Under the pieces are notes generated by a model. The model ran no database searches and was not told the DNA's origin. It was given only the letters and a program-made list of their open reading frames with translations. A program made the position numbers and the translations under genes. A stretch of DNA of 64,000 bases. Source: an uncultured delta proteobacterium (GTDB lineage Bacteria; Desulfobacterota; Binatia; DP-6). The stretch spans positions 49,353 to 113,352 of the forward strand of contig CAWKPA010000006.1 of assembly GCA_963851365.1 (NCBI GenBank), written 5' to 3'. Positions 1-64,000 of this stretch are shown here, in pieces. Numbering within the stretch: position 1 is the first letter of the stretch; the number at the start of each line of letters is the position of its first letter.

Positions 1-1
1 C

Positions 2-118
2 GTGAAGGCGGGGGACACCATCTTGTTCGGCAAGTACGCCGGATCCGAGATCAAGATGGACGGTGACGAGCACCTGATCATGCGCGAGGACGACATCCTC
101 GGCGTGGTCGAAAGTTAA
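2..118 (+). CDS. groES: co-chaperonin GroES, C-terminal fragment (5' end outside window)
   Basis: Frame-2 translation reads [38 protein letters not shown]; the stop lies 15 bp before the groEL start. Confidence 0.85.
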
Positions 119-124
119 GGTTGA

Positions 125-1768
<1,644 letters not shown>

Positions 1769-1805
1769 TGCGACGACGTCCCCTCGGGGACGTCGCCGAT
1801 GCCGG

Positions 1806-1844
1806 CACCCGGACGGGTCATCCCGTCCGGGTGCTTGTTTTTTC
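1806..1844 (+). terminator. rho-independent terminator after groEL
   Basis: GC-rich inverted repeat CACCCGGACGGG-tcat-CCCGTCCGGGTG followed by CTTGTTTTTTC. A second hairpin, GACGTCCCC-tcg-GGGACGTC, sits at 1775-1794. Confidence 0.6.
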
Positions 1845-1853
1845 GGCAGTTTC

Positions 1854-1882
1854 TTGACACCGACGACCGCCTTGAGTAGCGT
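1854..1882 (+). promoter_or_regulatory. putative sigma70-like promoter for the ffh operon
   Basis: TTGACA at 1854-1859, a 17-bp spacer, then TAGCGT at 1877-1882, about 30 bp upstream of the ffh ATG. Confidence 0.3.
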
Positions 1883-1911
1883 CCCCTCCTCCCTGGCGCT
1901 GGCCGCACACC

Positions 1912-3246
1912 ATGTTTGAATCACTCGGCGAGAAGTTCGACGGCCTGTGGCGAAAGCTGCAGGGTCAGGGGCGAGTCACCGAGCGCAACATCGAGGATGC
2001 ACTCCGCGAGGTGCGCCTGGCGTTGCTCGAGGCCGACGTCAACGTCGGGGTGGTCCGCGACTTCATCGAGGCGGTCCGCAAGGACGCGCTCGGCCAGGAG
2101 GTGTTGCGCAGCCTCACGCCCGAGCAGCACTTCATCAAGCTCGTCCACCGCGAGCTGATCCGCCTGTTGGGCGAGGTGCCCGCCACCCTCGACCTGGGTG
2201 GCCCGTCGCCCACGGTCCTGATGCTCGTCGGACTGAACGGTGCGGGCAAGACGACCACCACGGCCAAGCTGGCGCGCTACTTGCGCGACGAGCGCGGACG
2301 GCGGCCCTACCTGGTGCCTGCCGACGTGTATCGACCGGCCGCCATCCAGCAACTCGAAACGCTCGGGCGCCAGCTCGACGTGCCGGTGCACGCCGTGTCC
2401 CCAGGGTCGGATCCGGTGGCCATTGCACGCAGCGCGGTCGCAGCGGCACGCGCGAGCGGGGCCGACACGGTCCTGATCGACACCGCGGGCCGGCAGACCG
2501 TCGACGATGAGCTCATGGCCGAGCTCGCCCGGATGCGCGCCGCGGTGGAGCCACGGCAGGTGCTGCTGGTGGCCGACGCCATGACGGGCCAGGACGCCGT
2601 GGCCACCGCCCAGGGATTCCTCGCCCGCCTGCCGCTCTCCGGCGTCGTCCTCACCAAGATCGAGGGCGACGCGCGCGGCGGCGCGGCGCTGTCGCTGCGG
2701 TCGGTCACTGGAAAGCCGATCCTGTTCGTCGGCACCGGCGAGAAACTCGACGCCCTCGAAGCCTTCTACCCGGATCGCATCGCGTCCCGCATCCTCGGCA
2801 TGGGCGACATGATGTCGCTCATCGAGCGCGCGGAGCGGGCGTACGATCGCACGAAGGCCAGCGAGATCCAGAAGAAGCTCAAGAAGAACGAGTTCGACCT
2901 CGAGGACTTTCGCGACCAGCTACGGGCAGTGCGGCGCATGGGGTCCATGACCGACCTCCTCGGCATGATTCCCGGCGTCAAGAAGCTCTTCCGCGGCGCC
3001 GACCTCGGCGAAGCCGAGGGAGAGCTCAAGCGCGTCGAGGCCATCATCGACTCGATGACCAAAGAGGAGCGCCGCAACATCCACATCCTCAACGCCAACC
3101 GCCGCAAGCGCATCGCCGGCGGCAGCGGCACCTCGGTGTCCGAGGTCAACCGACTGTTGAAGCAGTTCACCCAGACCAAGAAAGTACTGAAGAAGCTCAG
3201 CTCCGGTCCGATGATGCAGGGCCTGCCACCCGGCCTCGGGCGCTGA
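1912..3246 (+). CDS. ffh: signal recognition particle protein Ffh
   Basis: 444 aa with a GTPase NG domain ([15 protein letters not shown]) and an M domain; the classic ffh-rpsP-rimM-trmD-rplS neighbourhood follows. Confidence 0.95.
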
Positions 3247-3265
3247 GCGGGAGACATCGCCACCC

Positions 3266-3550
3266 ATGGTCAAGATTCGCCTCGCCCGCCACGGCAGCAA
3301 GAAGCGCCCGTTCTATCGCATCGTCGTCGCCGACTCCGAATCGCCTCGCGACGGCCGGTTCATCGAACAAGTCGGCCTGTACGACCCCACGCGCTCCCCG
3401 GTGTTCGTGCGGATCGACGCCGCGAAAGTCGCCGCCTGGCGGGCCAAGGGGGCACAGCCCACGCAGACCGTCCGGCAGCTCATCGACCAGGCAATCGGCA
3501 AGACCCCCTCCGCAGACGCCGTCGTCAGCCCGGCCGAAGCGGGCGCCTGA
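3266..3550 (+). CDS. rpsP: 30S ribosomal protein S16
   Basis: Begins [24 protein letters not shown], which is the S16 signature. Confidence 0.95.
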
Positions 3551-3587
3551 GCGCCGCGGCCGCGTGGGGCTCCACGAGGAGCGCCGC

Positions 3588-3824
3588 ATGAAGGATACGG
3601 TCATCTATTTGGCGAAGCAGCTGGTGAACCGCCCCGACGACGTCGAGGTGAAGGAAATGCAGTCGGACACCACGACGGTGCTCGAATTGCGCGTGGCCCG
3701 GGAAGACATCGGCCGCGTGATCGGCAAGCAGGGGCGAACGGCGAAATCGATCCGCACCATCCTGAACGCGATCGCGTCACGATCCAATCGCAAGGTCGTC
3801 CTCGAAATCATCGAAGAGAAGTGA
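3588..3824 (+). CDS. KH-domain RNA-binding protein (UPF0109/YlqC-like)
   Basis: The motif VIGKQGRTAKSIRTIL is present, and the gene sits at the conserved position between rpsP and rimM. A GAGGAG Shine-Dalgarno precedes the ATG at 3588; the ORF track begins the frame at 3564. Confidence 0.8.
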   Translation: MKDTVIYLAKQLVNRPDDVEVKEMQSDTTTVLELRVAREDIGRVIGKQGRTAKSIRTILNAIASRSNRKVVLEIIEEK

Positions 3825-3828
3825 CGGC

Positions 3829-4353
3829 ATGACGGCCGCCGACGTCGGCACCGCGGTCTCGGTGGGCCAAATCGTCGGGGCGCACGCGCTGCGCGGTTGG
3901 GTGCGCCTGCGGCCCTACCAGACGCTCACCGCGAGCCTGGTGGCCGGGGGGCGGGTCTTCCTCGAGCGGGATGGCGTCCGCCGGGAGGCCCGCGTGACCC
4001 ACGCCGCCCCGCACGGGCAGGGTCTGGTGCTGCTCGGACTGGAGGGCGTGACCGATCGCACCACCGCCGAAGCACTGCGCGGCACCACGGTCCTGGTGCC
4101 CGGAGAGGACCTGCCGCCGCTCGGAGCCGACGAATACTGGCACCACGAGGTCCTCGGCTTCACGGTCGAGACCGTCGCGGGGGAGCCGATCGGGACCATC
4201 ACGGCTACCATGCACAACGGCCTGCACGACGTCTGGGAGGTCCGTGCCGACGGGCACGAGCATCTGATCCCGGTGGTCGCCGAGGTGGTCCGCGCCATCG
4301 ACAAGGAGGCCCGGCGCGTCCGCATCGAGCCGCTCCCGGGCCTGTTGGACTGA
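3829..4353 (+). CDS. rimM: 16S rRNA processing protein RimM
   Basis: 174 aa with RimM/PRC-barrel-like sequence (VGQIVGAHALRGWVRL); operon position matches. Confidence 0.9.
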   Translation: MTAADVGTAVSVGQIVGAHALRGWVRLRPYQTLTASLVAGGRVFLERDGVRREARVTHAAPHGQGLVLLGLEGVTDRTTAEALRGTTVLVPGEDLPPLGADEYWHHEVLGFTVETVAGEPIGTITATMHNGLHDVWEVRADGHEHLIPVVAEVVRAIDKEARRVRIEPLPGLLD

Positions 4354-4355
4354 CC

Positions 4356-5088
4356 CTGCGCGCCCACGTCATCACGCTCTTTCCCGAGACTCTTCGGGGG
4401 CGCGCTGGCCACCGGGCCCCTCAAACGGGCGCGCGAGCTGGGCGTGCTCGAAGTCTGGCTCCACCAGCTCCGCGACTATGCCACGGGCCGGCACCTCCAG
4501 GCCGACGACGTGCCGTACGGCGGCGGCCAGGGCATGGTGCTCAAGCCCGAACCGCTGGTCACCGCCATCGAAGGGGTGTCGGAGGCGGAGCGGCCACATC
4601 GTGTGCTGCTGGCGGCACGAGGGGCCCGCTTCGACCAGCATCGCGCGGCGGCGCTCGCCCGCGAGGAGAACCTGCTTCTGGTGTGCGGGCGGTACGAAGG
4701 CGTCGACGAGCGGGTGAGCGACTGGGTCGACGAAGAGCTGTCGATCGGCGATTACGTGCTGAGCGGCGGCGAGCTCGCGACGCTCGTGGTGCTCGATGCG
4801 ATCGCCCGGCTGCTGCCCGGCGTGCTCGGGAACCTCGCGTCTGCCCCGGACGACTCGTTCGCCACCGGGCTGCTCGAACACCCCCACTACACCCGCCCAT
4901 GGAACTTCCGGGATCGCGCCGTGCCGCCGGTGCTCGGCTCCGGCAACCACGAGGCGATCCGGCGCTGGCGGCGCGAGGAGGCGCTCCGCACCACCCTGGC
5001 CCGCCGTCCGGACCTGCTGCGCTCGGCACCGCTCGACGCCGCGGACCGGGCTTTTCTGCGCAGCCTCGGATGGCAGGACGATGGCTGA
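4356..5088 (+). CDS. trmD: tRNA (guanine37-N1)-methyltransferase TrmD, apparently frameshifted near 4389
   Basis: The N-terminal motif HVITLFPE is in frame 0. The rest of the protein ([30 protein letters not shown] ... YGGGQGMV ... [10 protein letters not shown] ... [11 protein letters not shown] ... [11 protein letters not shown]) is in frame 1, running from about 4390 to the stop at 5088. No canonical start codon lies in frame 0. Confidence 0.75.
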
Positions 5089-5641
5089 CCTCTACCTCGC
5101 CCTGCTCCACCACCCGGTCTACGACAAGACCGGCGCCGTCGTGACCACGGCCGTCACCAACCTCGACGTCCACGACCTGGCGCGGCAAGCGCGGACGTTC
5201 GGCGTGCGGGCCTTCTACGTGTGTACACCGGTGCCGACCCTGCGCCGCCTGGTCGCCCGCATCATGCGACACTGGGACTCGGGGCCGGGGGCCACCTACA
5301 ACGTCAACCGCCGTGAAGCCCTGGCGCTGGTGCGGCTCGCTCCGGAGCTCGATGCCGCCATCGCCGAGATCGAGCGGGAGACAGGCCGGCTTCCCAGGCT
5401 GATCGCCACCTCGGCCCGCAACGGCCCCTCCCGTCTGCCGTACGTCGCGTTGCGGGCGCGGCTCGCCGCCCCGGGTCCCCCGGAGCTGCTCATCTTCGGC
5501 ACCGGCTGGGGCCTGGCCGCGGAGGTGATGGACCGGGTCGATGACGTCCTCGAACCCATCTCCGGCACCGGGGACTGGAACCATCTGTCGGTCCGGGCCG
5601 CGTCCGCCATCATACTTGACCGGCTGCGCAGCGAGCGATAG
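5081..5641 (+). CDS. conserved protein between trmD and rplS (possible SPOUT-like fold)
   Basis: 186 aa beginning [35 protein letters not shown]; the ATG overlaps the trmD stop by 8 bp. The SPOUT-like call is a recollection-based guess only. Confidence 0.5.
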
Positions 5642-5655
5642 ACCTTCCCGGTTCC

Positions 5656-6081
5656 ATGAACCCGATCGACCGCATCGAGGCCGAGCAGCTCCGCAAGGAC
5701 GTCCCCACCTTCCGGCCGGGGGACACCGTCCGGGTCCACGTCCGGGTGGTCGAGGGCGACAAGGAGCGCATTCAGGTCTTCGAAGGCACCGTCCTCGGGC
5801 GCTCGGGTGGCGCCATCCGGGAAACGTTCACGGTCCGCAAGACTTCGTACGGGGTGGGCGTCGAACGCATCTTTCCGGTGCACTCGCCACGCATCGACCG
5901 GATAGACGTCGTCATGCGGGGTGCGGTGCGTCGCGCCAAGCTGTACTATCTGCGCGAACGGTCCGGCCGGGCGGCCCGTGTCACGGAAGACACGCGCCAG
6001 AAGGTGACCGGGGCCGGCAAAGGTCGCGGCGAGGTTTCCCAACCCGCCGCCCCCGCAGTCGAGTCGCCCGAGAACCCGTAA
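5656..6081 (+). CDS. rplS: 50S ribosomal protein L19
   Basis: Contains the L19 signature [29 protein letters not shown], followed by an extended C-terminal tail. Confidence 0.95.
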
Positions 6082-6091
6082 TCGGGCCCCG

Positions 6092-6460
6092 TCACCCCGG
6101 CACGGCGGCCACCACCCCCCGCTCCTTGGTCATGCGCGAGCGGCCCTCGAAGACCGCGCCTTCCTGAATCACGAGACCCTTCGCCTCCACGTCACCGAAG
6201 AGTCTCCCGCCGGCGCACACCTCGACTCGCGAGGCGCCGAGCACCTCGCCCCGCACCTCGCCGAGCACCACCAGCTTGTCGGCCCGCACCGTGGCGTGCA
6301 CGACGGCCTGCGGCCCCACCACCAGGAGATCGGCGGCGCTGACCTCGCCCTGCAGCTTACCCTCGACCCGGGTCGCCTGCACGAATGATATCTTGCCAGT
6401 CACCTCGGCATCTTGCCCGAGCGACACGCGAACGTCGTCCCACACGGTTGCACCTCCCAC
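6092..6460 (-). CDS. bactofilin-family (CcmA/DUF583) cytoskeletal protein
   Basis: 122 aa with repetitive beta-helical bactofilin-like sequence (GEVRGEVLGASRVEVCAGGRLFGDVEA...). Confidence 0.75.
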   Translation of the reverse strand: MGGATVWDDVRVSLGQDAEVTGKISFVQATRVEGKLQGEVSAADLLVVGPQAVVHATVRADKLVVLGEVRGEVLGASRVEVCAGGRLFGDVEAKGLVIQEGAVFEGRSRMTKERGVVAAVPG

Positions 6461-6532
6461 GTCCTCGACCCCTCCCGACGGCGGCGCAGTATAGGGACCT
6501 GACGGCGGGCTGTAAATGTCGCGCCGCGGAAT

Positions 6533-7534
6533 TCAGACGGGCGGCGCGGCGGATTCGGCGTCGGGCGGGAAGACGTGGCACGCGACGGCGCGCCCGGTGG
6601 CGCCCGCGACGAGAGGGGGCACCATTCGCCGGCAGATGTCGATCGCGCTGGGGCAGCGGGGATGGAATGCGCAACCCGCGGGTGGCGACGACGGATCGGG
6701 CGCCTCCGCGCCGGCGATCGCCGGCATGGGCCTGTGCCGGCGATGCGGGTCCGGGGTCGGGACGGCGGCCAACAGCGTCCGAGTATAGGGGTGGCGGGGG
6801 TCGTCGTAGACCTCCTGCCGTGTCCCGACCTCGACCAGCTTGCCGAGATACATGATCGCCACCCGATCGCTCAGGTGCTCCACGACACGCAGGTCGTGGG
6901 AGATGAAGAGCAGCGTGAGCCCGAGTCGCCGCTTGAGGTCCTGCAGGAGATTCAGGATCTGCGCCTGGATGGAGACATCGAGCGCCGACACCGCCTCGTC
7001 GGCGACGATGAAGCGCGGCTCCACCGCGAGCGCGCGGGCGATGCCGATGCGCTGCCGCTGGCCGCCGCTGAACTCGTGGGGATAGCGGTCGCCCGCATCC
7101 TGCGGCAGCCCCACCAACGCGAGCAGCGCGCGGACCCGTTCCCGGCGCTCCTCGCGCGTCCCGATCCGATGAACGAGGAGCCCTTCCCCGACGATGTCCG
7201 CGACCCGCAGGCGTGGGTTCAGGGAGCCATACGGATCCTGGAAGACGATCTGCATGGCGCGCCGCACCGCGCGCAGGTCGTCGCCTCCGAGTCCGCGGAG
7301 CGAGCGGCCCTCGAACAGGACGTCGCCGGCCGTGGGCTCGATCAGCCGGAGCACCAGGCGCCCCAGCGTCGACTTGCCGCAGCCCGACTCGCCCACCAGA
7401 CCGAGGGTCTCCCCGGCCGCGATCGCAAGCGACACGCCATCGACCGCACGAACCACCGCGCGCGGTCGGCCGAACAGGCCGCGCCCGACGGGGAAGTGCT
7501 TGTGCACATCCAGGACTTCGACGAGCAGGTTCAT
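6533..7534 (-). CDS. oligopeptide/dipeptide ABC transporter ATP-binding protein (OppF/DppF-like)
   Basis: Walker [10 protein letters not shown], signature LSGGQRQR, Walker B and a C-terminal Opp-type extension. The true start is the internal [10 protein letters not shown]; the ATG overlaps the upstream stop in an ATGA. Confidence 0.85.
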
Positions 7535-8487
7535 GCCCGGATGCACGCTACCCGGTGCCCGGGGTCGCGTTCCTCGAGGGGGGGCACGACGGCGGCGCAC
7601 GCCTCCACCTGGCGGGAACAGCGCTCGCGAAACGCGCAGCCCGGCGGCAGGCTCGTGAGGCTCGGCACCTGGCCGGGGATGGTCTCGAGCCGTTCGCGAC
7701 GCTGGCCCAGCGCAGGCATCGCACGCAGAAGCGCCTGGGTATAGGGGTGCCGCGGCCGGGCGAACAGCTCGTCGACTGGAGCCTGCTCGACGATGCGGCC
7801 CGCATACATGATCGCCACCTCGTCCGCCTGCTCGGCCACCACGCCCAGGTCGTGTGTGATCAAGATCATGGCCATGCCGTGCCGCGCGCGCAGCTCGCGG
7901 AGCAGCGCCAGGATCTCGGCCTGGATCGTCACGTCGAGCGCCGTCGTCGGCTCGTCGGCCAGCAGCACCGCGGGCTCGCACGCGATGGCGACGGCGATCA
8001 TCACCCGCTGGCGCATGCCGCCCGACAGCTGGTGCGGGTAGTCCCGTGCGCGCCGCGCCGGATCGGGGATGCCCACCTCGCGCAGCAGCCCGATGGCGCG
8101 CGCCCAGGCCTCGCGGCGCGACACCGGCTGGTGCAAGGCGACCGCCTCGGCAATCTGGCTGCCGGCCGTGAGCACCGGGTTCAGCGCGGTCATGGGCTCC
8201 TGGAAGATCATCGCCAGTTCGGCGCCGCGCAAGGCGCGCATCTCGGGCTCCGGGAGCGCCAGCAGTTCGCGACCCGCGAGCCGGATGCTTCCCCCGGCGA
8301 TGCGGCCGGGAGGTGGCACCAGGCGCATGATGCAGAGCGCGGTCATGCTCTTGCCGCACCCGGATTCGCCGACGAGCCCGAGCGTGCGCCCGCGGGCGAG
8401 CGAGAACGTCACGCCGTCGACCGCGCGCGCGTCACCCGCCTCGGTCGGGAAGACCATGCGCAGGTCGCGCACCTCGAGGAGCGACAT
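7531..8487 (-). CDS. oligopeptide/dipeptide ABC transporter ATP-binding protein (OppD/DppD-like)
   Basis: [18 protein letters not shown] and [10 protein letters not shown] motifs. The true start is the internal [13 protein letters not shown], not the upstream R-rich extension. Confidence 0.85.
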
Positions 8488-9260
8488 CACCCGGCGGGGA
8501 CGGCGGCCGGCAGCGGCATCACCCGCCGGGTGGACGGTGGCGCGAACAGCCCGTCGTCCAGCAGAACGTTGGTCTCGACCTCGTCGTACGCCAGGCGGGC
8601 GCCCGAGCCGACCAGCGGCGCAGCGACGTCGAGGGCATGCGGGAACCCGTTGCGGTAGTCGTCGAACGCGACGGCGAAGGTGGTCGTCCCGTTGCGTTGC
8701 TCCTCCGCCCGGCGCGGCTCCAGCGTGCGCCCGTCGAACCAGACCCGCTGCTCGCCGTCTTCCAGCGGCACGATCACCAGCCACCGCGCGTCCGGCGCCC
8801 GCTCGAGCCGCGGCTTTGCGTGCGGTACCCGAGCCGGGGGGAGGCCCATCAGGATGTCGACCAGGTCGGCCACCGACACGGGCGCTCCGAGGAACCGCCC
8901 GAGATTGAGGGGCGTCGCCTCGCCTTCATAACGCATCTCCTCCGACGGCGAGTAGGCCCACAGTAGATCGCGCTGCGTCCCGACCGCCAGGACGAGCCCG
9001 AACGGCGACATGACGTCCATGCGCACCGCGGCGGGCCGCCGGACCAGGACGGCCTGACGCGTCCACATCCCCGCCACACCGGCCTTGAGACGCGCACGGG
9101 CGCGGAGTGAGGACAGCGACTCCCGGCGTGCCGCCACGCCGCCCAGCAACCGGACAGCCGACACCCCTTCGATCTCGAGCGGGGGCAACGGGCGCACCGC
9201 GGCGCACCCTGTGAACGCCAGCGCCACGAGCGCCGCGCCCCACCGCCCGGGCACCGTCAC
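8487..9260 (-). CDS. lipoprotein (possible LolB-like outer-membrane lipoprotein)
   Basis: Signal peptide with a lipobox (ALAFTGC). The stop overlaps the oppD-like start; the fold assignment is a guess. Confidence 0.5.
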
Positions 9261-11011
9261 AGCCGTGCGTCGCTCAGGCTGCTGCTGCCGCCCAACGCCT
9301 GAATCTTGCCCTTCAGCCGTTCGATCTGGGGGGCTTCCTTGGAGCGCAGCAGGGCGTCGTGGTAGACACGGACCGCCGCATCGCTCCGGCCGAGCCGCTC
9401 GTAGGCGTCGCCGAGGTGCTCGACGACCGTGGCATCCTCGCCCGCCAACTCGACCGCGCGCTCCAACTGCTCGACCGCACGCGGGTAATCGCCGCGCTGG
9501 AAGTACACCCAGCCGAGGCTGTCGATGTAGATGCCCTCGTTCGGCTGTAGCTCCAGCGCACGCCGGATCAGTCGCTCCGCCTCGTCGAGCTGGATACCCA
9601 GATCCGCGAGGGAATACCCGAGGTAATTGAGCGCCGGCGCGTTGCGCGGGTTGATCTCGATGGCCCGCCGCATCTCCGTCAGCGAGCGCTCTTTCTGATT
9701 GGCCTCGTCGTAGGCCGCCCCGAGACTGAAGCGGAAGCGGTCGTTGTCGGGCGCCTGCGTCACCATCTGCTCGAGGAGGGTCACTGCGCGATCGTACTGC
9801 TTCTCCTGGCGGTAGAGCGACGCCAGGTACGCCATCAGATCGAGGTCGCCCGGGCGCTGGCGGAGCGCCTCCTCGAGCACCTGCATCGCCGCCTTCGGAT
9901 CGTCCTTCTGGAGGAGGTAGGCGCGGCGAACCTGCGCATCGACGAAGTAATCGGAGTCGGCGGGGATCTGCGCGAACCCGTCGAGCGCCCGCCGCGCCTG
10001 GCCCATCTCGGCCTGCACGGAGGCCAGGTAGTAGCGGACACGGACGTCGTCGGGCGCGGCCGCGAGCACCAGGCTGAACTCAGTGGCCGCCCGCTCGAGC
10101 TGCCCCTTCTCGAAGTAGACCAGCCCCATCTTGGTGCGCGCCTCGCGCGGATCGGCGTCGACCTTCTCCATCTCGCGAAACTGTGCCAGGGCCTCGTCCA
10201 GCCGGCGCTGGCCGGCATAGAGCCCGCCAAGGCGATTGCGCGCGGCGGCGCTCTGCGGGTTCTGCGCCAGGATGCGCTCGTACAGCGCCTCGGCCTTCTG
10301 CGGACGGCCCTGCAACTCGTACGTCACCGCGAGGTCGGCGAGCACCAGCTCGGACTGCGGGCTGATCTTGAGCGCCTCCAGATAGTACCGCTCGGCCTGC
10401 TCGAGCTGACCGGACGCGGCGTAGAGGCGCGCCAGGTAGTAGTAGCCGAGCAGCGAGCCCGGGTTGCGGTCGAGCAACCGCCGAAGCGAGGCGATCGCGC
10501 GGTCCGTCTGTCCCTCCTTGCCGTAGAGCGCGCCGAGGTAGAGGTACGCCTCCTGCTGGTCGGGGTCGATCGCCAGCAGTCGCTCGTAGCCGGCGATGGC
10601 GTCCTTGTCGCGCCCGAGCGCGGTATCGATGCCTGCCTGGAGCGCGAGCGCATCCAGGTTGTCCGGCTGGCGGGCGAGGACCGCCTCGCACTGTTTCCGC
10701 CCGTCGGCGAGCCGTCCCGTCCGGACGTAGAGGGACGCCAACCGCAGCCGCAACATCGGCGTGTCCGGGTCGGCCTTCACCGCCTCCTCGAACGCCGACA
10801 CCGCCGTGTCGATGTCGTTCTGCTGCAGCGCCGCCTCGCCACGCACGAACGCCCCCATCGGGACGGCGTCCGCGGGGAGCGGAACCGGTGCGCCCATCCT
10901 CGCCCGCCCGAGCAAGCGTGAGCGGACACTCGCGCAACCGCCCGCCATGGCCAGCGCCAGCACCAGAATGGCGGCGTTGCGAAGGAGCATGATGGGTCTG
11001 GCGGCTACCAT
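9257..11011 (-). CDS. TPR-repeat lipoprotein
   Basis: About 585 aa of tandem TPR-like repeats (many ...A...Y..LG..Y... units) behind a signal peptide with lipobox LAMAGGC. Confidence 0.8.
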   Translation of the reverse strand: MVAARPIMLLRNAAILVLALAMAGGCASVRSRLLGRARMGAPVPLPADAVPMGAFVRGEAALQQNDIDTAVSAFEEAVKADPDTPMLRLRLASLYVRTGRLADGRKQCEAVLARQPDNLDALALQAGIDTALGRDKDAIAGYERLLAIDPDQQEAYLYLGALYGKEGQTDRAIASLRRLLDRNPGSLLGYYYLARLYAASGQLEQAERYYLEALKISPQSELVLADLAVTYELQGRPQKAEALYERILAQNPQSAAARNRLGGLYAGQRRLDEALAQFREMEKVDADPREARTKMGLVYFEKGQLERAATEFSLVLAAAPDDVRVRYYLASVQAEMGQARRALDGFAQIPADSDYFVDAQVRRAYLLQKDDPKAAMQVLEEALRQRPGDLDLMAYLASLYRQEKQYDRAVTLLEQMVTQAPDNDRFRFSLGAAYDEANQKERSLTEMRRAIEINPRNAPALNYLGYSLADLGIQLDEAERLIRRALELQPNEGIYIDSLGWVYFQRGDYPRAVEQLERAVELAGEDATVVEHLGDAYERLGRSDAAVRVYHDALLRSKEAPQIERLKGKIQALGGSSSLSDARL

Positions 11012-11038
11012 GGCGAACGGCCCCTCGAAACGCAATCC

Positions 11039-11497
11039 TCAGCCGGTTCGCCGCGGCCGGCGGCGCGGCGGCGGGCCGCCCTGCTGCGCGCCGATCCAGA
11101 CGGCGCCGCCCCGGAAGTGTTCCTTCTTCCAGATCGGCACGATCTCCTTCAGTCGATCGATCAGCCAGTGGCAGGCTTCGAACGCTTCGGTCCGATGCGC
11201 CGCGCTGACCGCGATGCCGACGCTGGCTTCCCCGACGGGCACCACACCGATCCGGTGCACCATGGCGACGCGCCGGATCGGCCACCGCCGCCGGGCCGTG
11301 CGGGCGAGTCGGCGCATTTCGCGCACGGCCATGCTGGCGAACGCTTCGTACTCCAGGCGGGTCACCCGTCGCCCGGCGTTCTCGTCGCGCGTGGTGCCGA
11401 GGAAGAGCACCGAGGCGCCCGCAGCCGGATCGCCCACCGCCGCCAGCAGGCGAGCGGGGTCGATCGCGACGGCGTCGATCGCGCACAGCTCAGCCAC
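11039..11497 (-). CDS. moaE: molybdopterin synthase catalytic subunit MoaE
   Basis: MoaE motifs HRIGVVPVGEASVGIAVSAAHR and PIWKKEHF. Confidence 0.85.
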   Translation of the reverse strand: MAELCAIDAVAIDPARLLAAVGDPAAGASVLFLGTTRDENAGRRVTRLEYEAFASMAVREMRRLARTARRRWPIRRVAMVHRIGVVPVGEASVGIAVSAAHRTEAFEACHWLIDRLKEIVPIWKKEHFRGGAVWIGAQQGGPPPRRRPRRTG

Positions 11498-11726
11498 CGC
11501 TCACCGGCGGGAATACGGCCATCTCGTCGCCGTCGACGAGCCTGTGGTCGGGCGCGACGTAGCGCTCGTTGACGGCGAGGCGCACCTGCACGCGCCCGGC
11601 GACCGGATGGGTCCGCGCCACGGCGTCCCACAGCGCGCCGGCGGTGGTGCCGGCGCGCACGCTGCGCTCCTCGCCGGGCCCGAGGTGCTCCCGCAGCGAG
11701 GCGAAGTACCGCACCCGCACCCGCAC
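11490..11726 (-). CDS. moaD: molybdopterin synthase sulfur-carrier subunit MoaD
   Basis: 78-aa ThiS/MoaD-like protein ending in GG; overlaps the moaE start. Confidence 0.8.
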   Translation of the reverse strand: MRVRVRYFASLREHLGPGEERSVRAGTTAGALWDAVARTHPVAGRVQVRLAVNERYVAPDHRLVDGDEMAVFPPVSGG

Positions 11727-11727
11727 G

Positions 11728-12231
11728 CTACCCCCGCACCAGGGCGACCATGTGGCCGAGCGCCGGGAGCAGCAACTGCCGCAACGCGAGGTCGACGGCG
11801 TGGGTCGAGCCGGGCAGCGCGGCCACCACCGTTCGTCCGGCGACGCCGGCGACGGCGCGCGACAACATGGCCCGCGGACCGATCTCGGCGAAGGAGAGCG
11901 ATCGGAACAGCTCGCCGAAGCCGTCGATGCGCTTGTCGAGCAGGTCCAGCACGACCTCGTACGTGGTGTCCCGGCGCGCCAGGCCCGTCCCCCCCGTGAG
12001 GATCACCGCGTCGGCTTCGCCGGCCACCAGGGCGTCGAGCCGGGGCCGCAGCCGCGCGGGCTCGTCGGGCAGGATGTCGTGGCTCGAGACACGGTGCCCG
12101 GCCTCTTCGAGCAGCGCCCGGATGCGAGCACCGCTGGCGTCGGTGTCGACCGTCCGCGTATCGCTCACCGTGACGATGGCGCACGCGAGCGAAACCGTCC
12201 CGCCGCCGGAATGCGGGGGATCGCTCACCAC
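11728..12231 (-). CDS. moaB: molybdenum cofactor biosynthesis protein MoaB/MogA family
   Basis: Motifs IVTVSDTRT, VILTGGTGLARRD and GSTHAVDLA. Likely GTG start at 12231 or 12228; the longer track ORF (to 12477) is an upstream extension. Confidence 0.8.
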   Translation of the reverse strand: MVSDPPHSGGGTVSLACAIVTVSDTRTVDTDASGARIRALLEEAGHRVSSHDILPDEPARLRPRLDALVAGEADAVILTGGTGLARRDTTYEVVLDLLDKRIDGFGELFRSLSFAEIGPRAMLSRAVAGVAGRTVVAALPGSTHAVDLALRQLLLPALGHMVALVRG

Positions 12232-12440
12232 GTGCGCCTCGGCGCCGGTTCCACCTTGGACGCGCACGGGGTCCCGCACTGCTGGCACACGTACTCGTGC
12301 TTCTCGCCGTCGAGCAGCACCAGCAGCAGCCGCTTGCGCACGGGCATGGCCTGCCGGCAGCGCGGACAATGCAGCAGGCTCGCCTCGAGCGACCCGTAGG
12401 CATCGGCGGCGGGCCCGCGCGGCGGGGGGTTCGGCACCAT
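12225..12440 (-). CDS. small zinc-ribbon protein (hypothetical)
   Basis: 71 aa with HCPRC ... CQQCG, a CxxC-x22-CxxC motif. Its stop overlaps the moaB GTG start; high-GC3 codon usage. Confidence 0.4.
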   Translation of the reverse strand: MVPNPPPRGPAADAYGSLEASLLHCPRCRQAMPVRKRLLLVLLDGEKHEYVCQQCGTPCASKVEPAPRRTW

Positions 12441-12468
12441 CTCCCTCCGATCTAGCGAGCGGGGCGAT

Positions 12469-13548
12469 GTGCGGCAATCACGACACCACCTGGCCAAGAC
12501 CGGGACACACTGCTATGCCCCGCAGCGCGTGGGCCGCATCGGCAAGCTGCTGGCGAGCCTGGTCGTGGGAGGCGCCTTCCTCTACCTGGCGTTCCGGGAC
12601 GTTCGGCTCGACCAGCTACGCCAGGCGTTCGGCCATCTCGATCTCCGCTGGCTGCTCCCGGCGGTCGCGATCAGCCTGCTCATCCAGGTGTTCCGCGCCT
12701 GGCGCTGGCAACTCCTCCTCCGCCCGCTGGCCCACGTGCCGTTCGGCACGTTGTGGGTGGTGGCCAGCGTCGCCTACATGGCCATCAACGTGCTGCCGAT
12801 TCGGATGGGCGAGGTGGTGCGCCCGTGGCTGCTGTCGCGGCGCTCGCACATCCGGTTCTCGAGCGTCGTCGGGAACCTCATCGTCGAGAAGACCGTCGAC
12901 TCCGCGGTGATCGTCTTCTACATCCTCCTCGGCCTGCTGACGACGCGGAACCTGCCGGGCTGGGTGCGCAGCGGCGCCATGGTGCCCGCGCTGGCCTTCG
13001 CCGCGCTCGCGGTGCTCGTCGTGCTACTGTGGTGGCGCGGCGAGCGCTTCGTCGAACGCTGGGTGACGCGTATTCTGCCGGCCCGGATCGGCACCCGCGT
13101 GGTCGAGATCGCGGGCTCCCTCGTCGACGGCATGCGCGTGCTCGGCGACCCGCGCCTGGTGCAGGCGGTTTTCGTGGTGTCGCTCGGGCTCTGGTTTCTG
13201 CCCATCCTCTCCAGCTGGGTGATGATCCAGGCCTTCGACATCGAGGCCCCCTTCAACGCCGCGCTCGCCGTCTTCATCCTGATCGGCTTCGGCACCGCGC
13301 TCCCGCAGCTGCCGGGCATGGTCGGCACCTACCAGCTCGCGTGTGTCTGGGCGCTCGGGCTCTTCGGCGTGCCGCAGGCCGAGGCGCTCGCGTATGGCAT
13401 CGTGCTCAACGCCGTGCAGCTCGCCACTCTGGTGGCCCAGGGCCTGGTGGCCCTGCCCCTCGCGGGGGTGTCGGTCGGCGACCTGCTCCGGGCCCAGCCG
13501 GCCGAGACGGGGACGCCGGCCGAGCGCGCGGGCGCGGGTTGCAGCTGA
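12469..13548 (+). CDS. UPF0104/flippase-like (lysylphosphatidylglycerol-synthase TM-region-like) membrane protein
   Basis: 359 aa with about 8 predicted TM helices in a pattern typical of the LPG-synthase TM / DUF2156 family. Confidence 0.65.
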   Translation: MRQSRHHLAKTGTHCYAPQRVGRIGKLLASLVVGGAFLYLAFRDVRLDQLRQAFGHLDLRWLLPAVAISLLIQVFRAWRWQLLLRPLAHVPFGTLWVVASVAYMAINVLPIRMGEVVRPWLLSRRSHIRFSSVVGNLIVEKTVDSAVIVFYILLGLLTTRNLPGWVRSGAMVPALAFAALAVLVVLLWWRGERFVERWVTRILPARIGTRVVEIAGSLVDGMRVLGDPRLVQAVFVVSLGLWFLPILSSWVMIQAFDIEAPFNAALAVFILIGFGTALPQLPGMVGTYQLACVWALGLFGVPQAEALAYGIVLNAVQLATLVAQGLVALPLAGVSVGDLLRAQPAETGTPAERAGAGCS

Positions 13549-13579
13549 CCGCGGGCGCGGTCTAGACCGAGCGTTCGCC

Positions 13580-14890
13580 GTGCCCAGCGTCTACATCGAA
13601 ACCTACGGCTGCCAGATGAACGTGGCCGACACCGAGCTCATGCTCGGTCACCTGACGGCCCACGGCTGGCAGCGCGTCGACCACCCCGATGCCGCCGACG
13701 CGATCCTGCTCAACACGTGCGCCATCCGCGAGCATGCCGAGGCCCGCGTCCTCGGACGGCTGGGTGACCTGGCGCGGTACAAGGCCCGCCGGCCCTCGGT
13801 GCGGCTGGGCCTAACGGGCTGTATGGCGCAGCACCTGCGCCAGACGCTGCGGGAACGGGCCCCGCAGGTCGATCTCCTGATCGGACCGGACGGGTACCGC
13901 CACCTCCCGGCCCTCCTCGCAGGCGATGACGACGTCGACCCTCATGTCGGCCTGCGACTCGGTGGCGACGAGACCTACGCCGATCTGCCCGTCGCTCGAG
14001 CTCCGGGCGTCCGCGCCTGGGTGACCGTGATGCGTGGGTGCGACCGCTTCTGCACCTTCTGCGTGGTGCCCTACGTGCGCGGGCGGGAGCGCAGCCTCCC
14101 GGCGTCGACGCTGCTGGAGCAGGTCCGGAGCGCCGTCGACGCGGGCGCGCGCGAGATCGTCTTCCTCGGACAAACGGTCAACGCCTATCGCCACGACGGC
14201 TGGGACTTCGCACGCCTCCTGCGCGCCGCCGCCGCCGTGCCGGGCGTGGCACGCCTGCGCTTCACCTCGCCGCATCCTTCCGACATGAGCGAGTCGCTGA
14301 TCGACGTCATGGCCGAGTGCGCCGCCGTGATGCCGCAGCTGCATCTGCCGGTGCAGTCGGGATCCAACCCGGTGTTGGCGCGCATGGCGCGCGACTACTG
14401 CATCGCCGACTACGAAGCACTGGTGGCGCGGCTGCGCACCCGAGTGCCCGGAATCGCGCTCTCCACCGATGTCATCGTCGGCTTCCCCGGCGAGACCGAC
14501 GACGACTTCGCGGCCACCGAGGCGCTCCTCCAGCGCATCCGTTACGATGCCGCGTTCCTCTTCCGGTACTCGGCCCGGGAGGGCACGCGGGCGGACAAGT
14601 GGGCGGACGACGTGCCGGACGCGGAGAAGGCCCGCCGGCTCGAGCGGCTCATCGCCCTACAGGAGCAGATCTCGGCCGAGCGGTACCGTCGGTGGATCGG
14701 CGACGAGGTCGAGGTGCTCGTCGAGGGCCCCGCCCGGCGGCCCGACGGCTGGATGATCGGCAAGTCTGCGGATATGAAAACGGTCGTGCTTCCCGGGCCC
14801 GTGGCCCCGGGGACGCTGGTGCAGGTGCGCGTGGAGGCTGCCACGTCGCACACGCTCACGGGACGACAGGCGGGACGGGAGGTCGCATGA
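13580..14890 (+). CDS. miaB: tRNA-2-methylthio-N6-dimethylallyladenosine synthase MiaB
   Basis: YIETYGCQMN N-terminal cluster, radical-SAM motif MRGCDRFCTFC, and a TRAM domain. GTG start at 13580. Confidence 0.9.
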   Translation: MPSVYIETYGCQMNVADTELMLGHLTAHGWQRVDHPDAADAILLNTCAIREHAEARVLGRLGDLARYKARRPSVRLGLTGCMAQHLRQTLRERAPQVDLLIGPDGYRHLPALLAGDDDVDPHVGLRLGGDETYADLPVARAPGVRAWVTVMRGCDRFCTFCVVPYVRGRERSLPASTLLEQVRSAVDAGAREIVFLGQTVNAYRHDGWDFARLLRAAAAVPGVARLRFTSPHPSDMSESLIDVMAECAAVMPQLHLPVQSGSNPVLARMARDYCIADYEALVARLRTRVPGIALSTDVIVGFPGETDDDFAATEALLQRIRYDAAFLFRYSAREGTRADKWADDVPDAEKARRLERLIALQEQISAERYRRWIGDEVEVLVEGPARRPDGWMIGKSADMKTVVLPGPVAPGTLVQVRVEAATSHTLTGRQAGREVA

Positions 14891-15324
14891 ACGGACGCGC
14901 GGTAACGGCCATCATCGGGATCATCACGCTGATCCTGGGGGGCTATGGCATCAGCTATCCGGACCGGGTCCTGCAGTGGGTGGGGTTCGACCTCCTCACC
15001 TCGAATCGGCAGGCCGGGTTGGCGGAGGCACGCGCCGTATACGGCGGCTTCTTCATCGTCCTCGGCCTCTTCACGCTGTGGGCGGCCACCGCCCCGCGGC
15101 GCCACCGCGGCCAGCTGCGGTTGCTCGGCTGCCTGTGGCTCGGGCTCTTCGGCGGTCGCATGGTGGGGATCGCCATCGACGGCAACGCCGGTCTCCTCAA
15201 CAACATCGCGGCCGCGTTCGAGGCGATCATCGGGAGCCTGCTGCTCGCGGCGCCCTACTTGACCGACCCCGACGACGAGGAGGTCGTCGCGGAACCGGCC
15301 ACGGCGGTGCCGCCGGACGCCTGA
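14887..15324 (+). CDS. small integral membrane protein (hypothetical)
   Basis: 145 aa with 4 hydrophobic helices; the ATG overlaps the miaB stop in an ATGA. Confidence 0.55.
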   Translation: MNGRAVTAIIGIITLILGGYGISYPDRVLQWVGFDLLTSNRQAGLAEARAVYGGFFIVLGLFTLWAATAPRRHRGQLRLLGCLWLGLFGGRMVGIAIDGNAGLLNNIAAAFEAIIGSLLLAAPYLTDPDDEEVVAEPATAVPPDA

Positions 15325-15369
15325 GCACGGGTTGCCGGGCGGTCTAACGAGGGGTAGGTTTCGCCCGCC

Positions 15370-17152
15370 ATGGCTACGCAGAACATCCCCCAGACCAGCT
15401 CTCCCAGTAAGAATCCCGCGCTCAACGCCTGGGTCGAAGAGTGTGCCCACCTCTGCAAGCCCGACCGTATCCACTGGGTCGACGGCTCGCAGGCGGAGAT
15501 CGACCAGCTGGTCGCGGAGATGCTCGCCAGCGGCACGCTGCACCGCCTGAACCCCGAGCAGTATCCGAATTGCTACCTCCACCGCTCGGACCCCTCCGAC
15601 GTCGCGCGCACGGAGCACCTCACCTTCATCTGCACCGAGCGCCAAGAGGACACCGGGCCCGACGAACAACTGGATGGCGCCGGCGGACGCCAAGCGAAAG
15701 GTGGGCGCGCTGTTCGACGGCGCCATGCGCGGCCGCACCATGTACGTGGTGCCGTACGTGATGGGGCCGCTCGGTTCCGCGATCTCGAAGGTCGGCGTCG
15801 AGATCACCGACAGCGCCTATGTCGTCGCGAACATGCGCATCATGACGCGCATGGGACGCGCCGCGCTCGAGCAGCTGGGCTCGGACGGCACGTTCGTCAA
15901 GGGTCTGCACTCGCTAGGCGACCTGTCGCCGGAGCGACGGTTCATCGTCCACTTCCCGGAAGAGAAGCTGATCTGGAGCGTCGGCTCGGGCTACGGCGGC
16001 AACGCGCTGCTCGGCAAGAAGTGCTTCGCGCTGCGTATCGCCTCGGTTCAGGCCAAGGAGGAGGGCTGGCTCGCGGAGCACATGCTGATCCTCGGCCTGG
16101 AGAGCCCGCAGGGCGAAACCACCTATATCGCCGCCGCATTCCCCAGCGCATGCGGCAAGACCAACCTGGCCATGCTGGTGCCGCCGGCATCGCAGCCGGG
16201 CTGGAAGATCTGGACGGTCGGCGACGACATCGCCTGGATGCGGCCGGGGCCGGACGGGCGGCTGTGGGCGATCAACCCCGAGGCGGGATTCTTCGGCGTC
16301 GCGCCGGGCACGTCGTCCAAGACCAACCCGAACGCCATCGCGAGCCTGCGAGCCAACTCCATCTTCACCAACGTCGCGGTGACCGACGACGGCCTCCCGT
16401 GGTGGGAAGGCTTCGACGGCGAGGTACCGGCGCGGCTGACGGACTGGCGGGGCCAGCCGTGGACCCGCGGCAGCACGGAGAAGGCCGCGCACCCGAACTC
16501 GCGGTTCACCGCGCCGGCGCGTCAATGCCCGTCGATCTCGCCGCACTGGGAAGATGCCAAGGGCGTGCCGATCAGCGCCTTCCTGTTCGGCGGCCGCCGG
16601 GCGCGTGTGGCGCCGCTCGTGCTCGAGGCACGCGACTGGGCGCACGGCGTGTTCGTCGGCGCGGCGGTCGCATCCGAGACCACCGCGGCGCAGACCGGCG
16701 CCGTCGGCGTGGTGCGGCGCGATCCCATGGCGATGCTGCCCTTCTGCGGCTACAACATGGCCGACTATTGGGCGCACTGGTTGCGGCTCGGGCCGACGCT
16801 GGCGAACCCGCCGCGCATTTTCCACGTCAACTGGTTCAAGCAGGACGCCGGTGGCAACTTCCTCTGGCCAGGCTTCGGCGAGAACGTGCGCGTGCTGCGG
16901 TGGGTGGCGGAGCGGTGTGCGGGCAAAGGGAAGGCGGTCGAGTCGCCGATCGGCTGGCTGCCCGCCGAGAATGCCCTCGACACCGCCGGCCTCTCGGTCA
17001 GCCCCGACACCATGCGGGAGCTGCTCGCCGTCGACCCGGCGGACTGGCGCGTGGAGGCGGAGAGCCTGGCCGAATTCTTCGCCAAGTTCGGCGACCGCCT
17101 GCCGCCAGAACTCGAGCGGCAGCGACAGGACCTGCTCGCGCGAGTCGGCTGA
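15370..17152 (+). CDS. pckG: phosphoenolpyruvate carboxykinase (GTP), apparently frameshifted near 15660
   Basis: The N-terminus up to [13 protein letters not shown] is in frame 1. The continuation [32 protein letters not shown] ... [11 protein letters not shown] ... CGKTNLAML ... FHVNWF is in frame 2. One extra base in the GGGCCCG run at 15655-15661 accounts for the shift. Confidence 0.85.
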
Positions 17153-17165
17153 GCCGCGCCCACCG

Positions 17166-17927
17166 CTAGCGACGCGCGCTCTGGGCGTGGTGCATTTCGC
17201 GCGCCAGGCGCCCGAACACCCCTACACCGTCCGCACCGAGGGTCGGGCCCACCTGCACCGCCTGCGCGCCCTTTGTCAGCGCACGGGTGACGTCCCAGCC
17301 CGAACCGATGCCGCCGCGCGCGATCACGTCGAGCGGGGCCCGCACCGCGAGGAGCAGCTTCTCGAACTCGGTGAACTCGTTGCGCACCACGACGGCCCGG
17401 GCGCCGCCGTCGATCAGCGCTTCGACCACGGCGCGATGGGGGAGCGGGCAGCGTTCCGGCAGCCGCACCCAGACGGGGACGGCGCTCGCCGCCGCCATGG
17501 CGCCCACCAGCGTGCGCAACGTCGCGAGGTCCTCGCAGGGGGCGATGGTGGCCTCGACCCAGGACTCGCCGAGATGGGCCTCGATCGCCGCCACGCCGGC
17601 ATCGGCGAAGACGCGCGCCAGCGTGGTGAACTCGTCGAGCGTGCCCCCGGCCACGCTGGCCACGACCGGCGGGCCGCCGGCGCCGGCCAGCTCGCCCGCG
17701 ACGGGCGCGAGCTTGTCGACGCCCGGGTTCTTCAGCGAGCGGAACTCCGGATGGACGAAGGGATGCACCGTGGCCGTCCGCAGCACCACGGCGCCGGTCT
17801 GGGACCGGGCGAGCGCCTTCAGCTCGCCCATCGACGTCACCGATCCGGCGGCGTTCATGGCGGCGAACGGCAGCGACACCCCTCCGGCATTGACCGCCCA
17901 GGCGGCAGCATCCGACACGCGGGTCAT
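17166..17927 (-). CDS. dihydroorotate-dehydrogenase-like (DHOD family TIM-barrel) protein
   Basis: 253 aa with NAAG, NPG and C-terminal GGIGSGWDV ... AQAVQVGP motifs of the DHOD/DHPD-like family. The ATG overlaps the upstream stop in an ATGA. Confidence 0.6.
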   Translation of the reverse strand: MTRVSDAAAWAVNAGGVSLPFAAMNAAGSVTSMGELKALARSQTGAVVLRTATVHPFVHPEFRSLKNPGVDKLAPVAGELAGAGGPPVVASVAGGTLDEFTTLARVFADAGVAAIEAHLGESWVEATIAPCEDLATLRTLVGAMAAASAVPVWVRLPERCPLPHRAVVEALIDGGARAVVVRNEFTEFEKLLLAVRAPLDVIARGGIGSGWDVTRALTKGAQAVQVGPTLGADGVGVFGRLAREMHHAQSARR

Positions 17928-19363
17928 GGCTCCCGCACCTCGATCGTCACTTCCACGAAGTCCGCCGCCCGGGCATCCCAGCGGAACGCTCGCGTCTCGG
18001 CCGCCTCCCAGGCATCGGAGATGACGACGTAGGTCACGTCGGGATACGCGGGTTCGCCGTCGAAGAGCGCACGGGCGCGGTCCTCGGCCGAGAAATACGC
18101 CCCGCTCTTCGGATGCGAGTGGTAGAGCACCGCGAGGCGTTCGCCCGCGCGCTCGGCTGCATCGAGCAGCTCGTACGCGTCGGCCCGCGGCGTGTACGCG
18201 CTCTCCGCCGTTCGCGTGTAGACCAGGGGCTCCCGGGCATGGAGCTCGTTCTGCACGTTGACGAAACGAATCACCCGCTGGCTCGCCCCGTCCACCACCG
18301 CCCCGCAGCACTCCTCCGCACCCGTCTCGCGCGCATGCGCCACCAGGGCGTCGAGCGTCGGGCGCGCCAGCACGAGTGGCGGCAGCCGGCTGTCGCGCTC
18401 GCGGCGGACGCGCGCCCGGATCACCCGCGCCAGGGTGTCGTTGCGCGGCGTCGGAACACCCCGGCGCGCGCCCTCGCGCACCAGGTGACCGGTGATGGCC
18501 TCGATCTCGGTGGGACGCCCGCGCTCCAGGTCCTGCAGCATCGAGGACCGGTGCCCCGCCGTGGGCGGCAACAGCGTCCCGTAGAAGTGCCGGCGATAGC
18601 TGGCGGCGTCCGGCCACGGCAGGGCGACGCCCGCCGCGCCCGCGACGGCCATCGCCTCGTCGAGCACGCCGTCCATGAGGGCGCGCGTGTCGGGATCCGC
18701 CGCCAGGTGCCCGTACGGCACGCCGAGCAGCGCACCCAGCGGGTTCAGCGCCGCGTTGTAGAGCGCCTTCGCCCACAACTCGGCCGTGATCGCGTCGGTG
18801 GCCCGTGCGGGGATGCCGGCCGCGGCGAGCATCTCCGCCCACCGCGCGGCCGCCGCCACGCGCGCGGCGTCGCGCGAATCGGGGCTTCCGATCAGGACTG
18901 GGGCCGCCTCGACGGTGACACGCACGCGGCCGGGCGCGAGTATCTCCGCGCCGAAGATCACACGCCCGCCGAGCACTCGCGACGCGCCGACGATCGCCGC
19001 GGCGCGCTCCAGATTGCCGAGACCATTCTGCAACGAGAGCAGATGCCCGTCCGTCGCCAGCCGCTTCTCGATCGCGAAGGCCATGGCGGCCGTGTCCCAG
19101 GACTTGACGGTGAGGAAGACGGCCGTAAAGGTGTCGCGCAACGCCAATACGTCGGGCACGCAGTCGAGTCCGCGCACATGGTGGTCGCCGAAGCATCCCT
19201 CGATGCGCAGCCCGTCGCGCCGGATGGCGTCGAGGTGCGCCACCCGACCGACCAGCGTGACCGGCCAGCCGCGCGCCGCGAGCAGCCCGCCGATGACCGA
19301 GCCGACCGCCCCGGCGCCCGCAATCAGGATCGGTCCTGCCGGCATGGTCTGGCGTTCCGTCAT
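17924..19363 (-). CDS. 2-dehydropantoate 2-reductase (PanE/ApbA) fused to a C-terminal JAMM/MPN+ metalloprotease domain
   Basis: N-terminus has the Rossmann motif IAGAGAVGS and KPR-like sequence over about 310 aa. The C-terminal ~150 aa carry EECCG ... YHSHPKSGAYFSAED, which matches the JAMM motif E-x(n)-HxH-x7-S-xxD. Confidence 0.7.
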   Translation of the reverse strand: MTERQTMPAGPILIAGAGAVGSVIGGLLAARGWPVTLVGRVAHLDAIRRDGLRIEGCFGDHHVRGLDCVPDVLALRDTFTAVFLTVKSWDTAAMAFAIEKRLATDGHLLSLQNGLGNLERAAAIVGASRVLGGRVIFGAEILAPGRVRVTVEAAPVLIGSPDSRDAARVAAAARWAEMLAAAGIPARATDAITAELWAKALYNAALNPLGALLGVPYGHLAADPDTRALMDGVLDEAMAVAGAAGVALPWPDAASYRRHFYGTLLPPTAGHRSSMLQDLERGRPTEIEAITGHLVREGARRGVPTPRNDTLARVIRARVRRERDSRLPPLVLARPTLDALVAHARETGAEECCGAVVDGASQRVIRFVNVQNELHAREPLVYTRTAESAYTPRADAYELLDAAERAGERLAVLYHSHPKSGAYFSAEDRARALFDGEPAYPDVTYVVISDAWEAAETRAFRWDARAADFVEVTIEVREP

Positions 19364-19460
19364 CGGCGTCCGACGATAGATGCCGGGTCCCTGCCCTACA
19401 AGCGCATGGCGGCCGGGACCTCGATTGACGGCACGCGGAGCCGCCGTCTATCGTCTCGTC

Positions 19461-20582
19461 GTGATTCGCCCCGATCGGCTGAAACGGTTCTTCCTCGACC
19501 TGGTCGGAATCGACAGCATCTCGCGGTGCGAGGGCCGCCTCGCCGCCCGCCTGGTCGACGAATTGCGCGACCTCGGCGCCACGATCACGTTCGACCGCGC
19601 GCACGAAGCCGTCGGCGGCGAGGTTGGCAACATGGTGGCCCGCATTCCCGGCACCACGGCGGCGCCACCATTTCTGCTCTGCGCGCACATGGACACGGTG
19701 GAGCCGGGCCTCGGCGTTCGAGCGGTCGACGAGGGCGACGTGGTGCGGAGCGACGGCACCACCGTGCTCGGCGGTGACGACAAATCGGGCATCGCCATCG
19801 CCTGCGAAGCGGTCCGCGCGGCTCGCGAACGCGGGGTGCCGCATCCGCCCGTGGATCTGGTGTTCACCATCTGCGAGGAGCTCGGACTGCTCGGGGCGCG
19901 ACACCTCGACATCACGCTCGTCGGCGCCCGCCGCGGGCTGGTCTTCGACAGCGACTCGCCGGGCGTCGTCTTCACCCGCGCCCCGGGCTCGCACGCGCTC
20001 GAGGCCGTGGTACACGGTCGCGCCGCGCATGCCGGGATGGCGCCCGAGCAGGGCGTGAACGCCATCCAGGTGGCGTCGGAGGCGATCGCCGCCATGCGTC
20101 TCGGCCGCATCGACCCCGAGACGACGGCCAACGTCGGTCTGATTCGGGGCGGCCGCGCCATCAACATCGTGCCCGACGAGGTGCGGCTGCGCGGCGAGGC
20201 CCGCAGCCACGACTTGGCACGCCTCGACGCGCAGTGCAGGCACATGCGCGGCTGCCTGGAGGCGGCGGTGGCACGTCACCCCGGCGCGCGGCTCGACCTC
20301 CGGATCGACCCGCTGTACCAGCCGATGGCGATCCCGGACGACGCGCCGGTCCTGCAGGTGCTCCGAGCCGGGGCCGCGGCCGCGGGCCACACCGTCCGCG
20401 CCGCTGCCATGGGCGGGGGGTGCGATGCCAACGTCCTCAACCGTCTCGGCTTCGAGGTGGTGAATCTCGGGACCGGCATGCGCGATATCCACACCACCAG
20501 CGAGTGGGTGCGGGTGAGCGACATGGTGGCCGCCGCCGAGGTCACGCTGGCGACGCTGGAGGTGGCGGCGACGGCGCGCTAG
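19461..20582 (+). CDS. M20-family metallopeptidase (peptidase T/tripeptidase-like)
   Basis: Metal-binding motifs HMDTV and GGDDKSGIA. GTG start at 19461; the gene is divergent from the panE fusion. Confidence 0.8.
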   Translation: MIRPDRLKRFFLDLVGIDSISRCEGRLAARLVDELRDLGATITFDRAHEAVGGEVGNMVARIPGTTAAPPFLLCAHMDTVEPGLGVRAVDEGDVVRSDGTTVLGGDDKSGIAIACEAVRAARERGVPHPPVDLVFTICEELGLLGARHLDITLVGARRGLVFDSDSPGVVFTRAPGSHALEAVVHGRAAHAGMAPEQGVNAIQVASEAIAAMRLGRIDPETTANVGLIRGGRAINIVPDEVRLRGEARSHDLARLDAQCRHMRGCLEAAVARHPGARLDLRIDPLYQPMAIPDDAPVLQVLRAGAAAAGHTVRAAAMGGGCDANVLNRLGFEVVNLGTGMRDIHTTSEWVRVSDMVAAAEVTLATLEVAATAR

Positions 20583-21544
20583 CTCGCTGTCGCCTCCCCG
20601 GCGTCGGCAGCCGGCCCCGCCCGCAGTCGAGGCAGTTCCGCTCCAGACGCCAAGAACACCAGCGCTCCGACCACGCCCCCGAGGGCCGTCAGCAGCCACC
20701 AGAGCAGGCCCATGACGACCGCCACCGACGCATCGACGCCGAGGACGCCGAGAAGCCACAGATAGCCTCCCTCGCGCACGCCGAACCCGCCGATGCTGAT
20801 CGGCAGCGCCATCATCAGGCTCAGGATCGGGTGCATGACCAGGCAATAGGAGAAGGGAATCGCCGCGCCGGCGGCCCGACCCAGCAGATACTGCACGCCC
20901 ACCTGCGAGAGATGGAAGAGGAGCGAGAGCGCCGCCACCCGCAAGAGCATCCCGCGGTCGCGCCAGAACGGCGCAAGGTCCTGTTCCACGTGCCTGCGGA
21001 GACGATTGCCCGGCGGCAGAACGCGGACGAGGCGCGGACACATCCACCAGGCCACGACCAGCGCGAGTCCGCCGGCGATCATCGCCATGCTGAGGAGCCG
21101 CGGCAGCCGATAGCCTGGGAACGCCAATAGCGCCGCCGCACCGAGCGCCATCAAGATCGCGAGTCCGCTGATGCGGTCGAAGACGACCGAGTTGAGCGCC
21201 AGCCCAGGGCGCCGCCCGCCGGCCAGATAGAGCCCGCGGGCGACGTCGCCACCGATGGTACTGAGCCCGAAAACGTTGAGGAACATGCCGATGAAGTAGT
21301 AGCGCGCGTAGGCTCCGAGCGGGCGTGTCAGCCCGACCGACGACCCGAGCAGCCACCACTTGACGCCGCTCAGGACCTGCCCGGCGAGGAACAGCGCGAT
21401 GGGCGGCACCAGCGCGGGCAACCGCACCCCGGCCCCCGCCGCCCAGAGATCGCCCCGATCCACGGCGCCGAGGATCCAGGCCACCACGGCGACGCTGATC
21501 GCGGCCCGCAGCGCCCACTGTGCGATCGCGCGCGGCGGAGGCAT
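20579..21544 (-). CDS. UPF0104/flippase-like membrane protein (second paralog)
   Basis: 321 aa, multi-TM, with the same family pattern as the 12469..13548 protein. The true start is the internal MPPPRAIAQW at 21544. Confidence 0.65.
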   Translation of the reverse strand: MPPPRAIAQWALRAAISVAVVAWILGAVDRGDLWAAGAGVRLPALVPPIALFLAGQVLSGVKWWLLGSSVGLTRPLGAYARYYFIGMFLNVFGLSTIGGDVARGLYLAGGRRPGLALNSVVFDRISGLAILMALGAAALLAFPGYRLPRLLSMAMIAGGLALVVAWWMCPRLVRVLPPGNRLRRHVEQDLAPFWRDRGMLLRVAALSLLFHLSQVGVQYLLGRAAGAAIPFSYCLVMHPILSLMMALPISIGGFGVREGGYLWLLGVLGVDASVAVVMGLLWWLLTALGGVVGALVFLASGAELPRLRAGPAADAGEATAS

Positions 21545-21637
21545 CGGCGGATTTTGCCCGGTGCCGTGCCGCTTTCCAATCGCGCCCGAACGGGGCTTTC
21601 TTGACTTTGTCGGGCGCGGCCGAGTAAGCGCTCGCCG

Positions 21638-22948
21638 ATGCCAGGGGTGGACCGACGGGACGGAGCGGACCTGATCGTGGTCGGTGGAAGCGTGGGCGGG
21701 CTCGCGGCCGCCGTCACCGCAGCCGACCGCGGGTGCCATGTGGTCGTCGTCGAGCGCACCAAAGAGCTGGGCGGCGGCGCGGCGGCCGCGGGCGAAGCCG
21801 TGATCGCCGCTGGATCCCGGTGGCAGCGCGAGGCGGGCATCGAGGACGACGCCGCCCGGCTCGCCGCCGACCTCCTGGGCGCCGGCGCCCCGGCGGGGCG
21901 CGCGCCGCTGCTTCACGCCCTGGCCAACCAGAGCGCGGTCCTCGTCGAGTGGCTGGCCGATCGCTGCGGCACCACCCTCCAGCTGGTCCCTCCGAACCCC
22001 GCGACGCCGGGTCCGGCGCGGCGGCACGCCGCCGAGCAAGGCGGCGCCAGTCTGGTCGCCGCCCTGGCGCGGTTGGTCAGCCGACACCACCGGATCCGCG
22101 TGCGGCTGGCGACCGAGGCCACGGGGCTCCTGCGCGATGAGGGCGGCGGTGTCACGGGTGTCGCCGTCAAAGGTGACCGGCGCAGTCCGCCGACGGTCTC
22201 CGGCCGCGTGCTGTTGGCGTGCGGCGGCTTCGCGGCCGACGACGCACTGGTCGCCGAGCATTGCCCGAGCGCGGCGGGGCTGCCGGTGGGCGGCACGACC
22301 ACCGCGAGCGGCGACGGCCTGCGCTTCGCGCTTGCCGCCGGCGCTCGCACCGCGGGGCTCGACCGCTGCGCGGTGACGGCGCTCCTCGCCCTGCCTGTCC
22401 AGCTCGCGGCTCCCGCCGCCATGCTCGCCCTCGGCGCCGTGCTGGTGAACCAGGCGGGACAGCGCTTTGCCAGCGCCACCGACGACGGGCCGGCGCTCGC
22501 CGGCGAAGTACGCGCGCAGCCGGGGCACATGGCCTACCTGGTGTTCGACGACCGCATCGCCACCGTCGTCGGCGCCGACCCGTTCGTCGAGCACGTCCTG
22601 CTGCCGCGGGCAGCACGCCGCGGCGCGACCACCGCCGATCTGGCGAAACAGTTCGAGCTCGACCCGGAGGGCATCGCGGACTCCGTCGCCGCCACCACGC
22701 TCGTCCCGCCGTTGCGCGCCATCCGTGTCACCGGCGCGCGGCTGCGCACGCTCGGCGGCGTCGTCGTCGACGCACAGGCGCGGGTCCTCGACGCCGCTGG
22801 TCAGCCCATCTCCGGGCTGTACGCCGCCGGGGGCGTCGTCGAGTCACTCGGCGTGGAGCCGGACCTCGTGGCGCTGCACGCGCTCGGGCTGGGGCGCCTC
22901 GCGGCGCTCGACGTCATCGCGGTCGCAGCGGCCGCCGCCGACGCCTGA
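21638..22948 (+). CDS. FAD-dependent oxidoreductase (fumarate-reductase/KstD-like flavoprotein)
   Basis: N-terminal FAD-binding motif VVGGSVGGLAAA ... VVVVE and a C-terminal LYAAGGV motif. Confidence 0.7.
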   Translation: MPGVDRRDGADLIVVGGSVGGLAAAVTAADRGCHVVVVERTKELGGGAAAAGEAVIAAGSRWQREAGIEDDAARLAADLLGAGAPAGRAPLLHALANQSAVLVEWLADRCGTTLQLVPPNPATPGPARRHAAEQGGASLVAALARLVSRHHRIRVRLATEATGLLRDEGGGVTGVAVKGDRRSPPTVSGRVLLACGGFAADDALVAEHCPSAAGLPVGGTTTASGDGLRFALAAGARTAGLDRCAVTALLALPVQLAAPAAMLALGAVLVNQAGQRFASATDDGPALAGEVRAQPGHMAYLVFDDRIATVVGADPFVEHVLLPRAARRGATTADLAKQFELDPEGIADSVAATTLVPPLRAIRVTGARLRTLGGVVVDAQARVLDAAGQPISGLYAAGGVVESLGVEPDLVALHALGLGRLAALDVIAVAAAAADA

Positions 22949-22949
22949 G

Positions 22950-23180
22950 TCAGTGCGCCCGCTGCCGCGGCTGCCGCGCCGCGCCCGGCGTCACGCACAG
23001 GTTCACCAGGGCGAAGAACAGTTCGTCGATCGACTGGTAGACCCAGGGAGAGCTGCCGCCGGGCTCGTGGAAGTCGTCCGCCCGCGGGCTCCAGCCACGC
23101 AGGTCGTCGCCATACACGGGGTAGACCCCCGCGCCCACACGCAGGTAGGTGTGCGGTTGTTCGGCAAACGCGCGGTTCAT
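22950..23180 (-). CDS. small hypothetical protein
   Basis: 76 aa (MNRAFAEQPHTYLRVGAGVYPVYGDDLRGW...). The ATG overlaps the acyltransferase stop in an ATGA; it fills an otherwise 228-bp convergent gap. Confidence 0.35.
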   Translation of the reverse strand: MNRAFAEQPHTYLRVGAGVYPVYGDDLRGWSPRADDFHEPGGSSPWVYQSIDELFFALVNLCVTPGAARQPRQRAH

Positions 23181-24049
23181 CCGAAGAACACCGATCGGCG
23201 TCGATTCTTGAGCCGGGTGACCATGCCCTGCAAGCGCCGGCGAACCCGGACCGCCTCGTCGTGCGCCTCCCGGAACGGTCCGTCACCGGACGCGCGCAGC
23301 CGCATGGGGGCGCCGAAAGCAATGAACCACTTGGTGGGAAGCGGGAGAGCGCCCAGCGGCCCGAGCAGGGGGAAGAACGGGGTGAGCGGCAGATACGGCA
23401 CGCCGAGCGTCTTGCCCACGCTCTCCACCCGGCCGACCAGCGGGTAGATCTCTTCGGCGCCGACCACTGCGACGGGGACCACCGGCACGTCGCACTGCAC
23501 GGCGAGCCGGGCGAAACCCGGGCTGAACGCCCGGAGACGATAGCGCTCGCTGAACGGCTTCGCGACGCCCGAGACACCCTCGGGGAAGAGCAGCACGGCC
23601 TCGCCACGGTCGAGCAACGCGCGCGCGTTCTCTCGGCTGGCGACGACGCCCCCCACCCGGCGATAGAAGGTGTCCAGCGGCGCGACGCCTTCGACGAAGC
23701 GATCGTAGAGAAACCGCACCGCACGACGCCGGAGCGTATCGACCGCGGTGACGATCATCGCACCGTCGAACGGCAAGGCGCCCGAGTGGTTGGCCACCAG
23801 CAACACGGGCCCGCAGACCGGCACACGCGACGCCCCCGTCACCGCGACGCGCCAGTAGCGATCGTGCAGGAAGCGGCACGCGGGCATCATGGCCTGGCGG
23901 AACTCGAGGTCGAAGCCGAACGGGTCCGCGGGCGCGGCGCGCCGTGCCCCCGGCGCGTCGACCGCCACCGTCGTCGCCGGCTCGTTCACGCCCATGCCTC
24001 CGCTCTGCACGTCCAGCCTCTCGGGGTCGCCTATAGCCCGGGCATCCAA
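23177..24049 (-). CDS. 1-acyl-sn-glycerol-3-phosphate / lysophospholipid acyltransferase (PlsC family)
   Basis: Acyltransferase motifs VANHSGALPFDG and LLFPEG. Confidence 0.75.
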   Translation of the reverse strand: MDARAIGDPERLDVQSGGMGVNEPATTVAVDAPGARRAAPADPFGFDLEFRQAMMPACRFLHDRYWRVAVTGASRVPVCGPVLLVANHSGALPFDGAMIVTAVDTLRRRAVRFLYDRFVEGVAPLDTFYRRVGGVVASRENARALLDRGEAVLLFPEGVSGVAKPFSERYRLRAFSPGFARLAVQCDVPVVPVAVVGAEEIYPLVGRVESVGKTLGVPYLPLTPFFPLLGPLGALPLPTKWFIAFGAPMRLRASGDGPFREAHDEAVRVRRRLQGMVTRLKNRRRSVFFG

Positions 24050-24076
24050 CCAGGCACAAGGCAGCGTGCGGGAATT

Positions 24077-24493
24077 TCAGTCGAACGCAACCGTGGCCGT
24101 GCCGATGACGAGGCGCTCACCGTCGTCGCTCTCGAGCCAGACGTCGATCTCGGCGGTCCGCGCGGCGGCGTCGGTGTGCGTCACGGCGCCGCAGAGGCGG
24201 ATGGTCTTGTCCGGCAGGACCAGACCGCGGAACGTGGTGCCCAGGCGACGCAGCCGTCCCGGCCCGGCCCAGCCGTCGATCAGCGCCGTGAGGAGCCCCA
24301 TGCTCATGTTACCCGGGGTGATCATGCCCGGCAGCCCCTCGCGGCGGGCCGCCTCGTCGTCCGTGAAGCGGGGGAAGTAGTGATCGACCGCGCGCGCGTA
24401 CGCGCGGACCTGGTCCTTCGCCAGGAAGTGCTCGACCGGCCCCAGGTCGTCGCCCTCGACGACGTCGTCGAATCGGAGAGGCGCCACCGTCAC
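24077..24493 (-). CDS. MaoC-like (R)-specific enoyl-CoA hydratase/dehydratase, hotdog fold
   Basis: 138 aa with MaoC dehydratase sequence (GLPGMITPGNMSMGLL...). Confidence 0.8.
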   Translation of the reverse strand: MTVAPLRFDDVVEGDDLGPVEHFLAKDQVRAYARAVDHYFPRFTDDEAARREGLPGMITPGNMSMGLLTALIDGWAGPGRLRRLGTTFRGLVLPDKTIRLCGAVTHTDAAARTAEIDVWLESDDGERLVIGTATVAFD

Positions 24494-24927
24494 TCCCCCC
24501 CGCGATACATCATGCGGTTGTCGACGGTGGCGACCACCTCGTCGCGTTGATTCGTCAGGGTGACGCGGACCACCACGAACACCATGCTGCCGCTGCGACC
24601 CGTCTTCTCGTAGATGTCGTGCAGGGTGGATACGACGGTGATGCGGTCGCCTGGCCGGATCGGCACGCCGAAATCGATGTCCTTACCGGCATCGAAGCTG
24701 ACCCGCGATCGCAGGTCATCGGGAAGCGTGTCCGGGAAGAACGTACGCCCCCGGAAGCGCACGCAGTACGTCGGATGCGCGATCAGGTCGTCGCCGGGCT
24801 CGACATAGCACCGATGGCTTTCCCCGAGCGCCCGAGCAAAGGCGATGAGTTCCTCGGCGGGCACGGGGGGGTACTCGGTCCGGTCGAACTCCCGGTCGAG
24901 GATGCTGCGATCGAACTCGAGTGCCAT
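24490..24927 (-). CDS. MaoC-N-like hotdog protein (HadA-like partner subunit)
   Basis: 145 aa (MALEFDRSILDREF...). Its stop overlaps the catalytic MaoC start, giving a heterodimer-style pair. Confidence 0.65.
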   Translation of the reverse strand: MALEFDRSILDREFDRTEYPPVPAEELIAFARALGESHRCYVEPGDDLIAHPTYCVRFRGRTFFPDTLPDDLRSRVSFDAGKDIDFGVPIRPGDRITVVSTLHDIYEKTGRSGSMVFVVVRVTLTNQRDEVVATVDNRMMYRGGE

Positions 24928-24973
24928 GCGCCCCGGGACGCTAGGCAATCGACCGCCGCCTGGCAAGCGCGCG

Positions 24974-25162
24974 TCAGGCCAGGCCCCGCGGCTCGGAATC
25001 TCCCAGGAGCACGAGCGCGTTGAACGCCGCCTCCCATCGGCCCGCACGAGCATACGCCTCGATGGCGCTCGGCGTGATGCAGATGCTCCCGCCGGAACAT
25101 TCCCAGATCTCGACTTGGCGACCCGCGATCCAGATGCGCCGCCCCCGCTCTTCGACAATCAT
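24974..25162 (-). CDS. small hypothetical protein
   Basis: 62 aa (MIVEERGRRIWIAGRQVEIWECSGGSICITPSAIEAYARAGRWEAAF...); tightly linked to flanking genes in the same operon. Confidence 0.4.
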   Translation of the reverse strand: MIVEERGRRIWIAGRQVEIWECSGGSICITPSAIEAYARAGRWEAAFNALVLLGDSEPRGLA

Positions 25163-25182
25163 GTGCCGACTCCCCCAGGCGG

Positions 25183-25362
25183 TCACGCCGCTACGGTGGC
25201 GCGGGTGGCGTCCAGATCGAAACGCACGCCGCGGAAGTTGCCGCAAAGCTGCACCCGCCCGGAGTTCACCAGATGCACGACCGTGGCCACTACTTCGGCG
25301 TCGGTCTCTGCGATCTCGGACACGATCTCCACCAGGTCAAGCAACGTCGACTGTATCGCCAT
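25183..25362 (-). CDS. small hypothetical protein
   Basis: 59 aa (MAIQSTLLDLVEIVSEIAETDAEVVATVVHLVNSGRVQLCGNF...). A strong AAGGGAGGG Shine-Dalgarno precedes the ATG. Confidence 0.5.
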   Translation of the reverse strand: MAIQSTLLDLVEIVSEIAETDAEVVATVVHLVNSGRVQLCGNFRGVRFDLDATRATVAA

Positions 25363-25575
25363 CGTCCTGCCCTCCCTTTCGGCTACCCGATCCCCAAGCA
25401 ACTTCGGAGCCAGGCGTCCGGGAGAACCCGAGGCAGCCGGGAACGGCAGCGACCGGTCGCGGCAAGTCTCTGATTTCCCGACTGTTCCTCCACCACCCCC
25501 GCGATTCCGGCCGAACGCCCCGCGGTGCATCCGGCTGCAACGCGACTGCCACATCGCTGTGCAGGGGTGTTGGAA

Positions 25576-26532
25576 CTACACGACAGGTGTCGCCGAGGAC
25601 GGCGGGAACCGGATGTATTCGTCGATCAGCAGGAGCGCCAGCTCGGTACCGTCGGGCACCGTGTCGCCGAGTCTGCCACGCCGCCGGAGGTCGCCGAGCA
25701 GGTCCCGCATGATCCGCTCGCGGGTGAGGTCGTCGCCGTGCTCGGCGACCAGGCGCCGCTCGGCCTCGTCGCCGAAGCAGTACGCCTTCCACGAGACGGA
25801 GAACCGGATGTCGTCCCAGTGGTACCGGGCGACGGCGTCGTCGGCGGCGCCCACCCGCCAGCGATCGTTGCCATCGAACGTGAGTCGCATGCCGATCGCG
25901 AAGGCCGGCATGGCCGGGGCCGTCTCGGCTACCCGGTCGACGCCGTGGAACACGCTGTCGGTGTCGATGACGACTGCGGTGTTGTGCGCCGCCGGCACCG
26001 TGGCCGGCGGGCCGGCCGCGCCGTCGGGGTAGAAGGCGAAGTCGCCGCCGCGGCAGTCCCGGAACCACGACACCGCGGTCGCGATCGGCATGCGCCAGTG
26101 GTCGAAGAGCCCCGAGTGATGCATCACCACCAGCAGCCACTCGGGGTCCTTGGTGCGATTGGCGCCGCGAAACTCCGGGACGTCGGTGTGGACGGCCAAC
26201 TCCTGGCCGGGCACTAGGAGATTCGCGTACACGATCGCAGGCACGATCACCGGGCGGTCGTAGAGGGCGCGCGCCGCCGCCAGGAACTCCTCGTGCCAGA
26301 GAAACCCTTCGATGCCGTCGACCACCGGACGGTCGTAGGCGTACGTTTCGCGGAAGTAGTTGGTGCGCACCGCGAGCTGGTCGAACGTCTCCCGGCGCCC
26401 GAAGCGCCCGCCGGTGCGGATGTAGTTCATCGCGGCGTCGTGACGCTGGTAGAGCCCGCGGCCCAGCTCCTCCTCGATCGGCTGCTGGCCGTACATGCCG
26501 TAGCTGCCGAACTCCTCGCAGAGCCGGATCAT
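25576..26532 (-). CDS. hypothetical protein (possibly a metal-dependent oxygenase-like fold)
   Basis: 318 aa with protein-like composition and HTDVPEF / MHHSGLFDH motifs. No confident family assignment. Confidence 0.5.
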   Translation of the reverse strand: MIRLCEEFGSYGMYGQQPIEEELGRGLYQRHDAAMNYIRTGGRFGRRETFDQLAVRTNYFRETYAYDRPVVDGIEGFLWHEEFLAAARALYDRPVIVPAIVYANLLVPGQELAVHTDVPEFRGANRTKDPEWLLVVMHHSGLFDHWRMPIATAVSWFRDCRGGDFAFYPDGAAGPPATVPAAHNTAVVIDTDSVFHGVDRVAETAPAMPAFAIGMRLTFDGNDRWRVGAADDAVARYHWDDIRFSVSWKAYCFGDEAERRLVAEHGDDLTRERIMRDLLGDLRRRGRLGDTVPDGTELALLLIDEYIRFPPSSATPVV

Positions 26533-26642
26533 CGCCTCGGCGCCAGCAGCGGACAGGAGGGCGGGGAGATGCGTGTAGTGTGCGGGCACGGCAGAACTAT
26601 GGCACGACGGAACCCGGCGCGGGAAGCCGTCCCATCCCACGG

Positions 26643-29600
26643 TCACCAGGTGTCCACGCACGGTCGTTTCCGGCCGGTACGCGGGGGCGGCGGCGGCAGC
26701 GCACGGAGCGCGGTGCTCAAGCGCGTCCGCGTCTCGGCCGGGTCGATGACGTCGTCGATCTCGAACACCGACGCCATGTTGATGCCCTTGCCGTGCTCGT
26801 ACGCGCGCGCCACCATCTCCTCGAAGGCGGCGCGGCGGGCAGCGGGGTCCGCGATGGCCTCCAGCTCGCGGCGATAGCCGAGCTTCACCGCCCCTTCGAG
26901 GCCCATGCCGCCGAACTCGCCGGTCGGCCACGCGACGGTGAACACCGGGACGTGGAAGCTGCCGCCCGCCATGGCCTGCGCGCCGAGCCCGTAGCCCTTG
27001 CGCAGCACGACGGTGAAGATCGGCACCGTGACGCTGGCACCGACCACGAAGAGCCGGCAGCAATGGCGCACGAGCGCCGTCCTCTCCGCCTCGGGTCCCA
27101 CCATGATGCCGGGCGTGTCGCACAGCATCAGCACCGGCAGGTCGAAGGCGTCGCAGAGCTGGAGAAAGCGCGCCGCCTTGTCGGCGCCGTCGGCGTCGAT
27201 GGCGCCGCCGAGATGCGTCGGGTCGTTGGCGATCAGGCCCATCGGCCGGCCCTCGACGCGAATCAGCGCCGTCACCATGCCCCGGCCGAAGCGGTGGCGC
27301 AGCTCGAGCACCGAACCCTCGTCGGCCAGCGTGTCGATCACCGCGCGGACGTCGTAGGCGCGCAGCCGGTTCTCGGGGATCAGGTGGCGGAGCCGGCGCT
27401 GGTCGGCACACGTCCAATCCACCACCGGCCCCTGGAAGTACGCGAGGTATCGCTGCGCGACCCGGACCGCCTCCGCCTCGTCCGCCACCAGGACGTCGAC
27501 GACGCCGTTCGGCGCCTGCACCGACATCGGACCGACTTCCTCCGGCCGGAACACACCGAGCCCGCCGCCTTCGATCATGGCCGGCCCGCCCATGCCGACG
27601 TTGGCGTCGCGCGTCGCGATCACCACGTCGCACGAGCCGAGCAGCGCCGCATTGCCCGCGAAGCAGCGCCCCGCGACGACGCCGACCAGCGGCACCAGCC
27701 CGCTCAGGCGGCCGAAGAGGTGGAACGCCATCGTGTCGAGTCCGGCCACCCCCGGCCCGTCGCTGTCCCCGGGTCGCCCGCCGCCGCCCTCGGCGAAGAG
27801 CACGACCGGCAGGCGCCACTGCGCGGCGAGCTCGAACACGCGGTCCTTCTTGCGGTGGTTGTGCAGCCCCTGGGTGCCGGCGAGCACCGTGTAGTCGTAG
27901 GCCACCACCAGGCAGCGGGCGCGCTCCAGCCCCACGAGACTGCCGTTCACGCGCCCGATGCCGGTCACCAGCCCGTCGGCCGGCGTCCGCGCGATCAGAT
28001 CGTCGAGCGCGCGCCGGCGGCGCTGCGCCGCGACCACCAGCGAGCCGTACTCGACGAAGGAGCCCGGGTCGCACAGCTCCTCCACGTTCTCCCGCGCCGT
28101 CCGCCGGCCGCTCGCATGCCGGCGGGCCACCGCTTCGGGACGCGCGGCGTCCCGCGTGATCGCCTGGCGGCTGAGCACCTCCTCGAGATCGGGCCGCCTG
28201 GCGTCGAGGTCGACAACCCCGACGCTCCCGGTCGCGGCCACGCCGACGTCGCCCTCCTCGACGAAGGCGAGCGCGCTCCCTTCGAGCACCGTGTCGCCCA
28301 GCGCAACCAGGAAGCGCCGGACGACGCCGGCCACCGTGGAGGCGACGACGTGCTCCATCTTCATCGCCTCCAAGACCAGCAGCGGCTGTCCCGCGTGCAC
28401 CGGCTCGCCCTCACGGACTTCGACGCTCACCACGCTGCCCTGCATCGGCGCCGTCACCACTGCCGTGCCGGCCGGCGCCTCCGGGGCGCCGCCCGCCGCG
28501 GCGGGGGATGCGGCGGCCTTCCCGTGCGTCAGGACGGCCAGCGGATCGAGCGCATCGACGCGCGCGCCGGCCAACGCCGCCCCGCCCCCGGGCGCGGGCG
28601 CGCCCGGGACCGCGTCGTCCGCCGGGCCGATCAGCTCGGCGGCGTGCGCTTCGACGAAGCCGGTGTGCACCCGGTGCGCCGCCACGTCGGGGTGGCGCAG
28701 CAGGCGGCGCAGGAACGGCAGGTTGGTGGCGACCCCGGCGACGGCGCACTCGTCCGCCGCGCGAGCCGCCCGCGCCACCGCATCGGGGAACGCGCGCGAC
28801 GTGCTGTGCGCGACGATCTTCGCCAGCAGCGCGTCGAAGCGGGGATGCACGCGGGCGCCCGCACGCATCGCCGTGTCGACGCGGATCCCGGGGCCGCTCG
28901 GCAGCTCGAACGTCGTGACGACGCCGATCGACGGCCGCACGCCGCCCGCGGCATCGATCGTCTCCGCATTGACGCGCAGCTGAATCGCGAAGCCGCGGGG
29001 CGGCGGCGGCGCCGTCTCTGCCAGCTCGAGGCGATCCAGCGTCAGACCGCTCGCCAGCTCGAGCTGCAGCCGGACCAGGTCGATGCCGGTCACCGCCTCG
29101 GTGACCGTATGCTCGACCTGCAGGCGCGGGTTCACCTCCAGGAACGCGATCGCCGCATCGTCCCCCGGATCGGTCGCATCGACCAGGAACTCGACGGTGG
29201 CGAGGTTGTCGAGCCGCACCGCCCGGGCCAGAGCCAGCGCGGCCTCGAGCAGGCGCGCCCGCACGCCGTGGACCAGGCCAGGGCTGGGCGCCACCTCGAC
29301 GATCTTCTGGTGCCGGCGCTGCAGGCTGCACTCGCGCTCCCACAGATGGGTGACGGCGCCGCTGCCGTCGCCCGCCACCTGCACCTCGAGGTGCCGCGCG
29401 CGCGGCAACAGCCGCTCGACATAGAGCGCGCCGTCGCCGAAGGCCTGACGCGCCTCGGAGCGGCAGCGCGCCACCGCCTCGTCGACCTCGTCCGGCCGCG
29501 ACACCACCCGCATCCCGCGCCCGCCGCCCCCGACCACCGCCTTCACCACCGCGACGCCGCCGGGCCCGAGGGACGCGAGAAACGCGCGCACCTCGTCCGC

Positions 29601-30017
29601 GCCGACCGGAGCGGTCGACCCTGGCAACACCGGGACGCCCTGCTCCGCCGCCGTCGCACGGGCCCGCAATTTGTCGCCGAAGAGCTCGAGCAACTCCGGC
29701 CGCGGGCCGACGAACGCGATGCCGGCATCCGCGCACAGGCGGGCAAAGCCGGCGTGCTCGGACAGGAACCCCCAGCCGGGGTGAACCGCGTCGCAGCCGG
29801 CGTCGCGCGCCACGGCCACCAGCTGCGCGGCGTCGAGGTAGGCCGCCGGGCCGTCGCCATCGAGCGCGCGTACGTCGGGCACGTGGCGCACGTGCGGCGC
29901 GTCGGCGTCGTCCCGCGCGTGGACGGCGACGGCGTGGATGCCCAGCTCGGCCGCCGCCCGCGCGACGCGTACGGCGACCTCGCCGCGGTTGGCGATGAGA
30001 AGGCGCGTTGGAAGCAC
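26643..30017 (-). CDS. single-chain biotin-dependent acyl-CoA carboxylase (BC-BCCP-CT; long-chain acyl-CoA carboxylase-like)
   Basis: 1124 aa. The biotin carboxylase domain begins LLIANRGEVAVRVARAAAELG. The biotinyl domain carries EAMKMEH. The C-terminal carboxyltransferase domain has GGGRPGDSDG ... MGGPAMIEGGGLG. GTG start at 30017. Confidence 0.9.
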   Translation of the reverse strand: MLPTRLLIANRGEVAVRVARAAAELGIHAVAVHARDDADAPHVRHVPDVRALDGDGPAAYLDAAQLVAVARDAGCDAVHPGWGFLSEHAGFARLCADAGIAFVGPRPELLELFGDKLRARATAAEQGVPVLPGSTAPVGADEVRAFLASLGPGGVAVVKAVVGGGGRGMRVVSRPDEVDEAVARCRSEARQAFGDGALYVERLLPRARHLEVQVAGDGSGAVTHLWERECSLQRRHQKIVEVAPSPGLVHGVRARLLEAALALARAVRLDNLATVEFLVDATDPGDDAAIAFLEVNPRLQVEHTVTEAVTGIDLVRLQLELASGLTLDRLELAETAPPPPRGFAIQLRVNAETIDAAGGVRPSIGVVTTFELPSGPGIRVDTAMRAGARVHPRFDALLAKIVAHSTSRAFPDAVARAARAADECAVAGVATNLPFLRRLLRHPDVAAHRVHTGFVEAHAAELIGPADDAVPGAPAPGGGAALAGARVDALDPLAVLTHGKAAASPAAAGGAPEAPAGTAVVTAPMQGSVVSVEVREGEPVHAGQPLLVLEAMKMEHVVASTVAGVVRRFLVALGDTVLEGSALAFVEEGDVGVAATGSVGVVDLDARRPDLEEVLSRQAITRDAARPEAVARRHASGRRTARENVEELCDPGSFVEYGSLVVAAQRRRRALDDLIARTPADGLVTGIGRVNGSLVGLERARCLVVAYDYTVLAGTQGLHNHRKKDRVFELAAQWRLPVVLFAEGGGGRPGDSDGPGVAGLDTMAFHLFGRLSGLVPLVGVVAGRCFAGNAALLGSCDVVIATRDANVGMGGPAMIEGGGLGVFRPEEVGPMSVQAPNGVVDVLVADEAEAVRVAQRYLAYFQGPVVDWTCADQRRLRHLIPENRLRAYDVRAVIDTLADEGSVLELRHRFGRGMVTALIRVEGRPMGLIANDPTHLGGAIDADGADKAARFLQLCDAFDLPVLMLCDTPGIMVGPEAERTALVRHCCRLFVVGASVTVPIFTVVLRKGYGLGAQAMAGGSFHVPVFTVAWPTGEFGGMGLEGAVKLGYRRELEAIADPAARRAAFEEMVARAYEHGKGINMASVFEIDDVIDPAETRTRLSTALRALPPPPPRTGRKRPCVDTW

Positions 30018-31231
30018 TAGCCGCCATCCGCCCAGAAGGCCTCGACGTGCTCGAGGTCCCAGACGAACTCGTGCACCTCGACCGCGCGGCCGCCCGCGAA
30101 GCGGATGCGCAGGCACGTCGGGTTGTCGAGGACGCGCCCGTCCGGACGCCGGCCATGACCTCGAAAGAAGACGACCCCCTCGCGGTCGTCGGCGAGGACG
30201 CCCTCGACATTTAGCCGGAAGGTGCCCTCTGTGAGGGCGAGCACGCGTCCCAGGAACGCGAGGATGGCGTCGTGACCGGTGTGGTCGCCGGCGAGCGCCC
30301 CGCGCCGGCCCGGGAAATGCCAGGTGGCGTCGGGCGCGAAGGCCGCCCGAATCGCGTCGACATCGCCGGCCCGGAAGGCGTCGAACAGCGCGCGGATGCG
30401 CGCCACGTTCGGGTGGGCGGGCCGCACGAGGGCCGGCGCCCGGTCGGCGACGAGCGCCACGAGCGGCCCCAGCTTGGGCGGCGACGCCTCCAGCGTCACG
30501 CGCACGCCGTGCCCGTCGATCGCCTCGGAGCACACGGGCCCGATCGACGCGACGACGATCCGATTCAGCGCCGCACGCAGCGCCTCCGCGTCGGGCGCGA
30601 TCCGAAAGAGGTGCGCCACCTGCACCGCGCTGGTGAACACGGCCACGTCCAGCGCGCCCGCGACGAGCCCGGCGGCGGCGCGGTGCAACGGCCCGACGTC
30701 CTCGGGGAGGGCCCAGCGGTAGACCGGCACGCGGAGCGCGCGGAGCCCGCGTGCCGCGATCGCGTCGAGCAAGGCGGTGGGCGGGGCGCCGTACTCCTGC
30801 ACGGCCACCAGGCTTCCCGGGGGCAGCGACAAACCGTCGAGCACGGCCAGCGCTTCGCGCCAGGTGTGGGGCGCGGGCACCGGGCGGGCGCCGGCCACGT
30901 CCAGCTCGCGCAGCGCCGCCAGCGGCTTCGGGCCTCGCGCCACGACGGGGACGCGGCGCAGGCCGTCCAGGAGGCGGGGCGCCGCATCGCCCGCTGCCGC
31001 AGCCATGGCCCGGGTGCCGACGCCGGTCAGCAGGATCACCGCACCGAGGTCGCCGCGGTCGAAGTGGTCGATCAGCGCCTGCGTCGGACCACGCTCCGGG
31101 AGCTGCGCCTCGCGGAGTGCGGGCGCGCTCACGAGGGAGGCGCCGTGTCGGGCGAAGAGCTTCGCCATCTCGTCCGCGCGTCGCGCCTCGAAGGCGACGA
31201 TCCGGACCCCGTCGAGTGCCGCCGGATTCAT
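30017..31231 (-). CDS. HemD-like (uroporphyrinogen-III synthase fold) protein fused to a SnoaL-like/NTF2-like domain
   Basis: 404 aa. The N-terminal ~260 aa have two HemD-like half-repeats (ILLTGVGT... and VAVFTSAVQV...). The C-terminal ~130 aa look like a SnoaL/ketosteroid-isomerase-like domain. TAG stop at 30017-30019; the final G is shared with the carboxylase GTG. Confidence 0.55.
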   Translation of the reverse strand: MNPAALDGVRIVAFEARRADEMAKLFARHGASLVSAPALREAQLPERGPTQALIDHFDRGDLGAVILLTGVGTRAMAAAAGDAAPRLLDGLRRVPVVARGPKPLAALRELDVAGARPVPAPHTWREALAVLDGLSLPPGSLVAVQEYGAPPTALLDAIAARGLRALRVPVYRWALPEDVGPLHRAAAGLVAGALDVAVFTSAVQVAHLFRIAPDAEALRAALNRIVVASIGPVCSEAIDGHGVRVTLEASPPKLGPLVALVADRAPALVRPAHPNVARIRALFDAFRAGDVDAIRAAFAPDATWHFPGRRGALAGDHTGHDAILAFLGRVLALTEGTFRLNVEGVLADDREGVVFFRGHGRRPDGRVLDNPTCLRIRFAGGRAVEVHEFVWDLEHVEAFWADGG

Positions 31232-31313
31232 GCGGCACCCTGGTCGGCGACGGGGGAGCCTGTCAACCCGACGCGCGCTTGCTCGCGGTGCCCGGTCGGG
31301 ACAGTTTGCCCCG

Positions 31314-32465
31314 ATGAGTACGCCGTCCCGCGACCTCCGCGCGCTCGCCCGCGGGCTCCGTCCACTGATCGAGGCCGAGGTGGCCGCGGCCGACCAGGCG
31401 CTGACGCTCAGCCGGCCGCTCGTCGACGCCTTCGCACGGACGGGCCTGCTGCACCTGATGGTGCCGCGGGACTTCGGGGGCGACGAGGCGGACCCCAGCA
31501 CCATCCTCGACGTGTTCGCCGACGTCACCCATGCCGACGGGTCGGTCGGGTGGACGCTGATGGCGAACGCCAGCTCGACCGCCTACGTGTCGTTCCTCGA
31601 CCGCGCGGCCGGCGCCGCGATGGTGCAGGGCGAGCCCTACGGCTGCTCGGCCGGCATGTACTCGCCCATGGGGGGACAGGCCCACAAGGAGGGCGCCACC
31701 TTCCGCGTCACGGGCAACTACCAGTTCGGCAGCGGCTGCGCGCACGCGACGTATTTCGGCGGCGGCGGGTTCGAGTACGAGGACGGCAACATGGCGCCGC
31801 TCGACCCGGTCACCGGCTTTCCGGCGATGCGCTGCTACTACGTGCCCCGCGATCGCGTCGAGCTACGCGGCAACTGGGACACGCTGGGGCTCCGGGGCAC
31901 CGGCAGCTTCGACTACCACGTGCCGGAGCAAGTGGTGGAGGAGGGATGGACGTTCCCGCTCCTCCAGGCGGAGGTGCGGACCGGCGGGCCGCTCTTTCAC
32001 CTCGGCCCGATCGCGCTGGCCGGCCTCGGCCACGCCGGCTGGGCGATCGGTCTCGGCCTACGAGCGCTCGACGAGATCGAGGACGTCGTGAAGGGCGGGC
32101 GCATGCGCCTCGGCCAGACCATGTTGAAGGACCAACAGGTCTTCCAGCGCGAGCTGGGCGTGCAGCGCCAGGCGATGCGCGCGGTCACGCTCCTGGCGCA
32201 CGACAGCTTCGGCCGGGCGTACGACTGGGTGTCGCAGGGCAATCCCCTCACGAAAGGCGTGCTCGACGACACCCGGGCGGCCACGAGCTGGGTGACGCGC
32301 GTCGCGGAGGAGGCCGTGCTCTTCGCCTACCGGAACGCGGGGAGCGTCGGACTCCGCAACCCGAGTCGCGTGCAACGGTGCCTGCGCGACATGCTCACGG
32401 GCGGGCGCCACGTGTTCGTCGACGACAAGAACTTCGAGGACGCCGTCCAGCCACGCCTGAGCTGA
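31314..32465 (+). CDS. acyl-CoA dehydrogenase family protein (HsaA/DszC-like)
   Basis: 383 aa with ACAD-like sequence in the middle and C-terminal domains. Confidence 0.7.
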   Translation: MSTPSRDLRALARGLRPLIEAEVAAADQALTLSRPLVDAFARTGLLHLMVPRDFGGDEADPSTILDVFADVTHADGSVGWTLMANASSTAYVSFLDRAAGAAMVQGEPYGCSAGMYSPMGGQAHKEGATFRVTGNYQFGSGCAHATYFGGGGFEYEDGNMAPLDPVTGFPAMRCYYVPRDRVELRGNWDTLGLRGTGSFDYHVPEQVVEEGWTFPLLQAEVRTGGPLFHLGPIALAGLGHAGWAIGLGLRALDEIEDVVKGGRMRLGQTMLKDQQVFQRELGVQRQAMRAVTLLAHDSFGRAYDWVSQGNPLTKGVLDDTRAATSWVTRVAEEAVLFAYRNAGSVGLRNPSRVQRCLRDMLTGGRHVFVDDKNFEDAVQPRLS

Positions 32466-32503
32466 AGCGCCCTCACCTTGCGCGCCGCTCCCTGCGATCG
32501 CAC

Positions 32504-34669
32504 TCATTGCAGGTAGCCGAGCGCTTCGAGCGCGCGGCGGCGCTCGGGGTCCACCGGGGCGGCAGGCGGTTCCTTGGTCAGACGGCCGCCGACGACGTCG
32601 CACGAGCGCCGCAGGCCGTCGATGTAGATGGCGCCGAGCTTTGCGAGCGCCGGCTGCTCCGCGGCCAGATCATGCTGCTGGTCCGGATCGGAGTCGACGG
32701 CGTAGACGGCGACCCGGTCTCCCTGCGCGATCCAGGTGTGTCCTCCCATGCGCAGCAGCGTCTCACGGATGTTCAAGAACAGGTTCTCGGCAAACGCCAT
32801 GGGAACACGCGGGGCCGGACGGCCTTCGAGAAGCGGGGCGAAGCTGGCGCCGCGGAAGCTGGCGGGCTGCGGGACGCCGGCCAGCTCGAGGATGGTCGGG
32901 GCCAGGTCGACGAGGGAGACGATGTCGGGAACACGGCGACCGCCGGTGGCCAAGCGCGGGTGCCGCATGACCAGCGGGACATCCACCTGCTCGCGGTAGA
33001 CCGTGTACCCATGGCCGAACTGGCCGTGCTCCCAGAACTCCTCGCCGTGGTCCGACGTGATGACGACCAGGGTGTTCTCGAGGATGCCACGGCGCTCGAG
33101 CGCCCGCAGAAAACCGCCCAGCAGCTCGTCCGTGTAGCGGAGTCCTTCGTCATACGCCGCCGCAAACCAGTCCGCCTGCCCGCCCTCCGGGCCGGGCGCC
33201 CAGCGCCCCGCCACGTGCGGCGGCACCTTGTAGACCGCGTGCGGCTGGTAGGTGTGCAGGAAGAAGAAGAACGGCCGGTTCGCATGCGCGTCGATCCACG
33301 ATCGCGCGTGGGCGATCCCCTCGGGGAAACGGCCGAGCGGCGCGGCCGCGTCGGGCAGGAGTTCGCGATAGCGGTCGAATCCCCGGTCGAAGCCCATGTC
33401 GGGGTCGATCAAGCCGTCCTCGGTTACGGCGCCCGTGGCCCAGCCGGCGGCCGCGAACGCCTCGGCGAGCGTGGTGACCGTGGGCGGCAGACGCATGCCG
33501 GGCCCTAGGACGCGATGCGCGCAGGGATGCAGTGCGGTCAGCATCGACATGTGCGACCCCGCGGTCGACGGGAACGTCGACGTCGCGCGTTCGAAGATCA
33601 CTCCCTGCGCTGCGAAGGCATCCAGCAGCGGCGACGTCTCGCGGTGATACCCGTGGAGACTCAGGTGATCCGCACGCACCGTGTCGAGCGAGATGAGGAG
33701 GACGTTCGGCTGCGGACGATCGTCCCGGTCGGGAGCGATCAGCACGGGCGCGCCCCACACCGGGAAGCCGAGGGGCGCGCCGTCCCCTTCGGTGACCGCG
33801 TCGAGCACGATCGCCGTCTCGCGGCCGGCGAAGCTGCTCAGGTCGACCTCGGCGCCCAGCCACCCCCGGGCGGCGATCCGGCGCACGGGGTCGATCCGTC
33901 GCGACCACACGACGGTGCCGGTCGCACCGGGCGGCCCTGCCCGAACGCGAAACGTCGTCGGAGGGCTGGGCCCACTCCATCCCGGCACCGCAACGCCGAA
34001 GGAGACGACGAGCCCCTCCCCCGCGCGCGGGACGAGCGGCTCGAGTTCGACCACCGCACTCGTTCGCGCGCCCGACCAGGCATGCACGACCGCGAGCGCC
34101 CGGCGGCCACGATCGAGGGGACCCAACCGTACGGGGACGTGCTCCGGAAACGACGACACGTAGACGGCCTCCTGCGGCACCCCGCGAACGGCTGCCGTTC
34201 CATCCGCAGCGCCCAAGACGCGAAAGTCCCGATAGACGCTCGGCTGCGCGTCGCCGACCGGGACACCGCTGGCGGCGAGCGAGGGCAGGTCGGCCAGAAG
34301 CTGCGCGACCCGCCGCGCGCCGGCCGTCGCGACGAGGCGCGCTTCCGCGCTCCCGCTCCGCAGTGTGAGCACTTCGGGCACGAGCAGCGCGGGCCCGTCG
34401 GCGACGGGACCACGGTCGTCGAGCGTGCCGCTCGTGTCGAGCCGCATGCGCACCACCGCGCTCCGCGGCACCGTCACGGTCGACGCCGCAACCAGCCGCC
34501 GCTCGGGACACCCCGACGCCGGGCGCGTCTCGCCACCCGGCTCGAGCGCGCAGTGCGTGAACGACGCCTCGACAGCGGCCGGTCGACGCACGGACAAGCG
34601 CGCGCCGGCGGTGTCGGCGCCGAGGACGCCGAGGGCGAGCATCCCGGCCTGGAAAGAGCGTATCCGCAC
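32504..34669 (-). CDS. sulfatase-like hydrolase/transferase (alkaline-phosphatase superfamily) with N-terminal extra domain
   Basis: The C-terminal ~420 aa carry LLISLDTVRADHL, FPSTAGSHMSMLT and ITSDHGE. The N-terminal ~300 aa form a non-catalytic domain behind a signal peptide. Confidence 0.75.
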   Translation of the reverse strand: MRIRSFQAGMLALGVLGADTAGARLSVRRPAAVEASFTHCALEPGGETRPASGCPERRLVAASTVTVPRSAVVRMRLDTSGTLDDRGPVADGPALLVPEVLTLRSGSAEARLVATAGARRVAQLLADLPSLAASGVPVGDAQPSVYRDFRVLGAADGTAAVRGVPQEAVYVSSFPEHVPVRLGPLDRGRRALAVVHAWSGARTSAVVELEPLVPRAGEGLVVSFGVAVPGWSGPSPPTTFRVRAGPPGATGTVVWSRRIDPVRRIAARGWLGAEVDLSSFAGRETAIVLDAVTEGDGAPLGFPVWGAPVLIAPDRDDRPQPNVLLISLDTVRADHLSLHGYHRETSPLLDAFAAQGVIFERATSTFPSTAGSHMSMLTALHPCAHRVLGPGMRLPPTVTTLAEAFAAAGWATGAVTEDGLIDPDMGFDRGFDRYRELLPDAAAPLGRFPEGIAHARSWIDAHANRPFFFFLHTYQPHAVYKVPPHVAGRWAPGPEGGQADWFAAAYDEGLRYTDELLGGFLRALERRGILENTLVVITSDHGEEFWEHGQFGHGYTVYREQVDVPLVMRHPRLATGGRRVPDIVSLVDLAPTILELAGVPQPASFRGASFAPLLEGRPAPRVPMAFAENLFLNIRETLLRMGGHTWIAQGDRVAVYAVDSDPDQQHDLAAEQPALAKLGAIYIDGLRRSCDVVGGRLTKEPPAAPVDPERRRALEALGYLQ

Positions 34670-34792
34670 GACGTCCGCAGTCCTTCCCGGTCGCCCCGTG
34701 GGCTACGTTCGCGGGGCGAGACCCGTCAAGACGCGGCGTGGCAGCCGGCGCGCCGACGTGGCGGAACCGCCCGGCGGCAGCGTCACGTGCGT

Positions 34793-34915
34793 ACGGCGCC
34801 CCGCAGGGGCGAGCGTCTCGCCGAACTGGGCTGGAGCCCGCAGCCCATCGTGGGCATCGGCATTCGCCGCCTGATCGGGGCACGGCTGCAGGCGGAATCG
34901 GGACGCAGCAGATGA
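34793..34915 (+). pseudogene. 5' fragment of a cyclopropane-fatty-acyl-phospholipid synthase paralog
   Basis: Translation ...TAPRRGERLAELGWSPQPIVGIGIRRLIGARLQAESGRSR* is collinear with the N-terminus of the intact cfa at 44064 (NTAPRAVERFAERGWIPRPLVRLGIRRMIGDRLDAESRRD). Nucleotide identity is about 75% over ~120 bp. Confidence 0.5.
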
Positions 34916-34993
34916 GAATTCGAAAGGGCGATGTGCCGGTCAAGCCCTGGGCGAGAGCAGCACGTGTGACCGCGCCTCGTTCAGCCCGCCTTG

Positions 34994-35600
34994 CTACCTG
35001 CGGCGCCCGCTGGTGGCGATCGCCGCCGCCAGCTCGCGCGCGAACCGCGCCAGCGCCCGGTTGAGCGCCGTCACCGCCGCGTCGCCCCCGGAGCCGGTGC
35101 CTGGCTCCGTGATCACCGACTTGCCCTGCGCGACGACGGCGCCCGATTCCGGCTCCCGAATGCTCCAGTCGGCGGTCAACATGGCGGTGCCGGCCGCGTC
35201 GGTCTCGAACGCCCTGACGTCGACGCGCACGGCGGCATCCAGGGGCTTGCTGACCCGCCAGGGATAGTCGGCCACGATCGCCCCGCCGAGCGCCTGGGAG
35301 AGGTCCTCGTTGAGCGGCGCGGATGAACTGCTTGCGCAGCGGCTCGGCCCACCGCTCGCCCTCGGCATACTCGATGCGCGTGCCGTCGACGCGCGTCACG
35401 AGACCGGGACGGCTCAGATAGCCTGGAATGGTGACCGGTCCGAGGCCGACGCTGAGACCGCCGGCCAACTGCACCGGCGCGTCGGCGACGGCGGCGAGCG
35501 TGTAGTAACGGGTACGGTCGGGACGCGCCCGGAAAAGGCAGCCGGACAGGCTGGTGGCCAGCAGGAGGGCGACCACGGCTGCGCGCTCGTGGTGCCTCAT
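34994..35600 (-). CDS. PqiC/YmbA-like (DUF330) ABC-transport auxiliary lipoprotein, apparent frameshift near 35315
   Basis: The N-terminus (lipobox LSGC, RYYTLAAV ... EYAEGERWAEPLRKQFIRA) runs in one frame. The C-terminus (PLNEDLSQALGGAIVADYPWRVSKPLDAAVRVDVRAFETD...) runs in another. The combined length is about 200 aa, typical for PqiC. Confidence 0.7.
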
Positions 35601-36562
35601 GGTTTCGGCCTCCCGGTCAGGATCGCGTTGGGGTTGCGATCGAGGTAGTCCGCCAGATCGCGGAAGGTGCGCGCGGTCTCGCCCAGCTCGGCGAGGGTGC
35701 TGGTCAGCTCGACCACGAGCGGCGCATCGGGATCGAGGAAGGAGTGGGCGCGCGTCAAGGTCTGATCGAGCTGCGGCTCGAGCCGGCGCAGGACATGCTC
35801 GAGGGTGGCGAGGGAGGCGCGCGCCTGGACCACCGTGGTGTCGAGGCCCTTGAGCGTGTTCCCGAGGTCCGGCTCGAGCGAGTCGGTCGCCTTACGCACC
35901 GAGGCCAGCGTGTCGCGCAGCGCGGCGAGCGTGTCCTCGATCTTGGGCGAGCGGGCGAGCTTGTCCACGCCGTCGAGGGTGCTGCGGGCGGAGGCCATCA
36001 GGCCCTCCAGGTCGAGCGTCTCCACCCGCTTCATCACCGTGTCGAAGGTCTGCATGGCCCGCTCGATGGTGGTGGGCATGGCGGGGACTTCGAGTATGTC
36101 GGGCTGCCCCGCGAGCTCGAACACGAGAGGCGAGTCCGGAAAGAAGTCCAGGCCCACGTAGAGCACGCCGGTGACGAAGCTCTCGGTTTGGAGCTGGGCG
36201 CGGAGCCCGGCGGCGATCAGCTCGTCGAGACGCTGGCGATCGAGGCGCCAGGGCCGCCCCTGGTATCCGGAGACCGTATCGACGTCGATCGTGTACCAGA
36301 CCGGGATGCGAATGTCGGCCAGCGATGCGCCCGGCAGGCCCAGCTTGATGCCTGACACCGACCCGACCGGCACGCCCCGGAACTTGACCGGCGCGCCCAG
36401 CACCAGACCCTTCACCGACCCCGCGAAATACGTGACCAGCTTGATCTCGTGGCGGAAGAAGCTTCCCGAGCCGAACACCAGGAGGGCGGCGACGGCCAGC
36501 GCCGCAGCGCCCAGCACGAAGGCGCCGACCAGCAGCGGATTGCCTCGGCGGCCGCGGCTCAC
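35597..36562 (-). CDS. MCE-family (MlaD/PqiB-like) periplasmic substrate-binding protein
   Basis: N-terminal TM helix followed by an MCE domain (VKGLVLGAPVKFRGVPVGSVSGIKL). The GTG start overlaps the mlaF stop. Confidence 0.85.
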   Translation of the reverse strand: MSRGRRGNPLLVGAFVLGAAALAVAALLVFGSGSFFRHEIKLVTYFAGSVKGLVLGAPVKFRGVPVGSVSGIKLGLPGASLADIRIPVWYTIDVDTVSGYQGRPWRLDRQRLDELIAAGLRAQLQTESFVTGVLYVGLDFFPDSPLVFELAGQPDILEVPAMPTTIERAMQTFDTVMKRVETLDLEGLMASARSTLDGVDKLARSPKIEDTLAALRDTLASVRKATDSLEPDLGNTLKGLDTTVVQARASLATLEHVLRRLEPQLDQTLTRAHSFLDPDAPLVVELTSTLAELGETARTFRDLADYLDRNPNAILTGRPKP

Positions 36563-37341
36563 GGCTGCGCTCCCGGCCGCGCTTCCTCCCCACCGCGGGT
36601 GAGGAACTGGTGGACGCGCTCGTTCGGGGGATGGTCGCGCAGCGCGCGGGGATTACCGTGCGCGGTCATGGTGCGAACCTCCGTGTCGAGAAAGATACAG
36701 TCGTCCCCGATCGAGAAGATGCTGGGCAACTCGTGCGACACCATCACCACCGTGGCGCCCAGGCTGTCACGCAGCGACAAGATCAGGTCGTCGAGCAGCC
36801 GCGAGCTGATTGGGTCGAGCCCGGCCGACGGCTCGTCGAAGAAGAGCACCTCGGGATCGAGCGCGATGGCGCGTGCGAGAGCGGCGCGCTTCTGCATGCC
36901 GCCGCTGATCTCGGACGGGTAGTGGTCCTCGAAGCCGCGCAACCCGACCAGCGCCAGCTTGACCTGGGCGACCTGCCGGATCTCCGCCGGGGAGAGATCG
37001 GTGAACTGCCCGAGGGGCAGACCGACGTTCTCCGCCAGGGTCATCGCGCTCCACAGGGCGCTGCCCTGGAAGGTGATGCCGAACCGGCTGCGCAGCTCGT
37101 CCCGTTTCTCCTCCGGGGCGGCGGTGAAGTCGACGTCGCCGTACCATACCGACCCCTTCGCCGGCTCGTTGAGGCCGATCAGGTGGCGGAACAGCGTGCT
37201 CTTCCCGCACCCGCTGCCCCCCATGATGAAGAAGATGTCGCCGCGCTGCACGGTGAAGGCGAGGTCGCGCATGACGACGAAGTCACCGAACGCCATGGTG
37301 AGGTCCTTGACGCCGATGTGCATGTCTTTGGCCTCGGCCAC
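36559..37341 (-). CDS. ABC transporter ATP-binding protein (MlaF-like)
   Basis: Walker A GGSGCGKST, signature SGGMQKR and Walker B LFFDEP. Confidence 0.85.
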   Translation of the reverse strand: MAEAKDMHIGVKDLTMAFGDFVVMRDLAFTVQRGDIFFIMGGSGCGKSTLFRHLIGLNEPAKGSVWYGDVDFTAAPEEKRDELRSRFGITFQGSALWSAMTLAENVGLPLGQFTDLSPAEIRQVAQVKLALVGLRGFEDHYPSEISGGMQKRAALARAIALDPEVLFFDEPSAGLDPISSRLLDDLILSLRDSLGATVVMVSHELPSIFSIGDDCIFLDTEVRTMTAHGNPRALRDHPPNERVHQFLTRGGEEARPGAQP

Positions 37342-37342
37342 G

Positions 37343-38494
37343 TCAGATTCCGAGCACGTTCGTGACGACGGCCAGGATGCCGTCGAGGGCAATGATCCAG
37401 ACGATGCCGAGCACCACGGCCGAGGTCGCCGCCAGCCCGACCGCCGCCGCGTCGCGGCCACAGGTCACGCCGCGCATGCATCCCGCGATCGCCACCAGGA
37501 CGCCGAAGAGCAGGCTCTTGCCGACGCCGATGCCGATGTCCGTCAGGCCGATCGCTCCCCTGGTCTCCTGCCAGTACAGCATGGGCCCCTGGCCCAGCAT
37601 GCCGATCCCGACCGCCGCGCCGCCCAGCATGCCGATCACGTCGGCGTAGCAGCAGAGGAGCGGCATCATGAGGGAGAGGGCCAGCATGCGCGGCAGAACC
37701 AGGAAGTCCATGGGCGGCACCGCCATGGTGGAGAGTGCCTCGATCTCCTGGTTCACCTGCATGGTGCCGAGCTCCGCGGCGAAGCCGGAGCCGGTGCGTC
37801 CCGCCATGATGATCCCCGTCATGATGGGCGCCAGCTCGCGCACGGTGGCGATGGCGACCAGATCGGCCACGTAGATGCTGGCGCCGAAGCGTTCGAGCTG
37901 CACGGCGCCGACGAAGGCGATGATGAGGCCGACCAGGAAGTTGATCAGCGTGACGATGCCCAGCGCGTTGGGCCCGCTCTCCTGCAGCACGATCATGACG
38001 TCGCGCCACTGGAAGACCGCCGCGCCGCGGAGAAAGCGCCCGAACGACAGCGTGGCCTCGCCCAGGAACCGGGTCGCCGCCTTCGTCCCCTCCCATGCGC
38101 CTTGCGCCGCGGTGCCGACACGCGCCAGCCACGGCGGTGGCGGCGCCGCACGGGCATCGGTCTTCTCGGGCACCGCGGTGGCCAGCGCCAGGAGGCGTTG
38201 CAGTCCTGCGGGCAGGCCGTCGGGTCGGATCGCGATCGTGCGCTGTGTGCACAGCGTGGCGATCCGGTCCAGCACGGCGAGGCCCGAGCTGTCCCACGCG
38301 GTGAGCCCGGTGGTGTCGAAGCTGACTGTGCGGGGCGACGGCGGGGCGGCAAGCGCCTGCTCGACCGGCGCCGTCGAGGGCAAACCGTCGCGCAGGCGCC
38401 ACTTGCCGGCGAGTCGCACCACCAGGGTGTCGCCGTCGCGGCGTGTGTCGAGCGTCGCCGTCGCTGGCACTGCGCTGGCTGCGGATGCCCTCAT
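37343..38494 (-). CDS. MlaE-family ABC permease with N-terminal STAS domain
   Basis: N-terminal ~110 aa look STAS/anti-sigma-antagonist-like (TLVVRLAGKWRL ... FDTTGLTAWDSSGLAVL). The C-terminal MlaE permease has about 5 TM helices. A GGGGAGA Shine-Dalgarno precedes the start. Confidence 0.8.
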   Translation of the reverse strand: MRASAASAVPATATLDTRRDGDTLVVRLAGKWRLRDGLPSTAPVEQALAAPPSPRTVSFDTTGLTAWDSSGLAVLDRIATLCTQRTIAIRPDGLPAGLQRLLALATAVPEKTDARAAPPPPWLARVGTAAQGAWEGTKAATRFLGEATLSFGRFLRGAAVFQWRDVMIVLQESGPNALGIVTLINFLVGLIIAFVGAVQLERFGASIYVADLVAIATVRELAPIMTGIIMAGRTGSGFAAELGTMQVNQEIEALSTMAVPPMDFLVLPRMLALSLMMPLLCCYADVIGMLGGAAVGIGMLGQGPMLYWQETRGAIGLTDIGIGVGKSLLFGVLVAIAGCMRGVTCGRDAAAVGLAATSAVVLGIVWIIALDGILAVVTNVLGI

Positions 38495-39063
38495 ATGGTC
38501 TCCCCAGCAGACCGGACTTCGCGTTTCTCGCCGCCGATCGGAAGCGCCGCTGGGTGTCGTGCACGCGCTTGCCGTCCCGCGGCCCTGTCGGTTGGCCGGT
38601 GAACAAGGCGCCGAGTCCGACGACGACACGCTGGCGCGCCTTCTCGCCGCCAAGCGAGGTACGCTGTGCGAGCGCGTGCGTCAAGTGTTCGCCACAACCG
38701 ACGAAGTCCGCCCGGTCGCATTCGCGTCCTACCGCTTCGGCAGCGCCTTCCTGCATGCCGGTTTCGCTGCCTGAGGTTCGTGGACGATGGCGCCACCGGC
38801 AGGCGGGGACGAACCGTCCACGCGCATGCGGTCGCGACATCGGCTCGTCCCTTCGGGGCCATGTCGCTGGGCAGCCCGTGCCTGCCGCCCGCTGCAGGCG
38901 CAGACTCGTCCGGCGGCGCTAGCGGGGGTGACGACGCGGCCGTCAGCCCGGCGGCACGAGGTCAGCGATTGACGGAGCCCCCGTCTGGTCGCTAGCCTCG
39001 GCAACTGCCTTGCTGCGGAATGCCCGGGGGTGCCATCCGGGCTGAAGCAGAGCCGATGCTTTC

Positions 39064-41361
39064 ATGATGCAGGCAATCCCCCGTCGCATCGAAGGACAAC
39101 GGGGCCACCGGCTCACCGAGCGTTCCGCGAGCAGACGGTCGCATGCGTTGGTACGGGTCGCCTTGGTGCTCTGCGTGCTACTCGTCCTCTGGTCGGCGGC
39201 TCTGGCCGCCTCGCCCGCTGCCGAATCCAACGCGGAGGACCTCCATCCGCTCCGGCCCGCCGACACGACGAGCCCCCAGGCGACGCTGCAGGGCTTCCAG
39301 GAGCACATGCGGGAAGTGGTGCGGGGGTGGCACGCCCGTCTGCCGCCCGCCGACCTCGATCGTGTGATCTCCAAGGCGTTGGACGCTCTCGACTTGAGCG
39401 GACTTCCGCCATCCGAGCGCGTGGACCAGGGTGCGGAGCGGGCCATCATTCTGCTGGACATTCTCGGCCGCATCGAGCTGCCGCCGCTCGCTGAGATTCC
39501 CGACGCTGCGGCCGTCGAGGCCAGCGCCCTGCACCGATGGACCATCCCGGACACCGAGATCACCATCGCCCGCACCGAAGAGGGCCCGGAGGCCGGCCGT
39601 TTCCAGTTCACCTGGCCCACCGTGCAGCAGCTCCCGGCATTCTACGAGCTCGCCAATCGCCTCCCGCCCAAGCGGGACTCCCTGGCCGGGTTCTACGAGG
39701 AATGGTCTTATGCGCCCGGCCCCTGGGTCCCCTCGGGCTGGACGACGAACCTGCCCGAGTTCGCCTACGTCGTCGTCTGGCATCAGCGGCTCTGGCAGTG
39801 GTTGGCGGCGTTTGCTGCGCTGGCGCTCACGGCAGCCGTGATCGTGCTGGCGTACCGCGTCGCTCGAAAGATCGATCGGGCTCGCGGCGACGGCGGGCGG
39901 ACAGGTCATTTCGCGCGGCTGGTCGCCACGGTCTTCACGATCGCGCTTCTCCAGCTCGCCACCCGCCTCCTCGACGACGCCGTCAACTTGACCGGGCAGC
40001 GCCTGTTCGTGGTGAACGGCGCCCTACGTGTCGTGCTCTACGTCGCCGTCGGTTGGCTGATCCTGTTCGGCCTGGACGCCCTCGGCGCCGCCGTCATCCG
40101 CCTGCGGGATTCTCGTCCAAGCAGCATCGATGCGCATCTGGTGCGGGTCGTCGGGCGCCTGCTCGCCATCGTCACCGTCGTCTGCCTGATCGTGTGGGTG
40201 GCCGAGTCGTTCGGCATCCCGGCGACGCCGCTGATCGCCAGCCTCGGCGTCGGCGGCCTCGCCATCGCGCTGGCCGTGCGGCCCACGCTCGAGAACGTCA
40301 TTGGCGGCTTGATCCTCTTCGCCGACAAACCGGTCCGCGTCGGCGACTTCTGCCAGTACGGCGACGCCGTCGGCACGGTCGAGGAGATCGGCCTGCGGTC
40401 GACGCGGATCCGCTCCCTGGAGCGGAGCACCGTCACCATTCCCAACGCCGAGTTCTCCCATATGCAGCTGGACAACTTCTCGAAGCGGGACCTGCGGCTG
40501 CTGAACATCGTGCTCCAGCTTCGGTACGAGACGACGGCCGAGCAGATGCGCTGGATCCTCGCCACACTGCGCGAGCTCCTGCTCGGCCATCCAATGGTCA
40601 TCCCGGAGCCGGCACGGGTCCGCCTGGTCGACTTCGGCGCCTACTCGAAGAACGTCGAGATGTTCGCCTACCTCCGCTGCCAGGATCAGGACGCCTTCCT
40701 CGCCATCAAGGAGGACCTCCTGCTGCGGATCGAGGACGTCATCGAACAGGGGGGCAGCGGCTTCGCCTTCCCCTCGCAGACGGCCTACTTCGCCCGGGAC
40801 GGGGGCCTGGACGCAGAGCGCCGGGACGCTGCCCAGGCCCAGGTCGGCCAGTGGCGCGCGCGCGGCCGCCTCCCGTTCCCGGACTTCGAGGCGAACGAGC
40901 GCGACCGGCTGAAGGACGTGCTCGACTACCCGCCGAGGGGCTCGCCGCACTACGAGCCGCCCCGGCCCGCCGTCGAGCGGGAGGTCGCGAGGGTGTCGTC
41001 AACCTTCGCGGTGGAGGATCTGGCAGATCTTCCCGCACTGGTCGCGAAGCTGCGGGGCGGAAATGCGCTTGCTCAGCACCTCTCGATCCAGCTCTCGGCC
41101 GAGACGCAAGAGCTGCTGTCGCGCTACGAAGGGGGCGCGGACGCAGCTCTGAAGAAGGCGCTCGTCCGGGAGCTGAACGCCGTGATCCGTGGCCCGTCCC
41201 TCTACGACGAGGATCGCTTCGACAAGGTCGATCTCGCCCCGGAGACCGAGGCGCTGCTCGGGCGGGCGCCGGAGGGCGAGGATCTGCGGCGCCTCAACCT
41301 GCTGCTGCTGCAGGACGCCTACCCGGCGGAGCTGTCGCGCCGGAAGGTCGTGGCGAGGTGA
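39064..41361 (+). CDS. mechanosensitive ion channel (MscS family, large form)
   Basis: 765 aa. N-terminal signal and periplasmic region, then a TM region with the MscS core LGVGGLAIALAVRPTLENVIGGLILFADKPVRVGDF ... TIPNAEF. Confidence 0.85.
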   Translation: MMQAIPRRIEGQRGHRLTERSASRRSHALVRVALVLCVLLVLWSAALAASPAAESNAEDLHPLRPADTTSPQATLQGFQEHMREVVRGWHARLPPADLDRVISKALDALDLSGLPPSERVDQGAERAIILLDILGRIELPPLAEIPDAAAVEASALHRWTIPDTEITIARTEEGPEAGRFQFTWPTVQQLPAFYELANRLPPKRDSLAGFYEEWSYAPGPWVPSGWTTNLPEFAYVVVWHQRLWQWLAAFAALALTAAVIVLAYRVARKIDRARGDGGRTGHFARLVATVFTIALLQLATRLLDDAVNLTGQRLFVVNGALRVVLYVAVGWLILFGLDALGAAVIRLRDSRPSSIDAHLVRVVGRLLAIVTVVCLIVWVAESFGIPATPLIASLGVGGLAIALAVRPTLENVIGGLILFADKPVRVGDFCQYGDAVGTVEEIGLRSTRIRSLERSTVTIPNAEFSHMQLDNFSKRDLRLLNIVLQLRYETTAEQMRWILATLRELLLGHPMVIPEPARVRLVDFGAYSKNVEMFAYLRCQDQDAFLAIKEDLLLRIEDVIEQGGSGFAFPSQTAYFARDGGLDAERRDAAQAQVGQWRARGRLPFPDFEANERDRLKDVLDYPPRGSPHYEPPRPAVEREVARVSSTFAVEDLADLPALVAKLRGGNALAQHLSIQLSAETQELLSRYEGGADAALKKALVRELNAVIRGPSLYDEDRFDKVDLAPETEALLGRAPEGEDLRRLNLLLLQDAYPAELSRRKVVAR
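41308..41358. repeat. direct repeat copy 1 (3' end of mscS)
   Basis: CTGCAGGACGCCTACCCGGCGGAGCTGTCGCGCCGGAAGGTCGTGGCGAGG; about 88% identical to copy 2 at 42505-42555. Confidence 0.6.
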
Positions 41362-41534
41362 GGCGCAGGTGCGCGCAGCCGCGACAACGGTTCAGGCACC
41401 GCGGCTCGCCGCACAGCGCGAGCCGCTCATCCGCGATGGAGCAGCCGACATCGCCAACGCCGCCCCGCACGAATTCGGTGATCCGCACCGGTCTCCGGGG
41501 CCGTGGTTCTCCGCTGCCCGTGCCTGAGCGGTAG

Positions 41535-42416
41535 GTGGTACAGATGGATTACCGTCGGAAGTTCGTCATCGAGCCCGGGCAGAAGGTGCGGCTGCGCAGG
41601 ATCGATCCTGCCTACACCGGGAAGCACGAGTCGCGCGAGGCGGCGCTGCCGAGAATCCAGGAGCACCTCGCGCGGCTCACCGCGCTCCAGTACCTGCTCT
41701 ATGCGGACGGCAACCAATCGCTCCTGGTCGTCCTGCAGGCGCTCGACGCGGGCGGCAAGGACGGCGTGGTGCGCCACGTGTTCAACGCCATGAACCCGCA
41801 GGGCACGTCGGTGTTCGGTTTCAAGCAGCCGAGCAAGGTGGAGGCGGCGCACGACTTCCTCTGGCGGGCGCACCAGCGCACGCCCGGGAGGGGGGAGGTC
41901 GTCATCTTCAACCGCTCGCACTACGAGGACGTGCTCGTGGTGCGGGTCCACAAGCTGCTGCCGAAGTCGGTCTGGTCGAAGCGCTACGAGCTCATCAACG
42001 ACTTCGAGAAGATGCTCCACGAGAACGGGACACGCATCGTGAAGCTCTATCTCCACATCAGCCCGGAAGAGCAGCTCGCCCGCTTCCACGAGCGGCTCGA
42101 GGATCCCGCGCGCCAGTGGAAGATCAGCGAGTCCGACTACTCGGAGCGCGAGCTGTGGCCCGCCTACGTCGAGGCGTTCGAGGAGGCCATGGAACGGACG
42201 AGCACGCGGCACGCGCCGTGGTACGTCATCCCCGCCAACCACAAGTGGTTCCGCGACCTCGCGATCTCGGCGATCATCGCCGACACGATGGATGAGATGG
42301 GGCTCCGGCTGCCGCCGACGCGGGTGGACGTCGCGGAGATGCGGCGCAAGTATCACGCCGCCGCGCTGGAGCAGGCGCGCCGGGACGGGCGGCGGGCGGG
42401 ACGCAAGAGGAACTAA
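41535..42416 (+). CDS. ppk2: polyphosphate kinase 2 (PPK2)
   Basis: 293 aa with PPK2 Walker-like motif LQALDAGGKDG and lid motifs. Confidence 0.9.
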   Translation: MVQMDYRRKFVIEPGQKVRLRRIDPAYTGKHESREAALPRIQEHLARLTALQYLLYADGNQSLLVVLQALDAGGKDGVVRHVFNAMNPQGTSVFGFKQPSKVEAAHDFLWRAHQRTPGRGEVVIFNRSHYEDVLVVRVHKLLPKSVWSKRYELINDFEKMLHENGTRIVKLYLHISPEEQLARFHERLEDPARQWKISESDYSERELWPAYVEAFEEAMERTSTRHAPWYVIPANHKWFRDLAISAIIADTMDEMGLRLPPTRVDVAEMRRKYHAAALEQARRDGRRAGRKRN

Positions 42417-42504
42417 GGCCACATCCCCCTGATCACGCGCGGGCCGCACTCCTGGCGGAGGGGCCGGAGGACGCCGGCTCCCGGCTTGGCGAGGGGACGG
42501 TACC

Positions 42505-42555
42505 CTGCAGGACGCCTCCTCGGCGGAGCTGTCCCACAGGAAGGTCGTGGCGAGG
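42505..42555. repeat. direct repeat copy 2 (degenerate copy of mscS 3' end)
   Basis: CTGCAGGACGCCTCCTCGGCGGAGCTGTCCCACAGGAAGGTCGTGGCGAGG, 90 bp downstream of the ppk2 stop. Confidence 0.6.
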
Positions 42556-42612
42556 CGACGACCACGCGGTCCGCCGTGTCGAGGAACGGCCGGCAGCGTT
42601 CGCCACGCGCGG

Positions 42613-43791
42613 CTACTTCGCGATGGTGATGGGGATACTCGCATCCTGGACCGCCTGGACGGTCGTCTGGAAGAGGACGTTGAGGATGGCGAACGACTGT
42701 CGGTCCCAGCGGGTGTCGTTCACGCTGTAGTGCTTGCTCCGATACTCGATCGACGGGACGTTGCCGCTGGGGCCCGAGCCGGTGACGTTGATCTTGAGCG
42801 TGAACGGGGGGCTCGGTGCGGTCTCCTGGAGCCAAGGGTTCGGGGGGACCTCGTAGCCCTCGTCGAGATCGATGCCCAGTGCGAGGAAGCCGAGAATCTG
42901 CATCAGGCTCCGCAGCTTGATCGCCCCCTCGAGCGCCACGCCGCTCGCTGGGTGGAGGGAGAGGTGAACGAAGCCGGCAGGATTCCTCTTGATCCGCTCG
43001 TTCAGCTGGAAGCGCTCCAGGTCGGTGAGCGACATCGGGTCGACGTTGGTCACGATGACGCGACCCGCCTCGAGCCGCGTCAGTTCGAAGCCGCCATCGG
43101 CCTTCTGGCGCCACCGCAGGCCCTTGTCGAAACCGTTGTTGATGTCCTCGGCGCGCGGGATGGCCCTCAAGTCGGCAACGAGAATGTCTTCGAAGACGAG
43201 GGCGCGAACGAACAGCTGCCGGGATTCGTTGAGCGCCTGGAGAATCGAGGCGATCCGGCGGAACTCCTCGTACTCCTGCGGGCGCCGGGGGTCGTTCTCG
43301 ATGAAACGTACGAAGCGGCCGTCCTCGGCCTGGACCTCGATGCCGGCCGCCATGATTCGCATGGCCTGGTCGATGCGGGTGCCCTGGAACACGACGAACT
43401 CGAACGTGCTGTCCGGGAACGGTGTTGCGATGCGCTTGGTGAACTCTTCGCCTGTGATGGGCAGGATGCTGAAGGTAGGATTCTCCGAGGAGCTGGCGCC
43501 GATGTTGATATCGAGGAAGTTGGACTTGGCCGCCTGGGTGAGCTGGCCACCGGCCCCGGCCGTCGTCGTCCAGTCGAAAGTCGCGGCGATGCTGGAGGTG
43601 GTGGTGAAGTGCACCGATTCGCCGTGGTGCAGGCGGGCGATGTTGAGGAGGAGCAGCTTCTCGTCGAGGGACTTGGCGACCTCGTCGTAGCTCAGCACCT
43701 GCCGCTCCAGCACCGGTGGCCCGAGACAGCCGGCCAGAAGCAAGGCGAGCGAGACGAGGCCCAACGGGAGCGCCATGCATCGATCATGCAT
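42613..43791 (-). CDS. lipoprotein of unknown function
   Basis: About 392 aa with signal peptide and lipobox LLLAGC. Confidence 0.6.
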   Translation of the reverse strand: MHDRCMALPLGLVSLALLLAGCLGPPVLERQVLSYDEVAKSLDEKLLLLNIARLHHGESVHFTTTSSIAATFDWTTTAGAGGQLTQAAKSNFLDINIGASSSENPTFSILPITGEEFTKRIATPFPDSTFEFVVFQGTRIDQAMRIMAAGIEVQAEDGRFVRFIENDPRRPQEYEEFRRIASILQALNESRQLFVRALVFEDILVADLRAIPRAEDINNGFDKGLRWRQKADGGFELTRLEAGRVIVTNVDPMSLTDLERFQLNERIKRNPAGFVHLSLHPASGVALEGAIKLRSLMQILGFLALGIDLDEGYEVPPNPWLQETAPSPPFTLKINVTGSGPSGNVPSIEYRSKHYSVNDTRWDRQSFAILNVLFQTTVQAVQDASIPITIAK

Positions 43792-43874
43792 CGTTCCCAC
43801 GATCCCCGACCGTCCCGCGCGTCGGCGATCGCATCCACTCCCCTCCGAGCAACCCTCCAGCATGGCCTGGAGCG

Positions 43875-43891
43875 GTGTGCCTGGTGCACAC
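43875..43891. promoter_or_regulatory. palindromic putative operator in divergent lipoprotein/cfa intergenic region
   Basis: GTGTGC-ctggt-GCACAC: 6-bp perfect inverted arms with a 5-bp spacer. Confidence 0.2.
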
Positions 43892-44063
43892 ACCGCTTCG
43901 TTACTCTCTTACTGCAACGCGGATGGGAGGTAAAAGACCGGATCGCGGCTCCGCCCGTTGTGGCGATGCCACATGGCCCACACCGGCCCGCGCCGGCAGA
44001 GGAGGGCGCGCGCAGTCCGCAACGGACTTGAACGAGGCGCAGCCGCCTGCGAAACATCGGGAC

Positions 44064-45158
44064 ATGGCGACGCCCGCGATCGGGGACCCGGCGTCCCGAT
44101 CCGCTGCAACGAACACGGCGCCACGCGCGGTCGAGCGTTTCGCCGAGCGGGGCTGGATCCCGCGGCCGCTCGTCCGCCTGGGCATCCGCCGGATGATCGG
44201 GGATCGGCTCGACGCCGAATCCCGCCGCGACCCGACAGCGCGGCGCCGCGAGCTGCTCGCCGCCATGCGCGCCGCGCCGATCGCGATCCACACGTCGGAC
44301 GCGAACGTGCAGCACTACGAGGTGCCGGCTGCCTTCTTCCAGCACGTGCTCGGCCCGCGGCTCAAGTACAGCGCCTGCTTCTGGCCCGACGGCGTCCACA
44401 CGTTGGCCGCGGCCGAGGAGGCGATGCTCGCACTCACCTGCGAACGCGCCGGTATCGCCGACGGCCAGCATGTGCTCGACCTGGGCTGCGGCTGGGGCTC
44501 CCTCACCAGATGGCTCCTGGAGCGGTACCCGCACTGCCGCGTCACGGCGGTCTCGAACTCGGCGTCGCAGCGCGCCTGGATTGCCGCCGATCTCGCCGCC
44601 CGCGGGCTCGCGGACCGCGCGACGCTGGTCACGGCCGACATGAACCGCTTCGACCCCGCACGCCGCTTCGACCGCGTCTGCTCGATCGAGATGTTCGAGC
44701 ACATGCGGAACTGGGAAGTGCTGCTCGGGCGGATCGCCGCCTGGATCGAGCCGGACGGACGGCTCTTCGCCCACGTGTTCGCCCACCGGACCTTCGCCTA
44801 CCCATACGAAGTCGACGGCGACGGCGACTGGATGGCCCGCCACTTCTTCACCGGCGGCCTGATGCCGGCGCACGACCTCTTCGCCGCCTTCGACCGCGAC
44901 CTGGCGGTGGAGGCCTCGTGGCAGGTGGCGGGCCCACACTACGCCCGCACCTGCGAAGCGTGGCTCGCGAACCTCGACGCCGCACGCGACGCCGTGCTGC
45001 CGGTGCTCGCGGCAACCTACGGGCCGGCAGCCGCAGCGCGCTGGCTGAACCGCTGGCGCCTCTTCTTTCTCGCCTGCGCCGAGCTGTTCGCCTTCGGGGG
45101 CGGCGACGAGTGGCTCGTGTCGCACCACCGGTTGCGGCTGGTCAGCCGAACATGCTGA
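44064..45158 (+). CDS. cfa: cyclopropane-fatty-acyl-phospholipid synthase family SAM-dependent methyltransferase
   Basis: 364 aa with SAM-binding motif VLDLGCGWG and CFA/mycolic-acid methyltransferase-like sequence throughout. Confidence 0.85.
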   Translation: MATPAIGDPASRSAATNTAPRAVERFAERGWIPRPLVRLGIRRMIGDRLDAESRRDPTARRRELLAAMRAAPIAIHTSDANVQHYEVPAAFFQHVLGPRLKYSACFWPDGVHTLAAAEEAMLALTCERAGIADGQHVLDLGCGWGSLTRWLLERYPHCRVTAVSNSASQRAWIAADLAARGLADRATLVTADMNRFDPARRFDRVCSIEMFEHMRNWEVLLGRIAAWIEPDGRLFAHVFAHRTFAYPYEVDGDGDWMARHFFTGGLMPAHDLFAAFDRDLAVEASWQVAGPHYARTCEAWLANLDAARDAVLPVLAATYGPAAAARWLNRWRLFFLACAELFAFGGGDEWLVSHHRLRLVSRTC

Positions 45159-45358
45159 AACGCGCCCCCATGGGGACGAACGACGGCGCCTGCGACTACG
45201 GGCCACTGGCGGGGCTGATCGGCACCTGGACCGGCGACAAGGGCGTCGACGTGGCCCCCGAGCCGGAGGGGGAGTCGCGCAGCCCCTACTTCGAGACCAT
45301 CACTTTCGAGGCGGCCGGCGACGTCACCGACGAGAACGATCTGGCCCGCACGCGGTGA
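45152..45358 (+). CDS. small protein with nitrobindin/FABP-like N-terminal motif (short or truncated)
   Basis: 68 aa (GPLAGLIGTWTGDKG ... YFETITFEAAGDV). Its stop overlaps the GTG of the next gene in a GTGA; nitrobindin-like proteins are normally about 160-200 aa. Confidence 0.35.
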   Translation: MLKRAPMGTNDGACDYGPLAGLIGTWTGDKGVDVAPEPEGESRSPYFETITFEAAGDVTDENDLARTR

Positions 45359-46287
45359 CCGTCGTGGGCGGCGGCCGTGCGGCCGATCCGCACCGCGCCG
45401 CCCTCGCGGCGATCGCCGTCGCGGTCCTGGTGTGGTCGCTCAGCAACGTCGCCATCAAAGCGACGAGCGTCACCGGGCTGGTGGCCTCGTTCTGGAGGTT
45501 GTGGATCGCCGTGCCTGTGCTCTGGGTCGCCGTGCTGGCGACGCCGTCGGCCCGCGCCGAGCTGGGCGTCGGGTTCCGGCAGGCCAGCCTGGTCGGCGGC
45601 CTGCTCTTCGGGCTGCACCAGATCCTGTTCTTCAGCGCGCTCAAGCTGACCAGCGTGGCGACCGTGTCCATGATCGGCGCGTTGCAGCCGGCGCTCGTGC
45701 TGGTGGTGGCCGGACCGCTCTTCGGCGAACGGATCACCCGCGCGACGGCGGCGTGGACCGCCGTCGCGCTCGCCGGCACGCTGCTGGTGGTCCTCGGCGG
45801 CACGAGCGTTCCCGGGCGGACGCTGGCGGGCGACCTCATCGCCGCGGCCAACCTGGTGGTCTTCACCGCCTATTTCCTCGCCTCCAAGCACCTCCGCGCG
45901 CGCGTCCGGGCGCTCGCCTATGTCTGCGGCCTCACGTCGGTGGCGGCGGTCGTCGTGGGCGCCGCGGCGCTGGCGCACGGCGAGACGCTCGGCAGCCCGC
46001 ACGGAGCCGACTGGGCGCTCCTCGGCTTCATCGCACTCGTCCCGGGGACCCTGGGGCACCTGCTGATCAACTGGGCGCATCCCCCCGCGCCCGCGATGAT
46101 CAGCTCGGTGATGCTGCTCGGCGTACCGGTGCTGTCGCCGCTGTTGGCAACCGCGCTGCTGGCGGAGCCGCTGGGCGCCCTCCAGCTCGCCGGCGGCGCC
46201 GCGGTGTTGCTCGCCGTCGGACGGCTCGTCACGATGCCGCCACGCACCGACCTGGCGGAAGGCGTTGCCGAAGCGGACGCGCCCTGA
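45355..46287 (+). CDS. EamA/DMT-family transporter
   Basis: 310 aa with 10 TM helices in two EamA-like repeats. Confidence 0.8.
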   Translation: MTVVGGGRAADPHRAALAAIAVAVLVWSLSNVAIKATSVTGLVASFWRLWIAVPVLWVAVLATPSARAELGVGFRQASLVGGLLFGLHQILFFSALKLTSVATVSMIGALQPALVLVVAGPLFGERITRATAAWTAVALAGTLLVVLGGTSVPGRTLAGDLIAAANLVVFTAYFLASKHLRARVRALAYVCGLTSVAAVVVGAAALAHGETLGSPHGADWALLGFIALVPGTLGHLLINWAHPPAPAMISSVMLLGVPVLSPLLATALLAEPLGALQLAGGAAVLLAVGRLVTMPPRTDLAEGVAEADAP

Positions 46288-46331
46288 GGACGACTCGCGC
46301 CACACGAGCTGGCCCGCTAGGCTTCCGTTCC

Positions 46332-47123
46332 ATGTCGCCCGCCGAAGTGGAGACGCTGCGCGCGCTGGCCGTGCGCCTCGCCGCCCAGGCGGCGGCGGTG
46401 CACCGGGCCGGGCTCGGGCGCAACCTCCAGGTGGAAACCAAGGGCTCGCCGACCGACCATGTGAGCGAGGTCGACCGCGACGCCGAACGGCTCGTCGTGG
46501 ACGGTATCGCGGCGGCGCGGCCGCACGACGGCATCCTGGGTGAGGAAGGCAGCGCGCGGCCCGGCACGTCGGGCGTGCGGTGGATCGTCGACCCGCTCGA
46601 CGGCACCACCAACTACCTCTACGGCTTCCCCGCTTGGTCGGTGTCGATCGGCGTCGAGGTCGACGGCATACCCACGGTCGGCGTCGTGCACGATTCGGTC
46701 CACGACCTCTGCTACGCCGGCGTGCGCGGCGGCGGCGCGACGTGCAACGGGCGGCCGACCCGCGTGCGCCCCTGCGCCGATCTCCGCATGGCGCTGGTCG
46801 CCACGGGCTTTCAATACCGCGCGACCGTCCGCGCTCGGCAGGCGGCGACGCTGGCGGCCGTGCTGCCGGCCGTGCGCGACGTCCGCCGCGGCGGATCGGC
46901 GGCGCTCGACCTGTGCTGGGTGGCGGCGGGCCACGTCGACGCGTTCTACGAGGCGGCGCTCGCGGAATGGGACGTCGCCGGGGGGATGGTGGTCGCTGAG
47001 GCCGCCGGCGCCGAGATCCGCCGGATCGAGGTTCCGGACGGTCCGTCGCCCTTGGTGGTCGCGACACACCCGGGATTGATGACCGCACTCCTCGACCTGC
47101 TGCACGCCAGCGGGGCTTTCTGA
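46332..47123 (+). CDS. inositol monophosphatase family protein (SuhB/CysQ-like)
   Basis: IMPase motifs WIVDPLDGTTNY and ATGFQY. Confidence 0.85.
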   Translation: MSPAEVETLRALAVRLAAQAAAVHRAGLGRNLQVETKGSPTDHVSEVDRDAERLVVDGIAAARPHDGILGEEGSARPGTSGVRWIVDPLDGTTNYLYGFPAWSVSIGVEVDGIPTVGVVHDSVHDLCYAGVRGGGATCNGRPTRVRPCADLRMALVATGFQYRATVRARQAATLAAVLPAVRDVRRGGSAALDLCWVAAGHVDAFYEAALAEWDVAGGMVVAEAAGAEIRRIEVPDGPSPLVVATHPGLMTALLDLLHASGAF

Positions 47124-47191
47124 GACCCACGATCGCATACGGGGCGGCGCGGATTGACTCCGCGGCGCGACTCGGGTCTGCATAGCGCCGC

Positions 47192-47809
47192 ATGTCGATC
47201 ACGCCCCGCTCCGCACCTGGTCCCGTCGCGCGGACCCTCGGGAAGCTCTGGCTGCGACTGTTCGGCTGGCGGGTGGAGGGGCGTCTGCCGCATCACCCCT
47301 GCGCCGTGGTCATCGCCGCCCCGCACACGTCGAACTGGGACCTGCCCTTCATGCTGGCGGTGTCCTGGGTGCTCGGCGTCCGGCCGGCGTGGCTCGGCAA
47401 GCACCGGCTGTTCCGGCCACCGTTCGGCGGCCTGATGCGCTGGCTCGGCGGCGTCCCGGTCGATCGCCGCGCGCCGGGCGGCATGGTCGCGGAGGCCGCC
47501 GCCCGCCTCCGCGAGGCGGATCGCCTCATGCTGGTGGTTCCGCCATCCGGAACGCGCAGTCGGGCCCCGCGCTGGAAGTCCGGGTTCTACCACATCGCCC
47601 GGACCGCCGAGGTGCCGATCCTCTGCACGTTCCTCGACTACCGCCGCCGCGTGGGAGGGATCGGCCCGACCGTCGCGCCGACCGGCGACATCGCCGCCGA
47701 CATGAAGGTCATCCGCGCGTTCTACGAGCCGATCCGGGGGCGCCGCCCGGCGCAGGCAACGCCCGTGCGCCTCGCGGAGGAGGACGGCGCGGCCGCCGAA
47801 CGGGCCTGA
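47192..47809 (+). CDS. lysophospholipid acyltransferase-like protein (PlsC family)
   Basis: HxxxxD acyltransferase motif APHTSNWD. Confidence 0.7.
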   Translation: MSITPRSAPGPVARTLGKLWLRLFGWRVEGRLPHHPCAVVIAAPHTSNWDLPFMLAVSWVLGVRPAWLGKHRLFRPPFGGLMRWLGGVPVDRRAPGGMVAEAAARLREADRLMLVVPPSGTRSRAPRWKSGFYHIARTAEVPILCTFLDYRRRVGGIGPTVAPTGDIAADMKVIRAFYEPIRGRRPAQATPVRLAEEDGAAAERA

Positions 47810-47819
47810 GCCGCCCCGC

Positions 47820-49919
47820 TCACTCCGCGCGCAACACCTCGCGCCGGCAGCGCCACGGCCCGACGGCGCCGACGCGCATCCGGTCAGCGCCGCTGCCGAT
47901 CACGAGAGCCGTCTCGAGCGACGCCGTATCCGCGCCGGCACACGCCGTGGGCCGGGCGATGGTCGCGCGCCGCGCCATGACGACGACGCGGACGCGTTCC
48001 CGGCGCGGGCGCGGGCGATGCAGCACGACGCGCAACCGCGGCTCGACCCCGCGGGCGGTCACGAACACGGCCACCTTCTTCTTGCGTTTGCGCGGCGACG
48101 GCGCCAGCGGCCACGATGCTCCGCTGGTCGCGACCAGTTCGCCGGCACCACCGACCTCGTCGAGCAGATCGGCGACGACGACCGTCGCGTCCTCGAGCGC
48201 CATGGTGGGCGGCAGCGACATCACGCCTTTCAGGCGGAGCCGACCTCGGCGCGGCCGGGCGAGCCCAGCGGCGCGGCCGCGCACGGTGAGCCCGGTCACC
48301 TCACCGGGCGTCGGCGGAGTCCAACCGCCGCCGCCGTGCGGCGGCACCCGGCTGCCGCAGAACGTCACGTCGAAGCCCGAGAACGGCGCGCCGCCCGCGA
48401 CCGCCGACGACGGGGTGCACCCGAAGCCGCCCGCGATGTCGTCGTACTGCCACGCGTACGCCGCCGGACACGCGGTCCGGAAGACCACGAAATACGGCGC
48501 TCCGCCGCCGGCGAGCGTCGCCGCGTCGAGCCACGCCTGGTTCGTCACACCCGCCCCGGCCGAGTACAGCGTCAGCGCGGCGCTGGTGTCCGACTCGCAT
48601 CTCCCCAGGCCACTCTCCGTCGGGGGCATGCACAGGTGGGACACCTGCTGGACGGTCATCGTCCCGTCGTTCACCGGGTACGTGGCGGTCTGGCAGGTGT
48701 AGCCCAACGCGCCGGCGAAATAGCCACCGCCCTTCTGCGCGGTCAGATAGCCGCCGCACGGGGTGCCGTCGGGAAGCGGAACGTAGTCGAGCGGCTCCCC
48801 CCCGCAATTCTTCACTTCGCCCGTCGCCGCATCCGTCCAGCCTCGCTCGTTGAAGTGCGGGATGGTCGACTGCGGCGGCTGCGTGTGCAGGCAGACGCCC
48901 TGGCCGGGCGGCAGGGTGTAGGTCGACGCGAAGGTGGGCTGGACGAACTGCGTTCCGGCCTTGCAATCGAGCTGCGAGAAGGCCGTGGGCACCGCCTGAT
49001 TGGGCGATGCCTGGGCCGTACCATCCACCATGTTCTTGGCGCAGTAGAGGTCCAGGTTCGTCACCCGACCACCGTTCGAGCCGCACGTCCACGTCTCGGT
49101 GCGCTCGGTGGCGCACCCGAGCGCGGCCGGCGGATCGGGCCGCTGGCAGCGGGTGCACGGGTCCAGGCACCCGATCACGTCGCCGCCCTCGAGGACCTGC
49201 AGCGGCGCTGGACACGACGCGTCGAGGTCCGACATGCAGCCTGCCGTGTCGCATGCGACGACGTCGGTCGTGCCGGACACCACCTGCCCGCCGCCGATCG
49301 GCGTTGCCGAGGTCTCGACATTGTACCCGGCCGCCAGACTGACGTCGTAGTTCACGGCGTCCGCCGTCGAAGTGACTTCGAACTGCGTGACCGGGTTGGT
49401 CGGCGATCCGCCCCCGTTCCCGGCGCTGCAGTCGAGCAATTGCCGGCCGGAGTTGTCGGTGTCGAAGCACGCCCCCGTGCGACACGAGAGCGTGGCGGGC
49501 GACGCCGACGCATCGAGTGCGCACCCCGTACGAGGCCAGAACGTGCCCGACTCCCACGCCTGCGGCATGCAGAACACGGCGGCCGTGACGCACTTGTCGT
49601 CGGCGCCGCAGGGGGCGCCGCCCGGGCAGTCCGTCGCCGTCGCGCAGGTGCAGAGCCCCGAGTCCGCGTCGCACGCCCCGGACGGGCAGTCCGTGTTCGA
49701 CGCGCACATGCCGGCGAGCGCCCAATTGCCGGACTGCGGCGGATGGGATGCCGGGTCGCTCACGCTGCGCTGGGCGATCCAGATCGGCTCGGCGCAGGCG
49801 CTGCGCAGCGTGTAGGTGTACTGGGTCGCCGGGTCGCATTGCGCCCGCGCACCGGCCGCCCACCCGACGACGCCCAGCCCGAGCGCGATCCCCACCATGC
49901 CCCCGCGAGCGTCCCACAT
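47820..49919 (-). CDS. secreted cysteine-rich thaumatin-like protein with C-terminal extension
   Basis: Signal peptide. Thaumatin-family landmarks are YTYTLRSACAEPIWIAQ (compare ATFTITNNCPYTVWAA), FWPRTGC ... SCRTGAC..DCS..GGG.P.T.FEV.....NYDVSLAAGYN, and a C-terminal ACPAAYAWQYDD ... FDVTFC. There are at least 30 Cys and a ~140-aa basic C-terminal tail. Confidence 0.65.
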   Translation of the reverse strand: MWDARGGMVGIALGLGVVGWAAGARAQCDPATQYTYTLRSACAEPIWIAQRSVSDPASHPPQSGNWALAGMCASNTDCPSGACDADSGLCTCATATDCPGGAPCGADDKCVTAAVFCMPQAWESGTFWPRTGCALDASASPATLSCRTGACFDTDNSGRQLLDCSAGNGGGSPTNPVTQFEVTSTADAVNYDVSLAAGYNVETSATPIGGGQVVSGTTDVVACDTAGCMSDLDASCPAPLQVLEGGDVIGCLDPCTRCQRPDPPAALGCATERTETWTCGSNGGRVTNLDLYCAKNMVDGTAQASPNQAVPTAFSQLDCKAGTQFVQPTFASTYTLPPGQGVCLHTQPPQSTIPHFNERGWTDAATGEVKNCGGEPLDYVPLPDGTPCGGYLTAQKGGGYFAGALGYTCQTATYPVNDGTMTVQQVSHLCMPPTESGLGRCESDTSAALTLYSAGAGVTNQAWLDAATLAGGGAPYFVVFRTACPAAYAWQYDDIAGGFGCTPSSAVAGGAPFSGFDVTFCGSRVPPHGGGGWTPPTPGEVTGLTVRGRAAGLARPRRGRLRLKGVMSLPPTMALEDATVVVADLLDEVGGAGELVATSGASWPLAPSPRKRKKKVAVFVTARGVEPRLRVVLHRPRPRRERVRVVVMARRATIARPTACAGADTASLETALVIGSGADRMRVGAVGPWRCRREVLRAE

Positions 49920-50032
49920 GGGGCTATTCTGCTACGTGCTGCCCGTGCCGAATCCTAGGGGGTCGCGCCGGATTACTCGGGCGCGGTTGACCACGGGCGC
50001 GGGTCCATCGCGCGCCGCCGAACGCCTACCGC

Positions 50033-51385
50033 TCAGCGTCCGAGGCGTCGCACGATCTCGCGGTGACGGGCGCGCGTCAACGGATACGTGCGCGCCAGGA
50101 CGGCACCGATCGCCAGGAACACGGCCGGACCCGCCGCCGTCATCCAGCGGATCGCCTGGCGCGCCGTCTCGGTCTGCTCGCCGCCCTTCCGGTACCCGAG
50201 CAGGTCGAGGATGCCGAGGACGAGGAACACCGCGACGGCGCCGCCCAGCTTGCGCAGGAAGGTGAACATGCCGTTGTAGAGCCCCTCGCGCCGCTCGCCG
50301 CTCTCCAGCTCGTCTTCGTCGATCACTTCGCCGAGCATCGCCCACGGCATCAAGTCGACCGCGGCGAATCCCACGCCGATCAACGGCACGGAGAGGAAGA
50401 CCACCCAGGACGGCCAGCTCGGCTGCACGAGGCCGAGGCCGAGGCTGCACACGATCCACCACGACGACGCGACGACGAACACCTCGGCCTTGTCGCGCCC
50501 CCGCGCCGCACGCAGCCAGAACGGCAGCGCGCCGATCACCGCCACCAGGAACACCACCATCAGCGGCTCGAATTCCCCGGAGCGACCGAGCCAGAAGCTG
50601 ACGTAGAGAATGAGCAGCGCGCTCGCCAGGTCCATCCCGATCCGGCCCATGATGTAGATCGCGGTGAGGCGCATGAAGGTGCGCTGGCGAAATGCGAGGC
50701 GGAACCCGTCCAGCAGGCCGCCCGCAGCAGGCCGCCCCCCGAACTCGGGTCGCTCGAAGGTCACGCGATGGACGGCGAACCACGGCAGTGCGAGCGCGAC
50801 GCCGTAGACGAGACCGGCGGCGGCGAAGCCGGTCCGCCCGCCGCCGAACGCCTCGGCGATCGGGCGGACGGCCAGCGCCGCGAAGATGCCCAGATTCGCG
50901 CCGACCGCGCGATAGGTGTGGAGCGATGTCCGCGCGTCGTACCCGAGAGCCATCTCGGGAATCAGCGCCAGGTACGGCACGGAGAGCACTGTCATCGCCG
51001 TGGTGACGAGGCAGTAGACGACCGCGTAGTACGCGAAGCGCCCCCATTCCGACGCGATGCCCGGATCCGCCCACACGAGCGCGAACGCCGCGCCGTACGG
51101 CAGCGCGCCGAGCAGCAGCCAGGGACGCCGCCGGCCCCACCGCGAGCGCGTCCGGTCGGAGATGCGTCCCATGATCGGGTCGGTGACGGCGTCGACGGCG
51201 CGACCCGCCAGCGGCACGAGCCCCGCCAGCAGCGGTCGCAGGTCAGCCACCTGCACCAGGAAGTAACTCGCGTAGATGAGGGAGAACGCGGCGAGCGCCG
51301 TGTTGGTGCTGAGGTCGCCCAGCGCGAAGACCGCCTTCCGGACGGGTCCGAGCTGCGGCGACGACCCGGCGGGTCCGCGGGTCAT
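50033..51385 (-). CDS. MFS transporter (GPH/MelB-like sugar:cation symporter family)
   Basis: 450 aa with 12 TM helices; includes the GPH-like motif DRTRSRWGRRRPW. Confidence 0.8.
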   Translation of the reverse strand: MTRGPAGSSPQLGPVRKAVFALGDLSTNTALAAFSLIYASYFLVQVADLRPLLAGLVPLAGRAVDAVTDPIMGRISDRTRSRWGRRRPWLLLGALPYGAAFALVWADPGIASEWGRFAYYAVVYCLVTTAMTVLSVPYLALIPEMALGYDARTSLHTYRAVGANLGIFAALAVRPIAEAFGGGRTGFAAAGLVYGVALALPWFAVHRVTFERPEFGGRPAAGGLLDGFRLAFRQRTFMRLTAIYIMGRIGMDLASALLILYVSFWLGRSGEFEPLMVVFLVAVIGALPFWLRAARGRDKAEVFVVASSWWIVCSLGLGLVQPSWPSWVVFLSVPLIGVGFAAVDLMPWAMLGEVIDEDELESGERREGLYNGMFTFLRKLGGAVAVFLVLGILDLLGYRKGGEQTETARQAIRWMTAAGPAVFLAIGAVLARTYPLTRARHREIVRRLGR

Positions 51386-51543
51386 GGGCTCGGCCGTGTG
51401 CCCGAGGGTGTCCCCTCGGGGCGCGGCGTCGCCGCAGGGCCCTGCGTCACCGCCGGAGCCTTCGCATCGGCCGGCGCGGCTGTCAACGGCGACGCGCCGG
51501 ACAGCAGATCGGCGCGAGCCGCCCGCCGCTGGTCCTCCGGGCG

Positions 51544-52434
51544 ATGATGGTCTACCCAGACCGGATGGCAGGACGACTGGAGCATCGGGTGGCCGTCGTG
51601 ACGGGCGGCGGGAACGGCATCGGGCGCGCGACCGTGCTGCGCTTCGTCGCCGAGGGGGCCCGCGTGCTGGTCGCGGATCTCAACGTCGAGACGGGCGAAG
51701 AGACGATCGCCCTGGTGGAGCGGGCGGGGCACGGCGGGCAGGCCCGCTTCCTCCGCACCGACGTCGCCGACGAGGCGCAGGTGCGAGCAGCCATCGAAGG
51801 CGCGCACCACGCCTGGGGCCGCCTCGACTGCGTGTTCAACAACGCCGGCGTCGGCGGCGCCGTGGGGCCGATCACGCACCTCCGGGTGGAGGACTGGGAC
51901 TTCACCATGGCCGTGCTGCTCCGCAGCGTCTTCCTCGGCATGAAGCACGGCGCGCGGATCATGAAAGCGCAGGGCCGCGGCGGCGTCATCCTGAGCACGG
52001 CGTCGGTGGCGGGGCTGTCCGGCGGCGACGGCCCGCAGGCGTACTCGGCCGCCAAAGCGGCCGTCATCAACCTGACACGCGCCGTGGCGCTGGAACTGGC
52101 GGCGGACTGCATCCGGGTGAACTGCATCTGTCCCGGGGGCATCAACACGCCGCTGCTGCACCGCGGCAGCCCCGACGCGATCGCACAAATGCTGGACCGT
52201 GCGCAGCCGTGGCCGGAGCACGGACGGGCGGAGGACATTGCCGCCGCCGCGCTGTATCTGGCCAGCGACGACGCCCGCTTCGTCACCGGCGAAGCGCTGG
52301 TGGTGGACGGTGGTCTCACCTGCGGGGGAGGCAACAGCCTACGCCGGCAACCCGGCGCCGACGGGCCGATGCAGATGGTGGGCGTCGACCGCGGCTCGAC
52401 GGGCGAGCCCAGCACGCTCGGCCCGATCGAGTAG
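51544..52434 (+). CDS. SDR-family short-chain dehydrogenase/reductase
   Basis: Cofactor motif TGGGNGIG, NNAG, and catalytic YSAAK. Confidence 0.85.
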   Translation: MMVYPDRMAGRLEHRVAVVTGGGNGIGRATVLRFVAEGARVLVADLNVETGEETIALVERAGHGGQARFLRTDVADEAQVRAAIEGAHHAWGRLDCVFNNAGVGGAVGPITHLRVEDWDFTMAVLLRSVFLGMKHGARIMKAQGRGGVILSTASVAGLSGGDGPQAYSAAKAAVINLTRAVALELAADCIRVNCICPGGINTPLLHRGSPDAIAQMLDRAQPWPEHGRAEDIAAAALYLASDDARFVTGEALVVDGGLTCGGGNSLRRQPGADGPMQMVGVDRGSTGEPSTLGPIE

Positions 52435-52446
52435 GAGGCGCACGGC

Positions 52447-53187
52447 ATGCTGAGTCTCGCGACTTCGTCATCCTTGATGGATTCCCTGCAGGCGCTCTGC
52501 ACCGCGCATCTCCCGCTCCCCGTGCGGGCCTCCGACTGGCGCGCCGTGAAGGCGTACCTCGAACCGGAGGACCTGACCGTGTACCGCTCGCTCCTGCCCC
52601 GCCCGCTCGCGATGCCGGCGCAGCCGCTCGTCCTCGTCGAGTTCGCCGAGGTGTCCCCTACCTGGCACGAGGGCATCGTCAGCCTCGCGTGTCGCGCCGG
52701 CGACGCCGAGGGCTGGCACGGTCTCTACTGGGCGATCGACTCGTGGTTCCCGTATGCCTTCGGGTTGCTCGTCGGCTATCCGAAGTTCATGGCCGATCGC
52801 ATGACCCTGACCCGCGACGACGCACGCTGGCGCGGCAGCGTCGTCCACGGGGGCCGCACGCAACTGTCGCTCGAGGGAGCTGCGGGTGACGATGCCGCCC
52901 GCTCCCCCGCCCAGGAGGCGCTGCTGGCCCAGCTCGGCGGCCCGGCGACCGAGCGCCCCTATTTCCTGCAGGTCCCGGCAGGCCGTGGTCCGTGGATCAA
53001 CCGGCTGACCTACACGGAGACGATCTCCTGCCCGCTCGAGCAGCGCCCCTGCCGGGTCACGCTGCGCTGCGACTCCGACGAGCCGTGGGCCGCGTTGTTC
53101 CCGAACGGCATCGCCACCGGCGCGGGCAAGCTCCTCGAGACGCGGGGCAGCGGCTTCGGCTGGCTCACCTCCCAGCGCGTCGCCTAG
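52447..53187 (+). CDS. hypothetical protein, possibly acetoacetate-decarboxylase-like fold
   Basis: 246 aa. It contains a GYPK motif that I recall as typical of the ADC family; family assignment is tentative. Confidence 0.4.
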   Translation: MLSLATSSSLMDSLQALCTAHLPLPVRASDWRAVKAYLEPEDLTVYRSLLPRPLAMPAQPLVLVEFAEVSPTWHEGIVSLACRAGDAEGWHGLYWAIDSWFPYAFGLLVGYPKFMADRMTLTRDDARWRGSVVHGGRTQLSLEGAAGDDAARSPAQEALLAQLGGPATERPYFLQVPAGRGPWINRLTYTETISCPLEQRPCRVTLRCDSDEPWAALFPNGIATGAGKLLETRGSGFGWLTSQRVA

Positions 53188-53232
53188 ACGTCGGCCGGCC
53201 GGGCGCTGGCGGTTCCCCCGGCGCGCGGCGGC

Positions 53233-53595
53233 GTGCATACTGCGCAGCCGCCGCGACGGCCGGCGAGTCGCGTGCGCGAGGAGGGAATCGTGGCGAACGG
53301 GTTCACCGTCGAGGTGCTGCCAGGGAACGTGATCGATGACATGGTCGGCAAGATTCGCGAGGCGGCGGGGCAGCCGGGCGCGGCGGCGGCGGTCGCCCGG
53401 TGGCGCGCCGAGCACGGACGCGAGCTGTGGCACGGGCGGGGCCACGATTTCGCCGTCGTCGGCCAGACGCTGATGTACCTGCACGACGCCCCGGATGGGA
53501 CGCTGGTTCCGCACTCGCGGTATCCCGACGGCACCGAGAAGATCTACACGGACGACGCCCACGCCGGGGAGGCCTGGGCGCCGGACGACGCGTGA
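53233..53595 (+). CDS. hypothetical protein
   Basis: About 100-120 aa ORF with coding-like composition (VANGFTVEVLPGNVIDDMVGKIREA...). The true start is uncertain. Confidence 0.3.
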   Translation: MHTAQPPRRPASRVREEGIVANGFTVEVLPGNVIDDMVGKIREAAGQPGAAAAVARWRAEHGRELWHGRGHDFAVVGQTLMYLHDAPDGTLVPHSRYPDGTEKIYTDDAHAGEAWAPDDA

Positions 53596-53653
53596 GGGGT
53601 GCGCGCGTTGGCCTCGCCGCGCCCGGAGGGGTACTGAAGACGGGGAGGTCGTC

Positions 53654-54088
53654 ATGAAAGCACTCGACACGGACAAGGCCGTCGCCGCCCTCAATGCAAT
53701 CCTGGAGATCGAGCTCGCGGGCGTCGTCCGCTACATGCACTACTCCTTCATGATCTACGGCCACGCCCGCATCCCGATCGTGAAGTGGATGCGCGCGCAG
53801 GCCGACGAGTCCCTGCTGCACGCCGCCGAGGCCGGCGAGTTCGTGACGGCGCTCGGCGGCCACCCGTCGCTGGCGATCGGGAAGCTCCTCGAGACCCGCC
53901 ATCACGACATCGACAACATCCTGCAGGAGGCGCTGGAGCACGAGTCGACCGGGCTGGCGCGCTATCGCGAGCTCCTCGAGGTCGCGCGGGACGCGAGCAT
54001 CTCGCTCGAGGAGTACGCCCGCAAGATGATCGCGAGCGAGGAGATGCACGTCGCGGAAGTCCAGAAGATGTTGCGCCGGCCCTCTTGA
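53654..54088 (+). CDS. bacterioferritin-like (ferritin-like diiron superfamily) protein
   Basis: 144 aa with ferritin-like helices (LNAILEIELAGVVRYMHYSFMIYG ... ESLLHAAEAGEFV ... EEMHVAEVQKML). A GGGGAGG Shine-Dalgarno precedes the ATG. Confidence 0.75.
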   Translation: MKALDTDKAVAALNAILEIELAGVVRYMHYSFMIYGHARIPIVKWMRAQADESLLHAAEAGEFVTALGGHPSLAIGKLLETRHHDIDNILQEALEHESTGLARYRELLEVARDASISLEEYARKMIASEEMHVAEVQKMLRRPS

Positions 54089-54124
54089 ACCGGGGGCCGG
54101 GTCGGTGGTACCTCCGCCGCCCCC

Positions 54125-54820
54125 GTGGGATTTCTCTCCGCCAGCACCAGCGTCGTCCGCTTCGTCGCCGCCGCGCCGGCGCGCATCGAGCGCGAGGCGA
54201 TCGCGCAGGCGGTGACCCGGCACGCGTTCCGTGAAGCCGAACTCGGCGATCCGCGCTACACGTCGGGCTGGATCGCGATGCACGATCCGCTGCTCACCAC
54301 GTTCACCCCCGCCGACCTCTTCTTTCACCAGTATCTGGTGGCCGGGTTCCGCTTCGACACCCGTCTGGTGCCGCCGAAGCTCCTCATGTTGGAGCGACGA
54401 CGTCTGGAACGCGAGCGCGCGGAGGCACGCGGGGTCCAGTGGGTGTCGGCCGCGGAACGCAAGGAGATCAAGGAAGAGATCGCCGCGCGGCTGATCGCCC
54501 AAGCGCTGCCGTCCCCTCGCCTGCTGGAGGTGGTCTGGAATCTGGAAACGGGGCGGGTCTACTTCAGCGGCAAGGTGCGTGCCGCCCGCGAGGCGTTCGC
54601 CGAGTGTTTCCGGCGGACGTTCGGCATCACGCCGGTGCCGCTGATCCCATACCTGGCCGCCGAGCATCTCGGGCTCGGCGAAGGCGCCGTCCAGGCGGTG
54701 CGTGGCGTCGAACCGGCCAGCCTCACCGCGACGGAACCGCCGGTCCATGAGCGCCGCGAGGTCGAGCCGGTCGGATTGCCGCCGGTCGAGGCCCGTCACG
54801 AGGGGGAGCTGTTCGAATGA
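54125..54820 (+). CDS. rdgC: recombination-associated protein RdgC, N-terminal part
   Basis: Collinear with the E. coli RdgC N-terminal ~180 aa (SAAERKEIKEEIAARLIAQALP ... LLEVVWNLETGRVYFSG ... VRAAREAFAECFRRTFGITPVPLIP), followed by about 50 extra aa. Confidence 0.6.
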   Translation: MGFLSASTSVVRFVAAAPARIEREAIAQAVTRHAFREAELGDPRYTSGWIAMHDPLLTTFTPADLFFHQYLVAGFRFDTRLVPPKLLMLERRRLERERAEARGVQWVSAAERKEIKEEIAARLIAQALPSPRLLEVVWNLETGRVYFSGKVRAAREAFAECFRRTFGITPVPLIPYLAAEHLGLGEGAVQAVRGVEPASLTATEPPVHERREVEPVGLPPVEARHEGELFE

Positions 54821-55362
54821 ACGAGGACTTCCTGGCCGTCGTGCAGGCGAAGCGCTTCCTCGGGCGGGAGTTCCTCACCTGGCTGGTCCACCGCATCGAG
54901 GAAGGCGGCGGGCGCATGGAGCACGACGGCACGATCATCGAGCTGACGCTCGGCGATCGGGTCGTGCTCGCCGGCACCGGGCCCGACGGGGCGCGCCTCA
55001 CCGTCGCCGGCGAGGGCGACCTGCGCCCCGAGATCGGCGCCGGGCTGCGGCGTGGCAAGCTGCTCGATCAGGCGAAGCTGGCGATCACGCGCGGCGAGCG
55101 CCGCTGGGAGCTGTCGCTCGACGGCGGCTTCCTCACCTACGACGGGCTCCGCTGCCCGGCGCTCGGCGACCGTGACCGCAACCCGAAGGAAGACCCGCGC
55201 GCCGCCCTCGAGAACGACCTCTTCCTGCGCGTCGCCGACATGGAGTCGGCGATCGACGTGCTGGACCGCCTGTTCGCGGAATTCTGCCGGGCGCGCGGGT
55301 CGTCCAGCTGGAGTCGCGAGACGCTACCGGCGCTGCGCGCGTGGGTCGACGGGCTGCGCTGA
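54817..55362 (+). CDS. rdgC: recombination-associated protein RdgC, C-terminal part
   Basis: Collinear with the RdgC C-terminal third (FLTWLVHRIEEGGG ... KLAITRGERRWELSLDGGFLTYDGL ... LFLRVADMESAIDVLDRLF). The ATG overlaps the upstream stop in an ATGA. Confidence 0.6.
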   Translation: MNEDFLAVVQAKRFLGREFLTWLVHRIEEGGGRMEHDGTIIELTLGDRVVLAGTGPDGARLTVAGEGDLRPEIGAGLRRGKLLDQAKLAITRGERRWELSLDGGFLTYDGLRCPALGDRDRNPKEDPRAALENDLFLRVADMESAIDVLDRLFAEFCRARGSSSWSRETLPALRAWVDGLR

Positions 55363-55405
55363 CGCGACGGCGGAGGGGCATCGGCGCCGCAGCCCCTTCC
55401 GGACC

Positions 55406-55915
55406 CTACAGGATCCGCTGCCAGTAGCCCACGTCGACCCAACGGCCGAGTTTGCATCCCACCTCTTTCAGGTGCGCCACCTGCTCCAGGCCGCAGCGCT
55501 CGTGGAGCGCGACGCTCGCCGGATTCGGCAGCGCGATGCCCCCGATGACCGTATGGACGCCGCGCGCCCGGAGGATGGGGAACAGCTCCCCATAGAGCCG
55601 TGAACCGATGCCCAGCCCGACGTGCAGGCGGTCCAAGTAGACCGTGATCTCGGTCGCGAAGCGATAGGCGGAGCGCGCGTGCCAGGGCGTGGCATAGGCG
55701 TAGCCGACGACCCGTCCCTCGAGCTCGGCGATCAGCCAAGGCAACCCAACCGAATCCACCCGCTCGATCCGCCGCGCCATCTCCGCCGCATCGACCGGCT
55801 CCTCTTCGAACGTCACCACCGTGTCCGTGACGTAGCGGTTGTAGATGCGGACCACCGCTTCCGCGTCCGCCACGGTGGCGGCGCGGACCGCCGGCGGCCC
55901 CGGCCTGGTAGTCAC
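55406..55915 (-). CDS. GNAT-family N-acetyltransferase (phosphinothricin-acetyltransferase-like)
   Basis: 169 aa with GNAT fold motifs (RVVGYAYA ... GLGIGSRLYGEL). GTG start at 55915. Confidence 0.8.
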   Translation of the reverse strand: MTTRPGPPAVRAATVADAEAVVRIYNRYVTDTVVTFEEEPVDAAEMARRIERVDSVGLPWLIAELEGRVVGYAYATPWHARSAYRFATEITVYLDRLHVGLGIGSRLYGELFPILRARGVHTVIGGIALPNPASVALHERCGLEQVAHLKEVGCKLGRWVDVGYWQRIL

Positions 55916-56037
55916 GGGCGCATGCTCCTGTCTGCCCCCATCGAGTCGCTGGCTCGAACGTAAGGCAAGGCCTGAGGCGATGTCCATGATCGTCCCGGGG
56001 TGCGCCCGAACGCTCGGCTCGGTATAGGGTGACGGCG

Positions 56038-57213
56038 ATGTCGACCTTTCCCGAGTTCGTCCCCCCGCGCCGCCTGCTCCTCGGCCCCGGACCGTCGCAG
56101 GTCCACCCACGGGTCTTGCTCGCGATGGCCGCGCCGTTGCTCGGGCATCTCGACCCGGTCTTCCTCGCCATGATGGAGGAGGTGCAGGGAATGCTCCGGA
56201 CGGTGTTCGGCACGGCGAACCCCATCACCATCCCGATCTCGGGGACCGGGAGCGCGGGCATGGAATCCTGCCTGGTCAACCTGATCGAGCCGGGGGACCG
56301 GGTGGTCGTCGGGGTGAACGGCGTCTTCGGCGGGCGCATGGCCGAGGTGGCCGAGCGCGCCGGCGCGACGGTGGTGCGCGTCGAGGCGCCATGGGGCACG
56401 ATCGTGCGCCCCGAGCGGGTGGCCGAAGCGCTCCGCGGCTCCGGTCGCGTGAAGCTGGTCGCCGTGGTGCACGCCGAGACATCCACCGGCGCCTGGCAGC
56501 CGCTCGAGGAGATCGGCCGCCTGGCGCACGAGCACGAAGCGCTCTTCGTGGTCGACTGCGTCACGTCGCTCGGGGGCGTGCCGGTCGACGTCGACGCGCG
56601 GGGCATCGACGCCGCCTACAGCGGCACGCAGAAGTGCCTGTCGTGTCCCCCCGGCCTGGCGCCCGTCACGTTCGGTGCGCGCGCGCTCGCCGCCATCGAG
56701 CGGCGACGGACGAAGGTGCAGAGCTGGTACCTCGACGTCGGACTGCTGGCCCAATACTGGGGGACCGACCGCGTCTACCACCACACCGCGCCCATTTCGA
56801 TGACCTACGCCCTGCGCGAAGCGCTCCGGCTCGTGCTGGAGGAGGGGCTCCCCGACCGCTTCGCCCGGCACGCCCGCAACCACCGGGCGCTCGCCGCGGG
56901 CCTCGCCGCGCTCGGGCTGTCGCTGGCCAGCGAGGAGGGCCGGCGCCTGCCCATGCTGAACGCCGTCACCGTGCCCGACGGCGTCGACGAGGCCCGCGTG
57001 CGCCGGACCCTGCTCGATCGGAACGGGATCGAGATCGGGGGTGGACTGGGCCCGATGAAGGGCGTGGTGTGGCGGATCGGCCTGATGGGTGAATCGAGCC
57101 GACCCGAGCACGTTTTCGCGGTTCTCGCGGCCCTCGAGGACGCGCTGCGTGCCGAGGGCCGATCGCTCACGCCCGGCGCGTCGCTGGCTGCCGCCCAGGC
57201 CGAGTACGCCTGA
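56038..57213 (+). CDS. class-V aminotransferase (alanine-glyoxylate/serine-pyruvate aminotransferase-like)
   Basis: PLP-lysine motif SGTQKCL with AGXT-family sequence. An alternative GTG start lies at 56029. Confidence 0.85.
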   Translation: MSTFPEFVPPRRLLLGPGPSQVHPRVLLAMAAPLLGHLDPVFLAMMEEVQGMLRTVFGTANPITIPISGTGSAGMESCLVNLIEPGDRVVVGVNGVFGGRMAEVAERAGATVVRVEAPWGTIVRPERVAEALRGSGRVKLVAVVHAETSTGAWQPLEEIGRLAHEHEALFVVDCVTSLGGVPVDVDARGIDAAYSGTQKCLSCPPGLAPVTFGARALAAIERRRTKVQSWYLDVGLLAQYWGTDRVYHHTAPISMTYALREALRLVLEEGLPDRFARHARNHRALAAGLAALGLSLASEEGRRLPMLNAVTVPDGVDEARVRRTLLDRNGIEIGGGLGPMKGVVWRIGLMGESSRPEHVFAVLAALEDALRAEGRSLTPGASLAAAQAEYA

Positions 57214-57328
57214 AGCACTCGGCACCGGCGATCGCCCGCGGCGGTCGGTCCCCCAGGCGCGCGCGCCTACCCGAGAGCCCGGGCCCTTCCATACCCCTCG
57301 CCTCTTGCTTTCCCAAGAACGTCAGACA

Positions 57329-58870
57329 TCACGTCTGCAATTCGAGGTCGCCCGGTTGCCAGGTCTGGTCGAACCAGGGTTCCAGCGGCCCATACAGCCG
57401 CAGAATGAGGTTGTACCCCTTGCCCGGCATCGTCTGCACCCAGTTCGACTCGTTGCCCGCCGGCGCCTTCGGCCCGAACCAGATGGTCGCGCCGCCGTCC
57501 GCGTTCTTCTTCAGTCCGGGAACGTTGCTGTCCGTCCCAGCCGACTTCTGATCGGTCGGAAGCAGCGAGCGCGTCTGGTTGTCGTAGACCGTGAAGGCCC
57601 AGAAGTCCGTCGCGGGAATCGGCCCGGGCAACGTCACCGTATAGGTGCGACCGCCGTCGAGGTAGTTCCCGGCCGCATCGCGAAAGGCCAGCGCATAGGC
57701 CGAACCGGTGCCCGGCTTCGCTTCGCTCATGGCGGGCGTGATGCCGGTGGCGAGGTAGAAGAACATCGCCTCGGCGTCGAGCAGTCGCTCCGCACCCGAG
57801 AGGAACTGGTAGCTGCCCCCGACGAACGGCGTGAGCCATTGCCGGTCCTTGAATATCCGGGTGCTGGGATCGCGCGACGCGAATGCGTTCGAGCGAGCGT
57901 AGGCATTGCCCACCGCCACCGCTTCCGTCAACGTCTTCTTCAGCCGCGCGTCCGGCGCGAACGGCTGCCCCTTGCGGATTCCGATGGCTGCGTACAGGCC
58001 CACGGTGTCCGGGTCCACCCAGTCGGCGGGCTCGTTCTGCACCACGGCATTCAGCTCCTCGTAGAAGCTGAAATCGTTGGCGCTGATGGTGTTGAACTTG
58101 ACGCCCGAGAGGTCGACGAAATTCGTCGCCGGGGGCTCGGCAGCCTGGGACAACGGGAACACCCCGGCGTTCGCCTTGACACTGGCAGTCGCGGCGGCGA
58201 GATCGCCCTTCTCGACGAACACACGATAGAAGATCAGCAGTCGGTTGGTGCGCGGCTTCGCGACGTTGAAGCCCTTCTCCGGCAGCGTTCCCTGGTAACC
58301 CGGGGGCACGAAGAGATAGGCCCCGCCCGCGCCCTTGTCGGGCCCCGTCAGTCCCACGTCGGTGACCCAGCGGAAGTCGGCGTCGTCCACGGGGCCGAGT
58401 ACGCGCGGCGGCACCCGCACAACCATCGGCCCGTCCTTCAGATCGACGCACATGAGGACATAGACGGTGGTGGTGTTGGGCGTCAGGAACAGCGAGCGGG
58501 CGTCCATCAGCTGCTCGGTGATGCCGATGCCGCCGTTCGGCCTGACACCCGCCGCTTCCAGGCCGCGACAGATCGCGTACACCGAGGTGGCCGACATGCC
58601 CTTGACGAACACGTCGATGCCGCGATTGAAATCGATCTGGTCGTAGGCCAGCTGGACCGTCGCCGGATCGGGCGCGCCGTCCTTGAAGCGCAGCGTGCCG
58701 ATGCGCGTCTCGACCGTGTCGGGCGTCGTGATCTTCGCCGGTACGTCAGGCGCGTACTTCGGCGAAGCGACGGGCGCACCACCGGGCGTTTGCGCATCGC
58801 TTGCAGCCGCGGTGATCACGATCGCCGCGGCGCACATCACGCAGAGCAGTCGTCGCCGATGTGATCTCAT
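57329..58870 (-). CDS. secreted DUF1254/DUF1214-domain protein
   Basis: 513 aa with a signal peptide and the paired DUF1254 / DUF1214 architecture. Confidence 0.7.
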   Translation of the reverse strand: MRSHRRRLLCVMCAAAIVITAAASDAQTPGGAPVASPKYAPDVPAKITTPDTVETRIGTLRFKDGAPDPATVQLAYDQIDFNRGIDVFVKGMSATSVYAICRGLEAAGVRPNGGIGITEQLMDARSLFLTPNTTTVYVLMCVDLKDGPMVVRVPPRVLGPVDDADFRWVTDVGLTGPDKGAGGAYLFVPPGYQGTLPEKGFNVAKPRTNRLLIFYRVFVEKGDLAAATASVKANAGVFPLSQAAEPPATNFVDLSGVKFNTISANDFSFYEELNAVVQNEPADWVDPDTVGLYAAIGIRKGQPFAPDARLKKTLTEAVAVGNAYARSNAFASRDPSTRIFKDRQWLTPFVGGSYQFLSGAERLLDAEAMFFYLATGITPAMSEAKPGTGSAYALAFRDAAGNYLDGGRTYTVTLPGPIPATDFWAFTVYDNQTRSLLPTDQKSAGTDSNVPGLKKNADGGATIWFGPKAPAGNESNWVQTMPGKGYNLILRLYGPLEPWFDQTWQPGDLELQT

Positions 58871-58948
58871 CCTGCGCTTCCTTCCTTCGCTGGCTCATGG
58901 ACGCTTCCTGGGTGGGTGCGAGTGCTTGGACTTCCACATCCTGGGCGT

Positions 58949-59635
58949 TCACGTGGATTTGCCCTGCGCCACCAACACCGCGGCGAGTTCGCGGGGCTGG
59001 AAGGTGAAGACCGCATGTTCGGAGGCGATCTCGACCGGTGCCACGCCGAGACGCGCCGCCATCTCGCGCTGTTTCGCGGGCGGTATGATCTTGTCCTCCG
59101 TGCAGAGCACATAGGTGCGGGCCACGTCGGGAAGCAACCGGCTGGGCCAGGGCTGTTCCAACGCTGCCCAGCCCTGGGGACGCTGCGTGGCTCTGAGGAA
59201 GGCAAGATACGCCTCCCGCTCTTCCGGTGGCGCCAGCGAGGCCAGCATCTCCAGGTCAAACGACCGGCAGCCGTTGCCGTCGTCACGTGAGACCGACAGC
59301 ATCGTCTCGCGAACATCGGCGCCAACGACATCTGCGATCGAGCGCCCCGGCTCGGGAACGACCGCCGTCACATAGACCAGACGGTCGACGGGAGTCCGAC
59401 CGGGCACGAGCGAGATCGTCGCGCCGCCCGCCGAATGGCCGACCACCACGACCGGCCCTTCGATCCCGACCATCGCCTCGACCACCGTCCTGGCGTAATC
59501 GTCGAGTGTCGCCGCCGGGTCCGTGCACGGCAGGTCGACCGCGATGGCACGGTGACCGTGCGCCTCGAGCAAGGGAATCACCGGCGCCAGTTCGGCGGGG
59601 CTGCCGAACGCACCGTGGACGAGAACGAAGGTCGC
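58949..59635 (-). CDS. alpha/beta-hydrolase (esterase) family protein
   Basis: Nucleophile elbow GHSAGG and HGAFG oxyanion region; about 228 aa. Confidence 0.8.
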   Translation of the reverse strand, partial: ATFVLVHGAFGSPAELAPVIPLLEAHGHRAIAVDLPCTDPAATLDDYARTVVEAMVGIEGPVVVVGHSAGGATISLVPGRTPVDRLVYVTAVVPEPGRSIADVVGADVRETMLSVSRDDGNGCRSFDLEMLASLAPPEEREAYLAFLRATQRPQGWAALEQPWPSRLLPDVARTYVLCTEDKIIPPAKQREMAARLGVAPVEIASEHAVFTFQPRELAAVLVAQGKST

Positions 59636-59752
59636 CATCTCGATCACCTCTGCGAACAGGGGCTTAGCATCAGTGTGGTGACAGGCATGTGTCCTCGATC
59701 ACCGACACCCGTTTTCCGCTCGTCATGCCTACCGCCTTCCGATGGGCGTCCG

Positions 59753-59886
59753 CCCAACGGACTTGGCGCTCAACTGAGTGGCACAGGCCGCCGACGGTCG
59801 CTGAGGCACCCATGTTGAATGCCAGAAGGCCATCAGGGTCGATCGGAACGCGCCGTGCCACGTCAGCTGCAGCGCCTTGTTGGGCT
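59753..59886. repeat. attC-like integron recombination site (3' of methyltransferase cassette)
   Basis: Bounded by GCCCAAC (59753-59759) and GTTGGGC (59880-59886). The internal arms TTGGCGCTCAACTGAGTGGCAC and GTGCCACGTCAGCTGCAGCGCCTT form a long imperfect hairpin. Total length 134 bp. Confidence 0.6.
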
Positions 59887-59923
59887 GCATGCGCGGCCCT
59901 GAGCCGAGATTGGGAAGGCACGG

Positions 59924-60736
59924 CTACGACTTCGTTCCCGCCACGATGTGTGCTGGCGATTGGAACTCGACTGTTCCGGCGGCCGTGACATAACGGCTCA
60001 GCGCGTGCTCGGCTTCCTCGAGGATCTGCTGAATCTGCTCCTCTGGCAGGACAACTCCCATCACGGGTAGCCACCCGCGAAGATCTGCTTCCACCATTGT
60101 GCGGACGCTCGGGAAACGCGCTGTTCCGTAATGGGTTGTGATGTCGACGGACTCGACGCCAGCGCTCCGGAAGAGCCCGTCAAGTTCCGTGGGATCGCCG
60201 AGCACGAACGGGGCGCGAAGGGCTTCGGCCGCCTCCGAGCCTGCAACTCGCTCGAGGAGGTCCACCTCGATCGGGTACGCCTCGGACCTTTCGAGGGATT
60301 CCCAAACGGCCACGGCTATCCGACCTCCCGGGACGAGCACTCGTGTCATCTCGCGAAGCGCTGCACTTCGATCCGTGAAGAACATCAAGCCGAACTGGCT
60401 GACGACTGCGTTGAAGGAGCATTCGTCGTAGGGGAGGGATTCTGCAACACCTTCCTGCCATCGGACACCAGGTTCGAGGCGTTCGGCTACTACGAGCATC
60501 CCGGGATTCGGATCGACGCCAGCCACGAATCCCTGCGACCCCACACGCGACGCAGCCTCCCGCGCGAGAACCCCCGTCCCGCACGCCACGTCGAGCACGC
60601 GGTCGCCGGCGCGAACCTGCGCGACGTCCACGACACGCAGGGCCCATTGCTCGAATAGGGCTGGTACGTGGAGCTCCTCGTAGGCTGACGCTGCTGCGAT
60701 TCCCTCTTCGAACGCAGAACTCACGGCGTTCTCCAT
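59924..60736 (-). CDS. class I SAM-dependent methyltransferase (UbiE/COQ5-like); integron cassette ORF
   Basis: SAM-binding motifs VLDVACGTG and LVPGGRIAV. The ATG lies 3 nt after a GTTGGGC core on the coding strand. Confidence 0.8.
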   Translation of the reverse strand: MENAVSSAFEEGIAAASAYEELHVPALFEQWALRVVDVAQVRAGDRVLDVACGTGVLAREAASRVGSQGFVAGVDPNPGMLVVAERLEPGVRWQEGVAESLPYDECSFNAVVSQFGLMFFTDRSAALREMTRVLVPGGRIAVAVWESLERSEAYPIEVDLLERVAGSEAAEALRAPFVLGDPTELDGLFRSAGVESVDITTHYGTARFPSVRTMVEADLRGWLPVMGVVLPEEQIQQILEEAEHALSRYVTAAGTVEFQSPAHIVAGTKS

Positions 60737-60739
60737 GCC

Positions 60740-60803
60740 GCCCAACGTTCCGGTTCAGCGGCGGGCCGCGCAGCGGACCGTCCGCTGCAACCGGTTGTTA
60801 TGT
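60740..60803. repeat. attC-like integron recombination site
   Basis: GCCCAAC (60740-60746) to GTTATGT (60797-60803), 64 bp. Internal perfect palindrome GCAGCGGAC-g-GTCCGCTGC. About 85% identical to the site at 63715-63777. Confidence 0.6.
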
Positions 60804-60823
60804 GATTCGCTCGGTACGGTCCG

Positions 60824-62117
60824 GGGACATAGGTAACACTTCAGTCCGGAGACATGGGTGACACTTTGAGGGCAGTGGAGGCACCGCAGGAGGTGCCTCA
60901 TGCCCTGGAGGGAGACGACACCCATGCATCAACGCACCCTGTTCATAGCTGATCATCTGCGCGGCGCCCGCTCGGTGACGGAGCTCTGCGCCGAGTACGG
61001 CATCTCCCGCAAGACGGCCTACAAGTGGATCGATCGCTACATCCGGCGCGGGCCACTGGGCCTCGAGGATCGCTCCCGCCGGCCCCGCGGTACCCCTACC
61101 GCAACGCCCGCCCCGATCGTTGACGCGCTGATCGCGCTGCGCCAACGGCATCCGACCTGGGGCCCGAAGAAACTGGTGGCCTACCTGCACCGCCGTCACC
61201 CCACGTGGTCGCTGCCGGGCCGCTCGGCTACCGCCGCGCTGCTCAAGCGCCGCGGGTTGATCCGCCGCCGCACCCCACGACGCGTGATCGGCCATCCCGG
61301 CAAGCCCAACGCGTTGATCGTGGCACCGAACCAGGTCTGGTGCGCGGACTTCAAGGGCCAGTTTCGGATGGGCAACGGGCGGTACTGCTATCCGCTCACC
61401 GTGACCGATGGCTTCAGCCGCTACCTCCTCGGCTGCCACGGCCTGGCGAGCACCGCCGTCCAGGGCGCCAAGCCCGTCTTCACGCGGCTGTTTCAGGAGT
61501 ACGGGCTGCCGCAGTACATCCGCAGCGACAACGGCGTCCCGTTCGCCACCAATACCCTGGCGCGGCTCTCGCGACTGTCGGCGTGGTGGGTGCGGCTCGG
61601 CATCCTCCCCCAGCTCATCGAACCCGGGCGACCGCAGCAGAACGGGCGGCACGAGCGCATGCACCGGACGCTGAAGCAGGAAGCCACCCGGCCCCCGGCC
61701 GCCGCGATGCCCTCGCAGCAACAGCGGTTCGATCGCTTCCGCCGCGAGTTCAACGAGGAGCGCCCTCATGAAGCCCTGGACCAGCAGACGCCCGCGGCCG
61801 TGTATCAGCCATCGCCCCGGCCAATGCCGAGCAAGCTGCCTCCGCTCGAGTATCCCGATCGCTTCGAAGTCCGCTACGTCAGCGCCAACGGGGGCATCCG
61901 CTGGAACAAGGCCTGGGTGAACGTGTCCACAACCTGCATCGGCGAGTACGTCGGCCTCGACGAGATCGACGACGGGATCTGGAACGTGTACTTCGGGCGC
62001 TTGCGACTCGGCCGCCTCTTGGAACGATCGATGAAGATCGAGGACGCCTATGGGAGACTCTATCGGCACCGGCGACTGTTACCCATGTCCTCGGACTAAT
62101 CTGTCACCCATGTCCTC
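60824..62117 (+). mobile_element. IS481-family insertion sequence
   Basis: About 1.29 kb. The left end has tandem GACATAGGTAACAC / GACATGGGTGACAC. The right end has the inverted copies CTGTTACCCATGTCC / CTGTCACCCATGTCC. It encodes one DDE transposase. Confidence 0.8.
60900..62099 (+). CDS. IS481-family DDE transposase
   Basis: 399 aa with an N-terminal HTH (SRKTAYKWIDRY) and an integrase-core DDE domain (CADFKG ... RSDNG ... QQNGRHER). Confidence 0.85.
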   Translation: MPWRETTPMHQRTLFIADHLRGARSVTELCAEYGISRKTAYKWIDRYIRRGPLGLEDRSRRPRGTPTATPAPIVDALIALRQRHPTWGPKKLVAYLHRRHPTWSLPGRSATAALLKRRGLIRRRTPRRVIGHPGKPNALIVAPNQVWCADFKGQFRMGNGRYCYPLTVTDGFSRYLLGCHGLASTAVQGAKPVFTRLFQEYGLPQYIRSDNGVPFATNTLARLSRLSAWWVRLGILPQLIEPGRPQQNGRHERMHRTLKQEATRPPAAAMPSQQQRFDRFRREFNEERPHEALDQQTPAAVYQPSPRPMPSKLPPLEYPDRFEVRYVSANGGIRWNKAWVNVSTTCIGEYVGLDEIDDGIWNVYFGRLRLGRLLERSMKIEDAYGRLYRHRRLLPMSSD

Positions 62118-62123
62118 ACCCGC

Positions 62124-62619
<496 letters not shown>

Positions 62620-62647
62620 TCACCGCCTCCAACACCCCGAGGTCTCC

Positions 62648-62755
62648 GCCTAACGCCCTGGCGGCTCAGCGGCCGCCGGAGTCGAAGCTAGCACGCCTTG
62701 CGCCGCGGCGGTCAATGCAGTACCGACCGAGGGCCGCTGTAGCCGCGAGTTCGAC
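62648..62755. repeat. attC-like integron recombination site
   Basis: GCCTAAC (62648-62654) to GTTCGAC (62749-62755), 108 bp. The coding strand ends in the canonical GTTAGGC; the arms are complementary. Confidence 0.55.
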
Positions 62756-62762
62756 GTGCCGA

Positions 62763-63083
62763 TCATGACGTGAGTCCTGGCACAACCTCTGACCAGATTC
62801 GCTCCGCTACAGCTTGATACTTCTCGGGTGGGCCGGCGGTCGCGGCGTCGAACCACCCGACGAACTCCTCATGCACTACGCGTCTGACGTCGTGCACGGA
62901 GCGGCAGTCGCGGAGTCGCGGCAGGATCGTGCCTGCCTCCGGCTCGTACTCGTCGGTATTGTCCTCGAACTTGACCCCGACGGGGTCCTCACTGAACAGA
63001 ATGCTGCTAAGGCGCTCGTAAGCAATTTCGTACTGGTGCCTCAGTTGATCGCGCCGCTTCCGAACATCGTCGCTTGCGCTCAC
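62763..63083 (-). CDS. hypothetical protein; integron cassette ORF
   Basis: 106 aa (..SILFSEDPVGVKFEDNTDEYEPEAGTILPRL..) with a GTG start; bracketed by attC-like sites. Confidence 0.5.
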   Translation of the reverse strand: MSASDDVRKRRDQLRHQYEIAYERLSSILFSEDPVGVKFEDNTDEYEPEAGTILPRLRDCRSVHDVRRVVHEEFVGWFDAATAGPPEKYQAVAERIWSEVVPGLTS

Positions 63084-63098
63084 TCGGAGTCCTCGTCC

Positions 63099-63212
63099 GT
63101 CGAACGATGGCCGCTAAGCCGCGGCCGCGCGTGAGGCTACCACGACGCGTGTCGAGCACAGCTGCTCGCGTGGCTGATGCCCGCGGCCGTCAGCTTCAGC
63201 GGCTTGTTGGGC
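63099..63212. repeat. attC-like integron recombination site
   Basis: GTCGAAC (63099-63105) to GTTGGGC (63206-63212), 114 bp. The AAGCCGC / GCGGCTT and GGCCGCG arms pair. The 3' end resembles the site at 59753-59886. Confidence 0.55.
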
Positions 63213-63231
63213 GGCATGCCTGGGGAGGACG

Positions 63232-63672
63232 TCAGCTCGCGGAGTTCCAGATGTCGCGATGAAGCTTCCACTGTTCACCCTCTCGCTTCCAGACCACTAC
63301 GTAGCGACCCTCCGTGACCTTTCCGTCCTTGGCAACGAGCCGGACGATTCCGGTCTCGCACGCAAGATCGCCCGACGATTCAACCTGGGCCGTCTGCAGA
63401 GTGAGATCCTTGACCCCCGTGCTGATGGTGGCTTGCCAAGCGGCCGCGATGGCTGCGCGGCCGGATGCGATGGGTGCGCCTGGAGCGATGACTTGTGCGT
63501 CTTCTGTGTAGAGTTCAGCGACCGCGCGAGCGTCGCCGCGAAGGAACGCAGCGATGAATGCGCGGTTTCCGGATTCAACTGCTTCGCGAACTGAATCAGC
63601 ATAGGCAGAGTGACTGAACAGCATGCACACGGCGGCGAGCCACCCTGCCAGGAGTCTCGTTAATCTCGTCAT
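63232..63672 (-). CDS. secreted SnoaL-like/NTF2-like (DUF4440-type) protein; integron cassette ORF
   Basis: Signal peptide ending SAYA. The SnoaL-like sequence is DAQVIAPGAPIASGRAAIAAAW ... RYVVVWKREGEQWKL. An AGGAAAGGAG Shine-Dalgarno precedes the ATG. Confidence 0.65.
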   Translation of the reverse strand: MTRLTRLLAGWLAAVCMLFSHSAYADSVREAVESGNRAFIAAFLRGDARAVAELYTEDAQVIAPGAPIASGRAAIAAAWQATISTGVKDLTLQTAQVESSGDLACETGIVRLVAKDGKVTEGRYVVVWKREGEQWKLHRDIWNSAS

Positions 63673-63714
63673 TTCTTGTCTCCTTTCCTCGAACGAGAAG
63701 GCGATGGCGATGGC

Positions 63715-63777
63715 GCCCAACGACCTGGCGGTTCAGCGGCGGCGCGCAGCGCCGTCCGCTGCAAGCGCGGGTTATGC
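63715..63777. repeat. attC-like integron recombination site
   Basis: GCCCAAC (63715-63721) to GTTATGC (63771-63777), 63 bp. On the coding strand it reads GCATAAC ... GTTGGGC, with nested stems GCAGCGG/CCGCTGA and CGGCGC/GCGCCG. It overlaps the stop codon of the upstream ORF. Confidence 0.6.
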
Positions 63778-64000
63778 GGCCTCGATCTCCTTGAGTGTTG
63801 TCCCCTTCGCGTTCTTCCACGCGATGAGACCGTTCGCATGCCCCCCGTGAACAACTGATGCCGCCGCGCTCGGACTCGCGAACTCGACATCGCGAATGAA
63901 TACAAGAGCACCCGCCTCTTCGACAAGCAATCCGTCGTTCCGTAGTTGATCACGCGCCTGTCGCGGAATCGGGTACTTCTCAGTCGAGGGGCGTTCTCGT
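63772..64000 (-). CDS. hypothetical protein, 3' part (5' end beyond window)
   Basis: The minus-strand frame ends ...KYPIPRQARDQLRNDGLLVEEAGALVFIRDVEFASPSAAASVVHGGHANGLIAWKNAKGTTLKEIEAA* with protein-like composition. It is not in the supplied ORF track because no start lies in the window. Confidence 0.4.
   Translation of the reverse strand, partial: RERPSTEKYPIPRQARDQLRNDGLLVEEAGALVFIRDVEFASPSAAASVVHGGHANGLIAWKNAKGTTLKEIEAA

Follow-up and report, generated by a model that had tools for sequence, protein, structure and literature searches.

Chromosomal integron arrays and the clusters of attC sites without a nearby integrase (CALINs), as delimited by IntegronFinder (PMC4889954, PMC9024848), consist of compact, co-oriented cassettes that each end in an attC site and mostly encode proteins of unknown function or toxin-antitoxin systems. 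Within 4 kb, they have two or more attC sites on one strand, and insertion sequences within them are common. Among complete genomes, CALINs and complete integrons are of similar abundance (2961 vs 2760; PMC9024848). An attC site is 57-141 bp long and is characterized on its bottom strand by an R' box of the form RYYYAAC and by extrahelical bases at position 16 and position 23/24, with 6-bp spacing (PMC5027507). A close described example is found in Gemmatirosa kalamazoonensis KBS708, whose 1.1-Mb replicon carries a large integron already reported by IntegronFinder 2.0 (PMC9024848). The cassettes of class 1 integrons carry mostly antibiotic-resistance genes, reside on plasmids or transposons and are accompanied by a divergent intI1.

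The window studied here is the whole 64-kb stretch of DNA that was analysed (its source contig is 436,985 bp long). Judged from the sequence, its right end (59752-64000) very probably represents the distal portion of an array of integron gene cassettes that resides in the chromosome of an uncultured, GC-rich soil bacterium, most likely a member of the class Binatia. Four cassettes are complete and a fifth is truncated by the window edge, all with their genes on the minus strand. G+C drops from ~0.72 to 0.62-0.65 over the array, and elsewhere the window contains housekeeping genes, including groEL and ffh. The array resembles those defined by IntegronFinder in orientation, compactness, attC termination, cassette content, attC density and chromosomal setting; however, it was seen without an integrase, and its host appears to belong to Binatia. 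The preliminary description had already interpreted this region as a cassette array, and this interpretation is upheld by the geometry of the sites, their covariation, the reach of a covariance model to IntI-linked arrays and class 1 attC sites, and the positions of the cassette boundaries at G|TT.

All five intergenic elements listed in the preliminary description are present, and the coordinates of four of them are exact, whereas site A starts one base further left. From right to left, these are attC D (63715-63777, 63 nt; top-strand R'' GCATAAC and R' GTTGGGC), attC E (63099-63212, 114 nt; GCCCAAC and GTTCGAC), attC C (62648-62755, 108 nt; GTCGAAC and GTTAGGC), attC B (60740-60803, 64 nt; ACATAAC and GTTGGGC) and attC A (59752-59885, 134 nt; GCCCAAC and GTTGGGC), the last recognisable site; all five belong to minus-strand cassettes. 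On the plus strand, GCCCAAC forms the left end of A, B and D, GCCTAAC that of C and GTCGAAC that of E; on the right, A and E end in GTTGGGC, B in GTTATGT, C in GTTCGAC and D in GTTATGC. Every site therefore retains the AAC and GTT triplets, but the canonical heptamers that were said to bound the sites occur at both ends of site A alone. The R'' box departs from the strict GTTRRRY/RYYYAAC consensus in three sites and the R' box in one, which counts against the integron reading.

The plus strand of the window is the recombinogenic bottom strand; RYYYAAC and a spacer are followed on it by a doubly bulged stem and then GTTNNNY. Folding of the single-stranded DNA resulted in end-to-end hairpins (z -1.6 to -4.9 vs shuffles; -3.8 for site A). 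The bulged bases, C at 16 and T at 23 counted from the R'' end, lie on the arm that faces the AAC triplet, with a 6-bp stem between them. Extrahelical bases had been proposed as something to look for on the folded bottom strands, and bulges at both positions were indeed found in four of the five sites, D and E among them (in attC B they are T42 and C49, i.e., positions 23 and 16 counted from the 3' end). Three features count against the assignment: site C has no bulge at position 23, the base at position 16 is C (T in site C) where attC sites usually have G, and the central spacer on the R'' arm has 2 unpaired nucleotides instead of the usual 5-6.

Compensatory changes back the stem. Across 20 related sites from 5 contigs, 92% of the cells are paired, vs at most 47% with slid partners; changes on both sides occur in 10 of the 15 stem pairs, and the observed covariation score was reached by none of 500 shuffles. 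For site B, the example hairpin given previously, GCAGCGGAC-c-GTCCGCTGC, is a local palindrome that neither the minimum-energy fold nor the covariation supports; both favour instead a pairing in which CCGGTT-CAGCGG (5' arm) is matched to CCGCTG-C-AACCGG (3' arm).

The Gemmatirosa sites share with those of the window the order RYYYAAC, GTT-CAGCTG, T23, 6-bp stem, C16, AAC and GTTAGGC, with C at position 16 in 32 and T at position 23 in 28 of the 33 sites. In contrast to the five heterogeneous sites of the window (63-134 nt, at least two sequence groups), they are homogeneous (33 matches, nearly all 94-99 nt), and the spacer of the R'' arm is shorter in the window; furthermore, the Gemmatirosa array possesses an integrase, whereas none was seen in the window. 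Class 1 attC sites such as those of aac(6')-IIa and aadA5 resemble the window sites in fold, strand asymmetry, extrahelical positions 16 and 23 and 6-bp spacing (PMC5027507), but position 16 is occupied by G, the R'' spacer has 5 nt and the L box 3 bp, as opposed to C at position 16, a 2-nt spacer and complete pairing of positions 10-15.

A covariance model (R1) derived solely from the five sites, in trimmed form, scored four of them at 56-76 bits (D, 76.1; B, 74.1; C, 56.8; E, 56.3 bits). Site A was misaligned with an internal partner (59752-59820, 24.9 bits), because its 134-nt span exceeds what the model accommodates; its full length is supported by the fold and by a 3' arm 91% identical to that of site E (repeat D3). 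In the remaining ~59 kb of the window, there was no further R1 match with E<0.01 on either strand. On the correct strand, the model also recovered class 1 attC sites, that of aac(6')-IIa with 41 bits and that of aadA5 with 28 bits; in each class 1 locus, the best match was a true attC. In 17 related loci, all significant matches are opposite the strand of the cassette gene. Moreover, it detected arrays adjoining integron integrases, namely in a metagenome-assembled genome (L002) and on the Gemmatirosa kalamazoonensis megaplasmid (L008). The L002 integrase (TIGR02249, 464 bits vs a cut-off of 265) is followed by R1-type attC sites; the 33 matches in Gemmatirosa begin 670 nt past an IntI homologue 65% identical to that of L002.

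The first cassette (63772-64000) contains the 3' part of a DUF4357-domain gene (Pfam PF14267, E=1.3e-17), whose frame is open to the window edge (homologues have ~124-128 amino acids) and whose TAA stop codon falls within the R'' box GCATAAC of attC D, the site of this cassette. The second is a complete 616-nt unit (63105-63720) comprising an ORF for a secreted SnoaL-like/DUF4440 protein (63232-63672; DUF4440, E=1.7e-18; SnoaL_2, E=9e-14) and its own attC E. This unit is 96.3% identical over 616 nt to positions 236-851 of another contig (L001), and the homology (63721-63106) starts at the GTTGGGC of attC D and stops at G|TT in the R' box of attC E. G|TT marks the crossover points, and the homology limits fall exactly on the cassette boundaries. 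A cassette 86% identical to it is also found downstream of the true intI of L002.

The third cassette encodes a 106-amino-acid protein of unknown function (62763-63083) with no significant Pfam or NCBIfam match, and its arrangement with a following brnT is also on record from an independent sequencing run. Large chromosomal arrays typically include toxin-antitoxin pairs among their cassettes. The fourth cassette (62124-62598) combines a brnT toxin gene (62335-62598; BrnT_toxin PF04365, E=6e-24) with an overlapping ORF for 75 amino acids (62124-62351; the gene call was taken from an independent contig), presumably the antitoxin. A strong BrnT_toxin match followed by a small overlapping ORF is also what BrnT/BrnA type II toxin-antitoxin cassettes show, but here the partner matches neither BrnA nor another antitoxin family (Pfam, NCBIfam) nor any PDB entry, and the cassette is interrupted by an insertion sequence. 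The closest homologous brnT pairs directly precede R1-type attC sites (L012-L014, L020, L021, L027); the one in L014 is followed by an attC similar to attC B. The fifth cassette encodes a class I SAM-dependent methyltransferase (59924-60736; Ubie_methyltran, Methyltransf_25 and Methyltransf_11, E ~1e-20), with its ATG 3 nt past the GTTGGGC of attC B. The cassette content given in the preliminary description is thus confirmed by Pfam for the methyltransferase, the BrnT toxin and the DUF4440/SnoaL protein, and the partial ORF can be assigned to DUF4357; the name brnA was given by position alone.

Between the stop codon of the brnA-like ORF and attC B, there is an IS481-like element (60825-62115, plus strand; transposase ORF 60900-62099), which separates the brnT pair from attC B, its presumed attC. 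It is bordered by 39-nt imperfect inverted repeats (60825-60863 and 62077-62115), and no target-site duplication was recognised around it. The transposase matches Pfam rve, rve_3 and LZ_Tnp_IS481 and NCBIfam transpos_IS481 (214 bits, slightly below the cut-off of 224). The source contig also has a near-identical transposase on record, and the 64-kb window lacks a second copy. Just past the last attC follows an alpha/beta-hydrolase gene (58949-59647, minus strand; Abhydrolase_6, E=1e-21), after which the R1 scan of the window found no attC; this gene may be part of the flanking DNA or may once have been a cassette. At 90% identity, it falls into a cluster of 221 members, and a 91%-identical copy is located just beyond the end of another attC array (L007), the homology being confined to the ORF.

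As previously stated, the window contains no intI: tblastn with three IntI proteins revealed neither intI nor a remnant (all E>=0.4), and neither attI nor a Pc promoter was seen in the window. It is quite possible, at slightly less than even probability, that the sites belong to a complete and probably sedentary chromosomal integron, for which the integrase, attI and the promoter of the cassettes would be situated immediately beyond the right edge. The right edge cuts through a cassette, the right is the upstream side for cassettes of this orientation, and the source contig provides more sequence in this direction. The integrase had been expected there on the plus strand, but in L002 and in the Gemmatirosa replicon, which have the same attC type, intI is co-oriented with the cassettes that follow it and has its 3' end towards the array, so that the minus strand is to be expected here; this corresponds to the 'inverted integron-integrase' arrangement of Cury et al. 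(PMC4889954). Against a complete integron speaks the comparable frequency of CALINs in complete genomes, as does the finding that, of the relatives of the L002 integrase, the best 120 include none from a contig of 436,985 bp, although the latter is weak evidence because ~8,000 such relatives exist.

A near-even likelihood also attaches to a CALIN, an alternative that the preliminary description had already raised; it would have arisen by integrase loss or rearrangement or been seeded by an integrase encoded elsewhere, and would serve as a cassette reservoir only. This is consistent with the absence of intI from the 59.7 kb to the left of the array and elsewhere in the window, and with the metagenomic L007, where six R1-type attC sites occur without an integrase and unrelated minus-strand genes (Methyltransf_33; DinB_2/FGE-sulfatase) form the upstream boundary. 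The insertion sequence in the array, the near-identical transposase on the source contig and the lack of a target duplication make a rearrangement mediated by this element possible. However, the upstream side lies outside the window, and at least five consistently oriented cassettes suit a CALIN and a complete integron equally. That the sites are instead REP-like repeats or transcription terminators with GTT/AAC ends by chance is effectively refuted and of negligible probability: they are, like these, G+C-rich intergenic hairpins 3' of ORFs with no integrase in view, but they are limited to a single 4.3-kb stretch of the window, have asymmetric bulges at the exact attC positions, delimit a recurring cassette exactly at G|TT, yield a model that also finds integrase-abutting arrays and class 1 attC sites, and in a terminator scan showed a T-tract terminator at none of the five.

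In the integron cassette array proposed here, each cassette comprises one gene or gene pair on the minus strand, lacking a promoter, and the attC that follows it. When single-stranded, the plus (bottom) strand of each attC forms an imperfect hairpin with the RYYYAAC box at its 5' side and the extrahelical bases 16 and 23 on the facing arm. IntI would bind this hairpin and cut between A and C of AAC, i.e., at G|TT on the coding strand, allowing cassettes to be excised as circles and reinserted; the IS481-like element has inserted into the brnT cassette. No paper pairing integrons with Binatia was found in the literature searched, which is not proof of novelty. Since integron cassette arrays are a well-known kind of element, the array represents a correct but ordinary find, whose cassettes may still be mobilisable and may be transcribed from a promoter beyond the window's right edge.

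The right end of the window is a genuine integron cassette array, located on a chromosome, with attC sites of canonical geometry and with one insertion sequence interrupting it. Sequence reading and the ORF listing revealed between 58.5 and 64 kb a run of minus-strand ORFs with five palindromic elements between them: attC A (59752-59885, 134 nt), attC B (60740-60803, 64 nt), attC C (62648-62755, 108 nt), attC E (63099-63212, 114 nt) and attC D (63715-63777, 63 nt). A preliminary description had placed an integron-type cassette array at 59636-64000; judged by attC geometry, the covariance model R1, a cassette boundary and related IntI loci, both its observation and its interpretation are essentially right. 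All five of its elements were found again on reading this region, with the start and end of site A having been set one base off.

According to Nivina et al. (PMC5027507), the bottom strand of an attC site bears 5'-RYYYAAC in R' and 5'-GTTRRRY in R'' (the AAC and GTT triplets being conserved), with extrahelical bases on the opposite arm, in most cases G at position 16 and a conserved T at position 23/24, and a 6-bp stem between them; attC sites are 57-141 bp long (PMC5027507). The lengths of all five window sites fall inside this range, and all five possess the AAC and GTT triplets. The full R' consensus RYYYAAC is present in four of them (the exception is site E, with GTCGAAC) and the full R'' consensus GTTRRRY in two, the remaining three (GTTATGT, GTTATGC, GTTCGAC) each being one base off. 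Mismatches at the inner R-box positions are to be expected, since TTRRRY is swapped at every recombination. Folded on the plus strand, the five sites share a common layout. The 5' side consists of RYYYAAC, three to six unpaired nucleotides, two consecutive 6-bp stems and an additional stem that leads into a variable loop. On the return arm come first a bulged T and then a bulged C, each followed by 6 bp, and after these two unpaired nucleotides and GTTNNNY. The bottom-strand folds had been proposed as a check for extrahelical bases, and two bulges with the 6-bp spacing, at positions 16 and 23 when counting starts at the R'' (3') end, are indeed seen in sites A, B, D and E; in site C, only the bulge at position 16 is present and the second one is missing. 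Compared with the rule of Nivina et al. (PMC5027507), this geometry identifies the plus strand of the window as the attC bottom strand, in agreement with the location of the cassette genes on the minus strand. The window sites differ from a textbook attC site at position 16, where C replaces G, and in the R'' arm, where the unpaired spacer is shorter. Because CATGCCGCCCAAC occurs on opposite strands, an inverted orientation of sites A and E with respect to B and D was considered; it was rejected, since on the plus strand the 3' arms of all five are bulged in the same pattern. At three sites, a GCATGC/CATGCC motif abuts the GCCCAAC/GTTGGGC box on differing strands (59885-59892, 60734-60746 and 63212-63219), and at site B it contributes the start codon of the methyltransferase gene; this may be due to chance, or the conserved box may be slightly longer.

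The covariance model R1, trained on trimmed copies of the five sites, recovered four of them in a scan of the window (56-76 bits) and attC A only partly, because its 134-nt span exceeds the model. No further R1 match below E=0.01 was obtained in the other 59 kb of the window, and an Rfam scan of the whole window matched no family. In attC A, R1 pairs the left end with an internal GTTGAAT at 59814-59820 (hit 59752-59820, 24.9 bits), possibly an alternative shorter fold inside this long site. Strong independent R1 matches were found on unrelated contigs, and 20 sites from five contigs were aligned structurally. In this alignment, which was fitted to the model and is thus biased towards the structure, 92% of the cells are paired, compared with at most 47% with slid partners; 10 of the 15 main-stem pairs are altered on both sides, and none of 500 shuffles reaches the observed covariation score. 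The hairpin is conserved in structure rather than in sequence, clearly above both the slid and the shuffled controls. Position 23 is T in 17 of the 20 aligned sites, and position 16 is C, not the usual G, in 19. In a reciprocal test on three class 1 integron plasmids, R1 detected the attC of aac(6')-IIa at 41 bits and that of aadA5 at 28 bits, with weaker matches to those of dfrA15 and aacA4. The class 1 matches are on the correct strand, and the true attC is the top match in each locus.

The genes between the sites, all on the minus strand, encode a SAM-dependent methyltransferase (59924-60736), a BrnT toxin (62335-62598; PF04365, 84.6 bits, cut-off 34.5), a DUF4440/SnoaL-like protein with a signal-peptide-like N-terminus (63232-63672) and a DUF4357 C-terminus (63772 to the window edge), as identified with Pfam. 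Homologues of the truncated DUF4357 protein are at most 87% identical to it. A 106-aa ORF (62763-63083) matched no family in Pfam or NCBIfam, and a 75-aa ORF overlapping the end of brnT had no match in Pfam, NCBIfam or PDB. The brnT/brnA pair of the preliminary description is therefore confirmed for brnT, while brnA is without any family or PDB match; the 75-aa ORF is a putative antitoxin gene, as suggested only by its position and its overlap with brnT. Between 59600 and 64000, no sigma-70-like promoter was found, which fits promoter-less cassettes, although we give this little weight. A 1111-bp contig from an independent run (ERR12037369, Logan) encodes identical 106-aa, BrnT and 75-aa proteins, and an exact 50-mer from the right edge of the window was absent from the metagenome collection.

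An IS481-like insertion sequence (60825-62115, plus strand) is inserted in the brnT cassette, between the stop codon of the brnA-like gene and attC B. Its ends are 39-nt imperfect terminal inverted repeats, each with two copies of a GGACATGGGTGACA-like motif. The transposase has the Pfam domains rve, rve_3 and LZ_Tnp_IS481 (leucine zipper) and scores 214 bits on the NCBIfam IS481 model NF033577, just below the cut-off of 224. No direct repeat (target-site duplication) was recognised flanking 60825-62115, and a search for the empty, IS-free site found none. The ERR12037369 contig ends 26 nt past the brnA-like stop codon, i.e., about 18 nt into the IS end, and this short overlap suggests that the same IS junction may be present in that sample. 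A second transposase, different in 5 residues, is on record for the 436,985-bp source contig, the window itself being without a second copy; the array may have been rearranged by recombination between the two copies.

A scan with the SnoaL protein, using one genome per species, gave six loci. The stretch 63721-63106 of the window is 96.3% identical at the nucleotide level to L001, a 2.2-kb contig binned to Phycisphaeraceae. The homologous stretch opens precisely with the R' box of attC D (GTTGGGC), the sequences upstream being unrelated, and its last base is the G of the following R', after which the window continues with TTCGAC and L001 with TTATGC. Judged from the two sequences, these breakpoints are those expected of a cassette that has been inserted, by recombination at G|TT, into two unlike contexts; this boundary test covers one cassette only (SnoaL). 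The 96% identity of the cassette (63105-63720) across assigned phyla reflects either real cross-phylum sharing or the mis-binning of a short contig. The SnoaL cassette is also present, at 86% identity, on L002, a contig of a 'Deltaproteobacteria' MAG. The attC after it (10440-10702) matches window attC E at its ends and has ~128 extra nucleotides in the middle; it was not detected by R1 because it is too long for the model. The closest metagenomic homologues of the brnT pair (L012-L014, L020, L021 and L027) have an R1-type attC directly after the pair, and among 80 brnT loci all 18 significant R1 matches are on the strand opposite to the gene.

On L002, four R1-type attC sites precede the SnoaL cassette, and an integrase gene is located upstream of these. 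The 360-aa integrase reaches 464 bits against the NCBIfam model for integron integrases, whose cut-off is 265, and is 53% identical to IntI1 and 65% identical to a protein encoded on the 1.1-Mb replicon of Gemmatirosa kalamazoonensis. This replicon has 33 R1 matches, the first of them 670 nt past the integrase gene; position 16 is C in 32 of these matches and position 23 is T in 28. The array that R1 detects here was already reported by IntegronFinder 2.0, among the largest 'plasmid' integrons (PMC9024848). In both L002 and Gemmatirosa, the integrase is co-oriented with the cassettes, as in the arrangement that Cury et al. (PMC4889954) call 'inverted integron-integrase'. Integron integrases of the L002/Gemmatirosa clade are abundant in soil metagenomes and in MAGs of many phyla, and the L002 integrase has about 8,000 relatives. 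An integrase of the window array would probably be co-oriented with its cassettes as well.

The right edge of the window truncates the array on its upstream side, the first cassette lying outside, and the array could belong to a complete integron or to a CALIN. By definition, a CALIN has two or more attC sites that share a strand, are separated by less than 4 kb and lack a neighbouring intI (PMC4889954, PMC9024848). In the window, all five attC sites are on the same strand, neighbouring sites are less than 2 kb apart, and the sequence to their left has no intI. As the preliminary description had stated, the window contains no intI: a tblastn search of all 64 kb with three IntI proteins revealed neither the gene nor a remnant of it (best E=0.4). 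Each possibility has a precedent among the related contigs, the complete integron in L002 and the apparent CALIN in L007, which has six attC sites, unrelated genes upstream and no integrase; we consider the two about equally probable. A sedentary chromosomal integron is recognised by more than 10-19 attC sites or by its presence in all genomes of a species; the window shows five sites. On L007, the six R1-type sites (1951-6702) each follow a small plus-strand gene (NUDIX, O-methyltransferase, hydrolase, DUF3237, SDR and others), the upstream edge is formed by minus-strand Methyltransf_33 and DinB_2/FGE-sulfatase genes, and the array looks like a CALIN. Past the DUF3995 gene of L007 (stop at 7380), apparently only the 5' half of an attC is present.

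Housekeeping genes, among them groEL and ffh, are found in the remainder of the window, where G+C is about 71-72%, compared with 62-65% within the array. The window GroEL is 90-91% identical to Candidatus Binatia proteins and 89% identical to proteins of 'Deltaproteobacteria bacterium' MAGs, which makes Binatia the probable class of the host. A search for integrons and Binatia together found no paper in the library covered. To the left of the last attC, G+C is already lower at ~57100-59700 (0.65-0.68 vs 0.71-0.73), a region with a DUF1254/DUF1214 gene (57329-58870) and a hydrolase gene, and the foreign region may extend leftwards past the recognisable array. The alpha/beta-hydrolase gene (58949-59647) comes right after the last attC and clusters at 90% identity or more with sequences from many metagenomes (221 cluster members), and a 91%-identical copy is found at 8061-8762 of L007, just past the end of its attC array. 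The homology between the two copies covers the ORF and its ribosome-binding site only, with no attC after either, and the proposal that this gene is the last cassette is unsupported.

C16 recurs consistently in the window, the related metagenomic arrays and Gemmatirosa, and single cassettes (the secreted SnoaL-like protein, brnT modules) are common to contigs assigned to different phyla. One tentative and rather doubtful reading is that the window samples a soil-wide pool, in which one large clade of co-oriented ('inverted') integrases would act on C16 attC sites, cassettes would cross phyla and Binatia chromosomes would serve as integrase-less reservoirs of them; cross-phylum movement enters this reading because the SnoaL cassette is found at 96% identity on the Phycisphaeraceae-binned contig and at 86% beside intI in the 'Deltaproteobacteria' MAG. 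Binatia are a widespread, uncultured soil lineage, and the window adds a clear cassette array for a chromosome that most likely belongs to it. The array leaves the current picture of integrons unaltered; its own features are small and family-specific, namely C16, the short R''-arm spacer and, probably, a co-oriented integrase. As a small variation on the attC rule, C16 could help to study site recognition by the integrases of this environmental clade, and if it is a recognition determinant of the clade, these arrays would represent a functionally distinct attC/IntI specificity group.
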